NCBI GenBank assembly: GCA_965217895.1
Contig: CBDCJV010000002.1
Location: 1,440,001-1,504,000 of the forward strand
Source of the DNA: Waterburya sp.
GTDB taxonomy: Bacteria > Cyanobacteriota > Cyanobacteriia > Cyanobacteriales > Xenococcaceae
Length of the DNA: 64,000 nt
Reading direction: 5' to 3'
The notes beneath the pieces were generated by a model, which worked only from the letters and a program-made list of their open reading frames with translations, searched no databases and was not told the DNA's origin. Both the position numbers and the translations under genes were made by a program. Below are positions 1-64,000 of this stretch, piece after piece. How positions within the stretch are numbered: the stretch's first letter is position 1; the number at the start of each line of letters is the position of its first letter.

Positions 1-834
1 TCTGCATCTGAAGTTGCCCTCGAAAAAAGCCTCAATCAACCAGAAATAAAATCATTTACTAAGAATCCCGATTTTGCCAAAGTCGATCGACCAATAGCTG
101 AACAAAAAGTTGCGGGACAATATAATAATTTCTACGAGTTTGGTGGTACAAAGAAGATTTGGCTAGACGCTCAAAAGCTGCCTACAGAAAACTGGAAAGT
201 TGAGGTTGCAGGACTTGTTAAAAATCCTCGCACCTATGACATTGATGAGCTAAAACAAAAGTTTCCCCTAGAAGAGAGGGTATACAGATTTCGCTGTGTA
301 GAGGCTTGGTCTATGGTTTTGCCTTGGATAGGATTTCCGATGAAAGCTTTATTGCAAGATGTTGAACCGACTTCAAAAGCCAAGTACGTGCGTTTTACAT
401 CTTTTTATGATCCTGAGATAACTAAAGGACCAGGATTTCATCTTGGCTCTTTACCTTGGCCATATACAGAAGGTTTAAAAGTCGAAGAAATGGCAAATGA
501 CCTTGCTTTTTTTGCCGTGGGTATTTATGGTCATGATTTGCCCAAGCAGCATGGCGCACCATTACGGATGGTTACTCCTTGGAAATATGGTTTTAAAGGT
601 GCAAAATCCATAGTCAAAATTGAATTTGTGGAGGATCAGCCAGCTACTTACTGGAATACCCTCGATCCCAATGAGTATAAGTTTGAAGCCAATGTAAATC
701 CTAGCGTGCCTCACCCTCGCTGGTCACAGGCGACAGAGAAATTTATTAGCACTGGTCCTGGTCTATCTTGGGAAATTAAGGAGACTCTTCCCTACAATGG
801 TTACGGAGAATATGTAGGCAATTTGTATACTTAG
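1..834 (+). CDS. msrP: Protein-methionine-sulfoxide reductase catalytic subunit MsrP (5'-partial; frame open from window start)
   Basis: Frame 1 reads YNNFYEFG...YRFRCVEAWSMVLPW...HGAPLRMVTPWKYGFKGAKSIVKI...ANVNPSVPHPRWSQATE, hallmark YedY/MsrP motifs. Confidence 0.93.
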   Translation, partial: SASEVALEKSLNQPEIKSFTKNPDFAKVDRPIAEQKVAGQYNNFYEFGGTKKIWLDAQKLPTENWKVEVAGLVKNPRTYDIDELKQKFPLEERVYRFRCVEAWSMVLPWIGFPMKALLQDVEPTSKAKYVRFTSFYDPEITKGPGFHLGSLPWPYTEGLKVEEMANDLAFFAVGIYGHDLPKQHGAPLRMVTPWKYGFKGAKSIVKIEFVEDQPATYWNTLDPNEYKFEANVNPSVPHPRWSQATEKFISTGPGLSWEIKETLPYNGYGEYVGNLYT

Positions 835-843
835 AAATTTTGT

Positions 844-960
844 TTATAGCAGTCGAAGCAAAAGTTAAAACGTTAAACAACTATCTCGCACAAAGCGGGG
901 TCTTGAAAAAGGCACAGAGAGATCATAAAGATGTCCTAATCTAAAGCTCGATTGCTATAA
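844..960. mobile_element. MITE-like element with TTATAGCA(G/A)TCG terminal inverted repeats
   Basis: ttatagcagtcg at 844 and cgattgctataa ending at 960; a related end (cttcgactgctata) lies near 20690-20701. Confidence 0.6.
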
Positions 961-1121
961 GTGATAATTAATTAAACTCTTGTAGCATCTGGCAATTTTT
1001 TAATCCGTTTCGCTAAAGATCCAGAAAAAGCAATTATCTACGGCTTAATGAAAAAATTAATTTCTACTTTTAGTTTAGAGTTGAGTATCTCGGCGATCGC
1101 CTTCAATAGCTTTGATAGCAA

Positions 1122-1280
1122 TTATTTCTTGGCAATAATCCAGACTGCATGAATTATTCCAGGAAAATAACCTAGCAAAGTTAAAAGAACATTAATCCAA
1201 AAGTCTTTACCTAAACCAACCTGTAAAAAGACTCCTAGCGGTGGCAAGATAATAGCGATGAGGATGCGAATTAAATCCAT
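1122..1280 (-). CDS. YqaE/Pmp3 family small membrane proteolipid (52 aa, not in the ORF track)
   Basis: Hand translation: MDLIRILIAIILPPLGVFLQVGLGKDFWINVLLTLLGYFPGIIHAVWIIAKK*. Confidence 0.93.
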   Translation of the reverse strand: MDLIRILIAIILPPLGVFLQVGLGKDFWINVLLTLLGYFPGIIHAVWIIAKK

Positions 1281-1423
1281 GTTGGTATCTCCATCAAAAT
1301 GATATTTATATCTTAACCATTAGCGGTAACTAAGTAGATAATCGAAATAAATCACTATACTTGACTTGAAGTTTGGCAGAGATATTTTACCGCTTCGTTA
1401 ATAGCTATATATTGAAAGCAAGA

Positions 1424-2665
1424 ATGAGAACATCAATTTCTACTTTATGTGTGGGATTAAGTATCAGCCTAATCGCCTCTTGGGGACAAATTGCCAATGC
1501 CAATCCCCTGCAGCCTGTGCCGTTGGATAAGCTCAAATTTGTTGGCTTAGATAGTAAATTAGGCAATACTGTTGATTCAGAAAAAAAAATTATTCATTGC
1601 TGGCAGACCAATCTTAACTGTCTTGCTAAACCCAAAACAAAGGAAAATATTGGTTCAAATCAATCTCAACGTCAGGCTTTAGTAGAGGCAGTAGATCACA
1701 GTCTTTATTATTTAAGTACTCCTAAAGCTGTTCAAAGCTATCGTCAGTATGCTAATACTACATTTAGTTTAGAGCATACAAAGCGATCGCTTTCTCGATT
1801 TAAAGAACTTTTATTAACTACCGAATCTCCCGCAGCTTTAGAAAAGGCAGTCAAGCAGGAATTTACTTTTTATCAATCTGTAGGCAACGATCGCCTTGGT
1901 AAGGTTGACTTTACAGGCTACTTTGAACCTACCTATACTGCCAGCCGAATTCGTACTGCTGAGTATCGCTACCCTCTATACCGTCAGCCTGCTAGTTTTA
2001 AGAGTTGGTCAACCCCTCATCCTACCCGCGCCCAGCTAGAGGGAAAAGACGGTTTAGGCAGCAGCAAAAGCGTTTTAAAGGGTCAAGAGCTAGTGTGGTT
2101 GAGCGATCGCCTAGAGGCTTTTTTAGTTCAGGTACAGGGATCTGCTAGGCTCAAAATGACCGATGGTACAACTATGAGCGTTGGTTACGACGGCACAACC
2201 AATTATCCCTACGTGAGTGTAGGTGGAGAATTAGTTAAAGATGGAGTGTTTGATAAGGACGAATTAAGCCTGCCCAAGCTACTAGATTATTTTACTGCTA
2301 ACCCCAGTCAGCTAGATGAATATCTACCTCGTAATAATCGCTTTGTCTTCTTTAAAGAAACCGATGGCAAACCGCCTACTGGTAGTTTAGGTGTTCCCGT
2401 TACAGGCGATCGCTCTATTGCTACAGACAAATCGATTATGCCTCCAGGAGCATTGGCTTTGATTGTTGCGCCCATTCCCGATCTAGATACGGGCAAGATT
2501 GATACTAGGGTAGTCAGTCGCTATGTACTGGATCAAGATACGGGTAGTGCGATTAAAGGTGCGGGCAGAGTCGATATTTTCTTGGGTAGTGGTGAAGTTG
2601 CCGGCAAAAGAGCAGGATTGTTAAATGGAAGCGGTAGTCTGTTTTATTTACTGCTAAAAGAATAG
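1424..2665 (+). CDS. mltA: Murein transglycosylase A (MltA/3D domain); likely start ATG 1424
   Basis: FTGYFEP, QVQGSARL, SIATD, DQDTGSAIKGAGRVDIFLG motifs; signal-peptide-like N-terminus. Confidence 0.9.
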   Translation: MRTSISTLCVGLSISLIASWGQIANANPLQPVPLDKLKFVGLDSKLGNTVDSEKKIIHCWQTNLNCLAKPKTKENIGSNQSQRQALVEAVDHSLYYLSTPKAVQSYRQYANTTFSLEHTKRSLSRFKELLLTTESPAALEKAVKQEFTFYQSVGNDRLGKVDFTGYFEPTYTASRIRTAEYRYPLYRQPASFKSWSTPHPTRAQLEGKDGLGSSKSVLKGQELVWLSDRLEAFLVQVQGSARLKMTDGTTMSVGYDGTTNYPYVSVGGELVKDGVFDKDELSLPKLLDYFTANPSQLDEYLPRNNRFVFFKETDGKPPTGSLGVPVTGDRSIATDKSIMPPGALALIVAPIPDLDTGKIDTRVVSRYVLDQDTGSAIKGAGRVDIFLGSGEVAGKRAGLLNGSGSLFYLLLKE

Positions 2666-2741
2666 GCTTTTTGTCAAGTCCACCCCTACAAGACGATAAA
2701 GATAGTTATTAATAAATAAATAGCAAGCAATTAATTAAACC

Positions 2742-3608
2742 ATGTCTATTACAAGCTACGGGGAACATCGTTTCATTAAAACTAACGGCATCCAACTACA
2801 CTATGTCAACAAAGGAGAAGGAAAGCTGATGCTGATGCTCCATGGATTTCCTGAATTTTGGTATTCGTGGCGACATCAAATTACAGAATTTGCCCAGGAC
2901 TATCATACCGTTGCCGTTGACCTGCGGGGTTACAACGATAGCGACAAACCAGAGAAATTAGAGGCTTATGAAATGTCTGAGTTGATAGAAGACGTTAAAG
3001 GCATTATCAGCGGTTTGGGCTATGAAGATTGTATTTTAGTTGCCCATGATTGGGGTGGAGCGATCGCCTGGAATTTTGCCTATGCTTATCCTGAGATGAT
3101 CGAAAAGCTAATTGTTCTTAATATTCCTCACCCAGCTAAATTCGCCTCTGGTTTGCAAACTCCTCAACAGCTACTCAAAAGCTGGTATGTTTTCTGGTTT
3201 CAAATACCTTGGCTACCAGAATTTATTTTACAGTTAAATGACTATCAGGCGATCGCTGATACATTTACTAAGATGGCGATCGATAAAACAGCCTTTAGTC
3301 TAGCAGATCTTCAGGCCTATAAAGACGCTGCTGCTAAACCTGGCGCACTCACCGCCATGATTAACTATTATCGCTGTATTTTTCAATCTTTGTTTAAAAA
3401 AGACCGCCCTCAATGGCGAGTTTTAGACGTTCCTACTTTAACCATTTGGGGCGAGAATGATACTGCATTAGGGAAAGAATTAACCTATGGCACAGAAGCC
3501 TATGTCAGAGATTGGCAGATTAAATATATTCCTAACTGTAGTCATTGGGTGCAACAAGAACAACCAGGGTTAGTTAATAGCTATATACGCGAATTTTTGA
3601 ATAGTTAA
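2742..3608 (+). CDS. Alpha/beta hydrolase, epoxide-hydrolase-like
   Basis: HGFPEFWYSWRHQ, DLRGYN, AHDWGG nucleophile elbow, SHWVQQE. Confidence 0.88.
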   Translation: MSITSYGEHRFIKTNGIQLHYVNKGEGKLMLMLHGFPEFWYSWRHQITEFAQDYHTVAVDLRGYNDSDKPEKLEAYEMSELIEDVKGIISGLGYEDCILVAHDWGGAIAWNFAYAYPEMIEKLIVLNIPHPAKFASGLQTPQQLLKSWYVFWFQIPWLPEFILQLNDYQAIADTFTKMAIDKTAFSLADLQAYKDAAAKPGALTAMINYYRCIFQSLFKKDRPQWRVLDVPTLTIWGENDTALGKELTYGTEAYVRDWQIKYIPNCSHWVQQEQPGLVNSYIREFLNS

Positions 3609-3658
3609 AGTAAAGTTTGTCTGGGGCAAACAATTGTTTGTCCTGATTTATATTTACA

Positions 3659-4432
3659 CTAGTTATCAAAGTTACCTTCCCCTAAAAATTCTCGAATTTC
3701 CTTATCTCGCAATAAACAACTATTACTGATTTGAGAACAGTTTTCAAGTTCGTTAGCTTCAGACAATACCGCTGCAACCAAAGATTTACTTTCAGATTCC
3801 GACTTTCTTAGCTGCTTTACTTGTTGTTCTAAAGATTCAATGCGATCGACTAGAGTACGTATAACTGCTGCTTCAGAATCTGGTAAATTTCCATGTTCTA
3901 GAGGATCTACCTTGACCCCAGAGCGATAGACTATTCGTCCTGGAATACCAACTACGGTGCAGTTAGAGGGAACATCTTGTAGAACTACCGAACCCGCGCC
4001 GATACGGACGTTATTGCCAACTTGAATGTTACCTAATACTTTTGCGCCACCACCCACCACGACATTTTCTCCCAAAGTAGGGTGACGTTTGCCTAATTCT
4101 TTACCTGTTCCTCCTAGAGTGACCCCTTGATAAATCAAAGAGTAATCACCAACAATCGCCGTTTCCCCAATCACAACTCCCATGCCGTGGTCAATAAAAA
4201 CTCCTTTACCAATTTGCGCCCCTGGATGAATCTCTATCCCCGTTAAAAAGCGAGCAAGATGAGAAATAAACCGAGGCAAGAAAGGAATGCCAATTTTACA
4301 TAACCAATGAGCAAAGCGATGGAAAAAAAGAGCTTGTAAACCTGGATAACATACTAAAACCTCAAGCCAATTGCGGGCTGCGGGGTCGCGTTCAAATATG
4401 ATGCGAAAGTCAGCAATTAGTGAGGCAAGCAT
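3659..4432 (-). CDS. cysE: Serine O-acetyltransferase
   Basis: [40 protein letters not shown] hexapeptide-repeat motifs. Confidence 0.95.
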
Positions 4433-4575
4433 CAGGTATCGTCCTTATATTGACTAAATGTTTGATAGTAACCAGACTATTTTATCGTTTTCGAGCCATT
4501 TGTGAACTCTATAAATGGTCGTAAAAACCACCTTACAATAATGAGTAATCAGTCTACAGTCCAAAAGCCATAAAG

Positions 4576-4595
4576 TTAACCTGAGTTCGGGATAA
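4576..4595 (+). repeat. 20-bp dispersed repeat TTAACCTGAGTTCGGGATAA
   Basis: Reverse complement (1 mismatch) present at 7080-7099. Confidence 0.6.
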
Positions 4596-4645
4596 GCTAA
4601 ATCCTGTCACCAACCACAGCAGTTAGACTAAATGCGTAACGTCAG

Positions 4646-5812
4646 TTAATAGGTTCGACCACGCCATTTTGTCGGCTTTTTTAAGGAAGATAAAAATATC
4701 CGCACTACAGCAAAGGGATCGGCAAAAGGAGATAGCCAAAAGAAGAAAGACGAACCAGAATAGGAAGGTGCGATCGCCATCGACATTCCCCAGCGCATTA
4801 AAACTAAGAAAGCGTTCATGCTAAGTAAGGCAATAACAACGGGATAATTAATGCCTGAGCTTAGAAGATATAAGCTCAGAAATAGCATTGGTAAAGGTAA
4901 AGCCTGTACAAAGAAGAGAAACAACACATCACCCCATATCTGAGCATTTGAGGCCGCGTCTTTGAGGTCGAGCGATCGCCCCCATTCATTCCAGGTTTCT
5001 TTTGCACCTTCGTACATCTTGACCTTAATCACTTTTGAGCCATCAAAAAAGCCTACTTTATAACCCGCAGCAGCAATATTTCTGGCTAAGGTCACATCAT
5101 CACAAAAAGAGCCAGCAGCAGTTGTATAGCCATCTAGTTTTGCTAAAACTGAACGACGACATAAAAAACACTGTCCATTTGCCATGACTCTACTAGAGCT
5201 AGCTGCATCTACTCCAGCAGAATCAAAGCGATACAACAAAGTCATTAGTAAGGCAGGCTGTAATAACCATTCTCCCCTGTATTGCAGCACAAATTGCGGT
5301 GCTAAAGATACCATATCGTAGCCTTCAGCTTCAGCAACATTAAGCAAGCTAGGGATTAAACCAGGTTGAGGTTGAGTATCTGCATCTATGCCTAAAAACC
5401 ATTCACTGTGGCGCGAAGTGTGTAAATAGCCTGTGTGTAAAGCCCAAGGACGACCTACCCAGCCAGTCGGTAAAGGATGGTCAGTAATTAGCCGAAATCG
5501 AGGATCGTTTTTCCCTTCTGCTTTAACTAGATCCTGAGTGCCATCCTGGGAATTGCTATCAACTACAATGATTTCTCGAAGTTCATAAGTTTGGAGAGTC
5601 AAACCTTCCAAACAAGGAGTAATGCGTTCGGCTTCATTGAGCGTAGGCACAACAACGCTTACTTTACCGATTAGGTTAGAGTTAGCCAACTGAGGTAGTA
5701 AAGGCGAGCGCCTTCTGGCACCCTTGAATAAGCGAGATAATAAAATTGTCGTGCCTACTATTTGAGATAATAAAGTTACAAAGATCAATATATACAAAAG
5801 CTCAGAATCCAC
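4646..5812 (-). CDS. cruG: Carotenoid 2'-O-glycosyltransferase CruG (myxoxanthophyll synthesis), GT2
   Basis: VVVPTLNEA, GWVGRPWAL, IDADT, ANGQC, WGRSLDLKDA; directly downstream of cruF. Confidence 0.88.
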   Translation of the reverse strand: MDSELLYILIFVTLLSQIVGTTILLSRLFKGARRRSPLLPQLANSNLIGKVSVVVPTLNEAERITPCLEGLTLQTYELREIIVVDSNSQDGTQDLVKAEGKNDPRFRLITDHPLPTGWVGRPWALHTGYLHTSRHSEWFLGIDADTQPQPGLIPSLLNVAEAEGYDMVSLAPQFVLQYRGEWLLQPALLMTLLYRFDSAGVDAASSSRVMANGQCFLCRRSVLAKLDGYTTAAGSFCDDVTLARNIAAAGYKVGFFDGSKVIKVKMYEGAKETWNEWGRSLDLKDAASNAQIWGDVLFLFFVQALPLPMLFLSLYLLSSGINYPVVIALLSMNAFLVLMRWGMSMAIAPSYSGSSFFFWLSPFADPFAVVRIFLSSLKKPTKWRGRTY

Positions 5813-5840
5813 TCGTTACCTACTCGTTGACATTGGTTAT

Positions 5841-6024
5841 TGATGTTACGCATTTATCGATCTGTGAAGACTGGGTAGTAGGGTAATTGGGGTAGTGGGG
5901 TGTTTGGGGTAATGAGGTATTTGTGGTGGTGATGTGTTTGAGGTAATTACTCCTCTATCGACCCCTCCCCTACTCCTCTATACTTCTTGCTCACCACTCC
6001 ATGACCCCATGCTGCGTAATATCA
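5841..6024. mobile_element. MITE-like element with a G-rich ~17-bp-period repeat arm and a C-rich arm
   Basis: tgatgttacgca (5841-5852) and tgcgtaatatca (6013-6024) are 12-bp inverted repeats with 1 mismatch. Confidence 0.55.
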
Positions 6025-6025
6025 G

Positions 6026-6910
6026 TTAGTTATTAGTTGCTAGTGCATTGTCGGCAGAAACTGCCGAGGGGTTGGTTGCTATCCCATATAAAATCATCAG
6101 AGGCAAGATACCCAAGACAAACCCTAGTAGTACGGGTACATAAAATCCTGCGGCCAAACTCAAAACCGCGGCAAAAGTGAAATTGGCTAAGTAAATTGCC
6201 AGAGGCAACTTGAGATCGTTGTAGGGCAAAGTAAAAGGTTTTACTCTCCAAAGCAAGGTAGCCACCGTCATAAAAATAATTCCTGTACCCATCCAGCCTG
6301 CAAAGTTCTGATAGGGCATCCCAAAAAATGCCCCTGGTTGATCCCATACCCAAAAAGGAATTGGTGCTTGACTCATGGCAGGATCGAGGACAAAATCCCA
6401 GGAGGTAAGGCATAAGGCACCGCAAATAATTGCTCCCAACTGGCAGATCCAGTTTTTAATATTTAATCTGCTTAAACCAGCTAAGGCAATAATGTAAGCA
6501 CTAAAACCCAAATAAAACCAAGACAAGGGAATGGTAAACGGCACCAACCCCGCAATTTTATAGCCTAAACCGCTAAGATAACGATATTCGCCAAAAGGAA
6601 AGCCTGTACTAGTACCTAAAAGCTCGCTGCCTAATGATAAAGCGATCGCCGGAATCATAAAGCTTAACCAATGCCAGACTCCCAAAGTGCGATAAGCATA
6701 AAGAGCAACGGCAGCCGTAGCAAGCACCATATAGGCTACACCGCCACCAGCCATAGACCAGCCAAAAATTGTCAGACCCCATTCAAACTCGCCTAACTTT
6801 GCCAAAAAATCAGGATTGGGCAACACTAAAATAATTCCTGCCAAACCAAAAGCCATCGCCAAAATATGACTAACTAATAAATAATTTTCGGTACTGGATA
6901 CTCGCTTCAT
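6026..6910 (-). CDS. cruF: Gamma-carotene 1'-hydroxylase CruF
   Basis: ELLGTSTGFPFGEYRY, VPFTIPLSWF, WDFVLDPAM, FFGMPYQNFAGW; adjacent to cruG. Confidence 0.9.
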   Translation of the reverse strand: MKRVSSTENYLLVSHILAMAFGLAGIILVLPNPDFLAKLGEFEWGLTIFGWSMAGGGVAYMVLATAAVALYAYRTLGVWHWLSFMIPAIALSLGSELLGTSTGFPFGEYRYLSGLGYKIAGLVPFTIPLSWFYLGFSAYIIALAGLSRLNIKNWICQLGAIICGALCLTSWDFVLDPAMSQAPIPFWVWDQPGAFFGMPYQNFAGWMGTGIIFMTVATLLWRVKPFTLPYNDLKLPLAIYLANFTFAAVLSLAAGFYVPVLLGFVLGILPLMILYGIATNPSAVSADNALATNN

Positions 6911-7079
6911 AGGTGAAAAAATTGTTTTATAAAAATTAACTTCCTCAATTAGTCTACAAATATCTAAAAAAGAATGTAGGGTAACGACGGCAAATCATGC
7001 TTAATTAACGCTAATTTTAGGTTAAGACAATTTTTATTAAAGGGTTGATGTAGCTAAAAACATCAACCGACTAATAGTA

Positions 7080-7099
7080 TTAACCCGAACTCAGGTTAA
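7080..7099 (-). repeat. Second, inverted copy of the 20-bp dispersed repeat
   Basis: ttaacccgaactcaggttaa is the reverse complement of 4576-4595 with one mismatch. Confidence 0.6.
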
Positions 7100-7167
7100 G
7101 TACAACTTTTTTTGTTAATCTTTAGTTTTAGAGAAATTAAATTCTTTTTAATCTAAAGTTAACTTAA

Positions 7168-8469
7168 ATGAAAAACGCTGTCATATTTGAACAAAAGCTG
7201 GCTTCTGTGGCAGAAAATTCCGAAGAACCTGCATTTTTAACCAAAGATACCTTATTTTGGCTGCAAAACGGTCAAAAGCAACAGTTGGCTCTTCAAGACG
7301 TGGTGGGTGTTTCTTTAGTTGAGCAAGAACAAATAGATTTTCCCTGTATATTAGTTCATGCCTATCCTTTAGCTAAAAGACAGCCAAGAGTATTGCGTGA
7401 ATACTGTTTTGCTTGTCCAAATTTGAAAGTGCGATCGCAATGGCACAGGGCAATTATTAATACACTAAGAGGAAAGCCTGTCGATGCCATCCTTAAACCC
7501 CGACATTTACAGGTTGTTATTAACCCCAGCAGCGGTAAGAACAAAGCGACTCAGATATTTGAGCAGGTACGTCCTCTTTTTGACAAGAGCAATCTAGAAT
7601 ATACCGTTACCAAAACCCGTAGTGCAGCAGATACCAAAAACTTAGTTCACAACCTAAACTTGTCAAATACAGACGGACTAGTTATTGTCGGAGGAGACGG
7701 CACAATTCATGATGCGATCGCAGGTTTGATGAGTCGTTCAGATTGGGAAACGGCAATTAAACTGCCTTTAGGCATCATTCCTGGAGGCACGGGCAATGGC
7801 TTTTGTAAAACTCTATTGGAATTATCTCAAGAAGCTTACCATCCCTTAAACGCTGCTTTTTTAATTGCTAAAGGTAGGCAGCAAAGCTTCGATCTGGCTA
7901 CAGTCAAGCAAAATGGCAAAGAATACTATAGCTTTCTGTCTCTAGCCTGGGGTTTGATTAGCGATGCTGATATTGAGTCGGAAAAGCTGAAGTTTTTAGG
8001 ATCTCTAAGGTTTGATGTATATGCCTTGATACTGATTGATTTATTACGCACCTATAAAGGTAGATTTTCCTTTATTCCCCATCCAGAATGTAATATTCCC
8101 GCCAACAAAAATATCTCTAGCCAAGGAGAATGGCGCGTAATTGAAGCTGATTTTATTTTTCTTTGGGCAATGAATGTGCCTTGGGCAGCCGAGGATATGA
8201 ACGTTACTCCCCATGCCCAGTTAAACGACGGGGCGATGGACGTGCTAATTATGCGACAAGGAACATCCCGCCTGGAATTACTCAAAGCCTTGTTGCGCTG
8301 CGGTAAAGGTCAACATTTAAATTTACCCCATATGGAATACTACAAGGTTAGTGCTTTTCGGCTTGAGCCTTTAACTGACAAAGGTATCTTAGTAGTGGAT
8401 GGTGAAGTTGTAGACTACTCACCCATAGAAATGAAGATTGTTTCTAATTTAGCATACGTTAATTGTTGA
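7168..8469 (+). CDS. DAGK-superfamily lipid kinase, eukaryotic sphingosine-kinase-like, with ~110-aa N-terminal PH-like extension
   Basis: INPSSG, GGDGT, GLMSRSDWETAIKLPLGIIPGGTGN, SLAWGLISDADIESEKLKFLGSLRF, LRTYKGR, VDGE. Confidence 0.85.
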   Translation: MKNAVIFEQKLASVAENSEEPAFLTKDTLFWLQNGQKQQLALQDVVGVSLVEQEQIDFPCILVHAYPLAKRQPRVLREYCFACPNLKVRSQWHRAIINTLRGKPVDAILKPRHLQVVINPSSGKNKATQIFEQVRPLFDKSNLEYTVTKTRSAADTKNLVHNLNLSNTDGLVIVGGDGTIHDAIAGLMSRSDWETAIKLPLGIIPGGTGNGFCKTLLELSQEAYHPLNAAFLIAKGRQQSFDLATVKQNGKEYYSFLSLAWGLISDADIESEKLKFLGSLRFDVYALILIDLLRTYKGRFSFIPHPECNIPANKNISSQGEWRVIEADFIFLWAMNVPWAAEDMNVTPHAQLNDGAMDVLIMRQGTSRLELLKALLRCGKGQHLNLPHMEYYKVSAFRLEPLTDKGILVVDGEVVDYSPIEMKIVSNLAYVNC

Positions 8470-8487
8470 ACTACATTAAAGTTAAAA

Positions 8488-8587
8488 TAGACTTCTTGCG
8501 CAAATCGTCATTAACTACCTTACTAAGAGGTAAAAGGGGAAAGGGGAAAGGGAAAAGTATTAATCTATTATTCATGCAAGAGGTCTA
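8488..8587. mobile_element. ~100-bp MITE with TAGAC(T/C)TCTTGC inverted ends and internal GGGGAAA-type heptamers
   Basis: tagacttcttgc (8488-8499) and gcaagaggtcta (8576-8587). Confidence 0.65.
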
Positions 8588-8701
8588 ATAAAGGCGATCG
8601 CTTACAAAAATTAGAAAAACTCTTGCTCTATAAGTTGCCTTGCTACACCTGGCAAAAAAAGTATTGATTTATTAATCTGCCTCAAAAATAATGAATAACT
8701 A

Positions 8702-10126
8702 ATGAATAATTCAACTGCTCCCACTGTCATTGTCGGCGGAGGCTTCGTCGGACTCTTTACGGCTTTACATTTGAGTCATCGTCGTTACTCTGAGCCGATA
8801 GTTCTGATCGATTCTCAAGAACGCTTTGTTTTTAAACCTTTGCTGTATGAGTATCTAACGGGAGAGATGCAGGACGGACAAGTCTTGCCTCGCTACGAAG
8901 AATTATTAGCAGGTAGTAAAGTCGCTTTCATTCAAGACAAGGTTACTAATATCGATCTAGAGCAGCGTCGAGTAGGATTAGCTTCAGGATTGCATTATGA
9001 CTACCGTTATCTCGTCTTAGGGATAGGCAGTACTCAAGGTTATTTTGATACTAAGGGAGCAAAAGAAAATGCTTTTCCCTTTCGGACACAGGAAGATGCA
9101 ATTAAGTTAGAGAGACATTTAAGGGAGTGTTTACAAAGAGCTTGCCAAACCGAAGATCCTCAAGAGCGTTGGAGCTTATTAACTTTTGCCGTAGTAGGGG
9201 CAGGCCCTTCAGGGGTAGAAATGGCAGCAACCTTAGCTGACCTGTTGCCCATTTGGTATGCTAAATTGGGGGGCAATATTCAAGACATCCGTATTTTTAT
9301 AGTCAATCACGGAGCAGAAATTTTATCAGGTGATGTTAACCTTCGTCTGCAAGAAACCGCTCTCAAAGCTTTGAAAAGCCGTACTGTGCCAGTTGAATTA
9401 ATGCTGGGGGTAAAAGTCACCGCGGTAAATTCGATAGGTTTATATTATCAGGCAAAAGACCAAGACGAAGTAGAAACACTAGTAGCTAAAACTACAGTTT
9501 GGACGGCAGGTACGGCGAATAATCCTCTAATTGAATCTTTAACGCCGATCAAAGCCGAAAACAAAGATAAGCATGGTTCTCCTTTGGTAACTCCTACTTT
9601 ACAGTTACCAGATTTTCCTGAAGTATTTGCAGCAGGAGACTGTGCGATAGTTAAAGAACATCCGTTTCCTCCTGTAGCTCAAATTGCCTATCAGCAGGGC
9701 GAGGGAATTGCGCGTAATATTATGGCGATGTCTCAAGGTGAAGAACCTCATCCAGTCAATGCCACCATGCGAGGAACGCTGATGAAGTTGGGACTCGATA
9801 ACGGAGTTGCCAACCTATTTGACAAAATGCAGGTCACAGGCAAGCCAGGAGATTTGATTCGCAACGGGACTTATTTAGAAATGCTGCCTACTCCCGTGCA
9901 TAACTTCAAAACAACTACAAGTTGGCTCACTGACGAAATCTTTCATCGTCACCATTCACCAAAACCAATTGTGACCCCTAGAAAATCTCAGCTACAGCGA
10001 GCTACAGCTTGGATTGGCGGATCGATTGCCGCGATCGCCGTAATCACTGGTTCAATAGCAGTATGGCAAATAACTCAGCCTCCGTCTCAGCAACAGTTCA
10101 CTCAAAAGCAAAATATAATCAATTGA
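8702..10126 (+). CDS. Type II NAD(P)H dehydrogenase (NDH-2 family) with C-terminal transmembrane helix
   Basis: GGGFVGL and GAGPSGVEMA Rossmann motifs, FKPLLYE, WTAG, AAGDCA, PPVAQIAYQQG. Confidence 0.85.
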   Translation: MNNSTAPTVIVGGGFVGLFTALHLSHRRYSEPIVLIDSQERFVFKPLLYEYLTGEMQDGQVLPRYEELLAGSKVAFIQDKVTNIDLEQRRVGLASGLHYDYRYLVLGIGSTQGYFDTKGAKENAFPFRTQEDAIKLERHLRECLQRACQTEDPQERWSLLTFAVVGAGPSGVEMAATLADLLPIWYAKLGGNIQDIRIFIVNHGAEILSGDVNLRLQETALKALKSRTVPVELMLGVKVTAVNSIGLYYQAKDQDEVETLVAKTTVWTAGTANNPLIESLTPIKAENKDKHGSPLVTPTLQLPDFPEVFAAGDCAIVKEHPFPPVAQIAYQQGEGIARNIMAMSQGEEPHPVNATMRGTLMKLGLDNGVANLFDKMQVTGKPGDLIRNGTYLEMLPTPVHNFKTTTSWLTDEIFHRHHSPKPIVTPRKSQLQRATAWIGGSIAAIAVITGSIAVWQITQPPSQQQFTQKQNIIN

Positions 10127-10204
10127 CTAAAATAACGTCTTTTCAATTACAATCACAATTGGCGATCGCTCAAATAGAACAGCCCCAACGATCGCCACAA
10201 GATT
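10031..10204 (+). repeat. ~174-bp imperfect direct repeat, copy 1 (3' end of the NDH-2 gene plus dead start of the small downstream gene)
   Basis: Aligns by eye with 11367-11539; both copies start at GCGATCGC. Confidence 0.9.
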
Positions 10205-10206
10205 TT

Positions 10207-10435
10207 TTCACGTTAGCACCATAAATTTTGTCTGTTCGATCATTCTTTACAATGCTCCTTTTCGCGCTTCTTGTAATAACTCGGTGTAGCTTTTTAATTT
10301 TCTACCAACAAGATTGTTGAAGCTAGCCATAATATCTTTACCAACGTGCTTAGCGCAAATAGTACTATTCTGCACTAACCCAAAATGTTTAATGATTTCT
10401 TTTCCAGTTACTCCTTCTAGAGTAGTGATAATCAT
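10207..10435 (-). pseudogene. YbjQ/UPF0145 family pseudogene
   Basis: MIITTLEGVTGKEIIKHFGLVQNSTICAKHVGKDIMASFNNLVGRKLKSYTELLQEARKGAL*RMIEQ; internal stop, then truncated. Confidence 0.8.
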
Positions 10436-10616
10436 GCCACTATTCTTAGATAAACCCTGACAAGAAGACGTTGATGTCACGATTATATTAATATCTGCTT
10501 ATATTTTTGAGCGATTTTATCTTATAGAGTTCCCTAAAATAAGTAAATAATTAATAGTATGGGAAAAGAACAATCCGATGAATTGCACTTTTCCCTATAG
10601 TCATCAAAACAGTTAG

Positions 10617-11006
10617 CTATAAAACATCACAATCTGGGTCAAAGCTAGTCTGAGTATTGATAGTACTAGGTATTACTTGGTTTTGAATTACAACCTGACT
10701 AGGATCGGATGTGGTTGTAATTGTGTCAAGTGTAGTTGTTGTTGTGCTTTCGCTACCTGTACCAAATACGCCCAGCCACAATCCATCGGCATATTCGACA
10801 TCGACTAAATCATATCCTTCGTCCCATCGACCTTGAATTGCCCATGTAAATTCATCAATGCCACCGCCAGTTGAGTAAGCACTGAAGCCAGGATTATCGC
10901 CAAAAGTTCCAAACCACAATCCATCGGCATATTCGACATCGACTAAATCATATCCTTCGTCCCATCGACCTTGAATTGCCCATGTAAATTCATCAATGCT
11001 ACCGCC
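10617..11006 (-). pseudogene. 5'-truncated relic of a 46-aa tandem-repeat protein (IQGRWDEGYDLVDVEYADGLW; DUF7477-like)
   Basis: Identical ~85-nt blocks at 10776-10860 and 10914-10998 (138-nt period); the apparent GTG start lies within the adjacent IS-like end. Confidence 0.65.
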
Positions 11007-11210
11007 ACTCACCGCCCTAAAAGGAACAGTGATTCTAGGGATTAGGGATTGGGAATTAGGGATTAGGGATTAGGGATTAATAAGGCGCGTTTTTTGTGTG
11101 AAGATTCATACAAAAAAGCCGCCGTCGGCTACGTAGAAATTTCCGTACCCAGTCCCCCAGCCCCAATCGTCATAAATGACGGGGCTTTAAACCCATTTAT
11201 TAAATGGTAA
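11007..11210 (-). mobile_element. Non-autonomous IS200/IS605 (IS608-type) miniature element carrying TAGGGAT-type heptamers
   Basis: Minus strand: TTAC-CATTTAATAAATGGGTTT-AAAG-CCCCGTCATTTATGACG left end; GAAT-CACTGTTCCTTTTAGGGCGGTGAGT right end lacking the terminal TCAA. Confidence 0.75.
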
Positions 11211-11366
11211 GAAGATGTCATTATTATGTTTGATAATTTGTATTATATTATAAGTGTCAGGTTACAAAATCATATAGTTTTAGCAATTTAACAATTTAAG
11301 TTTTAAATCATATTATCGATAGTTGTTGATAGATCGCGATCGCTAATAAAGCTTTTGTAGAGTATA

Positions 11367-11539
11367 GCGATCGCCGTAATTACTGGTTTAATAGCAGTAT
11401 GGCAAATAACTCAGCCTTCGCCTCAGCAACAGTCCACTCAAAAGCAAAGTGCGATCGATTAACTAAATGATGTTTTCTCAATTACAATCACAATTGACGA
11501 TCGCTCAGGTAGAACAGCCTCAACGATCGCAGCAAGATT
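11367..11539 (+). repeat. ~173-bp imperfect direct repeat, copy 2
   Basis: Aligns with 10031-10204; holds the intact ATG of the 78-aa gene. Confidence 0.9.
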
Positions 11540-11703
11540 CTCTGATTGATTATGGGGCGGAACATCTAATCGATTTTGGCGTTGTTTTGATTGTCTTCAC
11601 GCTCATAATCATTGTTGGCATGATTAGCAAGCAAACGGCAAAAGCACTGCTTTTTGCTTTGGCGTTGTCTACTTTTTTAATTATTATTCTGTGGAATATA
11701 TAG
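11467..11703 (+). CDS. Small membrane protein with two hydrophobic helices
   Basis: FGVVLIVFTLIIIVGMI and ALLFALALSTFLIIILW. Confidence 0.6.
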   Translation: MMFSQLQSQLTIAQVEQPQRSQQDSLIDYGAEHLIDFGVVLIVFTLIIIVGMISKQTAKALLFALALSTFLIIILWNI

Positions 11704-11774
11704 TTTTTTTATGACATAACTAAAGGGTGAGGAATTTTTTAACAAGTTAAGTATAGTCAGTCATAATCATCTAA

Positions 11775-13124
11775 ATGATTAGTCCAGAATATTATTTCAT
11801 CAGTGACCTTCACATTGGTGGTGAGGGAAATTTAACAGTTTGTGATTTTGAAACCGAATTGATTGATTTTTTGCAGCTTTTAGAAGGCAAAACCAATTCT
11901 ACCGAGTTAATTATCGTCGGTGATGCCTTTAGCTTTTGGGAGATGACGCGCACTTCACCCACAGAAAAATTAGAAATTATTATTGAGCAGCATCCGAGAT
12001 TGTTCGAGCAGTTTAAACGCACAGGTGAAAGCATCAAAATTACTCTGCTGCCAGGAAATCATGACTACGAACTCGCCTGTCATGCTGAATTTAAACAAAC
12101 GCTTCAAGCGTACAACATCAATTTAGAAGCCAAAGAAGCTATTACTCGCCAGATACAGGGAAAAACCATCTGGCTCGAACATGGCAATCAGCACGATAGC
12201 TTTAATCGAATTGCTGATTTCGGCAATCCTTATGTTACACCTATTGGTTACTATATTGTCAGTCAAATTGTCGATGGGTTAGTAGAAAGGTCACGTCTCG
12301 GTAAATATCGCTGGCTCAAAGATATTGAATCAGTATATCCCAATGAGCAAATTCCCTACTGGTTTTTTTCTAACTATTTTTACAAAGAAATGAGCCTTTG
12401 GTTGCGCTGGATTTTGTTACCTTTTTTGCTATTGCTCAGCGTCAGTGCTTTTATATTAATTAGTGCTGTCTTAGAACGAGCAGGAATTGTTAGCAGTGGC
12501 TTCTTTTCCAAACCCTGGCTAGCATTTTTGCACAATTTTGGGTTTGCAGGCAAAGCTTTGGATTTTACAGTAAACCTAGTTTTATTTATCGATACGCTAT
12601 TTCTAGGAAGCTTAATTTTAGTATTAATTCCTTTATTATTTGTGTTTAGAGATATTAAAAAAACTTTGCGTCGATATGGCTATAAAGGTAAAAAAGGTTT
12701 AAAGATTCACAAACAAAGTTACTATCTTCAAGCTGCACAGCAGGTTTTTGAAAAAGACAAAAATGTTTTTGCTTTTGTCTACGGACATACTCACCAACCT
12801 TCGTTAACTAAGATAGACGATAAAGACCCTGATTCAGGCGATCGCTATGTCCTCAATACTGGTAGCTGGCTCAAAAAACTAAAGCGAATTTCTTCTATTT
12901 TTCGTTTTCTGCCAGCAGTTTACTATCCTTCTTTTCAACTGAATTATTTTAAGATTTTTGTTAACAATAACCAAATTGAAATTCTTTATGAGTGCATACC
13001 CAAACAGGTTGAGTCTGGTTTAACGCCTTTGGAAAAGCTAGCAATAATCGGTCGAAAAAAACAAAAACCAATTTCAATTGCGCCAAGAACTATTATTCAA
13101 CAGTCTGAACGCAGCAAAATTTAG
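11775..13124 (+). CDS. Calcineurin-like metallophosphoesterase (LpxH-like) with internal transmembrane segment
   Basis: SDLH, GD, GNHD, HG, GHTH, NTGSW motifs; long hydrophobic stretch between HG and GHTH. Confidence 0.8.
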   Translation: MISPEYYFISDLHIGGEGNLTVCDFETELIDFLQLLEGKTNSTELIIVGDAFSFWEMTRTSPTEKLEIIIEQHPRLFEQFKRTGESIKITLLPGNHDYELACHAEFKQTLQAYNINLEAKEAITRQIQGKTIWLEHGNQHDSFNRIADFGNPYVTPIGYYIVSQIVDGLVERSRLGKYRWLKDIESVYPNEQIPYWFFSNYFYKEMSLWLRWILLPFLLLLSVSAFILISAVLERAGIVSSGFFSKPWLAFLHNFGFAGKALDFTVNLVLFIDTLFLGSLILVLIPLLFVFRDIKKTLRRYGYKGKKGLKIHKQSYYLQAAQQVFEKDKNVFAFVYGHTHQPSLTKIDDKDPDSGDRYVLNTGSWLKKLKRISSIFRFLPAVYYPSFQLNYFKIFVNNNQIEILYECIPKQVESGLTPLEKLAIIGRKKQKPISIAPRTIIQQSERSKI

Positions 13125-13145
13125 CTCATCTTAAAATTTAAAAAT

Positions 13146-14159
13146 TCAAATAGAAGGAATGTTAATCTTTAATTTTAGTGCAGGATTGTTTTCCCAGCGA
13201 TCGGCTACGTGGGCGTAAATACAGGTAGTTCGGGGATCGCTATGTCCTAATAAATCCTGTACTTGGCGCAGTTCTGCTCCCGATCGCAGTGCTAATGTAC
13301 CAGCCGTATGTCTGAGGCTATGGGCAGAAACCGTTCTCCCAGGAGTATGCTTAAGACAAGCTTGCTCTAGATATTTATCAACTACTAATCTAATACCGCG
13401 ACGGGAGATCCTATTACCAATGGAATTTGTACCTGTGGCAATAAATAATGGTCTAGTAGGCTTTAACACTTCTCCTCTTACTTCTCGTTGATGCAGATAA
13501 TCAACCAAAAGATCGGCAATATCAGGCGTAAGCGGAACAACGCGAATGCTTCTTTTACCTTCTACTCTAATGCCCAGGTTTCCTCCCTGTCTAACCAAGC
13601 TGGCAATATCAGCACGGTGAAGTTCAACAGTGCGAGGTCCTTCTAAAGCCATAATTGCTAACATGGCTTTATCCCTAGCAGATTTTAGAGTGCCATCATT
13701 AGGAATAATACCTAAAAGGCTTTCTACTTCTGTTTGCTCTAAATAAGTAATTTTCTCGGCTGGATCGCGTTTTTCTCGTGGTGGTTTAACTCCCGTGGCA
13801 GGATTAAAAGAAATTAAGCCTTTTTCTACCCCAGCCTGATAAAAACGGCGCACTACGGCAAGCTTTAAAGCAATAGTGGCTGGTTTATATTCCCTTTGCT
13901 TAATCATCCAGTGACGATACTTTTTAATGTCGTCTTTTGTTACCATTACTGGATTTAACTGACGGCGATCGCACCAATTTAAAAACTGCTGTAGCTGCCG
14001 AGTGTATGTCTTAAGGGTATCTGTAGAGGCATCCCCCGCACTCACGTCTATATCCAAAAATTCAGCAAAAACTACTAAGAGGTTATTGGTGGTAACGAGG
14101 CTCAATTGGCTTGGATTAGTAGTAGCTAGCATTAGTTTGATGCGCCTAATTTGGCACAA
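13146..14159 (-). CDS. Tyrosine recombinase/integrase, XerC/D-like, with N-terminal SAM-like domain
   Basis: GPRTVEL (catalytic R), HSLRH, LLGH, TTCIY; TLKTY...FLNW N-terminal domain. Confidence 0.92.
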   Translation of the reverse strand: MCQIRRIKLMLATTNPSQLSLVTTNNLLVVFAEFLDIDVSAGDASTDTLKTYTRQLQQFLNWCDRRQLNPVMVTKDDIKKYRHWMIKQREYKPATIALKLAVVRRFYQAGVEKGLISFNPATGVKPPREKRDPAEKITYLEQTEVESLLGIIPNDGTLKSARDKAMLAIMALEGPRTVELHRADIASLVRQGGNLGIRVEGKRSIRVVPLTPDIADLLVDYLHQREVRGEVLKPTRPLFIATGTNSIGNRISRRGIRLVVDKYLEQACLKHTPGRTVSAHSLRHTAGTLALRSGAELRQVQDLLGHSDPRTTCIYAHVADRWENNPALKLKINIPSI

Positions 14160-14253
14160 TCATAACATAGCCATTTGATTTGGCTAGATATTGGGCATCA
14201 GCGTCCAAAAAATAAAGTAATGAACTCAAATCAACAAAAACAAGCTAAAAAGC

Positions 14254-14295
14254 TTACCATCGCTTTGGGTTTAAAGCCTCGCCGTGAACGGCGAC
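14254..14295 (+). mobile_element. Isolated IS608-type left end
   Basis: TTAC-CATCGCTTTGGGTTT-AAAG-CC-TCGCCGTGAACGGCGA, same layout as the ends at 11210 and 53150. Confidence 0.6.
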
Positions 14296-14336
14296 TTGCT
14301 CGTAGTTATTAGATTTATTAGATTGCTGGTAAATTA

Positions 14337-15488
14337 TTAAACACCTACTTGAGCCAAAATACTTTGAGCTAGTTCTTTCAAGTATTTCTCTCTGGCTACC
14401 ATAGCTGGACTAGGTTCAAGCCCCAATGCGCCCAACATATCTCGCCAGCGATATGCCCAATCATGCTTAAGTAAAGAGTTAGCAACGTTAGTGCGACTAA
14501 TTCGCTCTAGTCTTTCAGGTTGAGCATCCAGTTCAGCAATTGTCTCAACCACGTCCGTACCCGAAAAATCCACTTTAATAATGGCATCTTCCCAATCAAA
14601 ATAATGAGGGAAAGCATCTCCTCCTGGCGGCATACCTATCATTACTGTTCCCGCTGCTGCACCTTCAAAAAAGCGGTAGCCGATTTCCTGAGTTCCTCCA
14701 GTTTCTGCTGCCTCATTAAACTTAGCGTAGTTAGTAATGTTATAACGGCTTCTTTGAAATAAACCAGCTAACAAAAGGCGATGTTCTCTAGGGTTGCCAA
14801 TTTCTAGCTTACCTTTGACAGTATCGTAATAATAGAAGAAATTGTCTTCTTCTGCTTTTTTGATCAAAGCGTCGTGGATAATAGGCGATCGCCTGCCTAC
14901 ATAAGATACGTCAATTGAACGTTGAGGAGGATCGGGATAGGGAGAAAATCTTAGAGTATCAACTGCTGGCGGGATATAAGTTACAGGAGGTTCAATTAAT
15001 TTGCTCAAGCCTTCAAGACACCGAGTTACTCCTAAAAACACATGATCGAAACTTGACCAAGGCTCTTTAAATAATCGCCAGTTTTGTAAATCAGGTTCCC
15101 ACATTTCAGCAATAAAACAGGCTGTGCGACGACATTTATCCTGCCATCCTTTGATAGATTCTAATAAGTGCATTTGCCAAGGATTATCTAGTATGGCAAA
15201 TAGTAAGTCGTATTCACGATCTAAAGTTAACTCTTCTGGAAAAGGGGCAACTTTAGCAGCGAAACTATTAGAAAAACCTGCATATTTTGCTGTACGGTAT
15301 ATTTTTCTGGCAAAGTCAGACTCCCCTTTGGGTTCATACAATTGAGCAGACTCTAAATCTTTTAGTAAATCTTCAAACTCATAGATACAGCAATTTGCTG
15401 CTTGAAATCGGTATCCGCGGACAGAAACAACTAGAATACGAGGTGATTCTAACTTATCTGTATTTACAGAAGAAGAACTAATTGACAT
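14337..15488 (-). CDS. Glycosyltransferase (CgeB/Glyco_trans_1_2-like)
   Basis: DVSYVGRR, EIGYRFFEGAAAG, LLKHDWAYRW. Confidence 0.75.
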   Translation of the reverse strand: MSISSSSVNTDKLESPRILVVSVRGYRFQAANCCIYEFEDLLKDLESAQLYEPKGESDFARKIYRTAKYAGFSNSFAAKVAPFPEELTLDREYDLLFAILDNPWQMHLLESIKGWQDKCRRTACFIAEMWEPDLQNWRLFKEPWSSFDHVFLGVTRCLEGLSKLIEPPVTYIPPAVDTLRFSPYPDPPQRSIDVSYVGRRSPIIHDALIKKAEEDNFFYYYDTVKGKLEIGNPREHRLLLAGLFQRSRYNITNYAKFNEAAETGGTQEIGYRFFEGAAAGTVMIGMPPGGDAFPHYFDWEDAIIKVDFSGTDVVETIAELDAQPERLERISRTNVANSLLKHDWAYRWRDMLGALGLEPSPAMVAREKYLKELAQSILAQVGV

Positions 15489-15724
15489 AGATAAATCTCA
15501 ATAGTAAATAATTAAAAATAAGGGAGATTGAAATCTAATTACGTTGCACATTACTAATTAATGCACCAAGCAATCTTTGGCTACTTAATCTAAATGAAGC
15601 CGTAGCACAATACCGTGATTTTTAGCTTGATTATGAATTAAGAATAAATAATTGACAATAATAATTTAGATCTATTTTAACCGAACTTTTCTTGATGTCA
15701 TTCTAGCAATTGACCACTACCGAA

Positions 15725-16873
15725 TTATTGAGCTAACTTTGTCAAACTAGCATTTTGATAATAGTGAGCCAGAATCCGATGATAATCAACTCCTTGTTTA
15801 GCTAAATAGTAAGCACCCCATTGACTTAAGCCTAATCCATGACCAAAACCGCGACCTCTAACTAGAAGATTATTTCCTTCGGCCGAGATTCTAAATAAAG
15901 TACTGCGAAGATCTAAGGCTGCACGCAAATCCTTACCACTTACATCTGTAGTACCGCGATCGCCCGTAACTTTCATGGTAATTATCCGACCATGAGGAGT
16001 CATTTTTTCGGGCTGTAAGCCTTTTATGTTGCCCACGCTAGCAACTAAAGTTTGAATTTTGCTTACAGGAACTGTTTCTTGCCATTGAAATACAGGAGAC
16101 TGCTGATCGTAATCTACTACTCCTCGAAGATAGGGTAAAGGAGAACTCCAAACGTCCTCCACGTTTTCGGTGTATCCGCCAGAAGAAGAATGAAAAGCGG
16201 CTAAAATAACCTTGTTGTGGTAAGTCATAATCTGACCATGAGTATCGTCAACTGCCTCATGGGTTGTCGTATATTCGGTATCTAAACCCTTATATACTTG
16301 AGTGCCAACGGTTGTGTCTAGATCGTAGATACTATTAGCCTCTGTATTGCGTTTATATAAAGCATAGGAACGAGCAGCAACCGCCTGAGCTTTTAAAGCT
16401 TCAATAGGCCAACTAGAAACCGCTTCTGCCCCTACTACACTATATAGATACTGTTCCAAATCAACGTAATTGATTGCGGTTAAGCTATCTCCCTGACGAA
16501 TTATATGAGTTCGTCCCCGATACCAGCGATCGCCAATCCAAACATAACCATTGTCTTGAGGTTCAATAATTAATTCCTCTCCATTGACGCGGTTATTAAT
16601 TGTGATCCCATTACCCTGTGGTTGAGCAGCCAAAGAAGACATCGGATTTAGCTGACCAATCTGTTTCCCTGTGCCATCTTTAACAATAGCCTCTGTAGAA
16701 CTGCCGACTTTAAGGCTATCAACTTCTTTTTGAACTGCTACTCTTAACTCCAATGCCTGAGCAGGTAAGACAAATAAAAGCCAAACCAGCCCAGAAAATA
16801 GCCAGAATTGTTGACGAGGGAAAAATACAGATTTAACAATAAAATTTATGGATTTTAGATTTTGCAATATCAT
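15725..16873 (-). CDS. SpoIID/LytB domain protein
   Basis: LEQYLYSVVGAE, EALKAQAVAARSYA, FHSSSGG, GRGFGHGLGLSQWGA, ILAHYY. Confidence 0.92.
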   Translation of the reverse strand: MILQNLKSINFIVKSVFFPRQQFWLFSGLVWLLFVLPAQALELRVAVQKEVDSLKVGSSTEAIVKDGTGKQIGQLNPMSSLAAQPQGNGITINNRVNGEELIIEPQDNGYVWIGDRWYRGRTHIIRQGDSLTAINYVDLEQYLYSVVGAEAVSSWPIEALKAQAVAARSYALYKRNTEANSIYDLDTTVGTQVYKGLDTEYTTTHEAVDDTHGQIMTYHNKVILAAFHSSSGGYTENVEDVWSSPLPYLRGVVDYDQQSPVFQWQETVPVSKIQTLVASVGNIKGLQPEKMTPHGRIITMKVTGDRGTTDVSGKDLRAALDLRSTLFRISAEGNNLLVRGRGFGHGLGLSQWGAYYLAKQGVDYHRILAHYYQNASLTKLAQ

Positions 16874-17430
16874 TCTCTCGATAGTTACTTTTTGATAAAA
16901 AGATTGCCTTCAATATATTGCTGTATTTTATAGACTATGACAATAAAGATTTCGACAAGATTTTTTAGATAGTGCTTTGTGGCAACTTTACAGCGAAGCC
17001 ATATTAACTTCTTTTAAGCTTCTTTTGGAAAACGTTGCTTTAGATCATTTTGACTCTTCTCAACTTAGCTTTAAGATGGGTAAGCCCCGATCTAATAACC
17101 CGTTTTCTAAAACTCAATCTAGTCTTTGTTAACTTTTATAGCAGGAAAAGCGATCGCAATATGGAGTTAGCTTTTTTTGCTAATGGTAATAATAAAGATC
17201 GTTAACTATTTTAAAACCAAAGTAATTTACCTGATATTCATCTCCGCTTCATCTGTAAATCATTGTGTTTATCAATTTACAGTCTTTAATCGATACAACT
17301 ATATTGGGTAAGTAATAGTATAAATGGCGACAAGTGTAGACGGTGATCAATTCTTTTTATCTAACCCGAACTACTTCGCTTAAATATTAAATAAATATTT
17401 TTGGTTTTATATATCAAAGCTTTCCCTAAT

Positions 17431-17807
17431 ATGAAAAATAGAGAGTTTTATAAACTTTTAAAAAAAATAAATTAAATACTAATTCTGGTTTTACTCTAAC
17501 TGAATTACTGGTTGGCTTATTTATGAGCATCTTTGTAATAGGTACATTGGGCTTTAGTTTAGTAACCGTGTTAAGCACTACTCAAAGTGAAGATTCTAAA
17601 GTAAAAGCCAGAACAGAAAACTCTCGCGCTTTGGATTCTATCTCTGATGAGGTTAGACAAGCTAAAACAGTTGCAACGAATCCTACTGGTGCTGGTAAGA
17701 CTTTCGATCTTACTACTGAAACTGTAGTTTTAGTACTAGATATTCCGAAAAGAAGATCGACTCAAAACATATACTCTCAAGGCAATGCTGAAACAATTAG
17801 GGATTAG
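17431..17807 (+). pseudogene. Type IV pilin-like (prepilin N-methylation) gene, frameshifted in an A8 run and apparently truncated
   Basis: NSG/FTLTELLVGLFMSIFVIG is in the 17523 frame; ATG 17431 joins this frame only if the A8 run at 17460-17467 gains one A. Confidence 0.7.
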
Positions 17808-17943
17808 AGAAGATGAGATCTGAAGATAATAATGCGAAAAATCGTTTTTTCCCTGCTGCTTTAACTTCAGATCTAGATGATGGTGGATATATTGCTAAGT
17901 CGGCTAAAGGTCAGACACTCTGTTAAAATCATGTCAAGATTAT

Positions 17944-18055
17944 AGTCACAGATTACTTCGTCTAGCCCACGCTCATAAATACCTGGGGAAACCCCTGCAA
18001 GGGAATGCTTTTTGATATCGAACCCTTTAGGATGTCTTTTCGCGCTGCTGTGACT
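17944..18055 (+). other. Structured intergenic element, AGTCACAGATTAC family, copy 1
   Basis: agtcacagattact at the start; closing ctgctgtgact pairs with it. Confidence 0.5.
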
Positions 18056-18190
18056 GTCGATCGAGTTGAACAACCAGTTAAATCATCAATTGATTATTTA
18101 GTTGCATTTAATTACATCATCGAAGTTCTTAATAAAGCGTCGAACTTACAACACGATACAAACTCAGTAGGAAAATAAGTTTCCTCTATA

Positions 18191-18877
18191 TTGAACAATC
18201 CTCAAAACAATTGCATACTATCAGCATTACCAGAAAGAGAATATCAGCGTTTTAGTGATTGTCTTGAACCAGTTAAACTCACTTTAAATGAAATTTTGTT
18301 GCAACCCAATCAGCAAAGTGAATTATTATATTTCCCCACTCAAGGAATTGTATCTTTAGTTTCAGTAATAGACGGTAATTCAACCACAGAAATTGGGTTA
18401 ATGGGTCGAGAAGGAATAGTGGGAATAATACCATTCTTAGGCAAAGGAGTATCTCATAGCCAATCTATCGTTCAATCTCCAGGATGGGCAATGGGAGTTG
18501 AGGCAGACGCACTGCAAGCAGAATACGATCGCGGTGAAATGCTACAAAAACTACTGCTACGCTACACCTTGAAACTGTTCAATCAGGTAAGCCAATGTTC
18601 TGCCTGTAATAATCACCATACTGTCCAGCAGCGAACTGCTCGCTGGTTGTTGATGCTTGACGATCGCAGTGATCGAGAAACACTATTCATGACTCACCAA
18701 CTGCTTGCCAAGATGTTGGGAGTCAGACGTACTGGAGTTACCGAAGTCGCCAAGGAATTTCAGCGACAGGGAATTATTGACTACCACCGAGGAAAAATTA
18801 AAATTCTAGATCGCCAAGCATTAGAAACAGTTGCTTGTGAGTGCTATCAAGTTCTCAAAGATTGGTCTTCTATTTGA
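18191..18877 (+). CDS. Crp/Fnr family transcriptional regulator
   Basis: cNMP-domain-like N-terminus, RTARWLL, LAKMLGVRRTGVT HTH, C-terminal CECY. Confidence 0.9.
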   Translation: MNNPQNNCILSALPEREYQRFSDCLEPVKLTLNEILLQPNQQSELLYFPTQGIVSLVSVIDGNSTTEIGLMGREGIVGIIPFLGKGVSHSQSIVQSPGWAMGVEADALQAEYDRGEMLQKLLLRYTLKLFNQVSQCSACNNHHTVQQRTARWLLMLDDRSDRETLFMTHQLLAKMLGVRRTGVTEVAKEFQRQGIIDYHRGKIKILDRQALETVACECYQVLKDWSSI

Positions 18878-19078
18878 GGCGTTGCTGATTTTAGATCGAT
18901 AACTATTAAAAATTATTGACTAATTGTGTCCGCTAGAGGACATAAATAATTTTGATTTATTAGTATTCTTAATATAGTGCAATTGATCTTAAGATCTCGT
19001 ATCAATAATCTCTAGGTTATTGAAGCTGAAATTTTGAGCAGTATTGTATTTAGATTTTAATAAATAAATATACTTAAA

Positions 19079-19801
19079 GTGTGTTTACACAATATACAAG
19101 ATAAACCAATCAATCGGCTTCTAGCTGCTTTGCCTCAAGAAGATTATCAACGCCTTCATCCTGATTTAGAATTTGTAGAGCTTCCTCAGCATCAAGTGCT
19201 TTTTCATGCTGGAGAACACTATCAATATGCTTACTTTCCTTCCCACTCGATTGTTTCTAGCGTTGCGATCATGGAAAATGGTTCTACCACAGAAATTGGA
19301 GTTATTGGTAATGAGGGCATGGTGGGATTGCCCATTGTCTTAGAAACTAGCTATACAAATTCTACTGCGATCGTTCAGGTGGGTGGCGATGGTTATCGAA
19401 TTACTGCCCAACGACTACAAAAAGAGTTAAACCGCCAAGGAGCTTTTAAAAAACTGCTAATGCGCTATATTCAAGCTCGAATAATTCAGCTTGGTCAAAC
19501 CGCTGCTTGTAATCGCTATCATAATCTCGAACAGCGATTTGCGCGTTGGTTGCTATCGGTACGAGACAGTATCCAAAAAGATGAATATCAGCTAACTCAA
19601 GAATTTATCTCGCAAATGTTAGGAGTGCGCCGTACTGGAGTTACCGAAGTAGCCAGCAAATTTCAAGAAGCAGGAATAATTCACTATAAACGTGGCTTGA
19701 TAAAGATTGACTCTAAAGAGAAGCTAGAGGCTGCTACCTGCGAATGTTATTGGCTGATTGCCAGAGAATATTCTCGGTTACTCGATTCACTCTCTCTCTA
19801 A
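19079..19801 (+). CDS. Crp/Fnr family transcriptional regulator (tandem paralogue)
   Basis: NRLLAALP, GNEGMVG, RFARWLL, LTQEFISQMLGVRRTGVT, CECY. Confidence 0.92.
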   Translation: MCLHNIQDKPINRLLAALPQEDYQRLHPDLEFVELPQHQVLFHAGEHYQYAYFPSHSIVSSVAIMENGSTTEIGVIGNEGMVGLPIVLETSYTNSTAIVQVGGDGYRITAQRLQKELNRQGAFKKLLMRYIQARIIQLGQTAACNRYHNLEQRFARWLLSVRDSIQKDEYQLTQEFISQMLGVRRTGVTEVASKFQEAGIIHYKRGLIKIDSKEKLEAATCECYWLIAREYSRLLDSLSL

Positions 19802-19907
19802 CTTTAGGGTTAATCAGAATAGGCGATCGATCGCCTACTTATTATCTATCTTGACTAAAAATGACCAAACTATTAGAAATGGCGATCTCAAAACTACGGG
19901 AAGTGCG

Positions 19908-19934
19908 ATCGCTATGATATGTAAAGCGATCGCC
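19908..19934 (+). repeat. 27-bp direct repeat ending in HIP1, left copy
   Basis: atcgctatgatatgtaaagcgatcgcc; right copy at 20508-20534. Confidence 0.85.
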
Positions 19935-20019
19935 TAAAATTAAGTCAAGAGAAATATAAGTTTTAAAATAGTAATTAAAAGAGATTAGAACCAAGAACAA
20001 TGGAAGCGATCGCTTTAAT

Positions 20020-20238
20020 CTAAGAAGACACGGCAAATTTTCTTACTTCAGGTAATGCTTCACCTTCTTCTAAAGCAGATTCAATTAATAACTCCAATAC
20101 CTCTTCCGCGTTTTTTAGTGCTTCGGCATAAGTATCGCCATGAGTATGGCAAAATTCGCCCCATTCTGGAAGACTAGCTATAAAACAATTATCTTCGTCC
20201 GACCATTGAATAATAACGGTGTAGTTTGGATTTTTCAT
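20020..20238 (-). CDS. hicB: HicB family antitoxin (short form)
   Basis: YTVIIQWSDEDNCFIASLPE...THGDTYAEALKNAEEVL; directly downstream of hicA. Confidence 0.9.
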   Translation of the reverse strand: MKNPNYTVIIQWSDEDNCFIASLPEWGEFCHTHGDTYAEALKNAEEVLELLIESALEEGEALPEVRKFAVSS

Positions 20239-20244
20239 AAACTA

Positions 20245-20448
20245 TTACTTTATGTCTTTTAATCTTTTCAAAGCTTTCTCTACGTCTTTTTCTTGATACG
20301 GCTTCGCATCACTTCCATCTTTCCCAGATAACACTATTTTTCCCGATAATAAAAGATGCGACCATTTTGTATGACTTCCTTTCCCATTGCTTTCTTTAAA
20401 TCCTGCTTTACGCAATATGTTTTTTAATTCTCTAACTTTTTTGGGCAT
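20245..20448 (-). CDS. hicA: HicA family toxin
   Basis: MPKKVRELKNILRKAGF...GKGSH...DAKPYQEK. Confidence 0.9.
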   Translation of the reverse strand: MPKKVRELKNILRKAGFKESNGKGSHTKWSHLLLSGKIVLSGKDGSDAKPYQEKDVEKALKRLKDIK

Positions 20449-20507
20449 TTAGCAGATAGAACTTATTTTTTTATTTTAATAGCGCTCGGTCGGCTATGGG
20501 TCGCGTA

Positions 20508-20534
20508 ATCGCTATAATATGTAAAGCGATCGCC
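20508..20534 (+). repeat. 27-bp direct repeat ending in HIP1, right copy
   Basis: atcgctataatatgtaaagcgatcgcc (1 mismatch to the left copy). Confidence 0.85.
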
Positions 20535-20747
20535 ACCACATATAATACTAAAAGTGGATTGGATTATAAATTCAATTGTTAGTTAAATATCTGCTTATCA
20601 ACGGTTTGTTCTAGCTCTGGGAATGAAAGTAAAAATATTTAAGATTTGACCTGTGCGCGAGATAATTATTTATAGTCTTAACCTTCACTTCGACTGCTAT
20701 ACCAATGATTTTATCTGTTGTGGAGTAGGAGTTATGGATAAATATTT

Positions 20748-22475
20748 ATGATTAAACAACTATTTACTGTTAGACCTGGATTATCTCATAAATATTCTCG
20801 TTTCTGTTTAGCGATCGCCATTTTCTTTTCTCTTATTTATAGCTTAATGGCGTTGCAACAGGCTTTTAGCAGTTCCTATATTGTGCAGGATGATGCTAGA
20901 CAGCACGTATTTTGGATGCGTCGCTGGCTAGATCCAGAGTTATTTCCTAATGATTTGATTGCTAATTATTTTCAATCCGTTGCCCCGTTAGGCTATAAAC
21001 TAACCTATGCCATACCAGCAGCTTTTAAAATCGATCCTATAGTTACCAGCAAAATACTACCCAGCATTCTAGGAGTAATAACCACATATTATTGTTTTTC
21101 GCTAACTATGGAGCTACTACCAATTCCTTTTACAGGGTTTGTAGCTACTCTCTTGCTCAATCAAAATCTTTGGCTACAGGATGGCTTGATCTCTGGTACG
21201 CCTAAAGCTTTTGCTATTCCTTTATTATTGGCTTTTTTATATTATTATTTACGGCAATCTTTATCAGGAACAAGTCTTACGATTTTACTTTTAGGATTGT
21301 TTTATCCTTCTTTTGTATTTATCTGTTCGGGATTATTGATTAGCAAATTATGGCAGTTAAAATCTAGTTTTTTCAGTTATAAACCACAGCTATCAAAAGG
21401 CTTTTTATTTTGTTTTGTAGGTTTATTAGTAGCTTTTCTGGTGCTACTTCCCTACGTTATTGCCACTTCCGAATTTGCGCCTACAATTACCGTAGCTCAG
21501 GCTCATAGTCTTCCTGATTTTGCTCCAGGAGGACGTTCGGCTTTTTTCAACGATCGCAACCCCTTTGACTTTTGGATTGGTGGCAGTCGTAGCGGTTTAA
21601 GGCTTTCTTCTGCTTTTATGCCACCTTTAACTTATTTTGCCATCTTATTACCACTTATTCTAAAATTTAAGCAAGCTTTTTCTTTGGGGCAAAAAGTCAC
21701 TGCCAAGCTTAGAATTTTAACTGATTTAATCTTAGTTTCTTTAGTAATGTTTGGCATTGCTCACTTGCTATTGTTTAAACTACATTTACCCAGTCGCTAT
21801 ACTCAAAATTCCTTGAGAATAGTTGTGGCGATCGCAGCAAGCATTAGCCTGACAATTATTACTCATTTTTTATTTAAAGTAATTTTCAATCGTCTAGTTC
21901 AAACTCCTTTTTATCAAAGGTTATTAGCTCGACTAATCCTTTTCTTTTTAGGTATGTTGCTAGTAATTTATCCTCACCTTACTAACAACTTTGTTTGGAC
22001 ACAATATGTGCAGGGAAATGCAGTTGAGCTATACGAGTTTTTGCAGCAGCAGCCAAAGGATATCATGGTTGCTTCTCTCTCTTCTGAAGCGGACAATTTA
22101 CCTACCTTTGCTCAACGTTCAATTTTGGTAAGTCAAGAATACGCTATCCCTTATCACGCAGGCTATTATTTTCCCTTTCGGCAAAAGGTTATAGATTTAA
22201 TTAATGCCAGCTACAGTAGCGATCTTGCAGTAGTTAAACAGTTTATCCGCCAATACAAAATTGATTTCTGGCTACTCGAAGCAAATAGTTTTACACCAGA
22301 ATATATAGCCAACAATTCTTGGCTGCAACAACACCAACCCGCTGCCCAAAATGCGATCGTCTTTCTAAAACAAGGCAATACACCCGCATTACAAGCCTAT
22401 CAGGATAGCTGTTTAGTTCTCAAAACCCAGCAATTTGAGTTAATTTCTACTCAATGTATTTTGTCTGCAATTTGA
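20748..22475 (+). CDS. Polytopic membrane protein, possibly GT-C-like
   Basis: Many TM segments; QDDARQH acidic motif after TM1; PSRY; soluble C-terminal domain. Confidence 0.6.
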   Translation: MIKQLFTVRPGLSHKYSRFCLAIAIFFSLIYSLMALQQAFSSSYIVQDDARQHVFWMRRWLDPELFPNDLIANYFQSVAPLGYKLTYAIPAAFKIDPIVTSKILPSILGVITTYYCFSLTMELLPIPFTGFVATLLLNQNLWLQDGLISGTPKAFAIPLLLAFLYYYLRQSLSGTSLTILLLGLFYPSFVFICSGLLISKLWQLKSSFFSYKPQLSKGFLFCFVGLLVAFLVLLPYVIATSEFAPTITVAQAHSLPDFAPGGRSAFFNDRNPFDFWIGGSRSGLRLSSAFMPPLTYFAILLPLILKFKQAFSLGQKVTAKLRILTDLILVSLVMFGIAHLLLFKLHLPSRYTQNSLRIVVAIAASISLTIITHFLFKVIFNRLVQTPFYQRLLARLILFFLGMLLVIYPHLTNNFVWTQYVQGNAVELYEFLQQQPKDIMVASLSSEADNLPTFAQRSILVSQEYAIPYHAGYYFPFRQKVIDLINASYSSDLAVVKQFIRQYKIDFWLLEANSFTPEYIANNSWLQQHQPAAQNAIVFLKQGNTPALQAYQDSCLVLKTQQFELISTQCILSAI

Positions 22476-22517
22476 TTAAACACTAATAAATAGTTACTCT
22501 ATTTACGCCCACCTCTA

Positions 22518-23288
22518 CTAGTGCCGATTAATCATGGTTGCGCTGGATTGATCTGTAGCTAACACCAATACTTCACTCATATTGACGTTTGCTGGACGAG
22601 TGGCACAGAAAACCACAATTTCAGCAATATCATTAGGAGTCAGAGGATTCATTCCTTGGTATACTTTCTTGGCTTTCTCTGTATCTCCTCGAAACCGCAC
22701 CATGCTAAAATCGGTTTCTACCGTACCAGGATCGACGGAACTTACTCGAATGGGAGTTCCCAATAAATCCATCTTCAAGCCTTCTGATAAAGCTCTAACT
22801 GCTGCTTTGGTAGCACAATAAACATTGCCTCCAGGATAGGTTTGATGTCCTGCAATTGAGCCTATATTAATAATATGTCCTCGGTTTTGTTCCACCATTT
22901 TTGGTAAAAGCGATCGCGTTACGTATAATAGACCTTTGAGGTTAGTATCGATCATCTCTTCCCAGTTTTGAATATCTCCTGACTGAAGCTTTTCTAAACC
23001 ACGGCTCAATCCTGCATTATTGACTAAAATATCGACGTTACACCAAGGTTCGGGCAAAGATGCAAAAGCTGTTTTTACCGCATTGCGATCGCTGACATCT
23101 ACTTCTAATAAATGAATCCGAACATCGTAATCTGCTTTTATTTCGGTTGCTACTGCTTCGAGCTTTTCTTTCCTACGTGCAGCCAAAATTAACGATGCAC
23201 CTTCTTTGGCAAACTCTTTGGCACAAGCTGCGCCAATACCACTACTTGCCCCCGTAATTACAACTATTTGCTCTTGAATTGAAACCAT
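22518..23288 (-). CDS. SDR oxidoreductase (YdfG-like)
   Basis: TGASSGIG, NNAG, YCATK, DPGTVETDFS. Confidence 0.9.
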   Translation of the reverse strand: MVSIQEQIVVITGASSGIGAACAKEFAKEGASLILAARRKEKLEAVATEIKADYDVRIHLLEVDVSDRNAVKTAFASLPEPWCNVDILVNNAGLSRGLEKLQSGDIQNWEEMIDTNLKGLLYVTRSLLPKMVEQNRGHIINIGSIAGHQTYPGGNVYCATKAAVRALSEGLKMDLLGTPIRVSSVDPGTVETDFSMVRFRGDTEKAKKVYQGMNPLTPNDIAEIVVFCATRPANVNMSEVLVLATDQSSATMINRH

Positions 23289-23482
23289 ATTTGTTATTTA
23301 TCTAAAAATGCAGCATCTTTTAGAGTATATTTTTTTGGAGGATTAATAACAAACCAAAGCGAAAAAGCTGCGCCAGTGCTGCGAAAAGCCAGCTAACTAG
23401 TATTAGCTTGTAATCAAAAACACTATTTACTGAAGTTGTCCAATGTCATACTAATTTAATTAAATTTGCCATTAGATTAACC

Positions 23483-23824
23483 ATGCTCAAATCCATCGTG
23501 CTGTTAGCTATTTCCAATATCTTTATGTGTTTTGCATGGTATGAACATTTAAAAGATTTCAAAACCTCTCCTCTGTGGGTAGCTATTGGGGTTAGCTGGT
23601 CGATCGCTTTCTTGGAATATTGTTTTCAAGTTCCTGCTAATCGTTTGGGTAATCAATACTTTAGTTTGCCACAGCTCAAGGTTTTACAAGAAGTTATTAC
23701 CATGATAGTGTTTGCAGGATTTAGCGTCAGCTATATGAAAGTCCCCGTGACTCGTAACTATTTCTTCGCTGCGATGCTACTTGCAGGGGCTGCATATCTC
23801 ATCTTTAGCGAGACAAAAGCGTAA
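23483..23824 (+). CDS. DMT family small membrane protein (DUF486-like)
   Basis: SNIFMCFAWY, SWSIAFLEYCFQVPANRLG, QLKVLQEVIT. Confidence 0.85.
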   Translation: MLKSIVLLAISNIFMCFAWYEHLKDFKTSPLWVAIGVSWSIAFLEYCFQVPANRLGNQYFSLPQLKVLQEVITMIVFAGFSVSYMKVPVTRNYFFAAMLLAGAAYLIFSETKA

Positions 23825-24033
23825 TCACTAAACTACTTGCACCGAATCATAATGAACTAGCTTCTCCTTAAGATATAAGGTTCAAGAGCAAAAAAGTTAA
23901 TCTTGTAACAATTTCGTCTTTGATTCCATCTCAAATATCCCCCAAAACTTGAGAGTTATGATAGTCATTAGTTTATTTGTCTCGTTGTATGTAGACTTTA
24001 AAAACCAGACTGTCATTAAAAATTCATTTCTTT

Positions 24034-24176
24034 GTCACAGGAAAGCCATAACCTTTATGTAAGTTATACATTGTCAGTCCTACATATGATTTCACTCATA
24101 AGCTCCTTCAGGCTTTTTAGGACTGACCAACGGTCACAGCAGGCTCCGTTCGTTTAGGGCGGAGTAATCTGTGACT
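24034..24176 (-). other. Structured intergenic element, AGTCACAGATTAC family, copy 2
   Basis: Minus strand: agtcacagattac-tccgccctaaacgaacgga-gcctgctgtgac; a 10-bp stem 24073-24082/24118-24127; ends ttcctgtgac. Confidence 0.55.
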
Positions 24177-24272
24177 TTACTATTTTATTTAGTTTATAAT
24201 GCGGATTTTCTAAGTGCGATCGCCATTATCAAGACGCATCTACTCTACAGAGTGCGGGTAATTTGATAACAC

Positions 24273-25586
24273 TTATTTTTCTGCATGAACATAATCTACA
24301 AAGTAAAACTTAGGTTGCAGCCAATACCTCAGCCAACTCCAAACACCTAAACCTGATAGAGCAATAATCATTAGCGGTAAACCAAAGCTATTCCTAAGCT
24401 CATCATTCATTACCGCCACCGAAGAAATAGTCAGGACAAAATTAATAATTAGAATGACTTGCAGGCGTTGAATATTTTTTAGAGCTTGGCGACAGCTACT
24501 ACAGTGTTGAGTATGTTGGCTGTAGCGATCTAATAGCTTGTTGCGATCAATATTGATAGGCGCAACAGCAGTTGTTTCTAATTCTACCTGCTGCCAAGGC
24601 AAATTCCCCTGGCAATAGCGATCGAACCAGCGACGAAACTCAATTACTAAACGATCTGCGCTGGTGGGTAGTTTATATGCTTCTTGCCAACTACCACGCT
24701 GTTGTAATAAATGCTCTTGTAAACTTAAGAGAATCATATCCCCATCTAGGACTGGATTGCGTACCTTAATGTGTTCCCACCAGCGAGGTGTGAGACGCTG
24801 AATGTTTTGAGCAAAATTGCGGCTAAATTGGGCAACGATTCGAGATTTACCAGGAGCAACAGGGATAGAGTAAGTAATTAAACCTATCTGCTTTTCTGCA
24901 CCAAAAGATATAGCATATTCCAAGCGACAGGGTGGTTCAAAAGTAATAGTAGTTTTAAAAGGTGTACCTGTAGTTGCTTCAATTAAATCTGATCTAGACT
25001 GAGTAATTGTGAGGGGTAAGGGTTTAGCATTTTCCCTATTTCCCTGCACCCCATGATGAGCAAACGGTACATGACTAGGATCGGCAACGTTTTCAACTAA
25101 AGTTTGCCAATCGTATGCTAAATCGCGCACAAAAGAAGACCAGACGAAGCCTTTCTCAGCGTCGATCTGAGGAGATAAGGGTAATGGAGTCTTAGCTGCA
25201 ATATCTGGCGATTCGGCATCCATCCATACCCATAATAAATCATTAGCTTGGCACGCAGGAAAAACAGTAGCGCATAGTTGTTTATTATCGATTACTTGCT
25301 GATTATCCGCTTGAGGTATGCGAGTACAGTTTCCCTGATTATCAAATTGCCAACCATGATAGCTACACATGATACTCCCCGTATCTTCGTCTATTTTGCC
25401 CTCGCTAAGAGGTGCTAGCCGATGAGGACAGCGATCTAAAAATACTTGATAACTATCAGCATTTTGAGGTTTCCAGATAACTAGTTGAGTTTCTAATACA
25501 GTTACTGTAGTTGGTACTTGGGGATTTAAATCTTCAATGGGAGAAAGAGGATACCATTGTTGCCAAAAATTAAACTCTGTTTTCAT
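24273..25586 (-). CDS. Rieske non-heme iron oxygenase, pheophorbide a oxygenase (PaO) family
   Basis: CPHRLAPLSEG...CSYHGW Rieske motif, ENVADPSHVPFAH, HTQHCSSC. Confidence 0.9.
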   Translation of the reverse strand: MKTEFNFWQQWYPLSPIEDLNPQVPTTVTVLETQLVIWKPQNADSYQVFLDRCPHRLAPLSEGKIDEDTGSIMCSYHGWQFDNQGNCTRIPQADNQQVIDNKQLCATVFPACQANDLLWVWMDAESPDIAAKTPLPLSPQIDAEKGFVWSSFVRDLAYDWQTLVENVADPSHVPFAHHGVQGNRENAKPLPLTITQSRSDLIEATTGTPFKTTITFEPPCRLEYAISFGAEKQIGLITYSIPVAPGKSRIVAQFSRNFAQNIQRLTPRWWEHIKVRNPVLDGDMILLSLQEHLLQQRGSWQEAYKLPTSADRLVIEFRRWFDRYCQGNLPWQQVELETTAVAPINIDRNKLLDRYSQHTQHCSSCRQALKNIQRLQVILIINFVLTISSVAVMNDELRNSFGLPLMIIALSGLGVWSWLRYWLQPKFYFVDYVHAEK

Positions 25587-25614
25587 TTATCAATTACCAT
25601 TTACCATTAAACAA

Positions 25615-28569
25615 TTACTTTGCTTCCATCCAATTTTTTCCTGCACTGATATCTACTGCGAGAGGAATACTAAGCTTTACAGCATCTTCCATCGTTGACT
25701 TAATTATTGGCTGTAGTTCTGACCATTCTTCGGGGGGTACTTCTAAAACTAGTTCGTCATGTACCTGAAGCAATAACCGCGCCTGATAATCTTGCAGAAT
25801 GCGATCGAGTTCGATCATAGCAATTTTGATGATATCTGCACTTGAACCTTGAATCGGCGAGTTAGCTGCTGCGCGTAAGGTTTGCACATCGATATAGCTC
25901 ATGTTGAGGCTGTCGAGAGCGATCGCATCTGGCGAAATTCCTTTTAATTCTTTAAGGCGATCGCTAATTAAATTGATATAGCGTCTTCTACCTAAAATAG
26001 TATTAACATAGCCCAAAGAAATAGCTTGTTTTTTTACGCCTTCTAAGTATTTAAATACCTGGGCATATTCCTGACGGTATTTATCAATAAACTGTTTGCC
26101 TATTTCGACTTTAAAACCTGACTCTCTTGAGAATCTTTGCGCTCCCATGCCGTAGATAACGCCAAAGTTAATTATCTTACCTAAACGTCTTTCTTCTGAG
26201 GTGATCTTATCTTTTTCAAATAATAGTTTAGCAGTGACGCTATGGACATCTCGATTCTGACGGTAGGCATCAATTAACACTGGCTCTTGACTAAGGTGAG
26301 CTAAAATTCTTAACTCTATTTGCGAATAATCTGCTGCTACTAAAAGCCAACCCTCTTGAGGAATAAAAGCCTGGCGAATTTGGCGGGAAAATTCAGTGCG
26401 AATAGGAATATTTTGCAGATTGGGATTAGAAGAAGATAATCTGCCTGTAGCAACTACCGTTTGATTAAAGTCACTGTGTAACCTGTGGGTAGACTTTCTG
26501 ACTAAAGTAGGTAAAGCATCAACGTAGGTAGATTTTAGTTTTGCTAAAGTTCGATATTCCAGCATATTGTCAATTACAGGATGGTCGCCCTTGAGTTTTT
26601 CAAGTACTGCTTGATTAGTGGAATAACCTGTTTTAGTTTTACGCGATTTTTTGCGGTCTAGCTCTAGCTTATCAAACAAAATTACGCTTAACTGTTTGGG
26701 AGAACCTAAGTTAAATTCTTCTCCCGCTGCTTGATAAGTTTCTTGTTCAAGTTTTTGCAGATCTCGATCTAGTTTTTGAGCAAACTTATGCAGATATTTA
26801 GTATCTAAATTTATTCCCGTATTTTCCATCTTTGCTAATACAGGCTCTAATGGTTGCTCTACTTCCAATAGCAATTTATTGAGTTCAGGACAATTAGCTA
26901 ATTCTGCCTTCAGCTTACCCACTAAATAATAGGTAGCATAACAATCTAGTCCGCAATAATCTGCTACAACTTCGATATCCAAGTCAGCAATAGTTTTGCC
27001 TTTAGGTATACCTAAATCTTTATAGCTTTTAGCAGCAATTTCTAATCCGTAACGCTCGGATAAATCTCCTAGGTTATGAGTCATTTCGGGATTGATTACA
27101 TAACTAGCAAGCATAGTATCAAAAACTACTCCTGCCAAGTTAATTCCTTGATGATGTAAAACTTGGCGATCAAATTTAGCATTTTGCAGAGCTTTAGGAT
27201 ATTTATCACTTTCTAAGATTGGCTTTAAAGCAGACAAAACTAATTCTTTATTTAACTGATTTCCTGCTGTATGAGATAGGGGAATATAGGCAATATCTGT
27301 GTCTTTATCTCCCCAACAGCAGCCAATACCAACTAAGTTTGCCAAATGAGTTTCTAAGGAAGTAGTTTCGGTATCCCAGGCAATAGGTTTTTCAGGATCA
27401 CTATGTTTTTTTAAAGTCTCAACTAACTGTTTTAATTTTACTTCCGTATCAATAATTTGAGTGTTTAGCTGCGGTTTAAATAGCTCTACATCTTCTATCT
27501 CTAGATCATTTTCAATCTCAGACTTATCGGCAAACAAAGATAGTTGACCATTATTATCTAAAGTTTGTTTCTTTATTTGAGGCTGAACTTCAATGGCTTC
27601 TATTTCTGCTTCACCACCAAGTTTTAGCTGTAATTTATTTAAATTATCAATAACTTTCTTTAGCTCTAGTTCTTTGAGTTTAGGTAATACAAGATTTGAA
27701 TCAAAACCAACCAACTTACAGTTATTCAAATCTACTTCAATAGGAGAGTTCAAATGTATTTGTGCCATAAATTGAGAGTGAATTGCATCTTCTTTTCCTG
27801 TTGCTAATTTATTTCTAGTTGCTCCTTTAATTTTATCTATATTGTCATAAACTTCCTCTAGAGTTGGATACTCACTTAAAAGTTTGACTGCCGTTTTCTC
27901 ACCAATTCCCTTAACCCCAGGAATACAGTCAGACTTGTCACCACAAAGAGCTTTAAAATCTACAATTTGTTCGGGTGTAACTCCCATCTTCTCAATTACC
28001 ATCCCTCGATCAAACTCAGTGTAACTATGAGCCGTTTTCTTAAAGGTTTGGTTGTGCAAATATAAAACGCTAATTGCACGCTCATCATCCACTAACTGAA
28101 ACAAATCACGATCGCCACTAACAATTTTGACCCGATACCCTTCTGCACTTGCTCTAGTGGCAATTGTACCTAATACATCATCTGCTTCGTATCCTGGTGC
28201 TGTGGTAATGGTGAGATTAAATGCAGTTAATAGCTCCTGTAAATTTAAGATATCAGGGATAAAGTCTGCTGGAGTTTCTAAGCGATCGCTTTTGTAGTTT
28301 ACATCAGCTTCATGGCGAAATGTGGGCTGCGCTAAGTCAAAGGCGATCGCCATAAATTGCGGAGATTCTGTTTCTAATACCTGCAATAAAGAATTAATAA
28401 ATCCAAAACAAATGCTGGTGGGAATTCCCGTTGAAGTCATCAAAGGACCCCGCCGAGAATTACTCAGAGCATAATAAGCACGAAAGGCTAAAGAGTGACC
28501 ATCGATCAGAATTAATAGAGGTTTTGTATTATTTGAAGTGGCAGAACTAGTTACAACAGCAGAGGACAT
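25615..28569 (-). CDS. polA: DNA polymerase I
   Basis: DGHSLAFRAY 5'-3' exonuclease, DTETT 3'-5' exonuclease domain, TGRLSS, DYSQIELRILAH, QVHDE. Confidence 0.98.
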   Translation of the reverse strand: MSSAVVTSSATSNNTKPLLILIDGHSLAFRAYYALSNSRRGPLMTSTGIPTSICFGFINSLLQVLETESPQFMAIAFDLAQPTFRHEADVNYKSDRLETPADFIPDILNLQELLTAFNLTITTAPGYEADDVLGTIATRASAEGYRVKIVSGDRDLFQLVDDERAISVLYLHNQTFKKTAHSYTEFDRGMVIEKMGVTPEQIVDFKALCGDKSDCIPGVKGIGEKTAVKLLSEYPTLEEVYDNIDKIKGATRNKLATGKEDAIHSQFMAQIHLNSPIEVDLNNCKLVGFDSNLVLPKLKELELKKVIDNLNKLQLKLGGEAEIEAIEVQPQIKKQTLDNNGQLSLFADKSEIENDLEIEDVELFKPQLNTQIIDTEVKLKQLVETLKKHSDPEKPIAWDTETTSLETHLANLVGIGCCWGDKDTDIAYIPLSHTAGNQLNKELVLSALKPILESDKYPKALQNAKFDRQVLHHQGINLAGVVFDTMLASYVINPEMTHNLGDLSERYGLEIAAKSYKDLGIPKGKTIADLDIEVVADYCGLDCYATYYLVGKLKAELANCPELNKLLLEVEQPLEPVLAKMENTGINLDTKYLHKFAQKLDRDLQKLEQETYQAAGEEFNLGSPKQLSVILFDKLELDRKKSRKTKTGYSTNQAVLEKLKGDHPVIDNMLEYRTLAKLKSTYVDALPTLVRKSTHRLHSDFNQTVVATGRLSSSNPNLQNIPIRTEFSRQIRQAFIPQEGWLLVAADYSQIELRILAHLSQEPVLIDAYRQNRDVHSVTAKLLFEKDKITSEERRLGKIINFGVIYGMGAQRFSRESGFKVEIGKQFIDKYRQEYAQVFKYLEGVKKQAISLGYVNTILGRRRYINLISDRLKELKGISPDAIALDSLNMSYIDVQTLRAAANSPIQGSSADIIKIAMIELDRILQDYQARLLLQVHDELVLEVPPEEWSELQPIIKSTMEDAVKLSIPLAVDISAGKNWMEAK

Positions 28570-29276
28570 AATGTTTATGTTTATTTAGCGAAGAAAGTGA
28601 ATCAAAATTAAGACAATGTTGCAGTTTTTTGAATACTGTAAACATTGGTAAACACATCTTGTTCTAGACAATTAATGATGTTAGGTTATGGACAGGTACA
28701 AAGAAGCACACCAATCTTCTTTTCAAGGCAGATTCTAGCAAGTACCTCCCGCTAAGAATCTACACGATAACTTTCAATTAGATCTTAGGTAAATTATAGG
28801 TGAATTGTTTATAGTTATTATGCCGTTCTATCAGGGCAAATAGCAGAATGAAAATTCACACTCTTGACCAGAATTGGTTTTTATCAAGTCTAACCATTAA
28901 CATTAGTTATTGTGCAATATTGTATAACTCTAGTTAGATATTTTTGAACACTACACTATTAAATTTAACTCGACAAAATACTTCATTGGGAAGTCTGACT
29001 AAATTTGCTAAAAGACATGAGAGAGGATATTTTTAAAGGCTATTTCATGATGTAATAATGTCTTTAAAGTTAAACATAAGGAGGTTTATCCGACGCTAGC
29101 CATATCCTCTCCACCCATCTAATTTATCAGAAACAATAATTGCGTCTTATGGCTATAGGTGTCATAAGCGTTTTTTAGTATGTATAGCATTACGCATTAA
29201 AATTAGGACATTTTATAGAAACCAGGAAAAAAACTCTCCATTTCTCTCTGAGGTAAAACTGCTCTAACTGCCTCAA

Positions 29277-30782
29277 CTACCCCAAACCGATGCGACCAGC
29301 TAGGCTAGCACTTAGAGGAATCAAAGTCGTCAACATTAAAAACAAGGACAATAAAGCCCAAGCTGCTCTGCTATCATCAGGTTCAGTTAATTCATTTTGA
29401 ACAGGACGTTCCAAGTCTCGTTGTAAGAACAAAATCAACACTGCCCAATAGAGAGGAATTGGATTAACAGGGTTAAATAAAGCCACAATTCCCAAGATGA
29501 TCAAAGTTGCTAAAGTAGTTCTTCGAGCCGTTTTGCGTCCATAAATTGCATGAACGATTCTACCTCCATCTAATTTACCTGCGGGTAAAAGATTGAGTGC
29601 AGTAATGACCAATCCCAACCAACCAATAACAACCAAAGGGTTTATATCAACTACTGCTGACTCTAAAGCCGAACCCAAAATCACTTTTGCCAAAGTGCCA
29701 ACTAAAATAGATGCTCGAAAGAACTCTGTTGGTAGCTGAAACATACTGCCATCATGAGAGAAAGTCAAACCAGAAACTAATAACAGCAAAGAAATTATGC
29801 CTGCTGTAGCTGGGCCTGCAAAAGAAATATCAAACAATGCAGTGCGGTTAGGCAACAATGACTCAAAGCGCGTAATTGCCCCAAAAGAACCAATTTGCCA
29901 ACTAGGTAAAAAGAAAGGAATACTCAAGCGAACACTATAGCGGTCAGCAATTACTCTATGACCGATTTCGTGAGCAATTAAAATAGCCCACAATCCTAAA
30001 CTAAGAGGAATAGCTTCACCATAACGTCCAAAGTCACTAAATAAATCAAATCCCTGTAATAAACTAGCTGCTTCTAGGCTGGTCAAAATTGTGCCGATAA
30101 ACAAAATTAAAGCTAGGTTTTTTTGAGCCAGCGTTGTAGTTTGAGGATCGTTTATCTTGGGTAGGATTACTACCACAGGTTTTTCTTCAGGACTTTCAAC
30201 CAAAAATAAACGATACTTATCATCAAAAGATTGCTCTAGCTTTTGATTCATCTTGAAGTAGACAGTATCTGCTTCCCCGCGCAGATTTCCTTTGAAAATT
30301 GCTCCGTCTTGATAGGGTATTGTTTCTGTAGCAAAAAAAGTGTCGATGCCGAAAATGCCTTTTAATTCTGCCAAATCTTGATCGGGAATAGGCGATATTT
30401 CTGGCTCTGTGTTTTGCTCAATTTTTTTAAGGTCAGAAGATGGAATTATTTTGGCTGAGACTTGTGCTTCTCGTTTAATTCTCTCGGCTGCCTTTTGCTG
30501 TAGTAAAGCTTCTTGCCCTTCTGCTCTTAGTTGCTTTCCTAACCAGATATAAACAGCAATTGAGGCAATTAGCAAAAATAAAATGCCAACTAAGTTAATG
30601 TATATGCCGACAGCAAACAGACCAAAAAATAGTAGCCACGGACCCATCAAAACGATTGACTGTAGCCACGCCAGCATTCCTAATCTGCCATAGGCTTTTG
30701 ATTTGTTGTACCCCCAAATAAGTATGGCAAGAACTGCTGCAATAGGTATAAAAGTGGTAATAGATTCTGATCCGTTTAACAT
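29277..30782 (-). CDS. Site-2 protease (M50, EGY-like)
   Basis: HEIGH zinc motif, AGP, NLLPAGKLDGG. Confidence 0.9.
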   Translation of the reverse strand: MLNGSESITTFIPIAAVLAILIWGYNKSKAYGRLGMLAWLQSIVLMGPWLLFFGLFAVGIYINLVGILFLLIASIAVYIWLGKQLRAEGQEALLQQKAAERIKREAQVSAKIIPSSDLKKIEQNTEPEISPIPDQDLAELKGIFGIDTFFATETIPYQDGAIFKGNLRGEADTVYFKMNQKLEQSFDDKYRLFLVESPEEKPVVVILPKINDPQTTTLAQKNLALILFIGTILTSLEAASLLQGFDLFSDFGRYGEAIPLSLGLWAILIAHEIGHRVIADRYSVRLSIPFFLPSWQIGSFGAITRFESLLPNRTALFDISFAGPATAGIISLLLLVSGLTFSHDGSMFQLPTEFFRASILVGTLAKVILGSALESAVVDINPLVVIGWLGLVITALNLLPAGKLDGGRIVHAIYGRKTARRTTLATLIILGIVALFNPVNPIPLYWAVLILFLQRDLERPVQNELTEPDDSRAAWALLSLFLMLTTLIPLSASLAGRIGLG

Positions 30783-30903
30783 TATTTATTTTAAGATTGT
30801 TTTAATTAAGTAGGTTCAATTAACCATCAAAAATAGCTCTGTATGCTGTAGTTGATATTTAGTTGTTAATGGTTTTTAATTATTTTATTATCTCAGACTA
30901 AGT

Positions 30904-31776
30904 CTATACTCTATATCTGTTCAAAACTTTGGTAATAATTGCAAATACTTCTTCAGGGGCTTCAATCATGGCTAAGTGTCCACAGTTAGGAATTTCAAAT
31001 ACGTTGCTATCTTCTGAGGTAAATAATTGATGAAAGCTAGCTAGGTGATTGACATACTTGATTTCCATCACCCGATCTTTTTCTCCTGCAATAAAATATA
31101 CAGGCTGTTTTAAACGAGAAACTAGTTGAGGCAATAAATGAACCTCAGTTTCGGTAGTGGATTCTAAAAGCGCACCCAAAGCTGCTTTTTCGTCGGCTTG
31201 AATAAAATCAATAATTCTTTGCCGACCCCACTTCAATTTTAGAGGACGAGCCACCATCATTCTAGAGAACAAAACATTCAATAAAGGAACATTACGTAAC
31301 CAACCAGGACGAAACTTAACCAGTTGCTGACCCACATTACGAAAACGTTCAAATTCTTCTTTAAGATAAATTCCTCCTCCCGCATTAAGACAAATAACGC
31401 CCTCAACCACTTGAGGATATATATCCGCAGACCAAAGAGCAACGCTTCCTCCTAAAGAGTGACCGATGACCCATGCCTGTTTAATTTCCAGATTTTCTAG
31501 CAAATATTTTAAATCTTGGGCATAAGCACTAAGACTATAGTGATTATTGAAAGTGTTTGAACTTGTTGACACTGTGGTGGCAATAGATTCACCAAAACCT
31601 CTGGCATCATAGATTAAACACTGATATTCAGATTTTAATAGTTCTACTATGGGTTGCCAGTAGTGACGGCTTAAAAGCCAGCCATGAACAAAAACTAAAA
31701 TAGGTTGTTTGAGATTGTCAACAGGAGCAGTTAACTCATAGACATGAGGTGTTCCCAATATATTTATGGATGGCAT
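30904..31776 (-). CDS. Alpha/beta fold hydrolase
   Basis: HGWLLS, DARGFGES, GHSLGG, CGHL. Confidence 0.88.
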   Translation of the reverse strand: MPSINILGTPHVYELTAPVDNLKQPILVFVHGWLLSRHYWQPIVELLKSEYQCLIYDARGFGESIATTVSTSSNTFNNHYSLSAYAQDLKYLLENLEIKQAWVIGHSLGGSVALWSADIYPQVVEGVICLNAGGGIYLKEEFERFRNVGQQLVKFRPGWLRNVPLLNVLFSRMMVARPLKLKWGRQRIIDFIQADEKAALGALLESTTETEVHLLPQLVSRLKQPVYFIAGEKDRVMEIKYVNHLASFHQLFTSEDSNVFEIPNCGHLAMIEAPEEVFAIITKVLNRYRV

Positions 31777-31843
31777 CTTTTTATCGTATCATCACATTTT
31801 CAACAAATCCTAACTCTACTATTGTGTCAATTTTGACCAATGA

Positions 31844-32029
31844 TCGCAGGAACGCAACGGTCGGTTAATTCCTTCGTCCCCTTTAAAGCTTTCAGTAAGC
31901 AGGCTTTGCCGTATCTTGGTCAGCGTATATAGGCAAGTGCGCCTTTTTCTCACCTCTGTCGGCGACGCGATTCGCAAACAAAGGATTTGTCCGCATATAA
32001 TGCGTTTTATGACCAGGTAATCTGTGACT
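31844..32029 (-). other. Structured intergenic element, AGTCACAGATTAC family, copy 3
   Basis: gtaatctgtgact at 32017-32029, agcaggct at 31898-31905, tcgcaggaa at 31844-31852; stem cttggtca/tgaccagg. Confidence 0.45.
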
Positions 32030-32165
32030 GCAAGATTACAACCGTCTGTTTTTCTCGAAGCCAGGCTAATATTAAGTTCTGTCTCAAATAGTTTTTGGAT
32101 TGAGATCTGCTTTTGGGTCTGAAAATAGATTACTATAACAAGGATATATAAAAATATCGTATTAA

Positions 32166-32717
<552 letters not shown>

Positions 32718-32772
32718 TCCCGCTACTGGTTGGTAATAGGTTTCAATCATTTTTGGAGTGTTTATCAATTAT

Positions 32773-35700
32773 TTAACTATTTAACATTCGATCTACATCT
32801 TCAGGTTTTATTCTTTTAATACTTTGAAAATGCTCTATTTTTTGTAAATAATTTCTAGCTTCAGAATAATCGCCGATCTGAATTAAAATCATGTCTTGAT
32901 AAACAGATTCTTCTGGCGCATTAATCTCCAGCATTAATTCTTGTAATTGGTTGCGTTGAATATCGTTATCGAGATATTTTAAAAACGTTTTACGTTTCCA
33001 CTGATGCACAGTTACTAAACACCATTGTTCAGAACCACTAGTTATTTGATTTGTATTTTCTATATTTGATTTTTGCTCTTGTTTATTAGCTGATTGAGAA
33101 ATTAATAAATTACCTTTTGATGGTGATTCTTCAACAATAACTTCTGTTTCTGTTGGTTTATCAGTAACAGGGTAGCCGACTTGCAATATGCTCTTAAATT
33201 CCGCTCCAGATTGTTTAAAATCTAAGTAATAGCGATCGCATTTTGATAAGCGATGTTCTAAAGTTGTCAATAATAAAGTTAATTTTCCTGAACTATCAGC
33301 CTGTAAATGAAATATATACTGTTCGGAATCGCTCTTAAATCTAAAAATTAATTCTTCCAAAGGATATAAATTATTAATCGTAATTTTTTCTCCCCCAAAT
33401 TTACTTAAATCATCATATTTAATAGGTGTTGATAAAAGATTATTATGATAGTCATATATTTTTAAATTACGACATCCTAAATATTGTGTAAGTTCATACT
33501 CTTGTTGAACTGCAAAAAGATACGACCATTGTTTTTCTTTATGCCAAAATGTAGCCTGATACTTACCTGCGTCCGTAATACATTGAGATAAATCAATTTC
33601 ACTCCAATTATTGTCAGCGGATAACTGTAGAGAATTTCTAGCAATAATTTCTTTTTTATCCATACTTTCAATTAGGCAATTAATAGTTATATCTTCTTTT
33701 TGAGGAGGATAATATAAAGTAGGTGGATTAAGATAAACTAATTTTCTACCTTTGAGTCTCAATCCTATTAATCGAGGTTCTAGTTCTTGTAATTTCCAAT
33801 TAATTTTTAGATTTTTTATTTGAATCAATGCTTCAGATTCAAGTAATCTAACTTTTTTTCCTCGCCACTCCTTAATACTTGAGGTGACAAAACTATCAAT
33901 TAATTCTATATTGCTATCTAATTCAATTTCTACTTCTCTAGAAGTAAATAAAATTATTTCTTCAACGTTAACAATCTCAGGTTTGGATATATCGATATTT
34001 ATGCGTCCTCCAGACATTGCATCGAATACTAGACAAGGAAATTCCGAATTAATCCCTTGATGTTTCCATTGATATATTTGATTACGATTATGGTCTTGTA
34101 AATAGTAAGTCCATTGTTCCGCAGCTTTTGTAATATTAATTTCCAGTTCAGGTATTTCTAAATTATCTTCATTAGGGATACTAGAATTCCATTCTGCTTC
34201 TGATATTTGGCAATATGTACCTCTCAAATTTTGCCACTCTTGTTCCCATAAAGATTGTTCTGGCAAAATTAATTGAATATTTAATGTATCGGTAATATCT
34301 AAATATAAATAAGGTGGTTGATTGCGTCTTTTAAGTGTTTTGCGATCGCCCTTATCTTTTCGAGGAGTTAATACAGTAATTAAATCACTCCAATCACGTA
34401 GAAAAAAGCTATTAGATATATTTAAATTACTATCATGTAATATTTCATAGATTTTATTTTTTACTTCATCTTTTTGTAATTGTTCGTGAGTTATCCCTTG
34501 ATATTCCAATTCTATGGCTACAATAGCAATATTTTTAACTAAACGTTCTGGAATAGTCTCAGTCTGTTCATCGATCTTATCTATATTTAGAAAATGTCTA
34601 ATAGTTCCCCAATTACGATATTTTTTTTCCCAACATCGATATAATGCTTCTGCAACATCTAAAGCTGAACTATGAGCAATTTCCCACCAGTCGTGCTTAT
34701 CGGCGATATCTCGAACTATCTGCAATCTTTGTATAATTAAATCTGTTTTAATTACCGTATCTTGTAATTTATCAAAGTCAAATTCAATTTTTACTTCTGC
34801 TTGCTCTGGATTATCTAAATTAAAATTTATCTCATTTTTATGGTTTATTAATCGTTCAATTTCTGCTTCAAGTTCATCAATATAACTTGGTAAATTGCTT
34901 AACTTTGCATTTAAAGCCGATAATATATTTTCTAGTTTTAATTGATCGTCTTCCTGCTCGTTTATCTGCTTCTTAATTGAAGCTAGCTTGTGCTGCTCTT
35001 TATTCAAATTAACTTGAGCTTGTTCTTTTTTTGCTTCAACTTCAGCTAATTCTTGTACGGCAGAATTTTTTTGCGTTTCTAAAGAAAAGACATTTTGACG
35101 TAAAGCTGCAACTTCATTATTTATCTGTTGCTGAGTTCTTACAAATTGCCTCTCCAAATCTAATTTTTCTTGTTTTAGTCGTTCGGAAGCTTTAAGATCG
35201 CTTTCTAATTTTGAATCTAAATCTATTTGAGTTTTTGATAAATTTTCTAATGATTTTAGTAAGCTTGATTCTTTTTGCTCTAATTCTTGTAATTGCTGTT
35301 GTTTGATTGATAAAGCATTATCTAATTCGATTGCAGTATTCTGAAGATTATGATGATTTTTCTTGGAATCGTTTATTTGCTGCCTTAGCGATTCGTTATC
35401 GCTTTGCAAGTTATTAGTTTCTGCTATTAACTCTTGTTGATCGCTAGTAATTATTGCGATCGCCTTTTCTAAATCTAATTTTTGCTGTTCTAAATTAGAT
35501 ATCTTTGCTGATAATTCAGTTAATGCCGTTTCTTTTTCTTTAAGATGTCGTAGTTTAGCCTCCAGCGTAGCAATCTCAGGTTCTAGATTTAATTTGCGAT
35601 CGCTTAACTCGCGAATATCATTCTGTAGAGTAACAAATGCAGATTTTGACTGCTGTTGATTTGTGCTGAGGCTTGAAATAGCTGTTTTAATGTCTTTTTC

Positions 35701-35982
35701 TTGCTGCTTAAGACTTTCAACTTGCTTGGATAATAAAGTAATTGAATTGTTAGAGTCGGTTTTTTGTTGAACTAAACCCTGTAGTTGTTTTTGTTGTGTT
35801 GATATCTTGTCATTAAGCTTTCGCCTGCGTTGATGTTCTATAACAGAAACTCCAGCAGCAGTAGCAGGTACAGATAATAAACCAGTCAAAGCTGCTTGCT
35901 TAATATCTCTATTGATTATTAGATTTAGACTTAAGCCAACGCCAAAAGATACACTCCCAAGAATCAACCATTTTTTACTCAT
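32773..35982 (-). CDS. Large hypothetical protein: N-terminal TM hairpin, ~340-aa coiled coil, Trp-rich globular region, small C-terminal domain
   Basis: 1069-aa ORF; heptad Q/E/K/L-rich region at about residues 50-390; visibly AT-rich DNA. Confidence 0.75.
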   Translation of the reverse strand: MSKKWLILGSVSFGVGLSLNLIINRDIKQAALTGLLSVPATAAGVSVIEHQRRRKLNDKISTQQKQLQGLVQQKTDSNNSITLLSKQVESLKQQEKDIKTAISSLSTNQQQSKSAFVTLQNDIRELSDRKLNLEPEIATLEAKLRHLKEKETALTELSAKISNLEQQKLDLEKAIAIITSDQQELIAETNNLQSDNESLRQQINDSKKNHHNLQNTAIELDNALSIKQQQLQELEQKESSLLKSLENLSKTQIDLDSKLESDLKASERLKQEKLDLERQFVRTQQQINNEVAALRQNVFSLETQKNSAVQELAEVEAKKEQAQVNLNKEQHKLASIKKQINEQEDDQLKLENILSALNAKLSNLPSYIDELEAEIERLINHKNEINFNLDNPEQAEVKIEFDFDKLQDTVIKTDLIIQRLQIVRDIADKHDWWEIAHSSALDVAEALYRCWEKKYRNWGTIRHFLNIDKIDEQTETIPERLVKNIAIVAIELEYQGITHEQLQKDEVKNKIYEILHDSNLNISNSFFLRDWSDLITVLTPRKDKGDRKTLKRRNQPPYLYLDITDTLNIQLILPEQSLWEQEWQNLRGTYCQISEAEWNSSIPNEDNLEIPELEINITKAAEQWTYYLQDHNRNQIYQWKHQGINSEFPCLVFDAMSGGRINIDISKPEIVNVEEIILFTSREVEIELDSNIELIDSFVTSSIKEWRGKKVRLLESEALIQIKNLKINWKLQELEPRLIGLRLKGRKLVYLNPPTLYYPPQKEDITINCLIESMDKKEIIARNSLQLSADNNWSEIDLSQCITDAGKYQATFWHKEKQWSYLFAVQQEYELTQYLGCRNLKIYDYHNNLLSTPIKYDDLSKFGGEKITINNLYPLEELIFRFKSDSEQYIFHLQADSSGKLTLLLTTLEHRLSKCDRYYLDFKQSGAEFKSILQVGYPVTDKPTETEVIVEESPSKGNLLISQSANKQEQKSNIENTNQITSGSEQWCLVTVHQWKRKTFLKYLDNDIQRNQLQELMLEINAPEESVYQDMILIQIGDYSEARNYLQKIEHFQSIKRIKPEDVDRMLNS

Positions 35983-36177
35983 GAAATAACAACAAACAGT
36001 GTTTCAAAATGTCTACTGTTATTAGAATTCCCTAATAGAAAATAATTACAACAAAAATATAAATTGTTTTAAATTTCATGAAGACGAAGAATGAGAAAAG
36101 TTGCAGCTTATTATTGCGCCATTGATGAGTAAGATTGCGTTACAATTTGCAACAAAAGCAATAATAATTTTTAAAAC

Positions 36178-36957
36178 ATGAGTAGGGCTTTAGTTACTGG
36201 AGCATCTTCGGGAATTGGCGAGTCGTTTGCCAGGGAATTAGCAAGTCTAAATACAGACTTAATTTTGGTCGCGCGATCGCAAGATAAGCTAGAACAGCTT
36301 GCTCAAGAATTAAGCGGTAAATATCAGATAAAAACTGAAGTTATAGTTCAAGATTTAACCAAGCCAGTAGCAGGGCAAGCAGTATTTGACCAGGTTCAAG
36401 CTTTAGGTCTAAATGTTGATTTATTAATTAACAACGCGGGATTTGGCGATTATGGAGCGTTTAGCGATCGCCCTTTAAGCAAACAGTTAACCATGATTCA
36501 ACTTAATATTACTGTCTTAGTAGAATTAACAGGATTGTTTTTACCTTTGATGCAGCAGCGTGGTAGCGGGGGAATTATAAATATTTCTTCAATCGCTGGC
36601 TTTCAACCACTGCCCTATATGTCAGTATATGCTGCAACAAAAGCTTTTGTTCTCAGTTTTACCGAAGCACTTTGGGCAGAAAATAAAAATAGTGGAGTCA
36701 ATATTTTAGCAGTATGTCCAGGTCCAACTGAATCAAAATTTTGGCAAAGAGGAGACTTCCCTGATGATTTTGCAGGAACAAGTCCTAACAGCATGACCAA
36801 GAGTGAGGCAGTCGTCAAAGAAGCTCTCAAGGCTATGGAAAAGAAACAATCTACTGTTGTTACGGGTGGTATCAGTAACCAGCTTTTAGTTAATGTTCCT
36901 CGATTTGTCCCTAGAGATTTTTTAGTTAGTGCCGTAGAAAAACAGTTTAAGAAATAA
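36178..36957 (+). CDS. SDR oxidoreductase (DltE-like)
   Basis: TGASSGIG, NNAGFG, YAATKAF, CPGPT. Confidence 0.9.
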   Translation: MSRALVTGASSGIGESFARELASLNTDLILVARSQDKLEQLAQELSGKYQIKTEVIVQDLTKPVAGQAVFDQVQALGLNVDLLINNAGFGDYGAFSDRPLSKQLTMIQLNITVLVELTGLFLPLMQQRGSGGIINISSIAGFQPLPYMSVYAATKAFVLSFTEALWAENKNSGVNILAVCPGPTESKFWQRGDFPDDFAGTSPNSMTKSEAVVKEALKAMEKKQSTVVTGGISNQLLVNVPRFVPRDFLVSAVEKQFKK

Positions 36958-37102
36958 CTACTCATCTTTATCAATACTTTCTTTTCAACTGTCTCTAGCT
37001 TAAGAACCCTGAAACGTGGCACAATTAAGAAACGTTTATTAAATAAAAAGATTAGTGGCTATTCCATTAGCCAACGTAACCGCTCAATAAATAAGGATTG
37101 AT

Positions 37103-38176
37103 ATGACTGCAACACTACAAGTGCCTGCTAAAACCCGTCGTCAGGTATTTCCCTTTACGGCTATTGTGGGGCAAGAAGAGATGAAGCTGGCTCTTTTGCT
37201 CAACGTCATCGATCCTAAAATTGGTGGAGTTATGATTATGGGCGATCGCGGTACGGGTAAATCTACCACTATTCGCGCTTTAGCCGATCTTTTGCCAGAA
37301 ATTGAGGTAGTCGAAGGAGATCCCTTTAATAGCGATCCTCATGATGCAGATCTGATGAGCGATGAAGTTAAACAAAAAATAGATCGGCAAATACCCATCA
37401 ACACCGTCAAGAAAAAGGTACAGATGGTAGATCTTCCCCTTGGTGCAACCGAAGATCGAGTTTGTGGAACTATCGACATTGAAAAAGCATTGTCTGACGG
37501 GGTGAAGGCTTTTGAGCCAGGTCTGTTAGCCAAAGCCAACCGTGGCATCCTTTATGTAGATGAGGTAAATCTACTAGACGATCATCTTGTAGACGTACTG
37601 CTTGATTCGGCTGCTGGTGGTTGGAACACTGTAGAAAGAGAGGGCATTTCTATTCGCCATCCTGCCCAGTTTGTGATGGTGGGTTCTGGCAACCCTGAAG
37701 AAGGAGAACTTCGCCCTCAATTATTAGACCGCTTTGGTATGCATGCGGAGATTCGCACGGTAAAAGAGCCAAATCTGCGAGTAAAGATTGTCGAACAAAG
37801 AGCCGAATTTGATGGTAATCCTAGTTCTTTTGGTGAAAAATATGCTGAAGAACAAATTGCCATGCAAAACAAAATTATCAAGGCACAAGAGTTACTCCCT
37901 TCGGTAACAATTGATTACGATCTACGGGTTAAAATCTCCGAAATCTGTTCTGAGTTAGACGTAGATGGTTTGCGGGGAGATATCGTTACTAACCGCGCTG
38001 CCAAGGCGATCGCCGCTTTGGAAGAACGTACAGAAGTGACGGTTGATGATATTCGTCGGGTAATTGTTCTTTGTTTACGTCATCGTCTCCGCAAAGACCC
38101 GCTAGAATCTATTGATTCGGGTTATAAAGTCCGAAAATCCGTGGCGCGCATTTTTGGGCTAGAACTAGAAGAATAA
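37103..38176 (+). CDS. chlI: Magnesium chelatase subunit I
   Basis: [41 protein letters not shown]. Confidence 0.98.
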
Positions 38177-38249
38177 GACTTAGGTACGAGAAATTCTCAT
38201 CCCAAGTTCGATAAGTTTTGAGAAGTAAAGGCAGTTCTTTCGTTAACTT

Positions 38250-39074
38250 ATGGCAGTAACTACCGACAACCAAAAAATAGCCCAACAAGATTCTCAAGTT
38301 CCTCTAATTGAACTGCGAAGAGTCAGTAAGTCCTTTGGGGACAATGTAATTCTAGATCGGATGAATCTGAAGATAGATCGCGGTGAAGCACTAGTAATTA
38401 TTGGTCCTTCTGGGACTGGAAAATCTACTATCTTGAGGATGATTGCTGGATTAATGCCTATAGATAAAGGGTCAATCTATATGAATGGACAAAAACAAAA
38501 AGGCTTAATAGATGACCAAGAAAATTCCTTGGGAATAAGTATGGTGTTTCAGCAGGATGCGCTTTTTGACTCTTTAACCGTAGAAGAAAATGTTGGCTTT
38601 TCTCTTTATCAACATTCCAACCTCAGTCGTCGCAAGATTAAAGATTTAGTAGATGCAAAGCTGGAAATGGTTGGTTTGGGAGGAACAAACAAGAGTTTTC
38701 CTGCGGAGTTATCTGGAGGAATGCGTAAGCGAGTTAGCTTTGCCCGTGCCATTATATCCAATCCAGAAAATCCTCGAAGTAGACCTGAAATAATTTTATA
38801 TGATGAACCAACAGCAGGTTTAGATCCAATTGCTTCTACCGTGATTGAAGATTTAGTGCGCGATTTACAGTGTACTGAAAGAGGTTGTGGTACATACATT
38901 ATGGTTAGCCATCAACATAGTACTATTCGCCGTACTGCTAAGCGTATTATCTTTTTATATGGAGGCAAAATTCAATGGACTGGCACGGTTGAAGAAATTG
39001 ATACTACTGATAATCCTTTAGTGAAGCAGTTTTTCAGCGGCAGCGTTGAAGGTCCAATTCATGTGGTTGATTAA
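38250..39074 (+). CDS. mlaF: ABC transporter ATPase, MlaF/TGD3 type
   Basis: GPSGTGKS, LSGGMRKRV, LYDEPTAGLDP; upstream of an MCE gene. Confidence 0.85.
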   Translation: MAVTTDNQKIAQQDSQVPLIELRRVSKSFGDNVILDRMNLKIDRGEALVIIGPSGTGKSTILRMIAGLMPIDKGSIYMNGQKQKGLIDDQENSLGISMVFQQDALFDSLTVEENVGFSLYQHSNLSRRKIKDLVDAKLEMVGLGGTNKSFPAELSGGMRKRVSFARAIISNPENPRSRPEIILYDEPTAGLDPIASTVIEDLVRDLQCTERGCGTYIMVSHQHSTIRRTAKRIIFLYGGKIQWTGTVEEIDTTDNPLVKQFFSGSVEGPIHVVD

Positions 39075-39101
39075 ACTAAAAACTTAAGGTGAGAGGAAAA
39101 T

Positions 39102-40328
39102 ATGCGATCGCGCACTATCAGAGAAGGTTCGGTGGGATTACTAATTATATTCAGTATTCTGGTGTTTGGAGGTATAGTCTTGTGGATTCGAGGCGTTACT
39201 TTGGGAGATAAAAGCTATAAAATTACTGCTGATTTTCCTGACGTTAATGGCATTCAATTAGGAGACGGGGTTCGCTATCGAGGCTTAAAAGTAGGCAGAA
39301 TTGACGAGATTAAACCTAGTACCAATGGAGTTGATGTGGTGATTGAAATTGACTCTAGCGATCTTTTGATTCCCAAAAATTCTACTATTAAAGCCAGAAG
39401 TTCGGGTTTGATTGGAGATACCTTTGTTGATATTGTGCCTGAGTCTGACTTACCCAAAGAATCCGCTGGTTTAAGTCCCCTTAGTTCTAACTGCGATTCG
39501 TCAAAAATTATTTGTAATAATGCTCGTTTTCGAGGAGAAAAAGGCATTACCCTAGACGATCTATTACCCTATACCTATCGCTTTAGTAAAGCTTATGGTC
39601 AACCAGAGTTCGTTGCCAAAGTAGACACAGCGGTAGAAAATGCTGGCATAGCAGCAGCAGAAATTGGCAAGCTTACCAAAGAAGCTTCGGTTTTAGTTAA
39701 CGATCTAAAGCAAGAAGTGGCTTCTGTGTCTGATGCAACTAAGACGATAACTGACGTGGCAGATAATACTTCAAATGAACTAATTACCACAGCTAAAACC
39801 TATCAGCAAACTGGTAAACAAATTAACAAGTTAACCAGCAATATCAATGAGTTAGTTACTCAAAATAGAACTAACCTTACTACTACCCTAACTAGTATTG
39901 AAACTACTAGCGATCGCCTGCAAGGTTTAGTTACAAAATTAGATAAAACTGTTGATACCGCCGATACAGAAAAATTAGCAGCCAATTTAGCAGAATTAAC
40001 CGATAATGCTGCGGTGGCTTCTAAGAACTTAAAAAATATCTCATCAACCTTTAGTAGTGATGAAAGTTTGGTAAGCCTTCAACAAACTTTAGATTCAGCT
40101 AGAGTTACCTTTGACAATGCCCAGAAAATTACTTCAGATCTCGAATCATTTACTGGAGATCCTGCCTTTTTAAAAAATGTTCGCGACTTGGTTAATGGTT
40201 TAAGTAATTTAGTTTCTACTACCGACCAACTAGACCAGCAGGTTCAAACAAATAATGCCATAAAACCAATGTCTGAAGCATTATTTGTTTCTCCTAAGGC
40301 TAGGAAAACAAAAAAAAATAATAAATAA
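39102..40328 (+). CDS. mlaD: MlaD/MCE family protein (Ycf22/TGD2-like)
   Basis: REGSVGL-TM, GDGVRYRGLKVG, SGLIGDTFVDIVP, helical tail. Confidence 0.88.
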   Translation: MRSRTIREGSVGLLIIFSILVFGGIVLWIRGVTLGDKSYKITADFPDVNGIQLGDGVRYRGLKVGRIDEIKPSTNGVDVVIEIDSSDLLIPKNSTIKARSSGLIGDTFVDIVPESDLPKESAGLSPLSSNCDSSKIICNNARFRGEKGITLDDLLPYTYRFSKAYGQPEFVAKVDTAVENAGIAAAEIGKLTKEASVLVNDLKQEVASVSDATKTITDVADNTSNELITTAKTYQQTGKQINKLTSNINELVTQNRTNLTTTLTSIETTSDRLQGLVTKLDKTVDTADTEKLAANLAELTDNAAVASKNLKNISSTFSSDESLVSLQQTLDSARVTFDNAQKITSDLESFTGDPAFLKNVRDLVNGLSNLVSTTDQLDQQVQTNNAIKPMSEALFVSPKARKTKKNNK

Positions 40329-40462
40329 TAAGTGAGTAACTACTCCTTGTAAAGAAAATAAATCGTAATATCTTACTTACTTGGTTTTACATTTAATTCT
40401 ACCTACTTACTTATCATTCTCAAGCAAGCATCGACAAACCTGAAACTCTAAAAAATATTAAA

Positions 40463-41134
40463 TTGATGTCTGACAAAGGAACTGTAGTTTTTGATGTAAT
40501 TGGCACCTGTTTTTCTCTAGAAAAACCCCGACAGCATTTAATTGAACTGGGTGCGCCAAATTATACTTTAGAACTTTGGTTTGCCCAATCATTAAGAGAT
40601 GCTTTTGGGCTTTCCCATGCAGGTGGATATCAACCGCTTAAAGAAATTTTGCAATCGGAATTACCACGAACTTTAAAATTATTAAAAATCGATTTAAACT
40701 CAAGGCAATTATCTGAGATCATGGCAACTTTCAGCGAATTAGAACTACAGCCATTTGCCATTGAAGCATTTGAAACTTTGACCCAGGCGGACTGGAAAAT
40801 AGTGGCTTTGACAAACGGTAGTGAAAAATCTACTCGTAACTTATTAGAACGTGCGGGGGTACAACAGTATTTTACTGAAGTTTATTCCTGTGATGCGATC
40901 GCCGTTACCAAACCTCATCCAGATGTCTATAAGATGGTTCAAAATGATTTAGAAAAAGATGTCTGGCTAGTTGCTGCTCACGCTTGGGATATTGTTGGAG
41001 CTACAAGTGTTGGCATGAAAACTGCTTTTGTCAGCCAGTTAGAAAAAGATTATTTAAAAGCATATTCTCAACCACAAATCACGGTTGAAAACTTATTAGA
41101 AGCTGGTCTTCAGATTATCAATTTTTATACTTAA
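40463..41134 (+). CDS. HAD-family haloacid dehalogenase type II-like
   Basis: VFDVIGT, LTNG, KPHPDVY, AAHAWDI. Confidence 0.85.
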   Translation: MMSDKGTVVFDVIGTCFSLEKPRQHLIELGAPNYTLELWFAQSLRDAFGLSHAGGYQPLKEILQSELPRTLKLLKIDLNSRQLSEIMATFSELELQPFAIEAFETLTQADWKIVALTNGSEKSTRNLLERAGVQQYFTEVYSCDAIAVTKPHPDVYKMVQNDLEKDVWLVAAHAWDIVGATSVGMKTAFVSQLEKDYLKAYSQPQITVENLLEAGLQIINFYT

Positions 41135-41247
41135 CAATTAAAGTAAATCTCTAATTCGTTATTAATCAACATTAATCTTCTTAACCTGACTCAGTTTACT
41201 TGGTAAGCTAAATAATAACCATATAAAAAGCGATCGCATTAAAGCAA

Positions 41248-41439
41248 ATGATGATATTACCTGGAGCAACTGTGACAATTACTAATTCTGATGACACCTA
41301 CTATAAATTTCAAGGCTTAGTACAGCGTATAGATGATGGTAGAGTTGCGGTATTGTTTGAAGGAGGCAACTGGGATAAGCTAGTAACCTTTAACTTATCT
41401 GAGCTTGAAGCCGTAGATTTAACCAAGAAGAAAAAATAA
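41248..41439 (+). CDS. ndhS: NDH-1 subunit S
   Basis: ILPGATV...[28 protein letters not shown]. Confidence 0.95.
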
Positions 41440-41528
41440 CGTTATTATATCGGGGATAAACGCTCATGAGGATGAAAAAGCTATTTATTTGCCTCATCCC
41501 TCGTCCTTTATCCCTTACCCCTTAAAAA

Positions 41529-42194
41529 ATGCGACTTCCTCTACCTCAATTTACGGTTGACGATCGCAACCCCAAACATATTGGGGAGGTGATTGAAACC
41601 TCTACAACCGAATATTTAGCTCAGTGTCTTGAACCTGAAGATTTAAAATTTCCTGTAATGCCTCCTTTTGGTAGCTGGATTAAATCTTTTGATGAAGAGT
41701 CTGGTAACAAAATTCTGTCCGTGGTTACTTATGTCACCACCAGTCCCATTGATTCTGTTCATCGTGCTAGAGCATTAGGTCTATCTTTAGAAGAGTTGCG
41801 AGAACAACAGCCTCAAATATTTGCCATGCTCAAAACCGAGTTTAAAGCAGCAATTGTCGGTTTTGAAACACCCGCAAACGTTAATGGTAGTAAAGCGAAA
41901 TTAGGTCAAGTATATCAATATTTACCTCCTCGCCCACCTCAAATTCATCAATCTGTTTATCAGTGTGATGCAGAAGAAATAATTCACTTCACTGAAAAAC
42001 TAGACTTCCTCAGAACTCTTTTACAGGCTAAAGATATACCCGTAGAATCTTTAGTTGCAGCATCTGTACGAGATATTTATCGCCAGCGAAAAGCAAATCG
42101 CGATTGGTTGGTTAATGTCGGTCGTACTCTTAGCACGCTTTTAAAAGATGATTACGATCGTCTACGCTATATTTTGAGTCAGATTCATTGGTAA
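41529..42194 (+). CDS. HAS-barrel domain protein (conserved in cyanobacteria)
   Basis: GEVIETSTTEYLAQC, PPFGSW, QYLPPRPPQIHQ, LLKDDYDRL. Confidence 0.75.
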   Translation: MRLPLPQFTVDDRNPKHIGEVIETSTTEYLAQCLEPEDLKFPVMPPFGSWIKSFDEESGNKILSVVTYVTTSPIDSVHRARALGLSLEELREQQPQIFAMLKTEFKAAIVGFETPANVNGSKAKLGQVYQYLPPRPPQIHQSVYQCDAEEIIHFTEKLDFLRTLLQAKDIPVESLVAASVRDIYRQRKANRDWLVNVGRTLSTLLKDDYDRLRYILSQIHW

Positions 42195-42276
42195 GCATAA
42201 ATCATTGGCGTTGCTGAATTGTTGCGAGTCAAAAATCAAAGTGTAATCAAGTTCTGGTCGCTTAAAGTAAGGCGAG

Positions 42277-42350
42277 GGCGGACGATGGGACTTGAACCCA
42301 CGAATGGTGGAATCACAATCCACTGCCTTAACCACTTGGCTACGCCCGCC
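42277..42350 (-). tRNA. trnH: tRNA-His (GTG), including G-1; CCA not encoded
   Basis: Minus strand ggcgggcgtagccaagtggttaaggcagtggattgtgattccaccattcgtgggttcaagtcccatcgtccgcc; anticodon loop TTGTGAT, C discriminator. Confidence 0.97.
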
Positions 42351-42450
42351 ATTCATACAGTTATTTATTATATCATCACCAATCAACATTTAAATACCAT
42401 GGTTTAAAATTGGAGGGTTTAAAATTAGAGAAAAATCACGTTTAAATTAC

Positions 42451-42828
42451 ATGACAAGCTCTAGAATTAGTGGTGTTGCGGGAATTATTATCATCGGCTT
42501 GGGTGCGATCGCTTTTATAACTAACCCAGGAGAGAAAGGATATCAGAAATATGCCGAAGCTACATTTCAAACACGTTTTAAAGACAAAATTTGCGCTCAG
42601 GTGATGGAAGATTGGGGAGTATGGCTAGAAGGTCAATGTCATATTGTAGTTAATACCGCTAGTCCCTATTTAACTCAAATTGTAAGTCAACAGACAAAAC
42701 GTCAAAATTTTTTACTTTTTAGTATTTATCAAGCAGATTTACCTTTACCTTCTCCTTTGCCTTCTTATCATCTTGAAACTATTGGAATCTTGGGTAATTT
42801 TTATACTTATCAAGCTGAAAAACTATAG
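42451..42828 (+). CDS. DUF4359-like protein
   Basis: N-terminal TM followed by TNP; TKRQNFLLFSIY; ETIGILGNF. Confidence 0.75.
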   Translation: MTSSRISGVAGIIIIGLGAIAFITNPGEKGYQKYAEATFQTRFKDKICAQVMEDWGVWLEGQCHIVVNTASPYLTQIVSQQTKRQNFLLFSIYQADLPLPSPLPSYHLETIGILGNFYTYQAEKL

Positions 42829-42896
42829 CTGTTAATTGTCTTTTCAAAAAATTAACTTAAACTATTAAATAAAGATCGAAATCTAAAATTTAATTT

Positions 42897-43280
42897 ATGA
42901 TGAGCGACACAAACTCTAATAGCGACAATAAGGAAACTTTACCTCCAGCAGACCATGAAACTCGCACTCCTCCTTATGGTTCAGTTCAGCCTTTAGATGC
43001 AGGGGAAAGGTATTGCATTAATCGCATTGAAATTAAACCTGGAGAACACATGAGTACCCAAATGCACTATCATCGAAGTGAGCATTGGATTGTAGTTTCA
43101 GGTACGGCTAAAGTGATTTGTAATGGCAAAGAAACTTTAGTAATGCAGAATCAATCTACCTATGTACCGATGAACACTGCCCATCGAGTCGAAAACCCTG
43201 GAGTAATTCCTTTAGTAATGATTGAAGTGCAAAACGGCGAATACTTAGGCGATGATGATATTATTCGTTTCGATGATTAA
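42897..43280 (+). CDS. Cupin, mannose-6-phosphate isomerase type II C-terminal domain
   Basis: QMHYHRSEHWIVVSG, HRVENPG, IEVQNGEYLGDDDIIRF. Confidence 0.9.
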   Translation: MMSDTNSNSDNKETLPPADHETRTPPYGSVQPLDAGERYCINRIEIKPGEHMSTQMHYHRSEHWIVVSGTAKVICNGKETLVMQNQSTYVPMNTAHRVENPGVIPLVMIEVQNGEYLGDDDIIRFDD

Positions 43281-43387
43281 CTTTGCTATTAAATTATAGA
43301 TATTGCTATAAATAATAGTTAATAATTACTATGGCTTTATATTATAATCAAGCCAATTAAGCTAAATTTTCAGCCAACAGATTAACA

Positions 43388-43681
43388 TTATAAATAGCTA
43401 GAAACGGAGCGTAATTGACTGGGAATAGGTGTAGCTTCAGGAAATTCTAAACAAGTTTCTTTTTCCCCTAAATATCCAGATTCGGTGAAAGAAATCAACA
43501 TTCTGGCAAGAGCCACCCAAACCTCTGCATCGTATTCCCAATCTTTGTTTCTAGACGTAAAGCAGGCAATAGATTTTAACGCCCAAAAGTAGCTATTGCG
43601 TACCACCGAGCCACCTTTTTTGTAGGGTGGCAAATCTTGGTGGGCAATAAATAATATATCGTTTTCTAATCTCACCTGCAC
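43388..43681 (-). CDS. Conserved hypothetical protein
   Basis: 97-aa ORF filling the gap, with plausible composition (KKGGSVVRNSYFWAL). Confidence 0.6.
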   Translation of the reverse strand: MQVRLENDILFIAHQDLPPYKKGGSVVRNSYFWALKSIACFTSRNKDWEYDAEVWVALARMLISFTESGYLGEKETCLEFPEATPIPSQLRSVSSYL

Positions 43682-43814
43682 TGATTACAATCCTTTGATT
43701 ATGAGTGTTTAATGATTTACGTAGCTGATTAACTCAAATTTTGCGCCTCAAACGTATGTAGCTAAGAGCTAAAATCAGTAAATCTGAAAGAAACTGATTC
43801 ATATTAAACGTAAT

Positions 43815-45140
43815 TTATAGTTGCCATTGGAAAAAATCAACTGTATTGCCAATAATACGGTGTTTAATTAGCGATCGCTTTTGCCAATGTTCAAGAGTTA
43901 TACGTTTGCTTTGGGCAAAGCCTTTTTCAAAAGTGTCTTTAATGCCTTGTACTAATTCAGGTTGCGCGCTACAAATATCTAGTTCTTCATTATGGCAAAA
44001 ACTGCGGGGGTCAAAATTGGCACTACCCGTAGTTGCCCAAACATCATCAATCAAAAGTAACTTAGCATGAGTCATACTAGGTTGAAATTCATAGATTTCT
44101 ACACCGCCTCGCAACAAATCGCCATAGTGTTCAAATGAAGCATAGTAAACAGGTTTTTTATCACTACGGCTACTGGTGGTAAGAATACGAACATCTACCC
44201 CATCTTGCTTGGCTGCAACTAATAAATCTATAGAGTTTTCATCGGGAAGAAAATAAGGGCTAGCCAACCAAATTCTTTTTCTAGCGCAGATAATACTATT
44301 GTATTTAAAAGACTGAATTGGTGAGAAACGGATTCGAGGATTTGCTCCTGGGACAACTAACATGAGGTTAGAATCTTTTTCGCCTGTATCTTTTTCCCTG
44401 CCATTAGTAAAATTAGGAAATTTATTCCTACCTAAATCGGCTGTGCCATCATCAAACGTCCAGTGTTGAGAAAACACTCCTGCTAAAATACTAATTATTT
44501 CTCCTTCGATACGCATCTCCACATCTAACCATGGTTGAGTATCATCTTTTTTTTCGATACCGTCCCAAAGATCGGAAATTCCTGCTCCACCTACCAAGCC
44601 AAATTGGCTATCAATTAACAACAGTTTGCGGTGAGTACGCCCAGCATAATCTAGGGGGGCTTTCCAATTGGGAGGATTAAAAAAAGAGACTTTTACTCCA
44701 GCACCCCGTAAACGTCGCCAATAATTGTCTGATATGTCTTTTGTTCCATAATGATCGACAACCAGACGAATTTCAACCCCCGCAGAAGCTCTTTCTGCAA
44801 GGGCAACGGCAAAATTATCTGCCCGTTTTCCTGGAGTCATAAAGAAAGTTTCAAAGTCGATTGTATGCTGTGCCTTCGAGATTGCATCTATACGAGCTTG
44901 TTGAATCTGATCTGGCTCATTCCAGAAATCTGTAATAACACCATCGGTCATAAAAGAATTGGTAATACTGGCAAGAGTAAAAGGAAATTGTGGCTCTTCG
45001 GGACGGGGTGCGTGTTTTACTTTATACTTAATGCGATCGCGAAATGCTCCTCGCAGATAAAAACCAATGAAAACAATTAGGCTGAGGATTAAAAAAGCAA
45101 TAAACAGCCACCAGAGAATAGATTCAATCGTTGCCCACAT
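43815..45140 (-). CDS. Cardiolipin synthase / phospholipase D family
   Basis: Two HKD motifs: HRKLLLID and HAKLLLIDD...GSANFD. Confidence 0.9.
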   Translation of the reverse strand: MWATIESILWWLFIAFLILSLIVFIGFYLRGAFRDRIKYKVKHAPRPEEPQFPFTLASITNSFMTDGVITDFWNEPDQIQQARIDAISKAQHTIDFETFFMTPGKRADNFAVALAERASAGVEIRLVVDHYGTKDISDNYWRRLRGAGVKVSFFNPPNWKAPLDYAGRTHRKLLLIDSQFGLVGGAGISDLWDGIEKKDDTQPWLDVEMRIEGEIISILAGVFSQHWTFDDGTADLGRNKFPNFTNGREKDTGEKDSNLMLVVPGANPRIRFSPIQSFKYNSIICARKRIWLASPYFLPDENSIDLLVAAKQDGVDVRILTTSSRSDKKPVYYASFEHYGDLLRGGVEIYEFQPSMTHAKLLLIDDVWATTGSANFDPRSFCHNEELDICSAQPELVQGIKDTFEKGFAQSKRITLEHWQKRSLIKHRIIGNTVDFFQWQL

Positions 45141-45376
45141 AAGAAATTCGCTTAAATTTGTTGAAAAATTACACGGGTCAAATCTTGTTATTTAACCAGA
45201 TACTTATGTGCATTAGATATGAATTAGTCTTTTTGACACATCTAGCTAGAGTAATACATTGAGTATTCTTTTTAGCAATTGGGAGCTTGGCGATCGCGCG
45301 CGCTACTGCGTACCCTACGGATCGCTTTTAATACGGAACAAAACCTCTAACAAAGCAATTACCTTTGTTTAATTGG

Positions 45377-45508
45377 AGGCGTTGCTGAATGGGTAATGCT
45401 AAATCTGTATTTCGCTTATCAATTGAAAACAGACAACTTTTAAAAGCTAATAGCTAAAAGCTACGAACAGTCTTATGTTGTAAGTCATTACTTAAATCAC
45501 CAACGCCT
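45377..45508. mobile_element. MITE with GGCGTTG inverted ends and GCTAATA-type heptamers
   Basis: aggcgttgctga...tcaccaacgcct; interior shared with 53238-53359. Confidence 0.65.
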
Positions 45509-46588
45509 AATTGGATAATTCTCTTCTATCTTGGTTTCTCCATCCACCACAGAATCTATTAGCTGTGGAGTCAGAAAGTTATGAGGAAAGGGAAAATCAA
45601 AGCTACTGGCTTGATTAAGACGTTCGATTTGTTCTGAGGCTAGGGTAAAGTCTACAGCCTGTAAATTATCTTCTACATGAGATAGCTTGCGTGCGCCGAC
45701 GATGGGAATAGTTCCTCCAGGCTGTTGCAGTAGCCAATTAAGAGAAACTTGAGAAGGCGATCGCCCGATTTCTTCTGCTATTTCTTTAACCTTATTGCCG
45801 ATCTCAATGCTACGTTCGTTTAGCTGTCCCATTGATTGCGACATGGATTTACGTCCCGAACTTTCGCCATCATTATCACTATCTTCTTTCAAGTCTGACA
45901 TACTGTATTTACCTGCCAAAACTCCACCCGCTAAAGGCGACCATGCTAGGGGAGTAATATTATGATGCTCTGCCATGGGAATCATGTCGGCTTCGGAAGT
46001 ACGCTCGACAAGATTGTACTGGATTTGGATTGCCGAGATAGGAGTCCAACCGCGCAAACGAGCGATCGCCTGTCCTTCGGAGACAATCCAGGATGGTGTA
46101 TCACTCAGTCCGATATGTAGAATTTTTCCCTGACGTACTAAGTCATCTAAAGCTCGTAGCACTTCTTCGATGGAGTTGCGATAGTCCCAAGCGTGTAGCC
46201 AGTAGAGGTCAATATAGTCTGTTTTCAAACGTTTTAAACTATCCTCGACTGCGGTAATCATACTGCGACGATGATTGCCTCCTGCATTGGGATTTTTGGG
46301 GTCGGTATTGAGAGTATATTTGGTTGCCAGTACAAAGCGATCGCGTTTTCCTTCTAGCAATTTACCTAGATATTCTTCACTCGAACCGTTGGTATACACG
46401 TTGGCACTATCAATAAAATTGCCACCGCGATCGGCATAGGTATCGAATATTTGCTGGCTGGTTTCAAAATCTGCACCCCAACCCCATTCTTCACCAAAGG
46501 TCATTGTGCCAAGACACAAGGGAGATACGCGCAGTCCTGAATTGCCAAGTAAGCGGTAGTTATCTAAAGATGTTAGTGGTTGGTTCAT
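45497..46588 (-). CDS. Aldo/keto reductase
   Basis: LGNSGLRVSPLCLGTMTFG, DSANVY, ATK, DLYWLH, WSPLAGG. Confidence 0.93.
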   Translation of the reverse strand: MNQPLTSLDNYRLLGNSGLRVSPLCLGTMTFGEEWGWGADFETSQQIFDTYADRGGNFIDSANVYTNGSSEEYLGKLLEGKRDRFVLATKYTLNTDPKNPNAGGNHRRSMITAVEDSLKRLKTDYIDLYWLHAWDYRNSIEEVLRALDDLVRQGKILHIGLSDTPSWIVSEGQAIARLRGWTPISAIQIQYNLVERTSEADMIPMAEHHNITPLAWSPLAGGVLAGKYSMSDLKEDSDNDGESSGRKSMSQSMGQLNERSIEIGNKVKEIAEEIGRSPSQVSLNWLLQQPGGTIPIVGARKLSHVEDNLQAVDFTLASEQIERLNQASSFDFPFPHNFLTPQLIDSVVDGETKIEENYPIRRW

Positions 46589-46616
46589 GATCTTTTTATT
46601 GTTTATTGTGTTTAAC

Positions 46617-46644
46617 GTAAGGGCGATTCGCGAATCGCCCTTAC
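46617..46644. repeat. Perfect 28-bp palindrome, REP-like
   Basis: gtaagggcgattcgcgaatcgcccttac. Confidence 0.8.
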
Positions 46645-46733
46645 AAGATTAGTTATCTGTGTTAGTCGATAGCCAGAAATTAAATTTGTTACCGTATCTT
46701 AGTAAACGAAATAATCCAAAGGAAGATAGCTGT

Positions 46734-46937
46734 ATGCCTTATGTAAATTTGCAAATAACGACAGGTGCGAGCAAAGAACAGAAAGCGCAGATAGTTAAAG
46801 ACATAACTAAATCTTTGATGGATGTTTTGGGTAAGAAATCAGAGCATATTCATATAGTTATTCAGGAGATAGAAGAAGAAAACTGGGGTTATGCGGGATT
46901 GTTGACCGATGAGTGGAAGAAACAGCAGGGAAGTTAA
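46734..46937 (+). CDS. 4-oxalocrotonate tautomerase family protein (start ATG 46734)
   Basis: MPYVNLQIT...EQKAQIVKDIT...IHIVIQEIEEENWGYAG; catalytic Pro-1. Confidence 0.88.
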   Translation: MPYVNLQITTGASKEQKAQIVKDITKSLMDVLGKKSEHIHIVIQEIEEENWGYAGLLTDEWKKQQGS

Positions 46938-46957
46938 TTTGCGATCAAACATTTAAT

Positions 46958-47761
46958 TTAATTAATGCAGGTTGTACTTCCGCCATCTATCCGATAATCT
47001 GCACCATTGATATAACCAGAAAGCGGGCTAGCTAGAAATGCCACTATATTAGCTACATCTTCAGGTTTACCTAAGTGTCCGACAGTATTAGGCAGAAATT
47101 CTTTAATAATTTGTTGTTCTATTTCGTTCCAGTCAGAACCCCATCCCTGTTTTTCTGCTGTTTTACGAAAAAATTCTTGAACTGTTTCAGTGACAACTAT
47201 ACCAGGACTTACTGTATTGACAGTAATTCCTGTGTTAGCTAATTCTTGAGAAAGACTTACTGTAAGATTCACCTGTGCTGCTTTGGTCGCTGCATAATCT
47301 GGCATTGCTGCAAAGGGTTGAGTTGCTTCACCACTGGCTATTTGAATAATTCTTCCCCAAGCAGTTTCTTTCATTTGAGGGACGAGATGACGAACTAGCC
47401 TAACTACAGAAAGAACGTTGATGTTATAAAGTTCTGCCCAGTTATCTGCTGTTGCATCCATCCAACCACGATTTTTATAAGCCCCTGCGTTGTTGATCAA
47501 GATATCAATACCGCCGAGGGATTCTTGGGCTTGCTTGGCAACATAAGCCGCACCTTCATCAGTACTGAGATCGCCGACAAAACCAAATACTTTACCGCCG
47601 TCTTGTTCGATTTCTTCAGTAACACGAACAACTTTATCCTTCTCCAGACCATGCACTACAACGGCTGCACCTTCTTCGGCTAAGGTTTTGGCGATCGCTT
47701 TACCAATTCCCACATTACTACCTGTGACTAAAGCTTTTTTTCCTTCTAAATTTAATTTCAT
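46958..47761 (-). CDS. SDR oxidoreductase
   Basis: TGSNVGIG, NNAG, YAATK, NTVSPG, RIDGG. Confidence 0.9.
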   Translation of the reverse strand: MKLNLEGKKALVTGSNVGIGKAIAKTLAEEGAAVVVHGLEKDKVVRVTEEIEQDGGKVFGFVGDLSTDEGAAYVAKQAQESLGGIDILINNAGAYKNRGWMDATADNWAELYNINVLSVVRLVRHLVPQMKETAWGRIIQIASGEATQPFAAMPDYAATKAAQVNLTVSLSQELANTGITVNTVSPGIVVTETVQEFFRKTAEKQGWGSDWNEIEQQIIKEFLPNTVGHLGKPEDVANIVAFLASPLSGYINGADYRIDGGSTTCIN

Positions 47762-47890
47762 TTTTTAGCTCTCATCTGAATTTATAATTTAATTCTTGAT
47801 CGCTTTCTTTTTAAGAGATAAAATTTTTGATTTCATGTTAATTAATTCAAAAATAATCCTATTAAATCCTCAGCTAGCCTGTATAGGAAA

Positions 47891-48718
47891 TTATTGCTCT
47901 TTTCGATAATTTCCTGGTGTAGTCCCTACCAAACGTTTAAAGTGATAACCAAAATGACTCTGATCGTAAAAACCGATTTCCAAAGCGACTTGAGCAATGG
48001 TTATTCCATCATCAGCTAGAAGCTTTTTAGCGCGATCAATCCGTATTTGCGTCTGATAAGCACTTAAGGATAATCCCATTTCACGACGAAACAAGCGACT
48101 GAGATAAAAACGGCTTAATCCCGATTTTTCTGATAATTTAGCTAAAGCTACGTTTTCTGGATAATGAGCCTGTAAGAAATCACAGATAATAGTAATGGCA
48201 GATTTAACTGTTTGATAATTCTGGGTAGAAAGTTTTGTCTTATAAGCGATTAAACAAGAAAAGAAATTTAAGATTAGAGAATCGATGGCTAACCTGGTTG
48301 CGTTTGTGTTTATGGCAATACATAAATTTTGAAACAGTTTGTTTAAATTGCGATCGCGCAATACTGGTTCGGTAAAGAAAGGAATGCTAGCAGTATTACC
48401 AATTTCTAATGCAGTCTCTTCTAACACACTAGAATCGACGTGCATCATCCAAAAAGTAGCGGGTTTAAATAAATAAGTTCTTTCACTAGGAGAATGAACC
48501 TCGCCAGAATGAATGATGCTAAGATTGCCAACTGGTATGAGATAATAAGCACCTCGGTAAAAATATTCACCCTGACAATTGAAGCTCAGTCCTAGCTGAT
48601 ATTCTTGATGAGAATGTCTGGGTAATGGTTCGACTGTACCTACGGTGTAGCTATATTTTTCTAACAGGATTCCCTCAAGCTGCCATGCTTTTACAGTAAC
48701 GGTTGATGATGTTTTCAT
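47891..48718 (-). CDS. AraC family transcriptional regulator
   Basis: RHSH cupin-type sensor; LSRFYLSRLF; GFYDQSHF...FKRLVGTTPGNY. Confidence 0.93.
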   Translation of the reverse strand: MKTSSTVTVKAWQLEGILLEKYSYTVGTVEPLPRHSHQEYQLGLSFNCQGEYFYRGAYYLIPVGNLSIIHSGEVHSPSERTYLFKPATFWMMHVDSSVLEETALEIGNTASIPFFTEPVLRDRNLNKLFQNLCIAINTNATRLAIDSLILNFFSCLIAYKTKLSTQNYQTVKSAITIICDFLQAHYPENVALAKLSEKSGLSRFYLSRLFRREMGLSLSAYQTQIRIDRAKKLLADDGITIAQVALEIGFYDQSHFGYHFKRLVGTTPGNYRKEQ

Positions 48719-48828
48719 TTTATAGAATAATTCTCATTTGTTATTGTATTGATAGGTTACTTAATCAAGAGCTTTTCTAATTTTCAGATGTCCTCTTAAG
48801 CGATCGCTTTTTGTTTTGGGATAATCTA

Positions 48829-48900
48829 CAAAGCTATCAGATTAAGCAAATTAGAAATCTCATTATTAAATATCGTTTAGGAGATAATGATGTTAATTAA
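48829..48900 (+). pseudogene. C-terminal remnant of a HicA-like toxin
   Basis: QSYQIKQIRNLIIKYRLGDNDVN* overlapping the hicB start; no N-terminus. Confidence 0.6.
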
Positions 48901-49102
48901 ATACGAATTAATCATTTATTGGAGTGAATCCGATGAAGCATTTATTGTAGAAGTTCCAGAATTATCAGGATGTATGGTAGATGGTCAGACTTATATTGAA
49001 GCAGTGACAAATGCAGAGATTGTAATTCAAGAATGGATCGAATCAGCACAAGAATTAGGTCGCAATATTCCTATTCCCAAAGGTCGTTTACTTTATGCTT
49101 AA
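48887..49102 (+). CDS. hicB: HicB family antitoxin (orphan)
   Basis: YELIIYWSESDEAFIVEVPELSGCMVDGQTYIEAV...IPIPKGRLLYA. Confidence 0.9.
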   Translation: MMLIKYELIIYWSESDEAFIVEVPELSGCMVDGQTYIEAVTNAEIVIQEWIESAQELGRNIPIPKGRLLYA

Positions 49103-49130
49103 TTAATCCTTTAAGATATTTTTATCCCCT

Positions 49131-52004
49131 TTATATCCACAATTTTGTTGGTGCAATGGGTTTAATCTCTTCATCCCAACCGCCTATTTGATAGGTTTGC
49201 AACAGCCATAAACTTGCACCATGTTTTAAGAAAATTTCGGCTAAAACATCGTTTGCTAAACGGGGTAAAAGCGATCGCCAGCTTGTTAAGGCATTAATTA
49301 CGGTAGTTACGGGACGATCCTCTAGGCGAGTACCAATCAATGATTGATATGGATCGACCCAATCAGCGCGGGTTTGCCAAGAAACTAGTTTGGCTTCGAT
49401 GGCTTTATTTAGGGCAACTAAACGCTTTAGTCTTTGGGTTTGAGGATCTTGGGGGTTAGTGGCAATCCAGTCTTTGATTTGGGCATTGTTATCAAATTCA
49501 GTTAGGGTCATATTAATCGCTTGATAAAAAGCCTGACAGGAATCTTGGACACAGGAATTGGCAGGGCCGACAAAGGTTGCCCCCGTACCGTCTCCAGTCC
49601 GATAACGTGCCATCATGCGATCTAGCTGGTATGCTAAGGCGTTGAGGGGAAAGCGACGCAAACCATCAAAATTGTATTCTTCTAAAACATCTAGCTTGAC
49701 TATGATATCGGTGATGGGACGACTGCCTAGCCAACCAAATTGGCGATCGCCTACAAAGTTTGTCCAGTCTAAACTCCCCGCGATAATCCCTGTCGTGTTT
49801 TGGGTATAAACCTGTGCATAGCCGATTTTGAAACGAAGTTCTTGAGTTAAAGGTTCACGGATCACTCTGGCTAAACCAAAGGCAAAATGTCCAAAAAAGA
49901 TGCCTAACGGGGCAAATTCTCGCTTTTTACCGCCAATACCGCCGTAGGTATGTAAGAGTAACAGGCGATCGCCTTCAGAAAAAGAGTTAATTAATTCTGT
50001 GTCTGGTAAGTTGCGAGGGTTTAAGAGAATTGAATCGACATGACCTTTTTTTTCTTTTACTCCCTGCCAATATTGATTGTGGATATAGTCAGTGGTTTTG
50101 TGCAGTCCAGAAATAACTTTAGCTGGCTGTAGTTGAAACAAGCTACGAGGTGCGATCGCCTGGACGGTAAATATTCCCTGGTGGTTTTTTGCGCCATAGA
50201 TATACCATCCTGTCTTATTTAAAGGAGATTCGGTAATTTTGTTAACGGTAGCGGATAAAACTCCCTGGCGATCTTTTACTACCTGGGGGAAGTAAACGGT
50301 GTCTTCTCTTCCATCAAACTGCTTAGATGCAGAATTATAATGGCGGACGACAGCGCAATTATTGGGAAATAACTCAGTAATAGTTACCAAAGCATAATAC
50401 TTTCCCGTAATCAAAATTGGTTCGCGGGCAATATATAAACTCAGATCTGTTCTAACCACCTCGACCGAACTCAACGCAACCATCACATCATCATTCGGTC
50501 TAGCCCCAGCCAAAGATTCTAACGCCTGTACCTGCCGCCAGTGGTTTAAGCGGGTAGGAAGAACTATACCCTGATTAACACTTTTATACGCCTGTTCAGA
50601 AAAACCAATTCTAATTTTGACCTGATTAACATAAGCTTGGATATCAGGGCGATCGCTCCAACGCAAGTATATCTTTTTACCGATTAAATCGCGATCGGAT
50701 TCTGGTGCGTGGTGTACCTCTAAGTAAACCCCAGCAACACGAGATCGTTCGGTAACATCTGGTAAAATTAAACGTCCTAGCCATTCACCCACGGACAGAT
50801 ATTCTTGAGCATAAGATTGCTCAAGAGAATAATAATCAGGTTGATTAAAATCTGCTTTAACGTAGTTGGCATAGTCACTAACAACCTTTGAGGCAAATGA
50901 TTTATAATCGGCAACGGCAGCAGGATAGGGTTCTTGTCCATCGGCACGAGTCAAAATACGTAAAATAATTTGCAGAGTTTTGGCTAAATGATTGCTACCA
51001 TCGGCAAGTATAGCTGTTTCGCTCAATGGACCATTCGTTGAATCGTGACCTACTTTTCCTAAAGAGATAAAGCTAATTTCACCGCGACTTTTAGCCAGAT
51101 TCCAATTCGACCAAGTAAAGATTGACCATCTTCGAGGAAACAGATAAGAAGTAAAGCGAGCTACCCGATCTTTTTCTCCCACTAAATGATAAAGATGTTC
51201 TACCTGTGCCACTTCATTGTTACCACTTATTACCCCCGCTAAAGAAATAACGTCAATCGGCGCAGCCAAAACCTTCTTGATATAAGGGACTGCGCCCAAA
51301 GATATTTGTCCGCCACCGCTATAACCAATGAGGGTAATTAAAGCCCCGCTACCTGGCTGATAGCCTTTTGCCAACAGGCGATCGATAATTATTTGTGCTG
51401 TACCGCGATTGTATATCGGACCATAGCGACTATCTACGGATACCGCCACTTGGAACATATTGCGTAATAAGACTAGCACTCTTAATACTCCAAACCTACT
51501 AGTGCGTTCGATCCATTGCCAAACTGAACCTAAAGGTCTACCAATAGTTAAGGGGAGATTGATGACTGAATAGGGAATAATATTTTTGATCAGAACATAA
51601 TTTTCTTCTGGTAAAGATTCCTCTAGCCGTTGCAAAAATTTTTTTGCCCGAATGGAATATTTAAACGAGCTTTTGCCAATGCCATCGAGATAAACTACAT
51701 ACTGTATTGTTGTAGAAGTTATCTTTTCAATTGGGAATTGAGTACTTTTAGCCGGTAAGGTAAGCGTATCGCGATCGCCACCATACCATCCAGCCCACCA
51801 GCCTAAAGCTTCAAAGGGTGCCAGCAAACCTGCCAACACCAGGGCAATACCAACAATTCTTCCTCCGTCCAAAAGCAGATTTAATAACTCAGCGTGTAGA
51901 AAAACATACCATTGCACCCACCAAGCATTTGCAGGAGACAAGAAAATAACTACGGCTAAGGCTAATACAATTAAGGCACTTCTGGTTAAAAATTGTTTAC
52001 TCAC
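49131..52004 (-). CDS. Large cyanobacterial protein with N-terminal TMs and an alpha/beta-hydrolase-like domain
   Basis: YLDGI, LIGYSGGGQ nucleophile-elbow-like motif, GHFAFG, NSCVQDS. Confidence 0.65.
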   Translation of the reverse strand: MSKQFLTRSALIVLALAVVIFLSPANAWWVQWYVFLHAELLNLLLDGGRIVGIALVLAGLLAPFEALGWWAGWYGGDRDTLTLPAKSTQFPIEKITSTTIQYVVYLDGIGKSSFKYSIRAKKFLQRLEESLPEENYVLIKNIIPYSVINLPLTIGRPLGSVWQWIERTSRFGVLRVLVLLRNMFQVAVSVDSRYGPIYNRGTAQIIIDRLLAKGYQPGSGALITLIGYSGGGQISLGAVPYIKKVLAAPIDVISLAGVISGNNEVAQVEHLYHLVGEKDRVARFTSYLFPRRWSIFTWSNWNLAKSRGEISFISLGKVGHDSTNGPLSETAILADGSNHLAKTLQIILRILTRADGQEPYPAAVADYKSFASKVVSDYANYVKADFNQPDYYSLEQSYAQEYLSVGEWLGRLILPDVTERSRVAGVYLEVHHAPESDRDLIGKKIYLRWSDRPDIQAYVNQVKIRIGFSEQAYKSVNQGIVLPTRLNHWRQVQALESLAGARPNDDVMVALSSVEVVRTDLSLYIAREPILITGKYYALVTITELFPNNCAVVRHYNSASKQFDGREDTVYFPQVVKDRQGVLSATVNKITESPLNKTGWYIYGAKNHQGIFTVQAIAPRSLFQLQPAKVISGLHKTTDYIHNQYWQGVKEKKGHVDSILLNPRNLPDTELINSFSEGDRLLLLHTYGGIGGKKREFAPLGIFFGHFAFGLARVIREPLTQELRFKIGYAQVYTQNTTGIIAGSLDWTNFVGDRQFGWLGSRPITDIIVKLDVLEEYNFDGLRRFPLNALAYQLDRMMARYRTGDGTGATFVGPANSCVQDSCQAFYQAINMTLTEFDNNAQIKDWIATNPQDPQTQRLKRLVALNKAIEAKLVSWQTRADWVDPYQSLIGTRLEDRPVTTVINALTSWRSLLPRLANDVLAEIFLKHGASLWLLQTYQIGGWDEEIKPIAPTKLWI

Positions 52005-52747
52005 GATTCTTCTGATGTCTCCCCAAGTAAATCAGGAATATTGGTCGGATCGGGAGGAATAGGTAATCCGTTGTAAAGCATTTGCTCTAAGTAATCAGGT
52101 TCAGTAATAAGCTTTACTCCTGCAACCCAATCAACTATTTTACTCGTAATACGAGCGATCGCTTTACCGAAAACACGCTGAGAAAGTTGCAGCACTAACC
52201 AGCCTCCCAGACAGCATTCAAAAGCCTGCCATATACCCAAATCAGAAATTGCGCCTAAACCAATGGCGATCGCCATTAATGTCCAAATTGACAGCACAAT
52301 AAAAATTGGCATTCCAAAATAGGGAATAATTATTAAAAAACCTAATAACAAAGGCGCGTAGCTAAACCCTAAAGTTTTGACAATTTCTACCAAAGACAAA
52401 TTAGCCCCAAATAACCAGCCCGCAACTAACCAAGTGCTTAAAACCCAAAAATTGTAGTTAAAAACGAATAGGACTGCTGCGATCGCTATAGAGAGCAAAA
52501 ACCGCAGTGGGCGCACTCGATTGATAAATAGCATCACGCTTTGACCAGAAGTTTGAGACAAGCCAGCCAATAAAACTACTAAAATACTGGCAATCAAGCC
52601 TAAAGGTAAACTATTAAGCAATCCAAAAGTTTCCTTATTTAAGAGCATTACCCCAGAAACTAAAGTCCAAAACTTACTTATAGCTGTATCTACTGTCATG
52701 ATGATGAGCGACATTATCTTTCTTTTTAATTGACCAATTAACGTCAA
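52001..52747 (-). CDS. Yip1-like polytopic membrane protein, overlapping the downstream gene's start
   Basis: Five to six hydrophobic helices; LGFSYAPLLLGFL; 4-bp overlap with 49131-52004. Confidence 0.65.
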   Translation of the reverse strand: MTLIGQLKRKIMSLIIMTVDTAISKFWTLVSGVMLLNKETFGLLNSLPLGLIASILVVLLAGLSQTSGQSVMLFINRVRPLRFLLSIAIAAVLFVFNYNFWVLSTWLVAGWLFGANLSLVEIVKTLGFSYAPLLLGFLIIIPYFGMPIFIVLSIWTLMAIAIGLGAISDLGIWQAFECCLGGWLVLQLSQRVFGKAIARITSKIVDWVAGVKLITEPDYLEQMLYNGLPIPPDPTNIPDLLGETSEES

Positions 52748-52754
52748 TTCGGGT

Positions 52755-53230
52755 TAAGAATATCAATCGGTGGAGAACATCCAACTTTGCTAAGTTTTCA
52801 AAGGGTTGCCAAAATTGTAACGCCGATGATGGAAAGGCGACTCCTTGAGGATAGATATTTTCGATTAAATAAACAGTAGTTTGCCTCTCCAGATCATGTT
52901 AGATGCCCATTTAATTGCAGAAGAGACTATATTTAAAATATTGACATACTCACCGTCATAAATGATCGGTGATTCTTAAGTAGCAGGTAGCAAGTAGCAA
53001 GTAGCAATTAAGAAAATATCCCAATTGCTAATTGCTATCTGGAGACGCGCTTCGCGTCTCGCCTTGCCAAGGGCAAGTCGGCGGACTCCAGTCCGCGCTA
53101 CTTAATCGCACTCTTTGTGCGGGGCTTTAAACCCATTTATTACACGGTAAAATAGCTCCATTTCCCTAATTTTCTAGCACTGTCTAGCATCTTTCAATCG
53201 AATTATATTTACTGTAATAAAGGGGATCGT
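52755..53230 (-). pseudogene. Relic of the C-terminal part of an ISAzo13-family DDE transposase, interrupted by a miniature element
   Basis: PLYYSKYNSIERC*TVLEN*GNGAIL [insertion] NIVSSAIKWASNMIWRGK; matches the YHSKYNPIERCW...WNG...WA..MTW pattern of this family. Confidence 0.75.
52941..53150 (-). mobile_element. Complete non-autonomous IS608-type miniature element with AAGTAGC heptamers and GC hairpins
   Basis: Minus strand: TTAC-CGTGTAATAAATGGGTTT-AAAG-CCCCGCACAAAGAGTGCG ... GAAT-CACCGATCATTTATGACGGTG-AGTATG-TCAA. Confidence 0.82.
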
Positions 53231-53237
53231 AAAAGCT

Positions 53238-53359
53238 GGTGTTGGTAAATCTAATGTAGGATTTTTAAAATTATAGGCTGTTAATTGAATTAAAAGAGCT
53301 AATAGCTAATAGCTACGAGCAGACATACTTTGTGCTTCATACATCAAATTACCAACGCC
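53238..53359. mobile_element. MITE, same family as 45377-45508
   Basis: ggtgttggtaa...ttaccaacgcc; interior agctaatagctaatagctacgagcag. Confidence 0.65.
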
Positions 53360-53378
53360 TTAACGTTTAACAGATGAA

Positions 53379-53966
53379 TTATTTTTGGGCTTTAGGAGCA
53401 AACATATCAAAAGCTGCTTGATTTTTTTGCTTGTCGGCTGACCAAAACTTACTTAATTCAAATAATTCTTTGGTATTTATTTGTAAATCTTCTGTAGGAA
53501 AGTTATACATAGCTTCAATCACTGTCCAACCATCGGATTGATTGGGGTTATCTGCTGCTTCAATTAAAGAAGAACGAATCGCATAAAAACCATTTCCTTG
53601 AGGATGGGTTTTGATTGCTGTACCGAGTTCTTGCAAAAACTTTTCGCCTTCAGGAGTATTGGTAAACTGATACATTTCAACGCGATCGCTCTCGAAACGA
53701 TTGCTCAACCAGTATTTTAGCTGAATTAAATCCTCTTTCTTTAAAAACTTAGAATACATACGAAGCTCTTTGGTCATTTCTCCTGTAGTGGCATATTTTT
53801 CTAAAGATGCTACGGATATTTTGCCGTTAAAAGGACCATAAATAAGTTTTACTTTTTCAGCACTAAATGCAGGTTGTACTATTAATATAAGACCTGATAA
53901 GCTTAAGCTAATACTAATTAGTTTATGAGAAATATATGAATGATTAATTAAGTACTTTAATTGCAT
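53379..53966 (-). CDS. DUF1400 domain protein, secreted
   Basis: Signal peptide, AEKVKLIYGP, ISVASLEKYATTGE, GFYAIRSSLI, FPT. Confidence 0.8.
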   Translation of the reverse strand: MQLKYLINHSYISHKLISISLSLSGLILIVQPAFSAEKVKLIYGPFNGKISVASLEKYATTGEMTKELRMYSKFLKKEDLIQLKYWLSNRFESDRVEMYQFTNTPEGEKFLQELGTAIKTHPQGNGFYAIRSSLIEAADNPNQSDGWTVIEAMYNFPTEDLQINTKELFELSKFWSADKQKNQAAFDMFAPKAQK

Positions 53967-54243
53967 CTTTATTTTTTGAAAGTGTTAATTTTCGTTGATC
54001 ATAAACAGTTAAAACCAGATGTTTTTGGCTGTTTGCTAGTCCTTTTATAACAGTTTTTATTTCAATTAACGATAGTTGAAACTACCTTTTATAAAATCTT
54101 TGCGTATACTTTGTAGGTAAATATTTGTACTTTATAAAACAGTAACTATTAAAGGCGGGTGTAAATAAATACTTGACAATTGTTTAATTTGTTAAACCCT
54201 GGAAACTTCTATAATCTGGATAGACCTAATTTCAAGAAGCACT

Positions 54244-54948
54244 ATGAACCAATCCAATGAGTCCCTGCGTACCCTGGCTGTAGATATCGGTGGTAGCGGA
54301 ATTAAAGTGATGGTATTGGACACAAAAGGTAATCCCCTAAGCGATCGCCAACGCCTAAAAACACCTAATCCAGCTAAACCCAAAGATGTAATCGATACAA
54401 TCCTGACTTTGGCAAAAGAGCAAGAATTTGACCGTGTTTCGGTGGGTTTTCCTGGAGTTGTGCAGAATGGTTTGATTAAAACTGCCGTTAACCTAGACGA
54501 TGACTGGCTACAGTATGATTTGGCTACCAGCTTGACTCAATTACTGTCTAAGCCCGTCAAAGTAGCTAATGACGCGGATATTCAAGGGTTTGGGGCAATT
54601 TCAGGTCAGGGTGTAGAGCTAGTCATTACCGTGGGAACAGGATTTGGTTCGGCTTTGTTTATTAATGGCAGACTAGTGCCGAATTTAGAAATGGGACATC
54701 ACCCTTTTCGCAAAGGAGAAACCTACGAAGAACAGTTGGGTAGAGCAGCTTTGGACAAACAAGGCACAAAGAAATGGAATAATCGTTTAGAAAAAGCGAT
54801 CGCCCATTTAGATCATCTTTTCAATTACGACACTCTCTATATTGGTGGAGGAGAAACAGACAACATCAAGTTTGATTTACCAACCAATGCCAAAATTATC
54901 CCTAATGTATCTGGATTACTTGGAGGTATTAAACTCTGGACAGGTTGA
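54244..54948 (+). CDS. ppgK: ROK family polyphosphate glucokinase
   Basis: DIGGSGIK, GFPGVV, NDADIQG, GTGFGSAL, PNLEMGH, IGGG. Confidence 0.85.
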   Translation: MNQSNESLRTLAVDIGGSGIKVMVLDTKGNPLSDRQRLKTPNPAKPKDVIDTILTLAKEQEFDRVSVGFPGVVQNGLIKTAVNLDDDWLQYDLATSLTQLLSKPVKVANDADIQGFGAISGQGVELVITVGTGFGSALFINGRLVPNLEMGHHPFRKGETYEEQLGRAALDKQGTKKWNNRLEKAIAHLDHLFNYDTLYIGGGETDNIKFDLPTNAKIIPNVSGLLGGIKLWTG

Positions 54949-54965
54949 TAATTACTAATTTTTTT

Positions 54966-55197
54966 GGTGGGCAATAAAAGTTTATTATGTATAGCAAGCA
55001 ATACGTACTTATATTAGGACACCTGCTACTTGCGAGACAAAACCGTTGCGGGGGTTTCCCCCGTTGAGGTACCTGCGGGGAGTACCCCTTGGTTGTCGAG
55101 GGTGTTACTTGTTACTTACAAGCAGTTCATTTTTCTGTCCTAACCAGTCAACATACTGCGATATATATAGCGCACAAAATTTTTGTTATTGCTCACC
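54966..55197. mobile_element. Nested miniature elements: outer GGTGGGCAATAA IR, inner TATAGCA...TTAGGACA/TGTCCTAA...TGCGATA MITE, GC hairpins inside
   Basis: ggtgggcaataa 54966 / ttattgctcacc 55186-55197; inner element about 54990-55163; cgggggtttcccccg hairpin. Confidence 0.55.
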
Positions 55198-55210
55198 TAC
55201 TGATCATTGA

Positions 55211-56836
55211 TCATTGATTACTACTCCAATTGATAGGTAAGGTTGTATCATCGACACCATCATTGCCATTGAGATGAACTTTTGTTTCTCGATCTAATAC
55301 TGCTTCGACGCGATCGTATATTTCCTGAGCTTCTTCTAGTGAATTGCCGATACTTGTTAAGCCGAGTTTGCCATATTCAGATAATGCGCCCATAAGATGA
55401 AACACTGTCCCAGTGAGACTACTGCTATCAAAATGAAGTCTTTTTTGAGCAATAATATCCATTAAGTCGTCGGGTAATAATCCTTTGTACTGCTCTTTTT
55501 GGAGGTTATCCGTGGCAATATAATATTTTGCTTGATTTTGCTGGCTTAAGAATTTTCCTGTATCGTAGTTAAAAGTACCGTTGGTTAATAATCTGAGAGT
55601 CATAAAAGGATGGGTTGTACCGCCTTTGCGTAGATTAATTTCGATCGCCTCAATATCCCATTTTTTTGTTTCAGGGTGCTGTACGGCAATAAAATCTACA
55701 CCATAACGCTCTATCGCTCCCTTTGCTGCCAAAGCTTCTCCCACCTTTAAGCCTAGCTCTTGTAATTCACAACGATAGTCGGCATCAGCAGGAAAATAAC
55801 ACCCTTCATATACCTGTCCATGCTCACCGCCCAAAATCTGATCGTGGGTAGAGACAATTTCTACTTCTCCCGATGGTCTAATGTAACCTTGAACACTAGG
55901 CGATCGCTTTATTTCTCCTTCGACAAAAGCCTCGACAATTGCGCCTAATTCAGGAATACGTGCCGAAAAAGTCTCCCAGGTTTCTCCTACACCCTGAAAT
56001 TTCATACTGGCTAAGTGTTTAGTTAAAACATTAATAGTTTCATGGCGATCGCCTTTGTCAGGAGCGTAATCTTGAATTGGTCTAAGATCTAGTAAAGCAT
56101 TACCCTCTCCTGAAAAACCTTCGTTTAGCTTGACTACAATTCGTTTTAAGTCTGGTTGTCTTTGCCACAAACCAAATAGTTCTTCAACCAAATCTGCTAC
56201 ATTTGTGACAGTGTAGCTACCGTCTGGATGGGGAATACCCGCTTCGGCAAAGATTTGACGGCTGCCGTTTTTTGAACCCCAGCTAAGTACCTCTGGAGAA
56301 GCTGCCAGCAGGGGAATGCCTAACTTTAAAGATAGTTGCTGTTCTAAATCCGTAGAATTGTAGCAAACCATGTAAGATTTATGTGGACGTAAGGCACGCC
56401 GTATTTTGGCTACTAGGCGAGGACGCTCTAAAATCTTCTGGGTTAGGGGTTTAAGCGAACCATCATAGGTACTAATTAATAACAGGCGATCGCGAGCATG
56501 GGAAAATGGTATTCCTGGTAGTAGCTGTAGATAATAGTCAATGACTATGGGACACAAGGGCAATGCTGTAATATAAATTACCCGTGTTAAAGGATTGCGT
56601 AAGCGAATCAGGGAAAACAGCAGTCTTTCTTCGTAGTGCAAAAACCCTGCCACCTTATCCCCAACCTGCTGATCGACACTAAAAGACGGAATAACCAGAA
56701 TATCGTAGTCATCCTGATCGAAAATATCTACACTTTGCCAAAGTTCACCCTCTACATGAGATTTTGTCCATTCTCGTAGCTGATTTTGTAGCCTTCTAAA
56801 CTTCTCGGCTGATTCAGGTTGAGATGTTTCTACCAT
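55211..56836 (-). CDS. ATP-grasp protein, peptide ligase PGM1-related
   Basis: HYEERLLF, KLNEGFSGEGNA, SPSVQ, GVDF, IEINLRKGGTTHP. Confidence 0.8.
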   Translation of the reverse strand: MVETSQPESAEKFRRLQNQLREWTKSHVEGELWQSVDIFDQDDYDILVIPSFSVDQQVGDKVAGFLHYEERLLFSLIRLRNPLTRVIYITALPLCPIVIDYYLQLLPGIPFSHARDRLLLISTYDGSLKPLTQKILERPRLVAKIRRALRPHKSYMVCYNSTDLEQQLSLKLGIPLLAASPEVLSWGSKNGSRQIFAEAGIPHPDGSYTVTNVADLVEELFGLWQRQPDLKRIVVKLNEGFSGEGNALLDLRPIQDYAPDKGDRHETINVLTKHLASMKFQGVGETWETFSARIPELGAIVEAFVEGEIKRSPSVQGYIRPSGEVEIVSTHDQILGGEHGQVYEGCYFPADADYRCELQELGLKVGEALAAKGAIERYGVDFIAVQHPETKKWDIEAIEINLRKGGTTHPFMTLRLLTNGTFNYDTGKFLSQQNQAKYYIATDNLQKEQYKGLLPDDLMDIIAQKRLHFDSSSLTGTVFHLMGALSEYGKLGLTSIGNSLEEAQEIYDRVEAVLDRETKVHLNGNDGVDDTTLPINWSSNQ

Positions 56837-56967
56837 ATTTACTGGAAGTAATTGTACCTTCGGAAAAAAACTCTAAGGATTATAGTAGCAAGCTAAGAAT
56901 ATTAATTTTTAATCTGTTTTTAAGAATTAACAACTCCTAGATCCTGGTTTTAATTTAATTACCTGAC

Positions 56968-57813
56968 TTACTCTATTTTGCTTATTAGCACATCGTCATA
57001 AAAAATAGAACGAAATTTCGTTATCGACTTTTCTGGATCGTGTTTCCAATCAGGTTTATATATTCCTATTTTGAAATATGTTCCTTTTTTGTCATTATAG
57101 GTATTTGCGCCTAATTTCTTAAATACTAGATGCTCATTTTTCCACATCTCAATCAAACCATCCGCTCGATCAGACCATTTAACGTGAAAGACCCAATCAA
57201 TCCATTCTCCTGTAGGATATTTACCTAAATTGACAATCTCACTTTCTCTTTGACTATTTTCTGTAACTGGATTTATATCCCAGCTTCTGGCTAATTTAAA
57301 ATTGCCGTTTTGGGTTAGCAAAGCTAAAGGAGGAGAACGCCACGTCTCTTTAAGATCGAAATCTGGCAAACCATGCCATTGTGCAAGAATTTCAAAAGAT
57401 GAATCAAATTGATATGTTTTTGGCAAAAAGAAACTGAACCCGTAGATATATTCTGAATTACGAGGTACCGATTTTAAAGCTATCTCTGACCTTTTCCCCA
57501 AATTTAGATTTGGATCATCTTTCTTGAGTATAAATTTGATCGAAGTATTGCCTTTTCTGGTTTGCTTTCTAGGAGTTGTCACAAAAGCGATCGAATGTTG
57601 ACAGCAAAATTCCTTGTTCCATTTTTGTATTTTTTTTGACTCAAAATCATCTTGGAAAACGACAGTTTCTCGAATAGACAAAGCTGGAGTTGAAACAAAA
57701 ATTATCAATAAAGTAGTGAGTATAAATAGACACTTTTTAACCATGTTTAAAAGAGTTTGACAACAGAATATACCTAACTTGTAATCATACAATCTAATAA
57801 TTTTGCTTGACAC
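56968..57813 (-). CDS. Polysaccharide lyase (heparin-lyase-I-like beta-jelly roll), probably exported; real start may be the MVKK ATG
   Basis: KRSEI, ILAQWH, SPPLAL, GEWIDWVFHVKWS, YFKIGIYK, FYDDV. Confidence 0.8.
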   Translation of the reverse strand: MSSKIIRLYDYKLGIFCCQTLLNMVKKCLFILTTLLIIFVSTPALSIRETVVFQDDFESKKIQKWNKEFCCQHSIAFVTTPRKQTRKGNTSIKFILKKDDPNLNLGKRSEIALKSVPRNSEYIYGFSFFLPKTYQFDSSFEILAQWHGLPDFDLKETWRSPPLALLTQNGNFKLARSWDINPVTENSQRESEIVNLGKYPTGEWIDWVFHVKWSDRADGLIEMWKNEHLVFKKLGANTYNDKKGTYFKIGIYKPDWKHDPEKSITKFRSIFYDDVLISKIE

Positions 57814-57891
57814 GGATCATGATAGCTCTTGTGAAAAGCTTGCTAAAATCGCCTATATTAGTAGCTTTTAAGATTTTCTTTAGTTTTTTAT

Positions 57892-59292
57892 TTGCTTATT
57901 ATTCGTTATTTTTCTAAACGAGAATTTTTCCTTTATGTTCTAATATCGGTGCAATTACTGAAATATTGGAACAATATTTCAGTAATTGCAAAGCTTGGTG
58001 AACTTAATCTCATGGTATTTACGAATGCAATTTCAACTCCGATCAAGGTAATTAAGCAGATATCTACCAAAATTAAACATGACAACAATCAAGGTTCTCA
58101 AAAGAGAATATTAATTATTGTCGAAAATTTAGCTTTGCCCTTTGATCGTCGAGTTTGGATGGAAGCAACAACTTTACAGCAGGCTGGATATGAGGTTATA
58201 GCTATTTGCCCTCAAGGAAATGGCTTTGATTTAAAATATGAGGTGATCGAAAATATACATATTTATCGCCATCCACTTCCGCTTGAGGAAAGTTCGGTAA
58301 TGGGCTATTTGAAAGAATATAGCTGGGCAGTTTTTTGGCAGTTTAAATTAGCTAGAAAAATATGGAATGAAAAAAGATTTGATATTGTTCATCTGTGCAA
58401 CCCACCTGATTTGCTGTTCCTGACTGCTTTTTGGTTCAAAGCTTTTCATGGCGTGAAGGTTATCTTCGATCATCATGATCTAAGTCCTGAAATGTATATA
58501 GCAAAATACAAGCGTAAGGATATTTTTTACTACGGTTTACAGGTTGCAGAACGTTTAACCTATTTAACAGCAGACTTGGCAATATCCACCAACAAATCTC
58601 ATCAAAACATAGCCTTGACTAGGGGAGGGAAAAAAGAAGAGGAAGTATTTATAGTTCGTAGTGCGCCAGATTTATCCCGTTTTCATCCTGTTCCTGCAAA
58701 ATCAGAATATCGTCAGGGGAGACAAAAATTAGTTGGCTATATGGGAGTCATGGGTGAGCCTGAAGGAATAGATTGTCTTTTAAGAATGATTAAATATATC
58801 ACTCAAGAACAAAAGCGGAACGACATTCACTTTATGTTAATTGGGAGTGGTCCAGCGATTGCAAGTTTAAAAGATCTCTCTCAAGAATTGAAGATTACAA
58901 AATTTGTCGAGTTTACAGGGTTTAAAAGAGGACACGAACTATTAGAAAGACTCTCAAGCTGTGATATTTGCGTCGAGCCTTCTCCTCTATCTGAATACAA
59001 CCAAAACTGTAGTATGAACAAAATTTTAGAATATATGGCACTTGGGAAACCAATTGTTCAATTCGATCTAAGAGAAGGAAGACATTCTGCTCAAGGAGCA
59101 TCTTTATATGCCCAACCTAATGACGAGAAAGAGTTTGCCCATAAAATGCTCGAACTACTCGATTCCCCTGAACTGCAAGCAAAAATTGGCTTAGAAGGAC
59201 AACGCAGAATGAAAGATATTTTTGGCTGGCGACATCAAGCTCCTAAGCTCTTAAATGTCTACGATGCCATCAGCGTAATTTGCAATCAATAA
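57892..59292 (+). CDS. Glycosyltransferase family 4 (start probably the ATG at 58012)
   Basis: IIVENLALPFDRRVWMEA, CNPPD, FDHHDLSPE, MNKILEYMALGKP. Confidence 0.9.
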   Translation: MLIIRYFSKREFFLYVLISVQLLKYWNNISVIAKLGELNLMVFTNAISTPIKVIKQISTKIKHDNNQGSQKRILIIVENLALPFDRRVWMEATTLQQAGYEVIAICPQGNGFDLKYEVIENIHIYRHPLPLEESSVMGYLKEYSWAVFWQFKLARKIWNEKRFDIVHLCNPPDLLFLTAFWFKAFHGVKVIFDHHDLSPEMYIAKYKRKDIFYYGLQVAERLTYLTADLAISTNKSHQNIALTRGGKKEEEVFIVRSAPDLSRFHPVPAKSEYRQGRQKLVGYMGVMGEPEGIDCLLRMIKYITQEQKRNDIHFMLIGSGPAIASLKDLSQELKITKFVEFTGFKRGHELLERLSSCDICVEPSPLSEYNQNCSMNKILEYMALGKPIVQFDLREGRHSAQGASLYAQPNDEKEFAHKMLELLDSPELQAKIGLEGQRRMKDIFGWRHQAPKLLNVYDAISVICNQ

Positions 59293-59637
59293 GCTAGCTA
59301 AATGTTTTTTAAAATGCAGTTGAGAAAAAAAGACAATTCACAAAAATCATTTAATTTTCTTCTAAAGAAATTTTTAAATTTTCTTCTCAATCCTAATTAT
59401 TTTTTGCTTCGCAATCTAATTATAGTCTGTAGCGATCGCTTGACGCTTTTCAAGTTTATTTCTTTTCCTCGTCACTGCCTTTCACCCTTAAAGAGAAAAG
59501 TATTGTTAGTTGATAATTATCAAGACTTGTTAGTCACTAAATCCTAGATTTTAAGATATTAATGCAAACAGCTATAGTTTAAAGTCAGTAGCAAAGGCGC
59601 ATATTAATTATAAAATTAGCAAAATATATGATTAAAA

Positions 59638-61686
59638 ATGATGAATAATAAATTTATACTGACCGCAGCAAGGCATTGGAAGTTGCTGACTTTATTTAAT
59701 CTTCTATTATTAGCAGCAACCATTTATATTGTCTTATTTAGCAAAAAAACCTGGACTTCTAATGCCAAGCTCATATTACCAAAACCAACTAGTGCTTTAA
59801 ATGCTAATCTTGGAACTTTAGGAAATATAAGTAGTGGAGATGGAGCCGTCTTTTCTCAACAGCTTAACTCTCTAAAAATTCTATCTTCAATTATTACTAG
59901 TAAAGATGCTTTGCGAGAAGTATGGCTACAAGATGAAGAGCGAGATTTATATCCTCGTTTGGAAAACTACGCCACATTGTTTACCGTTATTCCCGAAAAC
60001 GAATCTACCATTATCGATCTATCAATCGATGGTTCAAGTCCAGAGCTAGCTAAAAAACGCACAGAGGTCTTGCTGACAACTTTGCAAAAACGATTAGGGC
60101 AATTGCGCTCATCAGATGTTACTCAAAGAGCAGAATTTTTGGGATCGGAAATAAAAACTGCCCAGCAAAATTTACACTCAGCAGAAGTTGCTCTAAATGA
60201 CTACAAAAGTTTAGCTAATCTAATGGATAATGATCTTCAAGCTCAAGAAATTTTGTCCTCAGTCAAATCTTTGAGTACCGAAAAGTCCCAGGTAATGGCT
60301 CAGATTAAGGCAAGTGAAGAAAAAGCCAGCGAGTTATCTGCCCGCTTAAACATGACTCCTGAAGAGGGTGTAAACTCTTTGCGTTTGGGAGAAAATCCTG
60401 AGTATTTATCATTGCAACAGTCTTTATCTAATGTTGAAGCTAGATTAGCTGCTTCTCGCGCTCAGTTTTTTGAAGATTCCCCTCAAATTAAAAATTTGCT
60501 GGAGGAAAAAAATAAATTAGTTAAGCAATTAAAAAGCTATGGTGAACAATCTTTTGAGCAAAGCTCCCAGCCAACTGCTAGCAAGAGTAACTCTTCTGGT
60601 CTAGTTCAAGAATTAATTTTAGCCGACAGTTCAGCCAAAGAATCTAAGCAAAAAGCTCAACAGCTACAGCTAGAGATAGATAAAATGAATCAGGAGCTAA
60701 AATTGATGCCAGGGAAACAAAAAAAACTAGTCGAACTAAAACGCCGCTACAACACCGCCGAAGGTGTTTATAACGGGCTAGTAGCTCAAGTGCAAGAAAG
60801 TAAGCTCAATGGATTGAGTTCCTATCCCAACGCGCAGTTGCTTGATGCTCCAGATGTTGACCCCAAACCTACCAAACCCAAAAAATCATTAGTAGCTTTA
60901 GGTTATTTACTTACATCTATCCTGGGTAGCTCGGCAATTATTTTATTCTTAGATCAACGTCAATCTTTACTAGATCCCAAAGATATCGAAGACATTGATT
61001 TGCCTATTTTGGCTACTCTTCCCGAACTCAAAAATCCCCAACAGGATATTAGACTTGATGAAAGAGTTGTCATGGAGTTCCAGAGATTAGCTTTGGCGGT
61101 TAGCATGATGGATTTAGAACGTAACCGTTTAATGATTACTAGCACCTGCGCCGACGAAGGTAAAACCACCGTGACTATGGGTTTGGCTCATGCTCTAGCG
61201 GATTTGGGATTTCGGATTTTAATGGTTGATGGAGATTATCGTCAAGCCAATTTGAGTAGCTCATTAGGTTATTCGCAGCAGCAGATGTCAACTTTAACTA
61301 CGTTACAGCCGACGGCAATTGTTGAGAGAATTGACCTCTTGCCAACTATTTCTCAACCCAACAACATTGCTGAGTTTATTACTCGCGGGGGTTTTGAACA
61401 GGAGTTAAATATAATTCAGCAGCAAGAAAATTATGATTATATATTAATAGATAGTCCCCCTGTAGGCTTAACCAGCGAAGCTGTAATGATGGCAAGAATT
61501 ATTGGTGATTTGCTGTATGTAGTTAGACCAGGGCTAACTGACAGCAACGATTTTTTCCGCTGCATCAATCAAATTAATAATCATGAAGGAAATATCACTG
61601 GTTTAGTAGTTAACGGCATTAATAGTAAAAATTCTTATCTAAGCCACCAGAAAAAGATTTATCTACCGCAATCAATTGAACAATAG
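59638..61686 (+). CDS. GumC/Wzc polysaccharide co-polymerase with BY-kinase-like domain
   Basis: N-terminal TM, coiled coil, second TM, STCADEGKTT Walker A, VDGD, IDSPP. Confidence 0.88.
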   Translation: MMNNKFILTAARHWKLLTLFNLLLLAATIYIVLFSKKTWTSNAKLILPKPTSALNANLGTLGNISSGDGAVFSQQLNSLKILSSIITSKDALREVWLQDEERDLYPRLENYATLFTVIPENESTIIDLSIDGSSPELAKKRTEVLLTTLQKRLGQLRSSDVTQRAEFLGSEIKTAQQNLHSAEVALNDYKSLANLMDNDLQAQEILSSVKSLSTEKSQVMAQIKASEEKASELSARLNMTPEEGVNSLRLGENPEYLSLQQSLSNVEARLAASRAQFFEDSPQIKNLLEEKNKLVKQLKSYGEQSFEQSSQPTASKSNSSGLVQELILADSSAKESKQKAQQLQLEIDKMNQELKLMPGKQKKLVELKRRYNTAEGVYNGLVAQVQESKLNGLSSYPNAQLLDAPDVDPKPTKPKKSLVALGYLLTSILGSSAIILFLDQRQSLLDPKDIEDIDLPILATLPELKNPQQDIRLDERVVMEFQRLALAVSMMDLERNRLMITSTCADEGKTTVTMGLAHALADLGFRILMVDGDYRQANLSSSLGYSQQQMSTLTTLQPTAIVERIDLLPTISQPNNIAEFITRGGFEQELNIIQQQENYDYILIDSPPVGLTSEAVMMARIIGDLLYVVRPGLTDSNDFFRCINQINNHEGNITGLVVNGINSKNSYLSHQKKIYLPQSIEQ

Positions 61687-61703
61687 TTAAATGCGTAATC
61701 TGG

Positions 61704-63089
61704 ATGAAGAATAGATTTATTACAGTAAGCGATCGCCATAATTTTAATCAAGATGTGGCTCAAAAGCTATTTTCTGGTCTAAAACTGCGATTTTCGGCTT
61801 TAAGCCGTATTGAAACAATAGTTTGTTGGTTAATTATTCTAACTCCGCTGTGGTGGCTGTGGGGATGGAGCTACTTGTTTATTGTTTTGACCCTGGCTAC
61901 TTTTGCTTATGAAATCAAACAATCAGGTAGCTTATCTCTAGATACTCCAAGCTGGGTTGTGGTTTGGGCGTTATGCTTTGGCTGTTACAGCATCATCGCT
62001 GGCTATGCTTACTTAAAGTCCAACAATATAATCTTTAGTCCCAGACAAATGTTGGGCGTTGTCGATTCCTGGTTGACTTTCGCCTTGTTAACGTGGTATA
62101 TCCAGAGCAAAAAGCTAAAAATTCGTCTTCAGGTAGTAGCCTGGTCATTTTCAGTTTTGGTAATTTTGATGCTAGGTGTTTTTCTAGTGTCTTTAGTGGT
62201 TTTTAAACAGGCAGACTATTTACCCTTACGCAGTTTGTTTGGTCTACTGACAGATAAGGGTACGGTGTTTGAACATGGTCTAGGCAACAGTAACTATCTA
62301 ATTCCCTACTTTGCTACCGATGAAAGTTTTATTCCTGGACTAGTCCGCTACGTCTTCTTTTTTCACGGTCCGGAGTCTTTGGCTTTAGTAGCTGGATTTA
62401 TTGCTCTATTAGCTCTCGATCTTAAAAATCGCCCCTGGTCTTTGACTTTATTTGCAGGAGCATATTTTATTTCTCTTTTAAGCGGGACTCGCTCTGTTTT
62501 GGTTAGTCTTGTCTTAGTTGTAGTCTTTCGCTATGTAATTACTGCTGGTAAAACCTTTGGCGTGGCTTTAATTTTGACTGTTATGGCAACGGTCAGTTTT
62601 GCGACTTTTTCCTTTCCTCCCACCAGCAATCTGCTGTTTGATTCCATCGAGCAAACGGCACAGGAAGTCAACGATACCAGAGCCGATTCATCCCAAGGAC
62701 GAGGTGAAATTTATGTTCAGACTTGGGAAAAAATTGTCAACGCTCCAGATCTCGAATTGCTGTTTGGTCATGTAGTGCCAGGAGAAAGCGTAACCCCAAA
62801 TTATGAACCAGCCAAGATAGGTACTCATAGCTTTTACTTATCCACTTTGCTGTATAGATCGGGAATAATTGGCACAATCATATTTTTAGTCTTTTGGGTA
62901 ACATTATTTTGGTGGTTTTATAGCACTCAAACCACTAGACCACTCTGTTGTTTGCTGGTTTTTATACTTTTCACCCTGACTTTTACCGTAATGGAGCTTG
63001 AAGGATCTGTGATGCCGATTATCTTGATTTGTTCGATGCTCGAAAAATCTCCTCAAAAAGCTCGGTCTTTCCATCAAAATTATGAATAA
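61704..63089 (+). CDS. Wzy/O-antigen-ligase-like membrane protein
   Basis: About 10 TMs, SGTRS, GTHSFYLSTLLYRSGIIG; within the EPS operon. Confidence 0.75.
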   Translation: MKNRFITVSDRHNFNQDVAQKLFSGLKLRFSALSRIETIVCWLIILTPLWWLWGWSYLFIVLTLATFAYEIKQSGSLSLDTPSWVVVWALCFGCYSIIAGYAYLKSNNIIFSPRQMLGVVDSWLTFALLTWYIQSKKLKIRLQVVAWSFSVLVILMLGVFLVSLVVFKQADYLPLRSLFGLLTDKGTVFEHGLGNSNYLIPYFATDESFIPGLVRYVFFFHGPESLALVAGFIALLALDLKNRPWSLTLFAGAYFISLLSGTRSVLVSLVLVVVFRYVITAGKTFGVALILTVMATVSFATFSFPPTSNLLFDSIEQTAQEVNDTRADSSQGRGEIYVQTWEKIVNAPDLELLFGHVVPGESVTPNYEPAKIGTHSFYLSTLLYRSGIIGTIIFLVFWVTLFWWFYSTQTTRPLCCLLVFILFTLTFTVMELEGSVMPIILICSMLEKSPQKARSFHQNYE

Positions 63090-64000
63090 GCTAATTATCT
63101 TACCAGGAGCAACTAATGTTCTTGGAGGTACTCTAGTAACTCTTTCTTTACTATTACAGGGTGTGGCAGCCTGTCACGCTGTTGACAAAGTACAGGTACT
63201 AGCTCCATCTGGTTCTTTTTTAGCCAAATATCTGCAAACCAATGGACAAGAAAACTATCTCCAGTTGATTGCAGCAGATACCGAGGCTGTGTTTGTCAAA
63301 AAAGCCTTGCAGTGGGTAGCTCAACAGCCTCAAGATTGGGCATTGCTGATGGATAATTGCGTAGCCAAAGAATTAATGTCTGTATTAGTGCCTGGTTCAA
63401 TTTTTCTACGTCTAAGTCCTAGACCCGTTTATTTCTTTTTTCACGATTTAGCTCTTACTTATAATCCCGTTGGTTTTTTAATTCGCAAATTCATCTTCAC
63501 AACTCTTGCCCCCGTTAGTATGTGCAATTCCCGATTTACCGCAGGACATATTAAAAGGTTTGTGGGGAATGTGCGGGGCATTTTATATCAGCCAGTGGAC
63601 TTCAATAAATTTAATGGCTCTCCTCTAATTGAGCCTCCGCCAGCTAAGCTTAAACCAATTATTAACTCTGGTTATCGGCTGATGCTTACTCCTTCACGGT
63701 TAAACAAGCCAGGTATTGTCAATGATAAAAATCTGCGGGCGTTGATTCCTGTATTAGCCCAATTAAAAGCTTTAGGACACAATTACCACGGGGTTATCAT
63801 TGGCGATGATACTTCTAGTGATGGTAGTCATAGCCGAGATTTACAACAGCAAGCTGACCAAATGGGAGTAGCAGACAGATTTACGATTCTACCACCGACG
63901 CTCAACATTGAATCATATTATAAATGTGCGGATCTAGTCGTAACTCTTGCCCCCAGAGAGCCTTTTGGACGTACCGTAGTTGAGGCAATTTCCTGTGGCG
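63082..64000 (+). CDS. Glycosyltransferase family 4 (3'-partial; not in the ORF track)
   Basis: ATG 63082 MNKLIILPGA..., open to the window end with ADLVVTLAPREPFGRTVVEAISCG. Confidence 0.88.
   Translation, partial: MNKLIILPGATNVLGGTLVTLSLLLQGVAACHAVDKVQVLAPSGSFLAKYLQTNGQENYLQLIAADTEAVFVKKALQWVAQQPQDWALLMDNCVAKELMSVLVPGSIFLRLSPRPVYFFFHDLALTYNPVGFLIRKFIFTTLAPVSMCNSRFTAGHIKRFVGNVRGILYQPVDFNKFNGSPLIEPPPAKLKPIINSGYRLMLTPSRLNKPGIVNDKNLRALIPVLAQLKALGHNYHGVIIGDDTSSDGSHSRDLQQQADQMGVADRFTILPPTLNIESYYKCADLVVTLAPREPFGRTVVEAISCG

Follow-up and report, generated by a model that had tools for sequence, protein, structure and literature searches.

The window, that is, the whole stretch of 64,000 nucleotides analysed here, carries a gene for a lipid kinase of the sphingosine kinase type, flanked by two repetitive elements that lie outside the pathway discussed below. 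The gene, its recognizable parts and the flanking elements are the following.

7168..8469, + strand: sphingosine-kinase-type lipid kinase gene; 433 aa, PH-fold domain followed by a two-lobed DAGK-family kinase
7168..7479 (residues 1-104), + strand: N-terminal PH-fold domain; seven strands and a closing helix (86-100) with the invariant W92
7501..7905 (residues 112-246), + strand: DAGK_cat nucleotide-binding lobe with NPxSG, GGDG and PGGTGN; Pfam PF00781, E 3.5e-28
7690..7701 (residues 175-178), + strand: GGDG; D177 aligned with Asp81 of SphK1, described in the available text of PMC10243590 and PMC6148460 as the proposed catalytic base
7723..7797, + strand: GLMxRxDW helix block, common to eukaryotic SPHK and not present in YegS-type rows
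7939..8013, + strand: sphingoid head-group block SLAWG...DxDxESE...RF; S258, D268 and R281 equivalent to Ser168, Asp178 and Arg191 of SphK1
8398..8406 (residues 411-413), + strand: DGE metal/ATP motif, equivalent to Asp341-Gly-Glu343 of SphK1
7080..7101, no strand assigned: dispersed intergenic repeat upstream of the kinase, outside the pathway; a 22-mer with 19 genome copies at <=2 mismatches
8488..8587, no strand assigned: MITE-like element downstream of the kinase, outside the pathway; inverted ends TAGACTTCTTGC ... GCAAGAGGTCTA

Both flanking elements, already described in the initial annotation, are true genome-wide repeats; several full-length copies of the MITE-like element, 75-90% identical and sharing the same start base, are present in the genome. 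The genes adjoining the kinase in the window are ordinary ones (carotenoid genes and NADH dehydrogenase), and a promoter and terminator scan returned nothing above shuffled sequences. The GC3 of the kinase gene (0.36, versus 0.31-0.41 in five neighbours) indicates native composition. Given this composition, the location on a 5.2-Mb contig and the presence of the gene in 36 of the 39 genomes of the genus, recent transfer and contamination were ruled out. A local operon was rejected as well: no neighbours are conserved within the genus, and the flanks are unlike even at 91-93% identity. The earlier description of the gene as standing alone holds for its position only; co-occurrence and clustering in other lineages point to a multi-gene lipid module.

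Family assignment and domain architecture of the kinase

The translation contains NPSSG, GGDG, GLMSRSDWETAIKLPLGIIPGGTGN (residues 186-210), SLAWGLISDADIESEKLKFLGSLRF (residues 258-282), LRTYKGR, DGE and QWHRAIINTLRG, a motif set that is far above chance expectation and that includes, within the 433-aa ORF at 7168-8469, all those quoted previously. Comparison with PDB sequences by phmmer gave human SphK1 as the best match (E 1.2e-50), with AGK at 1.3e-22 and DgkB at 3e-11. The AF2 model of the whole protein (pLDDT 86) retrieved SphK1 chains at ranks 1-10 in Foldseek (E 6e-32), with AGK at 8e-21 and DgkB at 2e-19. Pfam detected DAGK_cat and YegS_C, and all NCBIfam YegS/DgkB models scored below their cut-offs (94.1 versus 118.65 for TIGR00147, the equivalog models far below).

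In the phmmer alignment with the PDB entry, D177, S258, D268, R281, D411 and E413 correspond to Asp81, Ser168, Asp178, Arg191, Asp341 and Glu343 of SphK1. The residues aligned with the putative lining of the J-shaped, single-chain hydrophobic tunnel of SphK1 (L263, I264, F282, F331, W333, M344, L371, L375 and M389) are all hydrophobic or small. Residue conservation was counted in an alignment of 94 rows, in which the group labels of many rows were assigned from similarity and tree position: in the cyanobacterial clade, the Asp81 and Asp178 equivalents are D in 22/22 rows each, the Ser168 equivalent is S in 21/22 and R190 of the RxDW block is kept in 18/22; in the eukaryote-type rows, R190 is found in 47 of 50 and D in the Asp178 column in 49 of 50, compared with 0/3 CERK-type, 0/6 intermediate bacterial and 0/11 YegS-type rows for the latter. 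As far as the accessible parts of the sources describe it, Asp81 and Ser168 of SphK1 grip the head group of sphingosine, the base is proposed to be either Asp81 or Asp178, the latter of which contacts amino-alcohol inhibitors (PMC10243590, PMC6148460, PMC8560647). Taken together, SphK1 as the best match by both phmmer and Foldseek, the sub-threshold scores of the YegS/DgkB models and the residue pattern at Asp178 place the protein with the SphK type rather than with YegS/DgkB, in agreement with the initial annotation.

The PH-like N-terminal domain proposed there was recovered as well. Residues 1-109 modelled alone by AF2 reached a pLDDT of 87, and comparison of this model with PH/PTB domains by VIA-align gave Z 11.9 and an rmsd of 2.9 over 93 aligned residues for the PH domain of TAPP1. 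Foldseek alone yielded no PH match below E 0.001, yet the rows that it returned were PH-fold proteins. Furthermore, when a profile of the domain was run against 199 proteins, it matched many eukaryote-type SPHK rows in their N-domains (best E 9e-10), but neither of the two CERK-type rows of the reduced tree. The SPHK structures found in the PDB search are those of SphK1 only, without the PH domain.

Distribution and origin of the cyanobacterial clade

The kinase was found in 38 of the 61 genomes of the family as a whole and in 5 of the 401 genomes sampled across the phylum (~1%); these five (G000, which holds the window, G097, G271, G281 and G347) belong to three families. The best 120 of the 759 kinase homologues are 59-93% identical, and the named ones among these 120 come from Pleurocapsa, Waterburya and Chondrocystis and are often automatically labelled as sphingosine kinase. 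Among the best 80 genome loci, 33 are cyanobacterial (40-93% identity), including those of the cultured relatives Pleurocapsa sp. CCALA 161, Waterburya agarophytonicola and Zarconia navalis, and 47 are YegS-like genes of other bacteria (22-31%), with no member of the clade in any named non-cyanobacterial genome. Eukaryotic SPHK are spread over animals, fungi, plants, haptophytes and a malawimonad. The cyanobacterial gene is old, vertically kept and patchy, and the homologue and locus searches, the genus and family counts and the trees support the view that a cyanobacterial SphK clade is real, as had been suggested.

The phylogenetic analysis used 94 rows drawn from ~300 candidates, with eukaryote-type rows chosen as the best matches to the query, AGK absent and CERK thinly represented; 54 of them were kept in a reduced tree after virus-like rows and near-duplicates were dropped. 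The cyanobacterial clade is monophyletic (support 95.5/100, 54 rows), and in three free tree searches it was nested among eukaryote-type SPHK rows. Given the shared PH domain, the SPHK-specific blocks and the presence in ~1% of cyanobacteria versus the broad eukaryotic spread, transfer from eukaryotes appears to be the likely origin of the clade, although a tree in which it groups with other bacteria is not rejected by the AU test; the transfer put forward in the initial annotation is thus favoured by the ML trees and the PH domain without being settled by them. Under the other scenario, the clade would be an ancient lineage of bacteria with the whole of eukaryotic SPHK and CERK as its sister group, and no transfer would have taken place. 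We consider this rather unlikely, the free searches, the sequence-homologous PH domain, the RxDW and Asp178 features that are missing in CERK-type and intermediate bacterial rows and the narrow distribution all speaking against it, even though, in what is a weak test, the tree forcing the clade together with other bacteria loses no more than 8.9 lnL (p-AU 0.355 under LG+G4 and 0.421 under LG+C20, 54 rows), and on 94 rows the search constrained to the bacterial grouping ended 40 lnL better than a short free search. An old branch would also be compatible with the existence of bacterial kinases between YegS and SPHK (L185-L199), with the native composition and with trees that resolve no donor lineage.

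Two candidates for the route of entry were discarded. Haptophyte-like rows appeared as sister group, and thus as a potential donor, in FastTree, a placement that was lost in IQ-TREE. A viral vector for the kinase was rejected, with one distant match (25%) in viral contigs and none for the phosphotransferase described below.

Partner genes and the proposed lipid pathway

In the phylum sample of 401 genomes, a CarS-like cytidylyltransferase turned up in the five kinase genomes and in no others. The clade of SPT-like oxoamine synthases (AOS; three candidates scored per genome) is present in 24 genomes and a KDSR-like SDR in 22, of which 17 are shared with the AOS set; both include all five kinase genomes. 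Among the 38 kinase-positive genomes of the family, 36 were found to have CarS, 36 a CDP-alcohol phosphotransferase and 36 inositol-3-phosphate synthase (INO1), whereas none of the three was found in the 23 kinase-negative ones; the kinase and all three partners occur together in 33 of the 38. The misses are CarS in G406 (81% complete) and G414 (100% complete), the phosphotransferase in G430 and G440, and INO1 in G430 and G435; G431, at 99% completeness, is without the kinase and all three partners. The AOS (58/61) and the KDSR-like SDR (56/61) are much wider in the family than the kinase, and so have a use independent of it. Four further kinase-bearing genomes have CarS in 4/4, AOS in 3/4 and KDSR in 3/4 cases. 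Since related genomes are not independent samples, no p-value is given; the co-occurrence of kinase and CarS repeats in the three families of the phylum sample and in the four additional genomes.

Linkage of these genes was observed outside the genus, in the following arrangements.

L154 (G281): FAAL, FAAL-ACP-AOS, KDSR, LicD, Stealth, GT4, CarS, kinase, INO1 (divergent); AOS 4 kb from the kinase
L155: FAALs, ACP, AOS, the same SDR, CarS
L156: kinase, then CDP-alcohol phosphotransferase
L157 and L158: kinase, B12 radical SAM, phosphotransferase, INO1, FAAL
L182: INO1, elongase-like gene, AOS, sphingolipid Delta4-desaturase (PF08557; between AOS and SDR), KDSR, FAAL, CarS, kinase, GT4

Altogether, 11 of the 16 kinase loci outside the genus (identical proteins counted once, fetched flank only) have CarS, phosphotransferase, INO1, AOS or SDR in the flank; the others are L030, L031, L178 and a pair of short contigs in which the radical SAM gene is the only one present. 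Within the genus, a module gene adjoins the kinase in none of 32 loci. Two tiers can be told apart: a more widespread one for the base, with FAAL, ACP, AOS and KDSR, and a more restricted one for the head group, with the kinase, CarS, the phosphotransferase and INO1.

All parts of the module are present, dispersed, in the genome that holds the window: CarS-GT4-FAAL-INO1 near C2:878-883 kb, the kinase at 1,447 kb, the SDR at 2,869 kb, an ACP-AOS fusion at 3,710 kb and the phosphotransferase at 4,631 kb. Besides a true BioF, this genome encodes two SPT-like oxoamine synthases, the ACP-AOS fusion and a PKS-AOS. The best PDB matches of ACP-AOS are LCB2a (E 9e-67), bacterial SPT (6e-66), KBL (4e-60) and BioF (1e-51); it falls below all three NCBIfam SPT cut-offs (316/640, 294/500 and 238/670 bits), and its top NCBIfam score is to BioF (343, cut-off 426). 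The substrate of an AOS is not readable from similarity, and the putative SPT assignment is meant only in the sense that the enzyme may work like an SPT. The closest solved relative of the SDR is the KDSR Tsc10 (E 4.5e-32, the next at 4e-23), and a 61%-identical homologue is labelled '3-dehydrosphinganine reductase' in UniRef, an activity that for the SDR is predicted. Two unlike phosphotransferases, 22-23% identical, occupy the same slot: that of L156 resembles archaetidylinositol-phosphate synthase (NF040950, E 3.5e-35, below cut-off), and that of the window's genome has weak CDP-alcohol phosphotransferase matches in the PDB, with inositol-type enzymes also matched weakly, and carries putative motifs of the eukaryotic PI-synthase type.

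Of the two enzymes named in the initial annotation as relevant to sphingoid bases, serine palmitoyltransferase is thus represented by SPT-like AOS that score below the SPT cut-offs, and S1P lyase was not found in this genome, where the single PF00282 match is a group II decarboxylase. No match was obtained for LAG1/TLC (PF03798) or neutral ceramidase (PF04734), but the controls matched nowhere either, so that these two results are uninformative. The LicD, Stealth, desaturase and elongase-like genes of the other clusters have no tblastn match in the window's genome. An MBOAT gene beside the L155 cluster was considered as N-acyltransferase and dropped: it has only a 36% match in this genome and is otherwise unsupported. 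CarS and INO1 are accompanied by another FAAL, a stand-alone one, which is, speculatively, a candidate for N-acyl supply.

In the reading that we propose, at a probability of roughly 0.65, the kinase belongs to the eukaryotic SPHK subfamily, uses long-chain bases of the sphinganine type as its substrate and primes the head group in a cyanobacterial inositol-phosphosphingolipid pathway. All steps are predicted from homology and gene context. A fatty-acyl-AMP ligase would load an ACP; the ACP-fused SPT-like oxoamine synthase would build a 3-keto base from the chain and serine or a related amino acid; and the KDSR-like SDR would reduce the latter to a sphinganine-type base. The kinase, probably held at the membrane through its PH domain, would then phosphorylate C1, the CarS-like enzyme would convert the lipid phosphate to a CDP-lipid, and the CDP-alcohol phosphotransferase would attach inositol or inositol phosphate derived from INO1; the GT4 glycosyltransferase may lengthen the product. 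Given the two gene tiers, and by analogy with CarS and AIP synthase acting on archaeol, as far as described in PMC4634129, the succession of base synthesis, C1 phosphorylation, CDP activation and inositol transfer would be the simplest reading.

This reading is supported by SphK1 as the best match, the kept equivalents of Asp81, Ser168, Asp178 and Arg191, the hydrophobic residues at the tunnel positions, the co-occurrence, the clusters with base-making genes and the best PDB matches of AOS and SDR. Counting against it are the AOS scores below the SPT cut-offs, the published failure of a cyanobacterial SPT candidate (PMC8895605), the lack of a ceramide synthase match in the uninformative PF03798 search, the one-chain pockets of SPHK as opposed to the two-chain lipids on which CarS and PI/PIP synthases are known to act, L030, L031 and the 32 genus loci without a neighbouring module gene, the wider distribution of AOS and KDSR, the two kinase-positive genomes in which CarS was not found (G406 and G414) and the weak match of the phosphotransferase in the window's genome. 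More broadly, a scattered minority of cyanobacteria may make inositol-phosphosphingolipids by combining an ACP-based base, eukaryote-style reduction, a eukaryote-derived PH-domain kinase, an archaeal-type CarS and a phosphotransferase perhaps of the eukaryotic PI-synthase type, a composite picture that we hold tentatively, at slightly less than even odds.

A distinctly improbable variant is that the kinase acts after N-acylation, as a ceramide kinase like CpgB of Caulobacter, the CDP-lipid then being CDP-ceramide. Such an order would suit the two-chain lipids on which CarS and CDP-alcohol phosphotransferases are known to act (PMC4634129, as far as available) and the priming of ceramide by CpgB described in the accessible text of PMC12275187, and the stand-alone FAAL could give the N-acyl chain. 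The kinase translation, however, is without the CxxxCxxC motif that is reported, in the part of PMC10331486 available, to be needed for CERK activity; CERK_C reaches 28.4 bits against a cut-off of 33.5; the Asp178 equivalent, D in all 22 clade rows, is L in 3/3 CERK-type rows, a thin sample that includes two CERK-like proteins from fish; and ceramides are described as not phosphorylated by human SK1 and SK2 (PMC6148460, in the text available).

A glycerol-based inositol lipid is an equally doubtful product. In that case the kinase would act on DAG or on mono- or dialkyl glycerol, CarS and the phosphotransferase would complete a phosphatidylinositol analogue, and the AOS would be bystanders. 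A kinase, a cytidylyltransferase, a PI/PIP synthase and INO1 make up the known PI route; CarS and enzymes like archaetidylinositol-phosphate synthase (compare L156) use glycerol ethers in archaea, and neither AOS nor KDSR tracks the kinase one-to-one. Nevertheless, the sphingoid-binding residues are invariant in the clade, the kinase or CarS is clustered with AOS and KDSR in three lineages (L154, L155 and L182), once together with a sphingolipid desaturase, and the genome additionally encodes ordinary YegS-type kinases.

The initial annotation had looked to co-occurring eukaryotes for the substrate and had described the gene as standing alone. Neither view is borne out: the genome encodes SPT-like AOS, KDSR-like SDR, CarS, phosphotransferase and INO1, the occurrence of the kinase is tracked by CarS at both scales, phylum sample and family, and by the phosphotransferase and INO1 at the family level, and clusters with the kinase exist in other lineages. 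Scavenging of eukaryote lipids by the kinase is unlikely, and that it detoxifies or salvages sphingoid bases shed by neighbouring eukaryotes has very little probability. The eukaryote-type enzyme, its solitary position within the genus and the detoxification of sphingoid bases by Leishmania SK (PMC6148460, as described there in the text available) would fit a salvage role; the almost complete match in occurrence between the kinase and the biosynthetic genes for CarS, phosphotransferase and INO1, the clustering with base-synthesis genes and the S1P lyase result argue against it. Salvaged bases could still enter the proposed pathway as a side feed.

An animal- or plant-style sphingosine kinase, together with apparent base-making and inositol genes, points to home-made sphingolipids in some cyanobacteria. 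Candidate genes can be named for most steps, and kinase-positive lineages have been identified for testing. If true, the pathway would be a third way to an inositol sphingolipid, via a CDP-sphingoid intermediate, in which a signalling-type eukaryotic enzyme has been repurposed for bacterial biosynthesis, and it would provide a small soluble SPHK complete with PH domain for structural work.

Comparison with known systems

As of 2022, no cyanobacterial sphingolipid enzyme or free long-chain base had been characterised, and one cyanobacterial SPT candidate failed when tested, according to the accessible part of PMC8895605. In the full-text literature outside subscription papers, we found no published account of the clade or the pathway except for one sentence, in the part of PMC10331486 available, that refers to several homologues of human CERK in cyanobacteria; these may be the kinase clade described here. 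The available portions of the papers on CpgB, PG1348 and the Bacteroides PI-DHC route describe no SPHK-CarS route.

Among bacterial kinases, YegS, DgkB and BmrU share the DAGK_cat and YegS_C fold, but they comprise about 300 aa versus 433 aa, are 22-27% identical to the cyanobacterial kinase, and the YegS type is without the PH domain and Asp178. The eukaryotic SphK1/2, plant SPHK and yeast Lcb4/5 have the same fold, the equivalents of Asp81, Ser168, Asp178, Arg191, Asp341 and Glu343, the RxDW block and the PH-fold N-domain. The cyanobacterial kinase differs from them in its bacterial host, in missing most of the long lipid-lobe insert and in the invariant W333 and N336 in the pocket; furthermore, its links are with a cytidylyltransferase and an inositol transferase, whereas those of eukaryotic SPHK are with S1P lyase or signalling.

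The closest functional parallels come from bacterial sphingolipid pathways, as far as the available text of the respective papers describes them. Caulobacter CpgB, within CpgA-D (PMC10331486, PMC12275187), is likewise a bacterial lipid kinase that primes C1 of a sphingolipid for an anionic head group. By its description, it is set apart from the cyanobacterial kinase as a distinct bacterial clade that acts on ceramide and is without the eukaryote-type PH domain; the Caulobacter route also puts CDP on glycerate, whereas the membrane CarS-like enzyme of cyanobacteria suggests CDP on the lipid. The dihydrosphingosine kinase dhSphK1 of Porphyromonas gingivalis (PG1348; PMC9045371) provides a bacterial precedent for long-chain-base kinase activity. 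Compared by description only, it is proposed to draw the base off ceramide synthesis, and no CDP/inositol module is mentioned in the part of that paper available. The Bacteroides PI-DHC route (BT_1522-1526; PMC9246714) also leads to a bacterial inositol sphingolipid and employs INO1 and a CDP-alcohol phosphotransferase, but there an Aur1-like enzyme shifts the head group from PIP-DAG to dihydroceramide, with neither a long-chain-base kinase nor a CarS step in the route as described. Finally, archaeal CarS and archaetidylinositol-phosphate synthase belong to the same two families as the cyanobacterial head-group enzymes and are described, in the accessible text of PMC4634129, as leading from lipid phosphate to CDP-lipid and on to inositol(-phosphate) transfer; in archaea the backbone is an isoprenoid glycerol ether, whereas the cyanobacterial backbone would be a sphingoid base phosphorylated by SPHK.

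Genes around the kinase in the window

The surroundings of the SPHK-type kinase gene (7168-8469, + strand) include the following features.

Window 4646-6910, divergent from the kinase gene: carotenoid-synthesis gene (PF04240) and GT2 glycosyltransferase gene
Window 10617-11012: possible gene remnant, a short ORF in which a 33-aa segment (WAIQGRWDEGYDLVDVEYADGLW) occurs twice as a direct repeat
Window 13146-14159: intact tyrosine recombinase gene

Two close relatives have the GT2 gene immediately upstream of the kinase gene and in the orientation opposite to that in the window, which suggests a local inversion.

Lipid genes elsewhere in the genome and in kinase-negative cyanobacteria

Several further genes are encoded on the same contig (C2) of the Waterburya genome (G000).

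C2:3885488-3893140 (L139:9489-17141), - strand: PKS-AOS fusion, 2550 aa
C2:4630765-4631421 (L270:6766-7422): CDP-alcohol phosphotransferase of the module
C2:736878-737363 and C2:95691-96143: small fatty-acid-hydroxylase-family (PF04116) genes
C2:170427-171227 (L143): YegS-type kinase gene

The fusion protein joins one PKS module (KS-AT-DH-ER-KR-ACP) to an SPT-like oxoamine synthase (AOS) and could produce a modified long-chain base; similar fusions are present across many members of the family. The CDP-alcohol phosphotransferase contains the motifs PNIIGYxR, LYP, SHK and GNELFY, which we take to be those of eukaryotic PI synthase, and is possibly the product of a second eukaryote-type gene, in addition to the kinase gene. 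Both PF04116 genes are 47-51% identical to the PF04116 gene within the L155 cluster, which also encodes an AOS and a KDSR-like reductase. The YegS-type kinase gene has an in-frame TAA close to the start and may be broken.

AOS and/or KDSR-like genes were also identified in kinase-negative cyanobacteria (L273, L274, L259-L263, L266-L269), in L274 together with GT28 glycosyltransferases and a flippase; these loci are possibly glycosphingolipid-type clusters.

Kinases outside and within the cyanobacterial clade

Two SPHK-like kinases outside the clade (L200:1755-2666 and L203:2915-3835) lack the PH domain and retain the equivalent of Asp178, a head-group residue of human SphK1; their contigs have a GC content of 19-20%, and these are possibly giant-virus genes. 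Another set of kinases (L185-L188, L190, L194, L195, L197-L199), ~300 aa long and bacterial in appearance, is intermediate between YegS and SPHK, with the motif WGxxxDVN...E..R..G..RY, N or G in the Asp178 column and a tree position adjoining the SPHK/CERK group.

Within the clade, the PH domain is absent or strongly shortened in several members (P0131, P0134, P0150, L035, L180, L182) and is thus dispensable in some lineages. The window's kinase has lost a Cys-rich insert (Cx5CxxC) of the lipid lobe that persists in some members (P0123, P0130, P0143); this insert resembles that of a malawimonad SPHK, where the spacing is Cx4CxxC, and is reminiscent of the CxxxCxxC motif of CERK.
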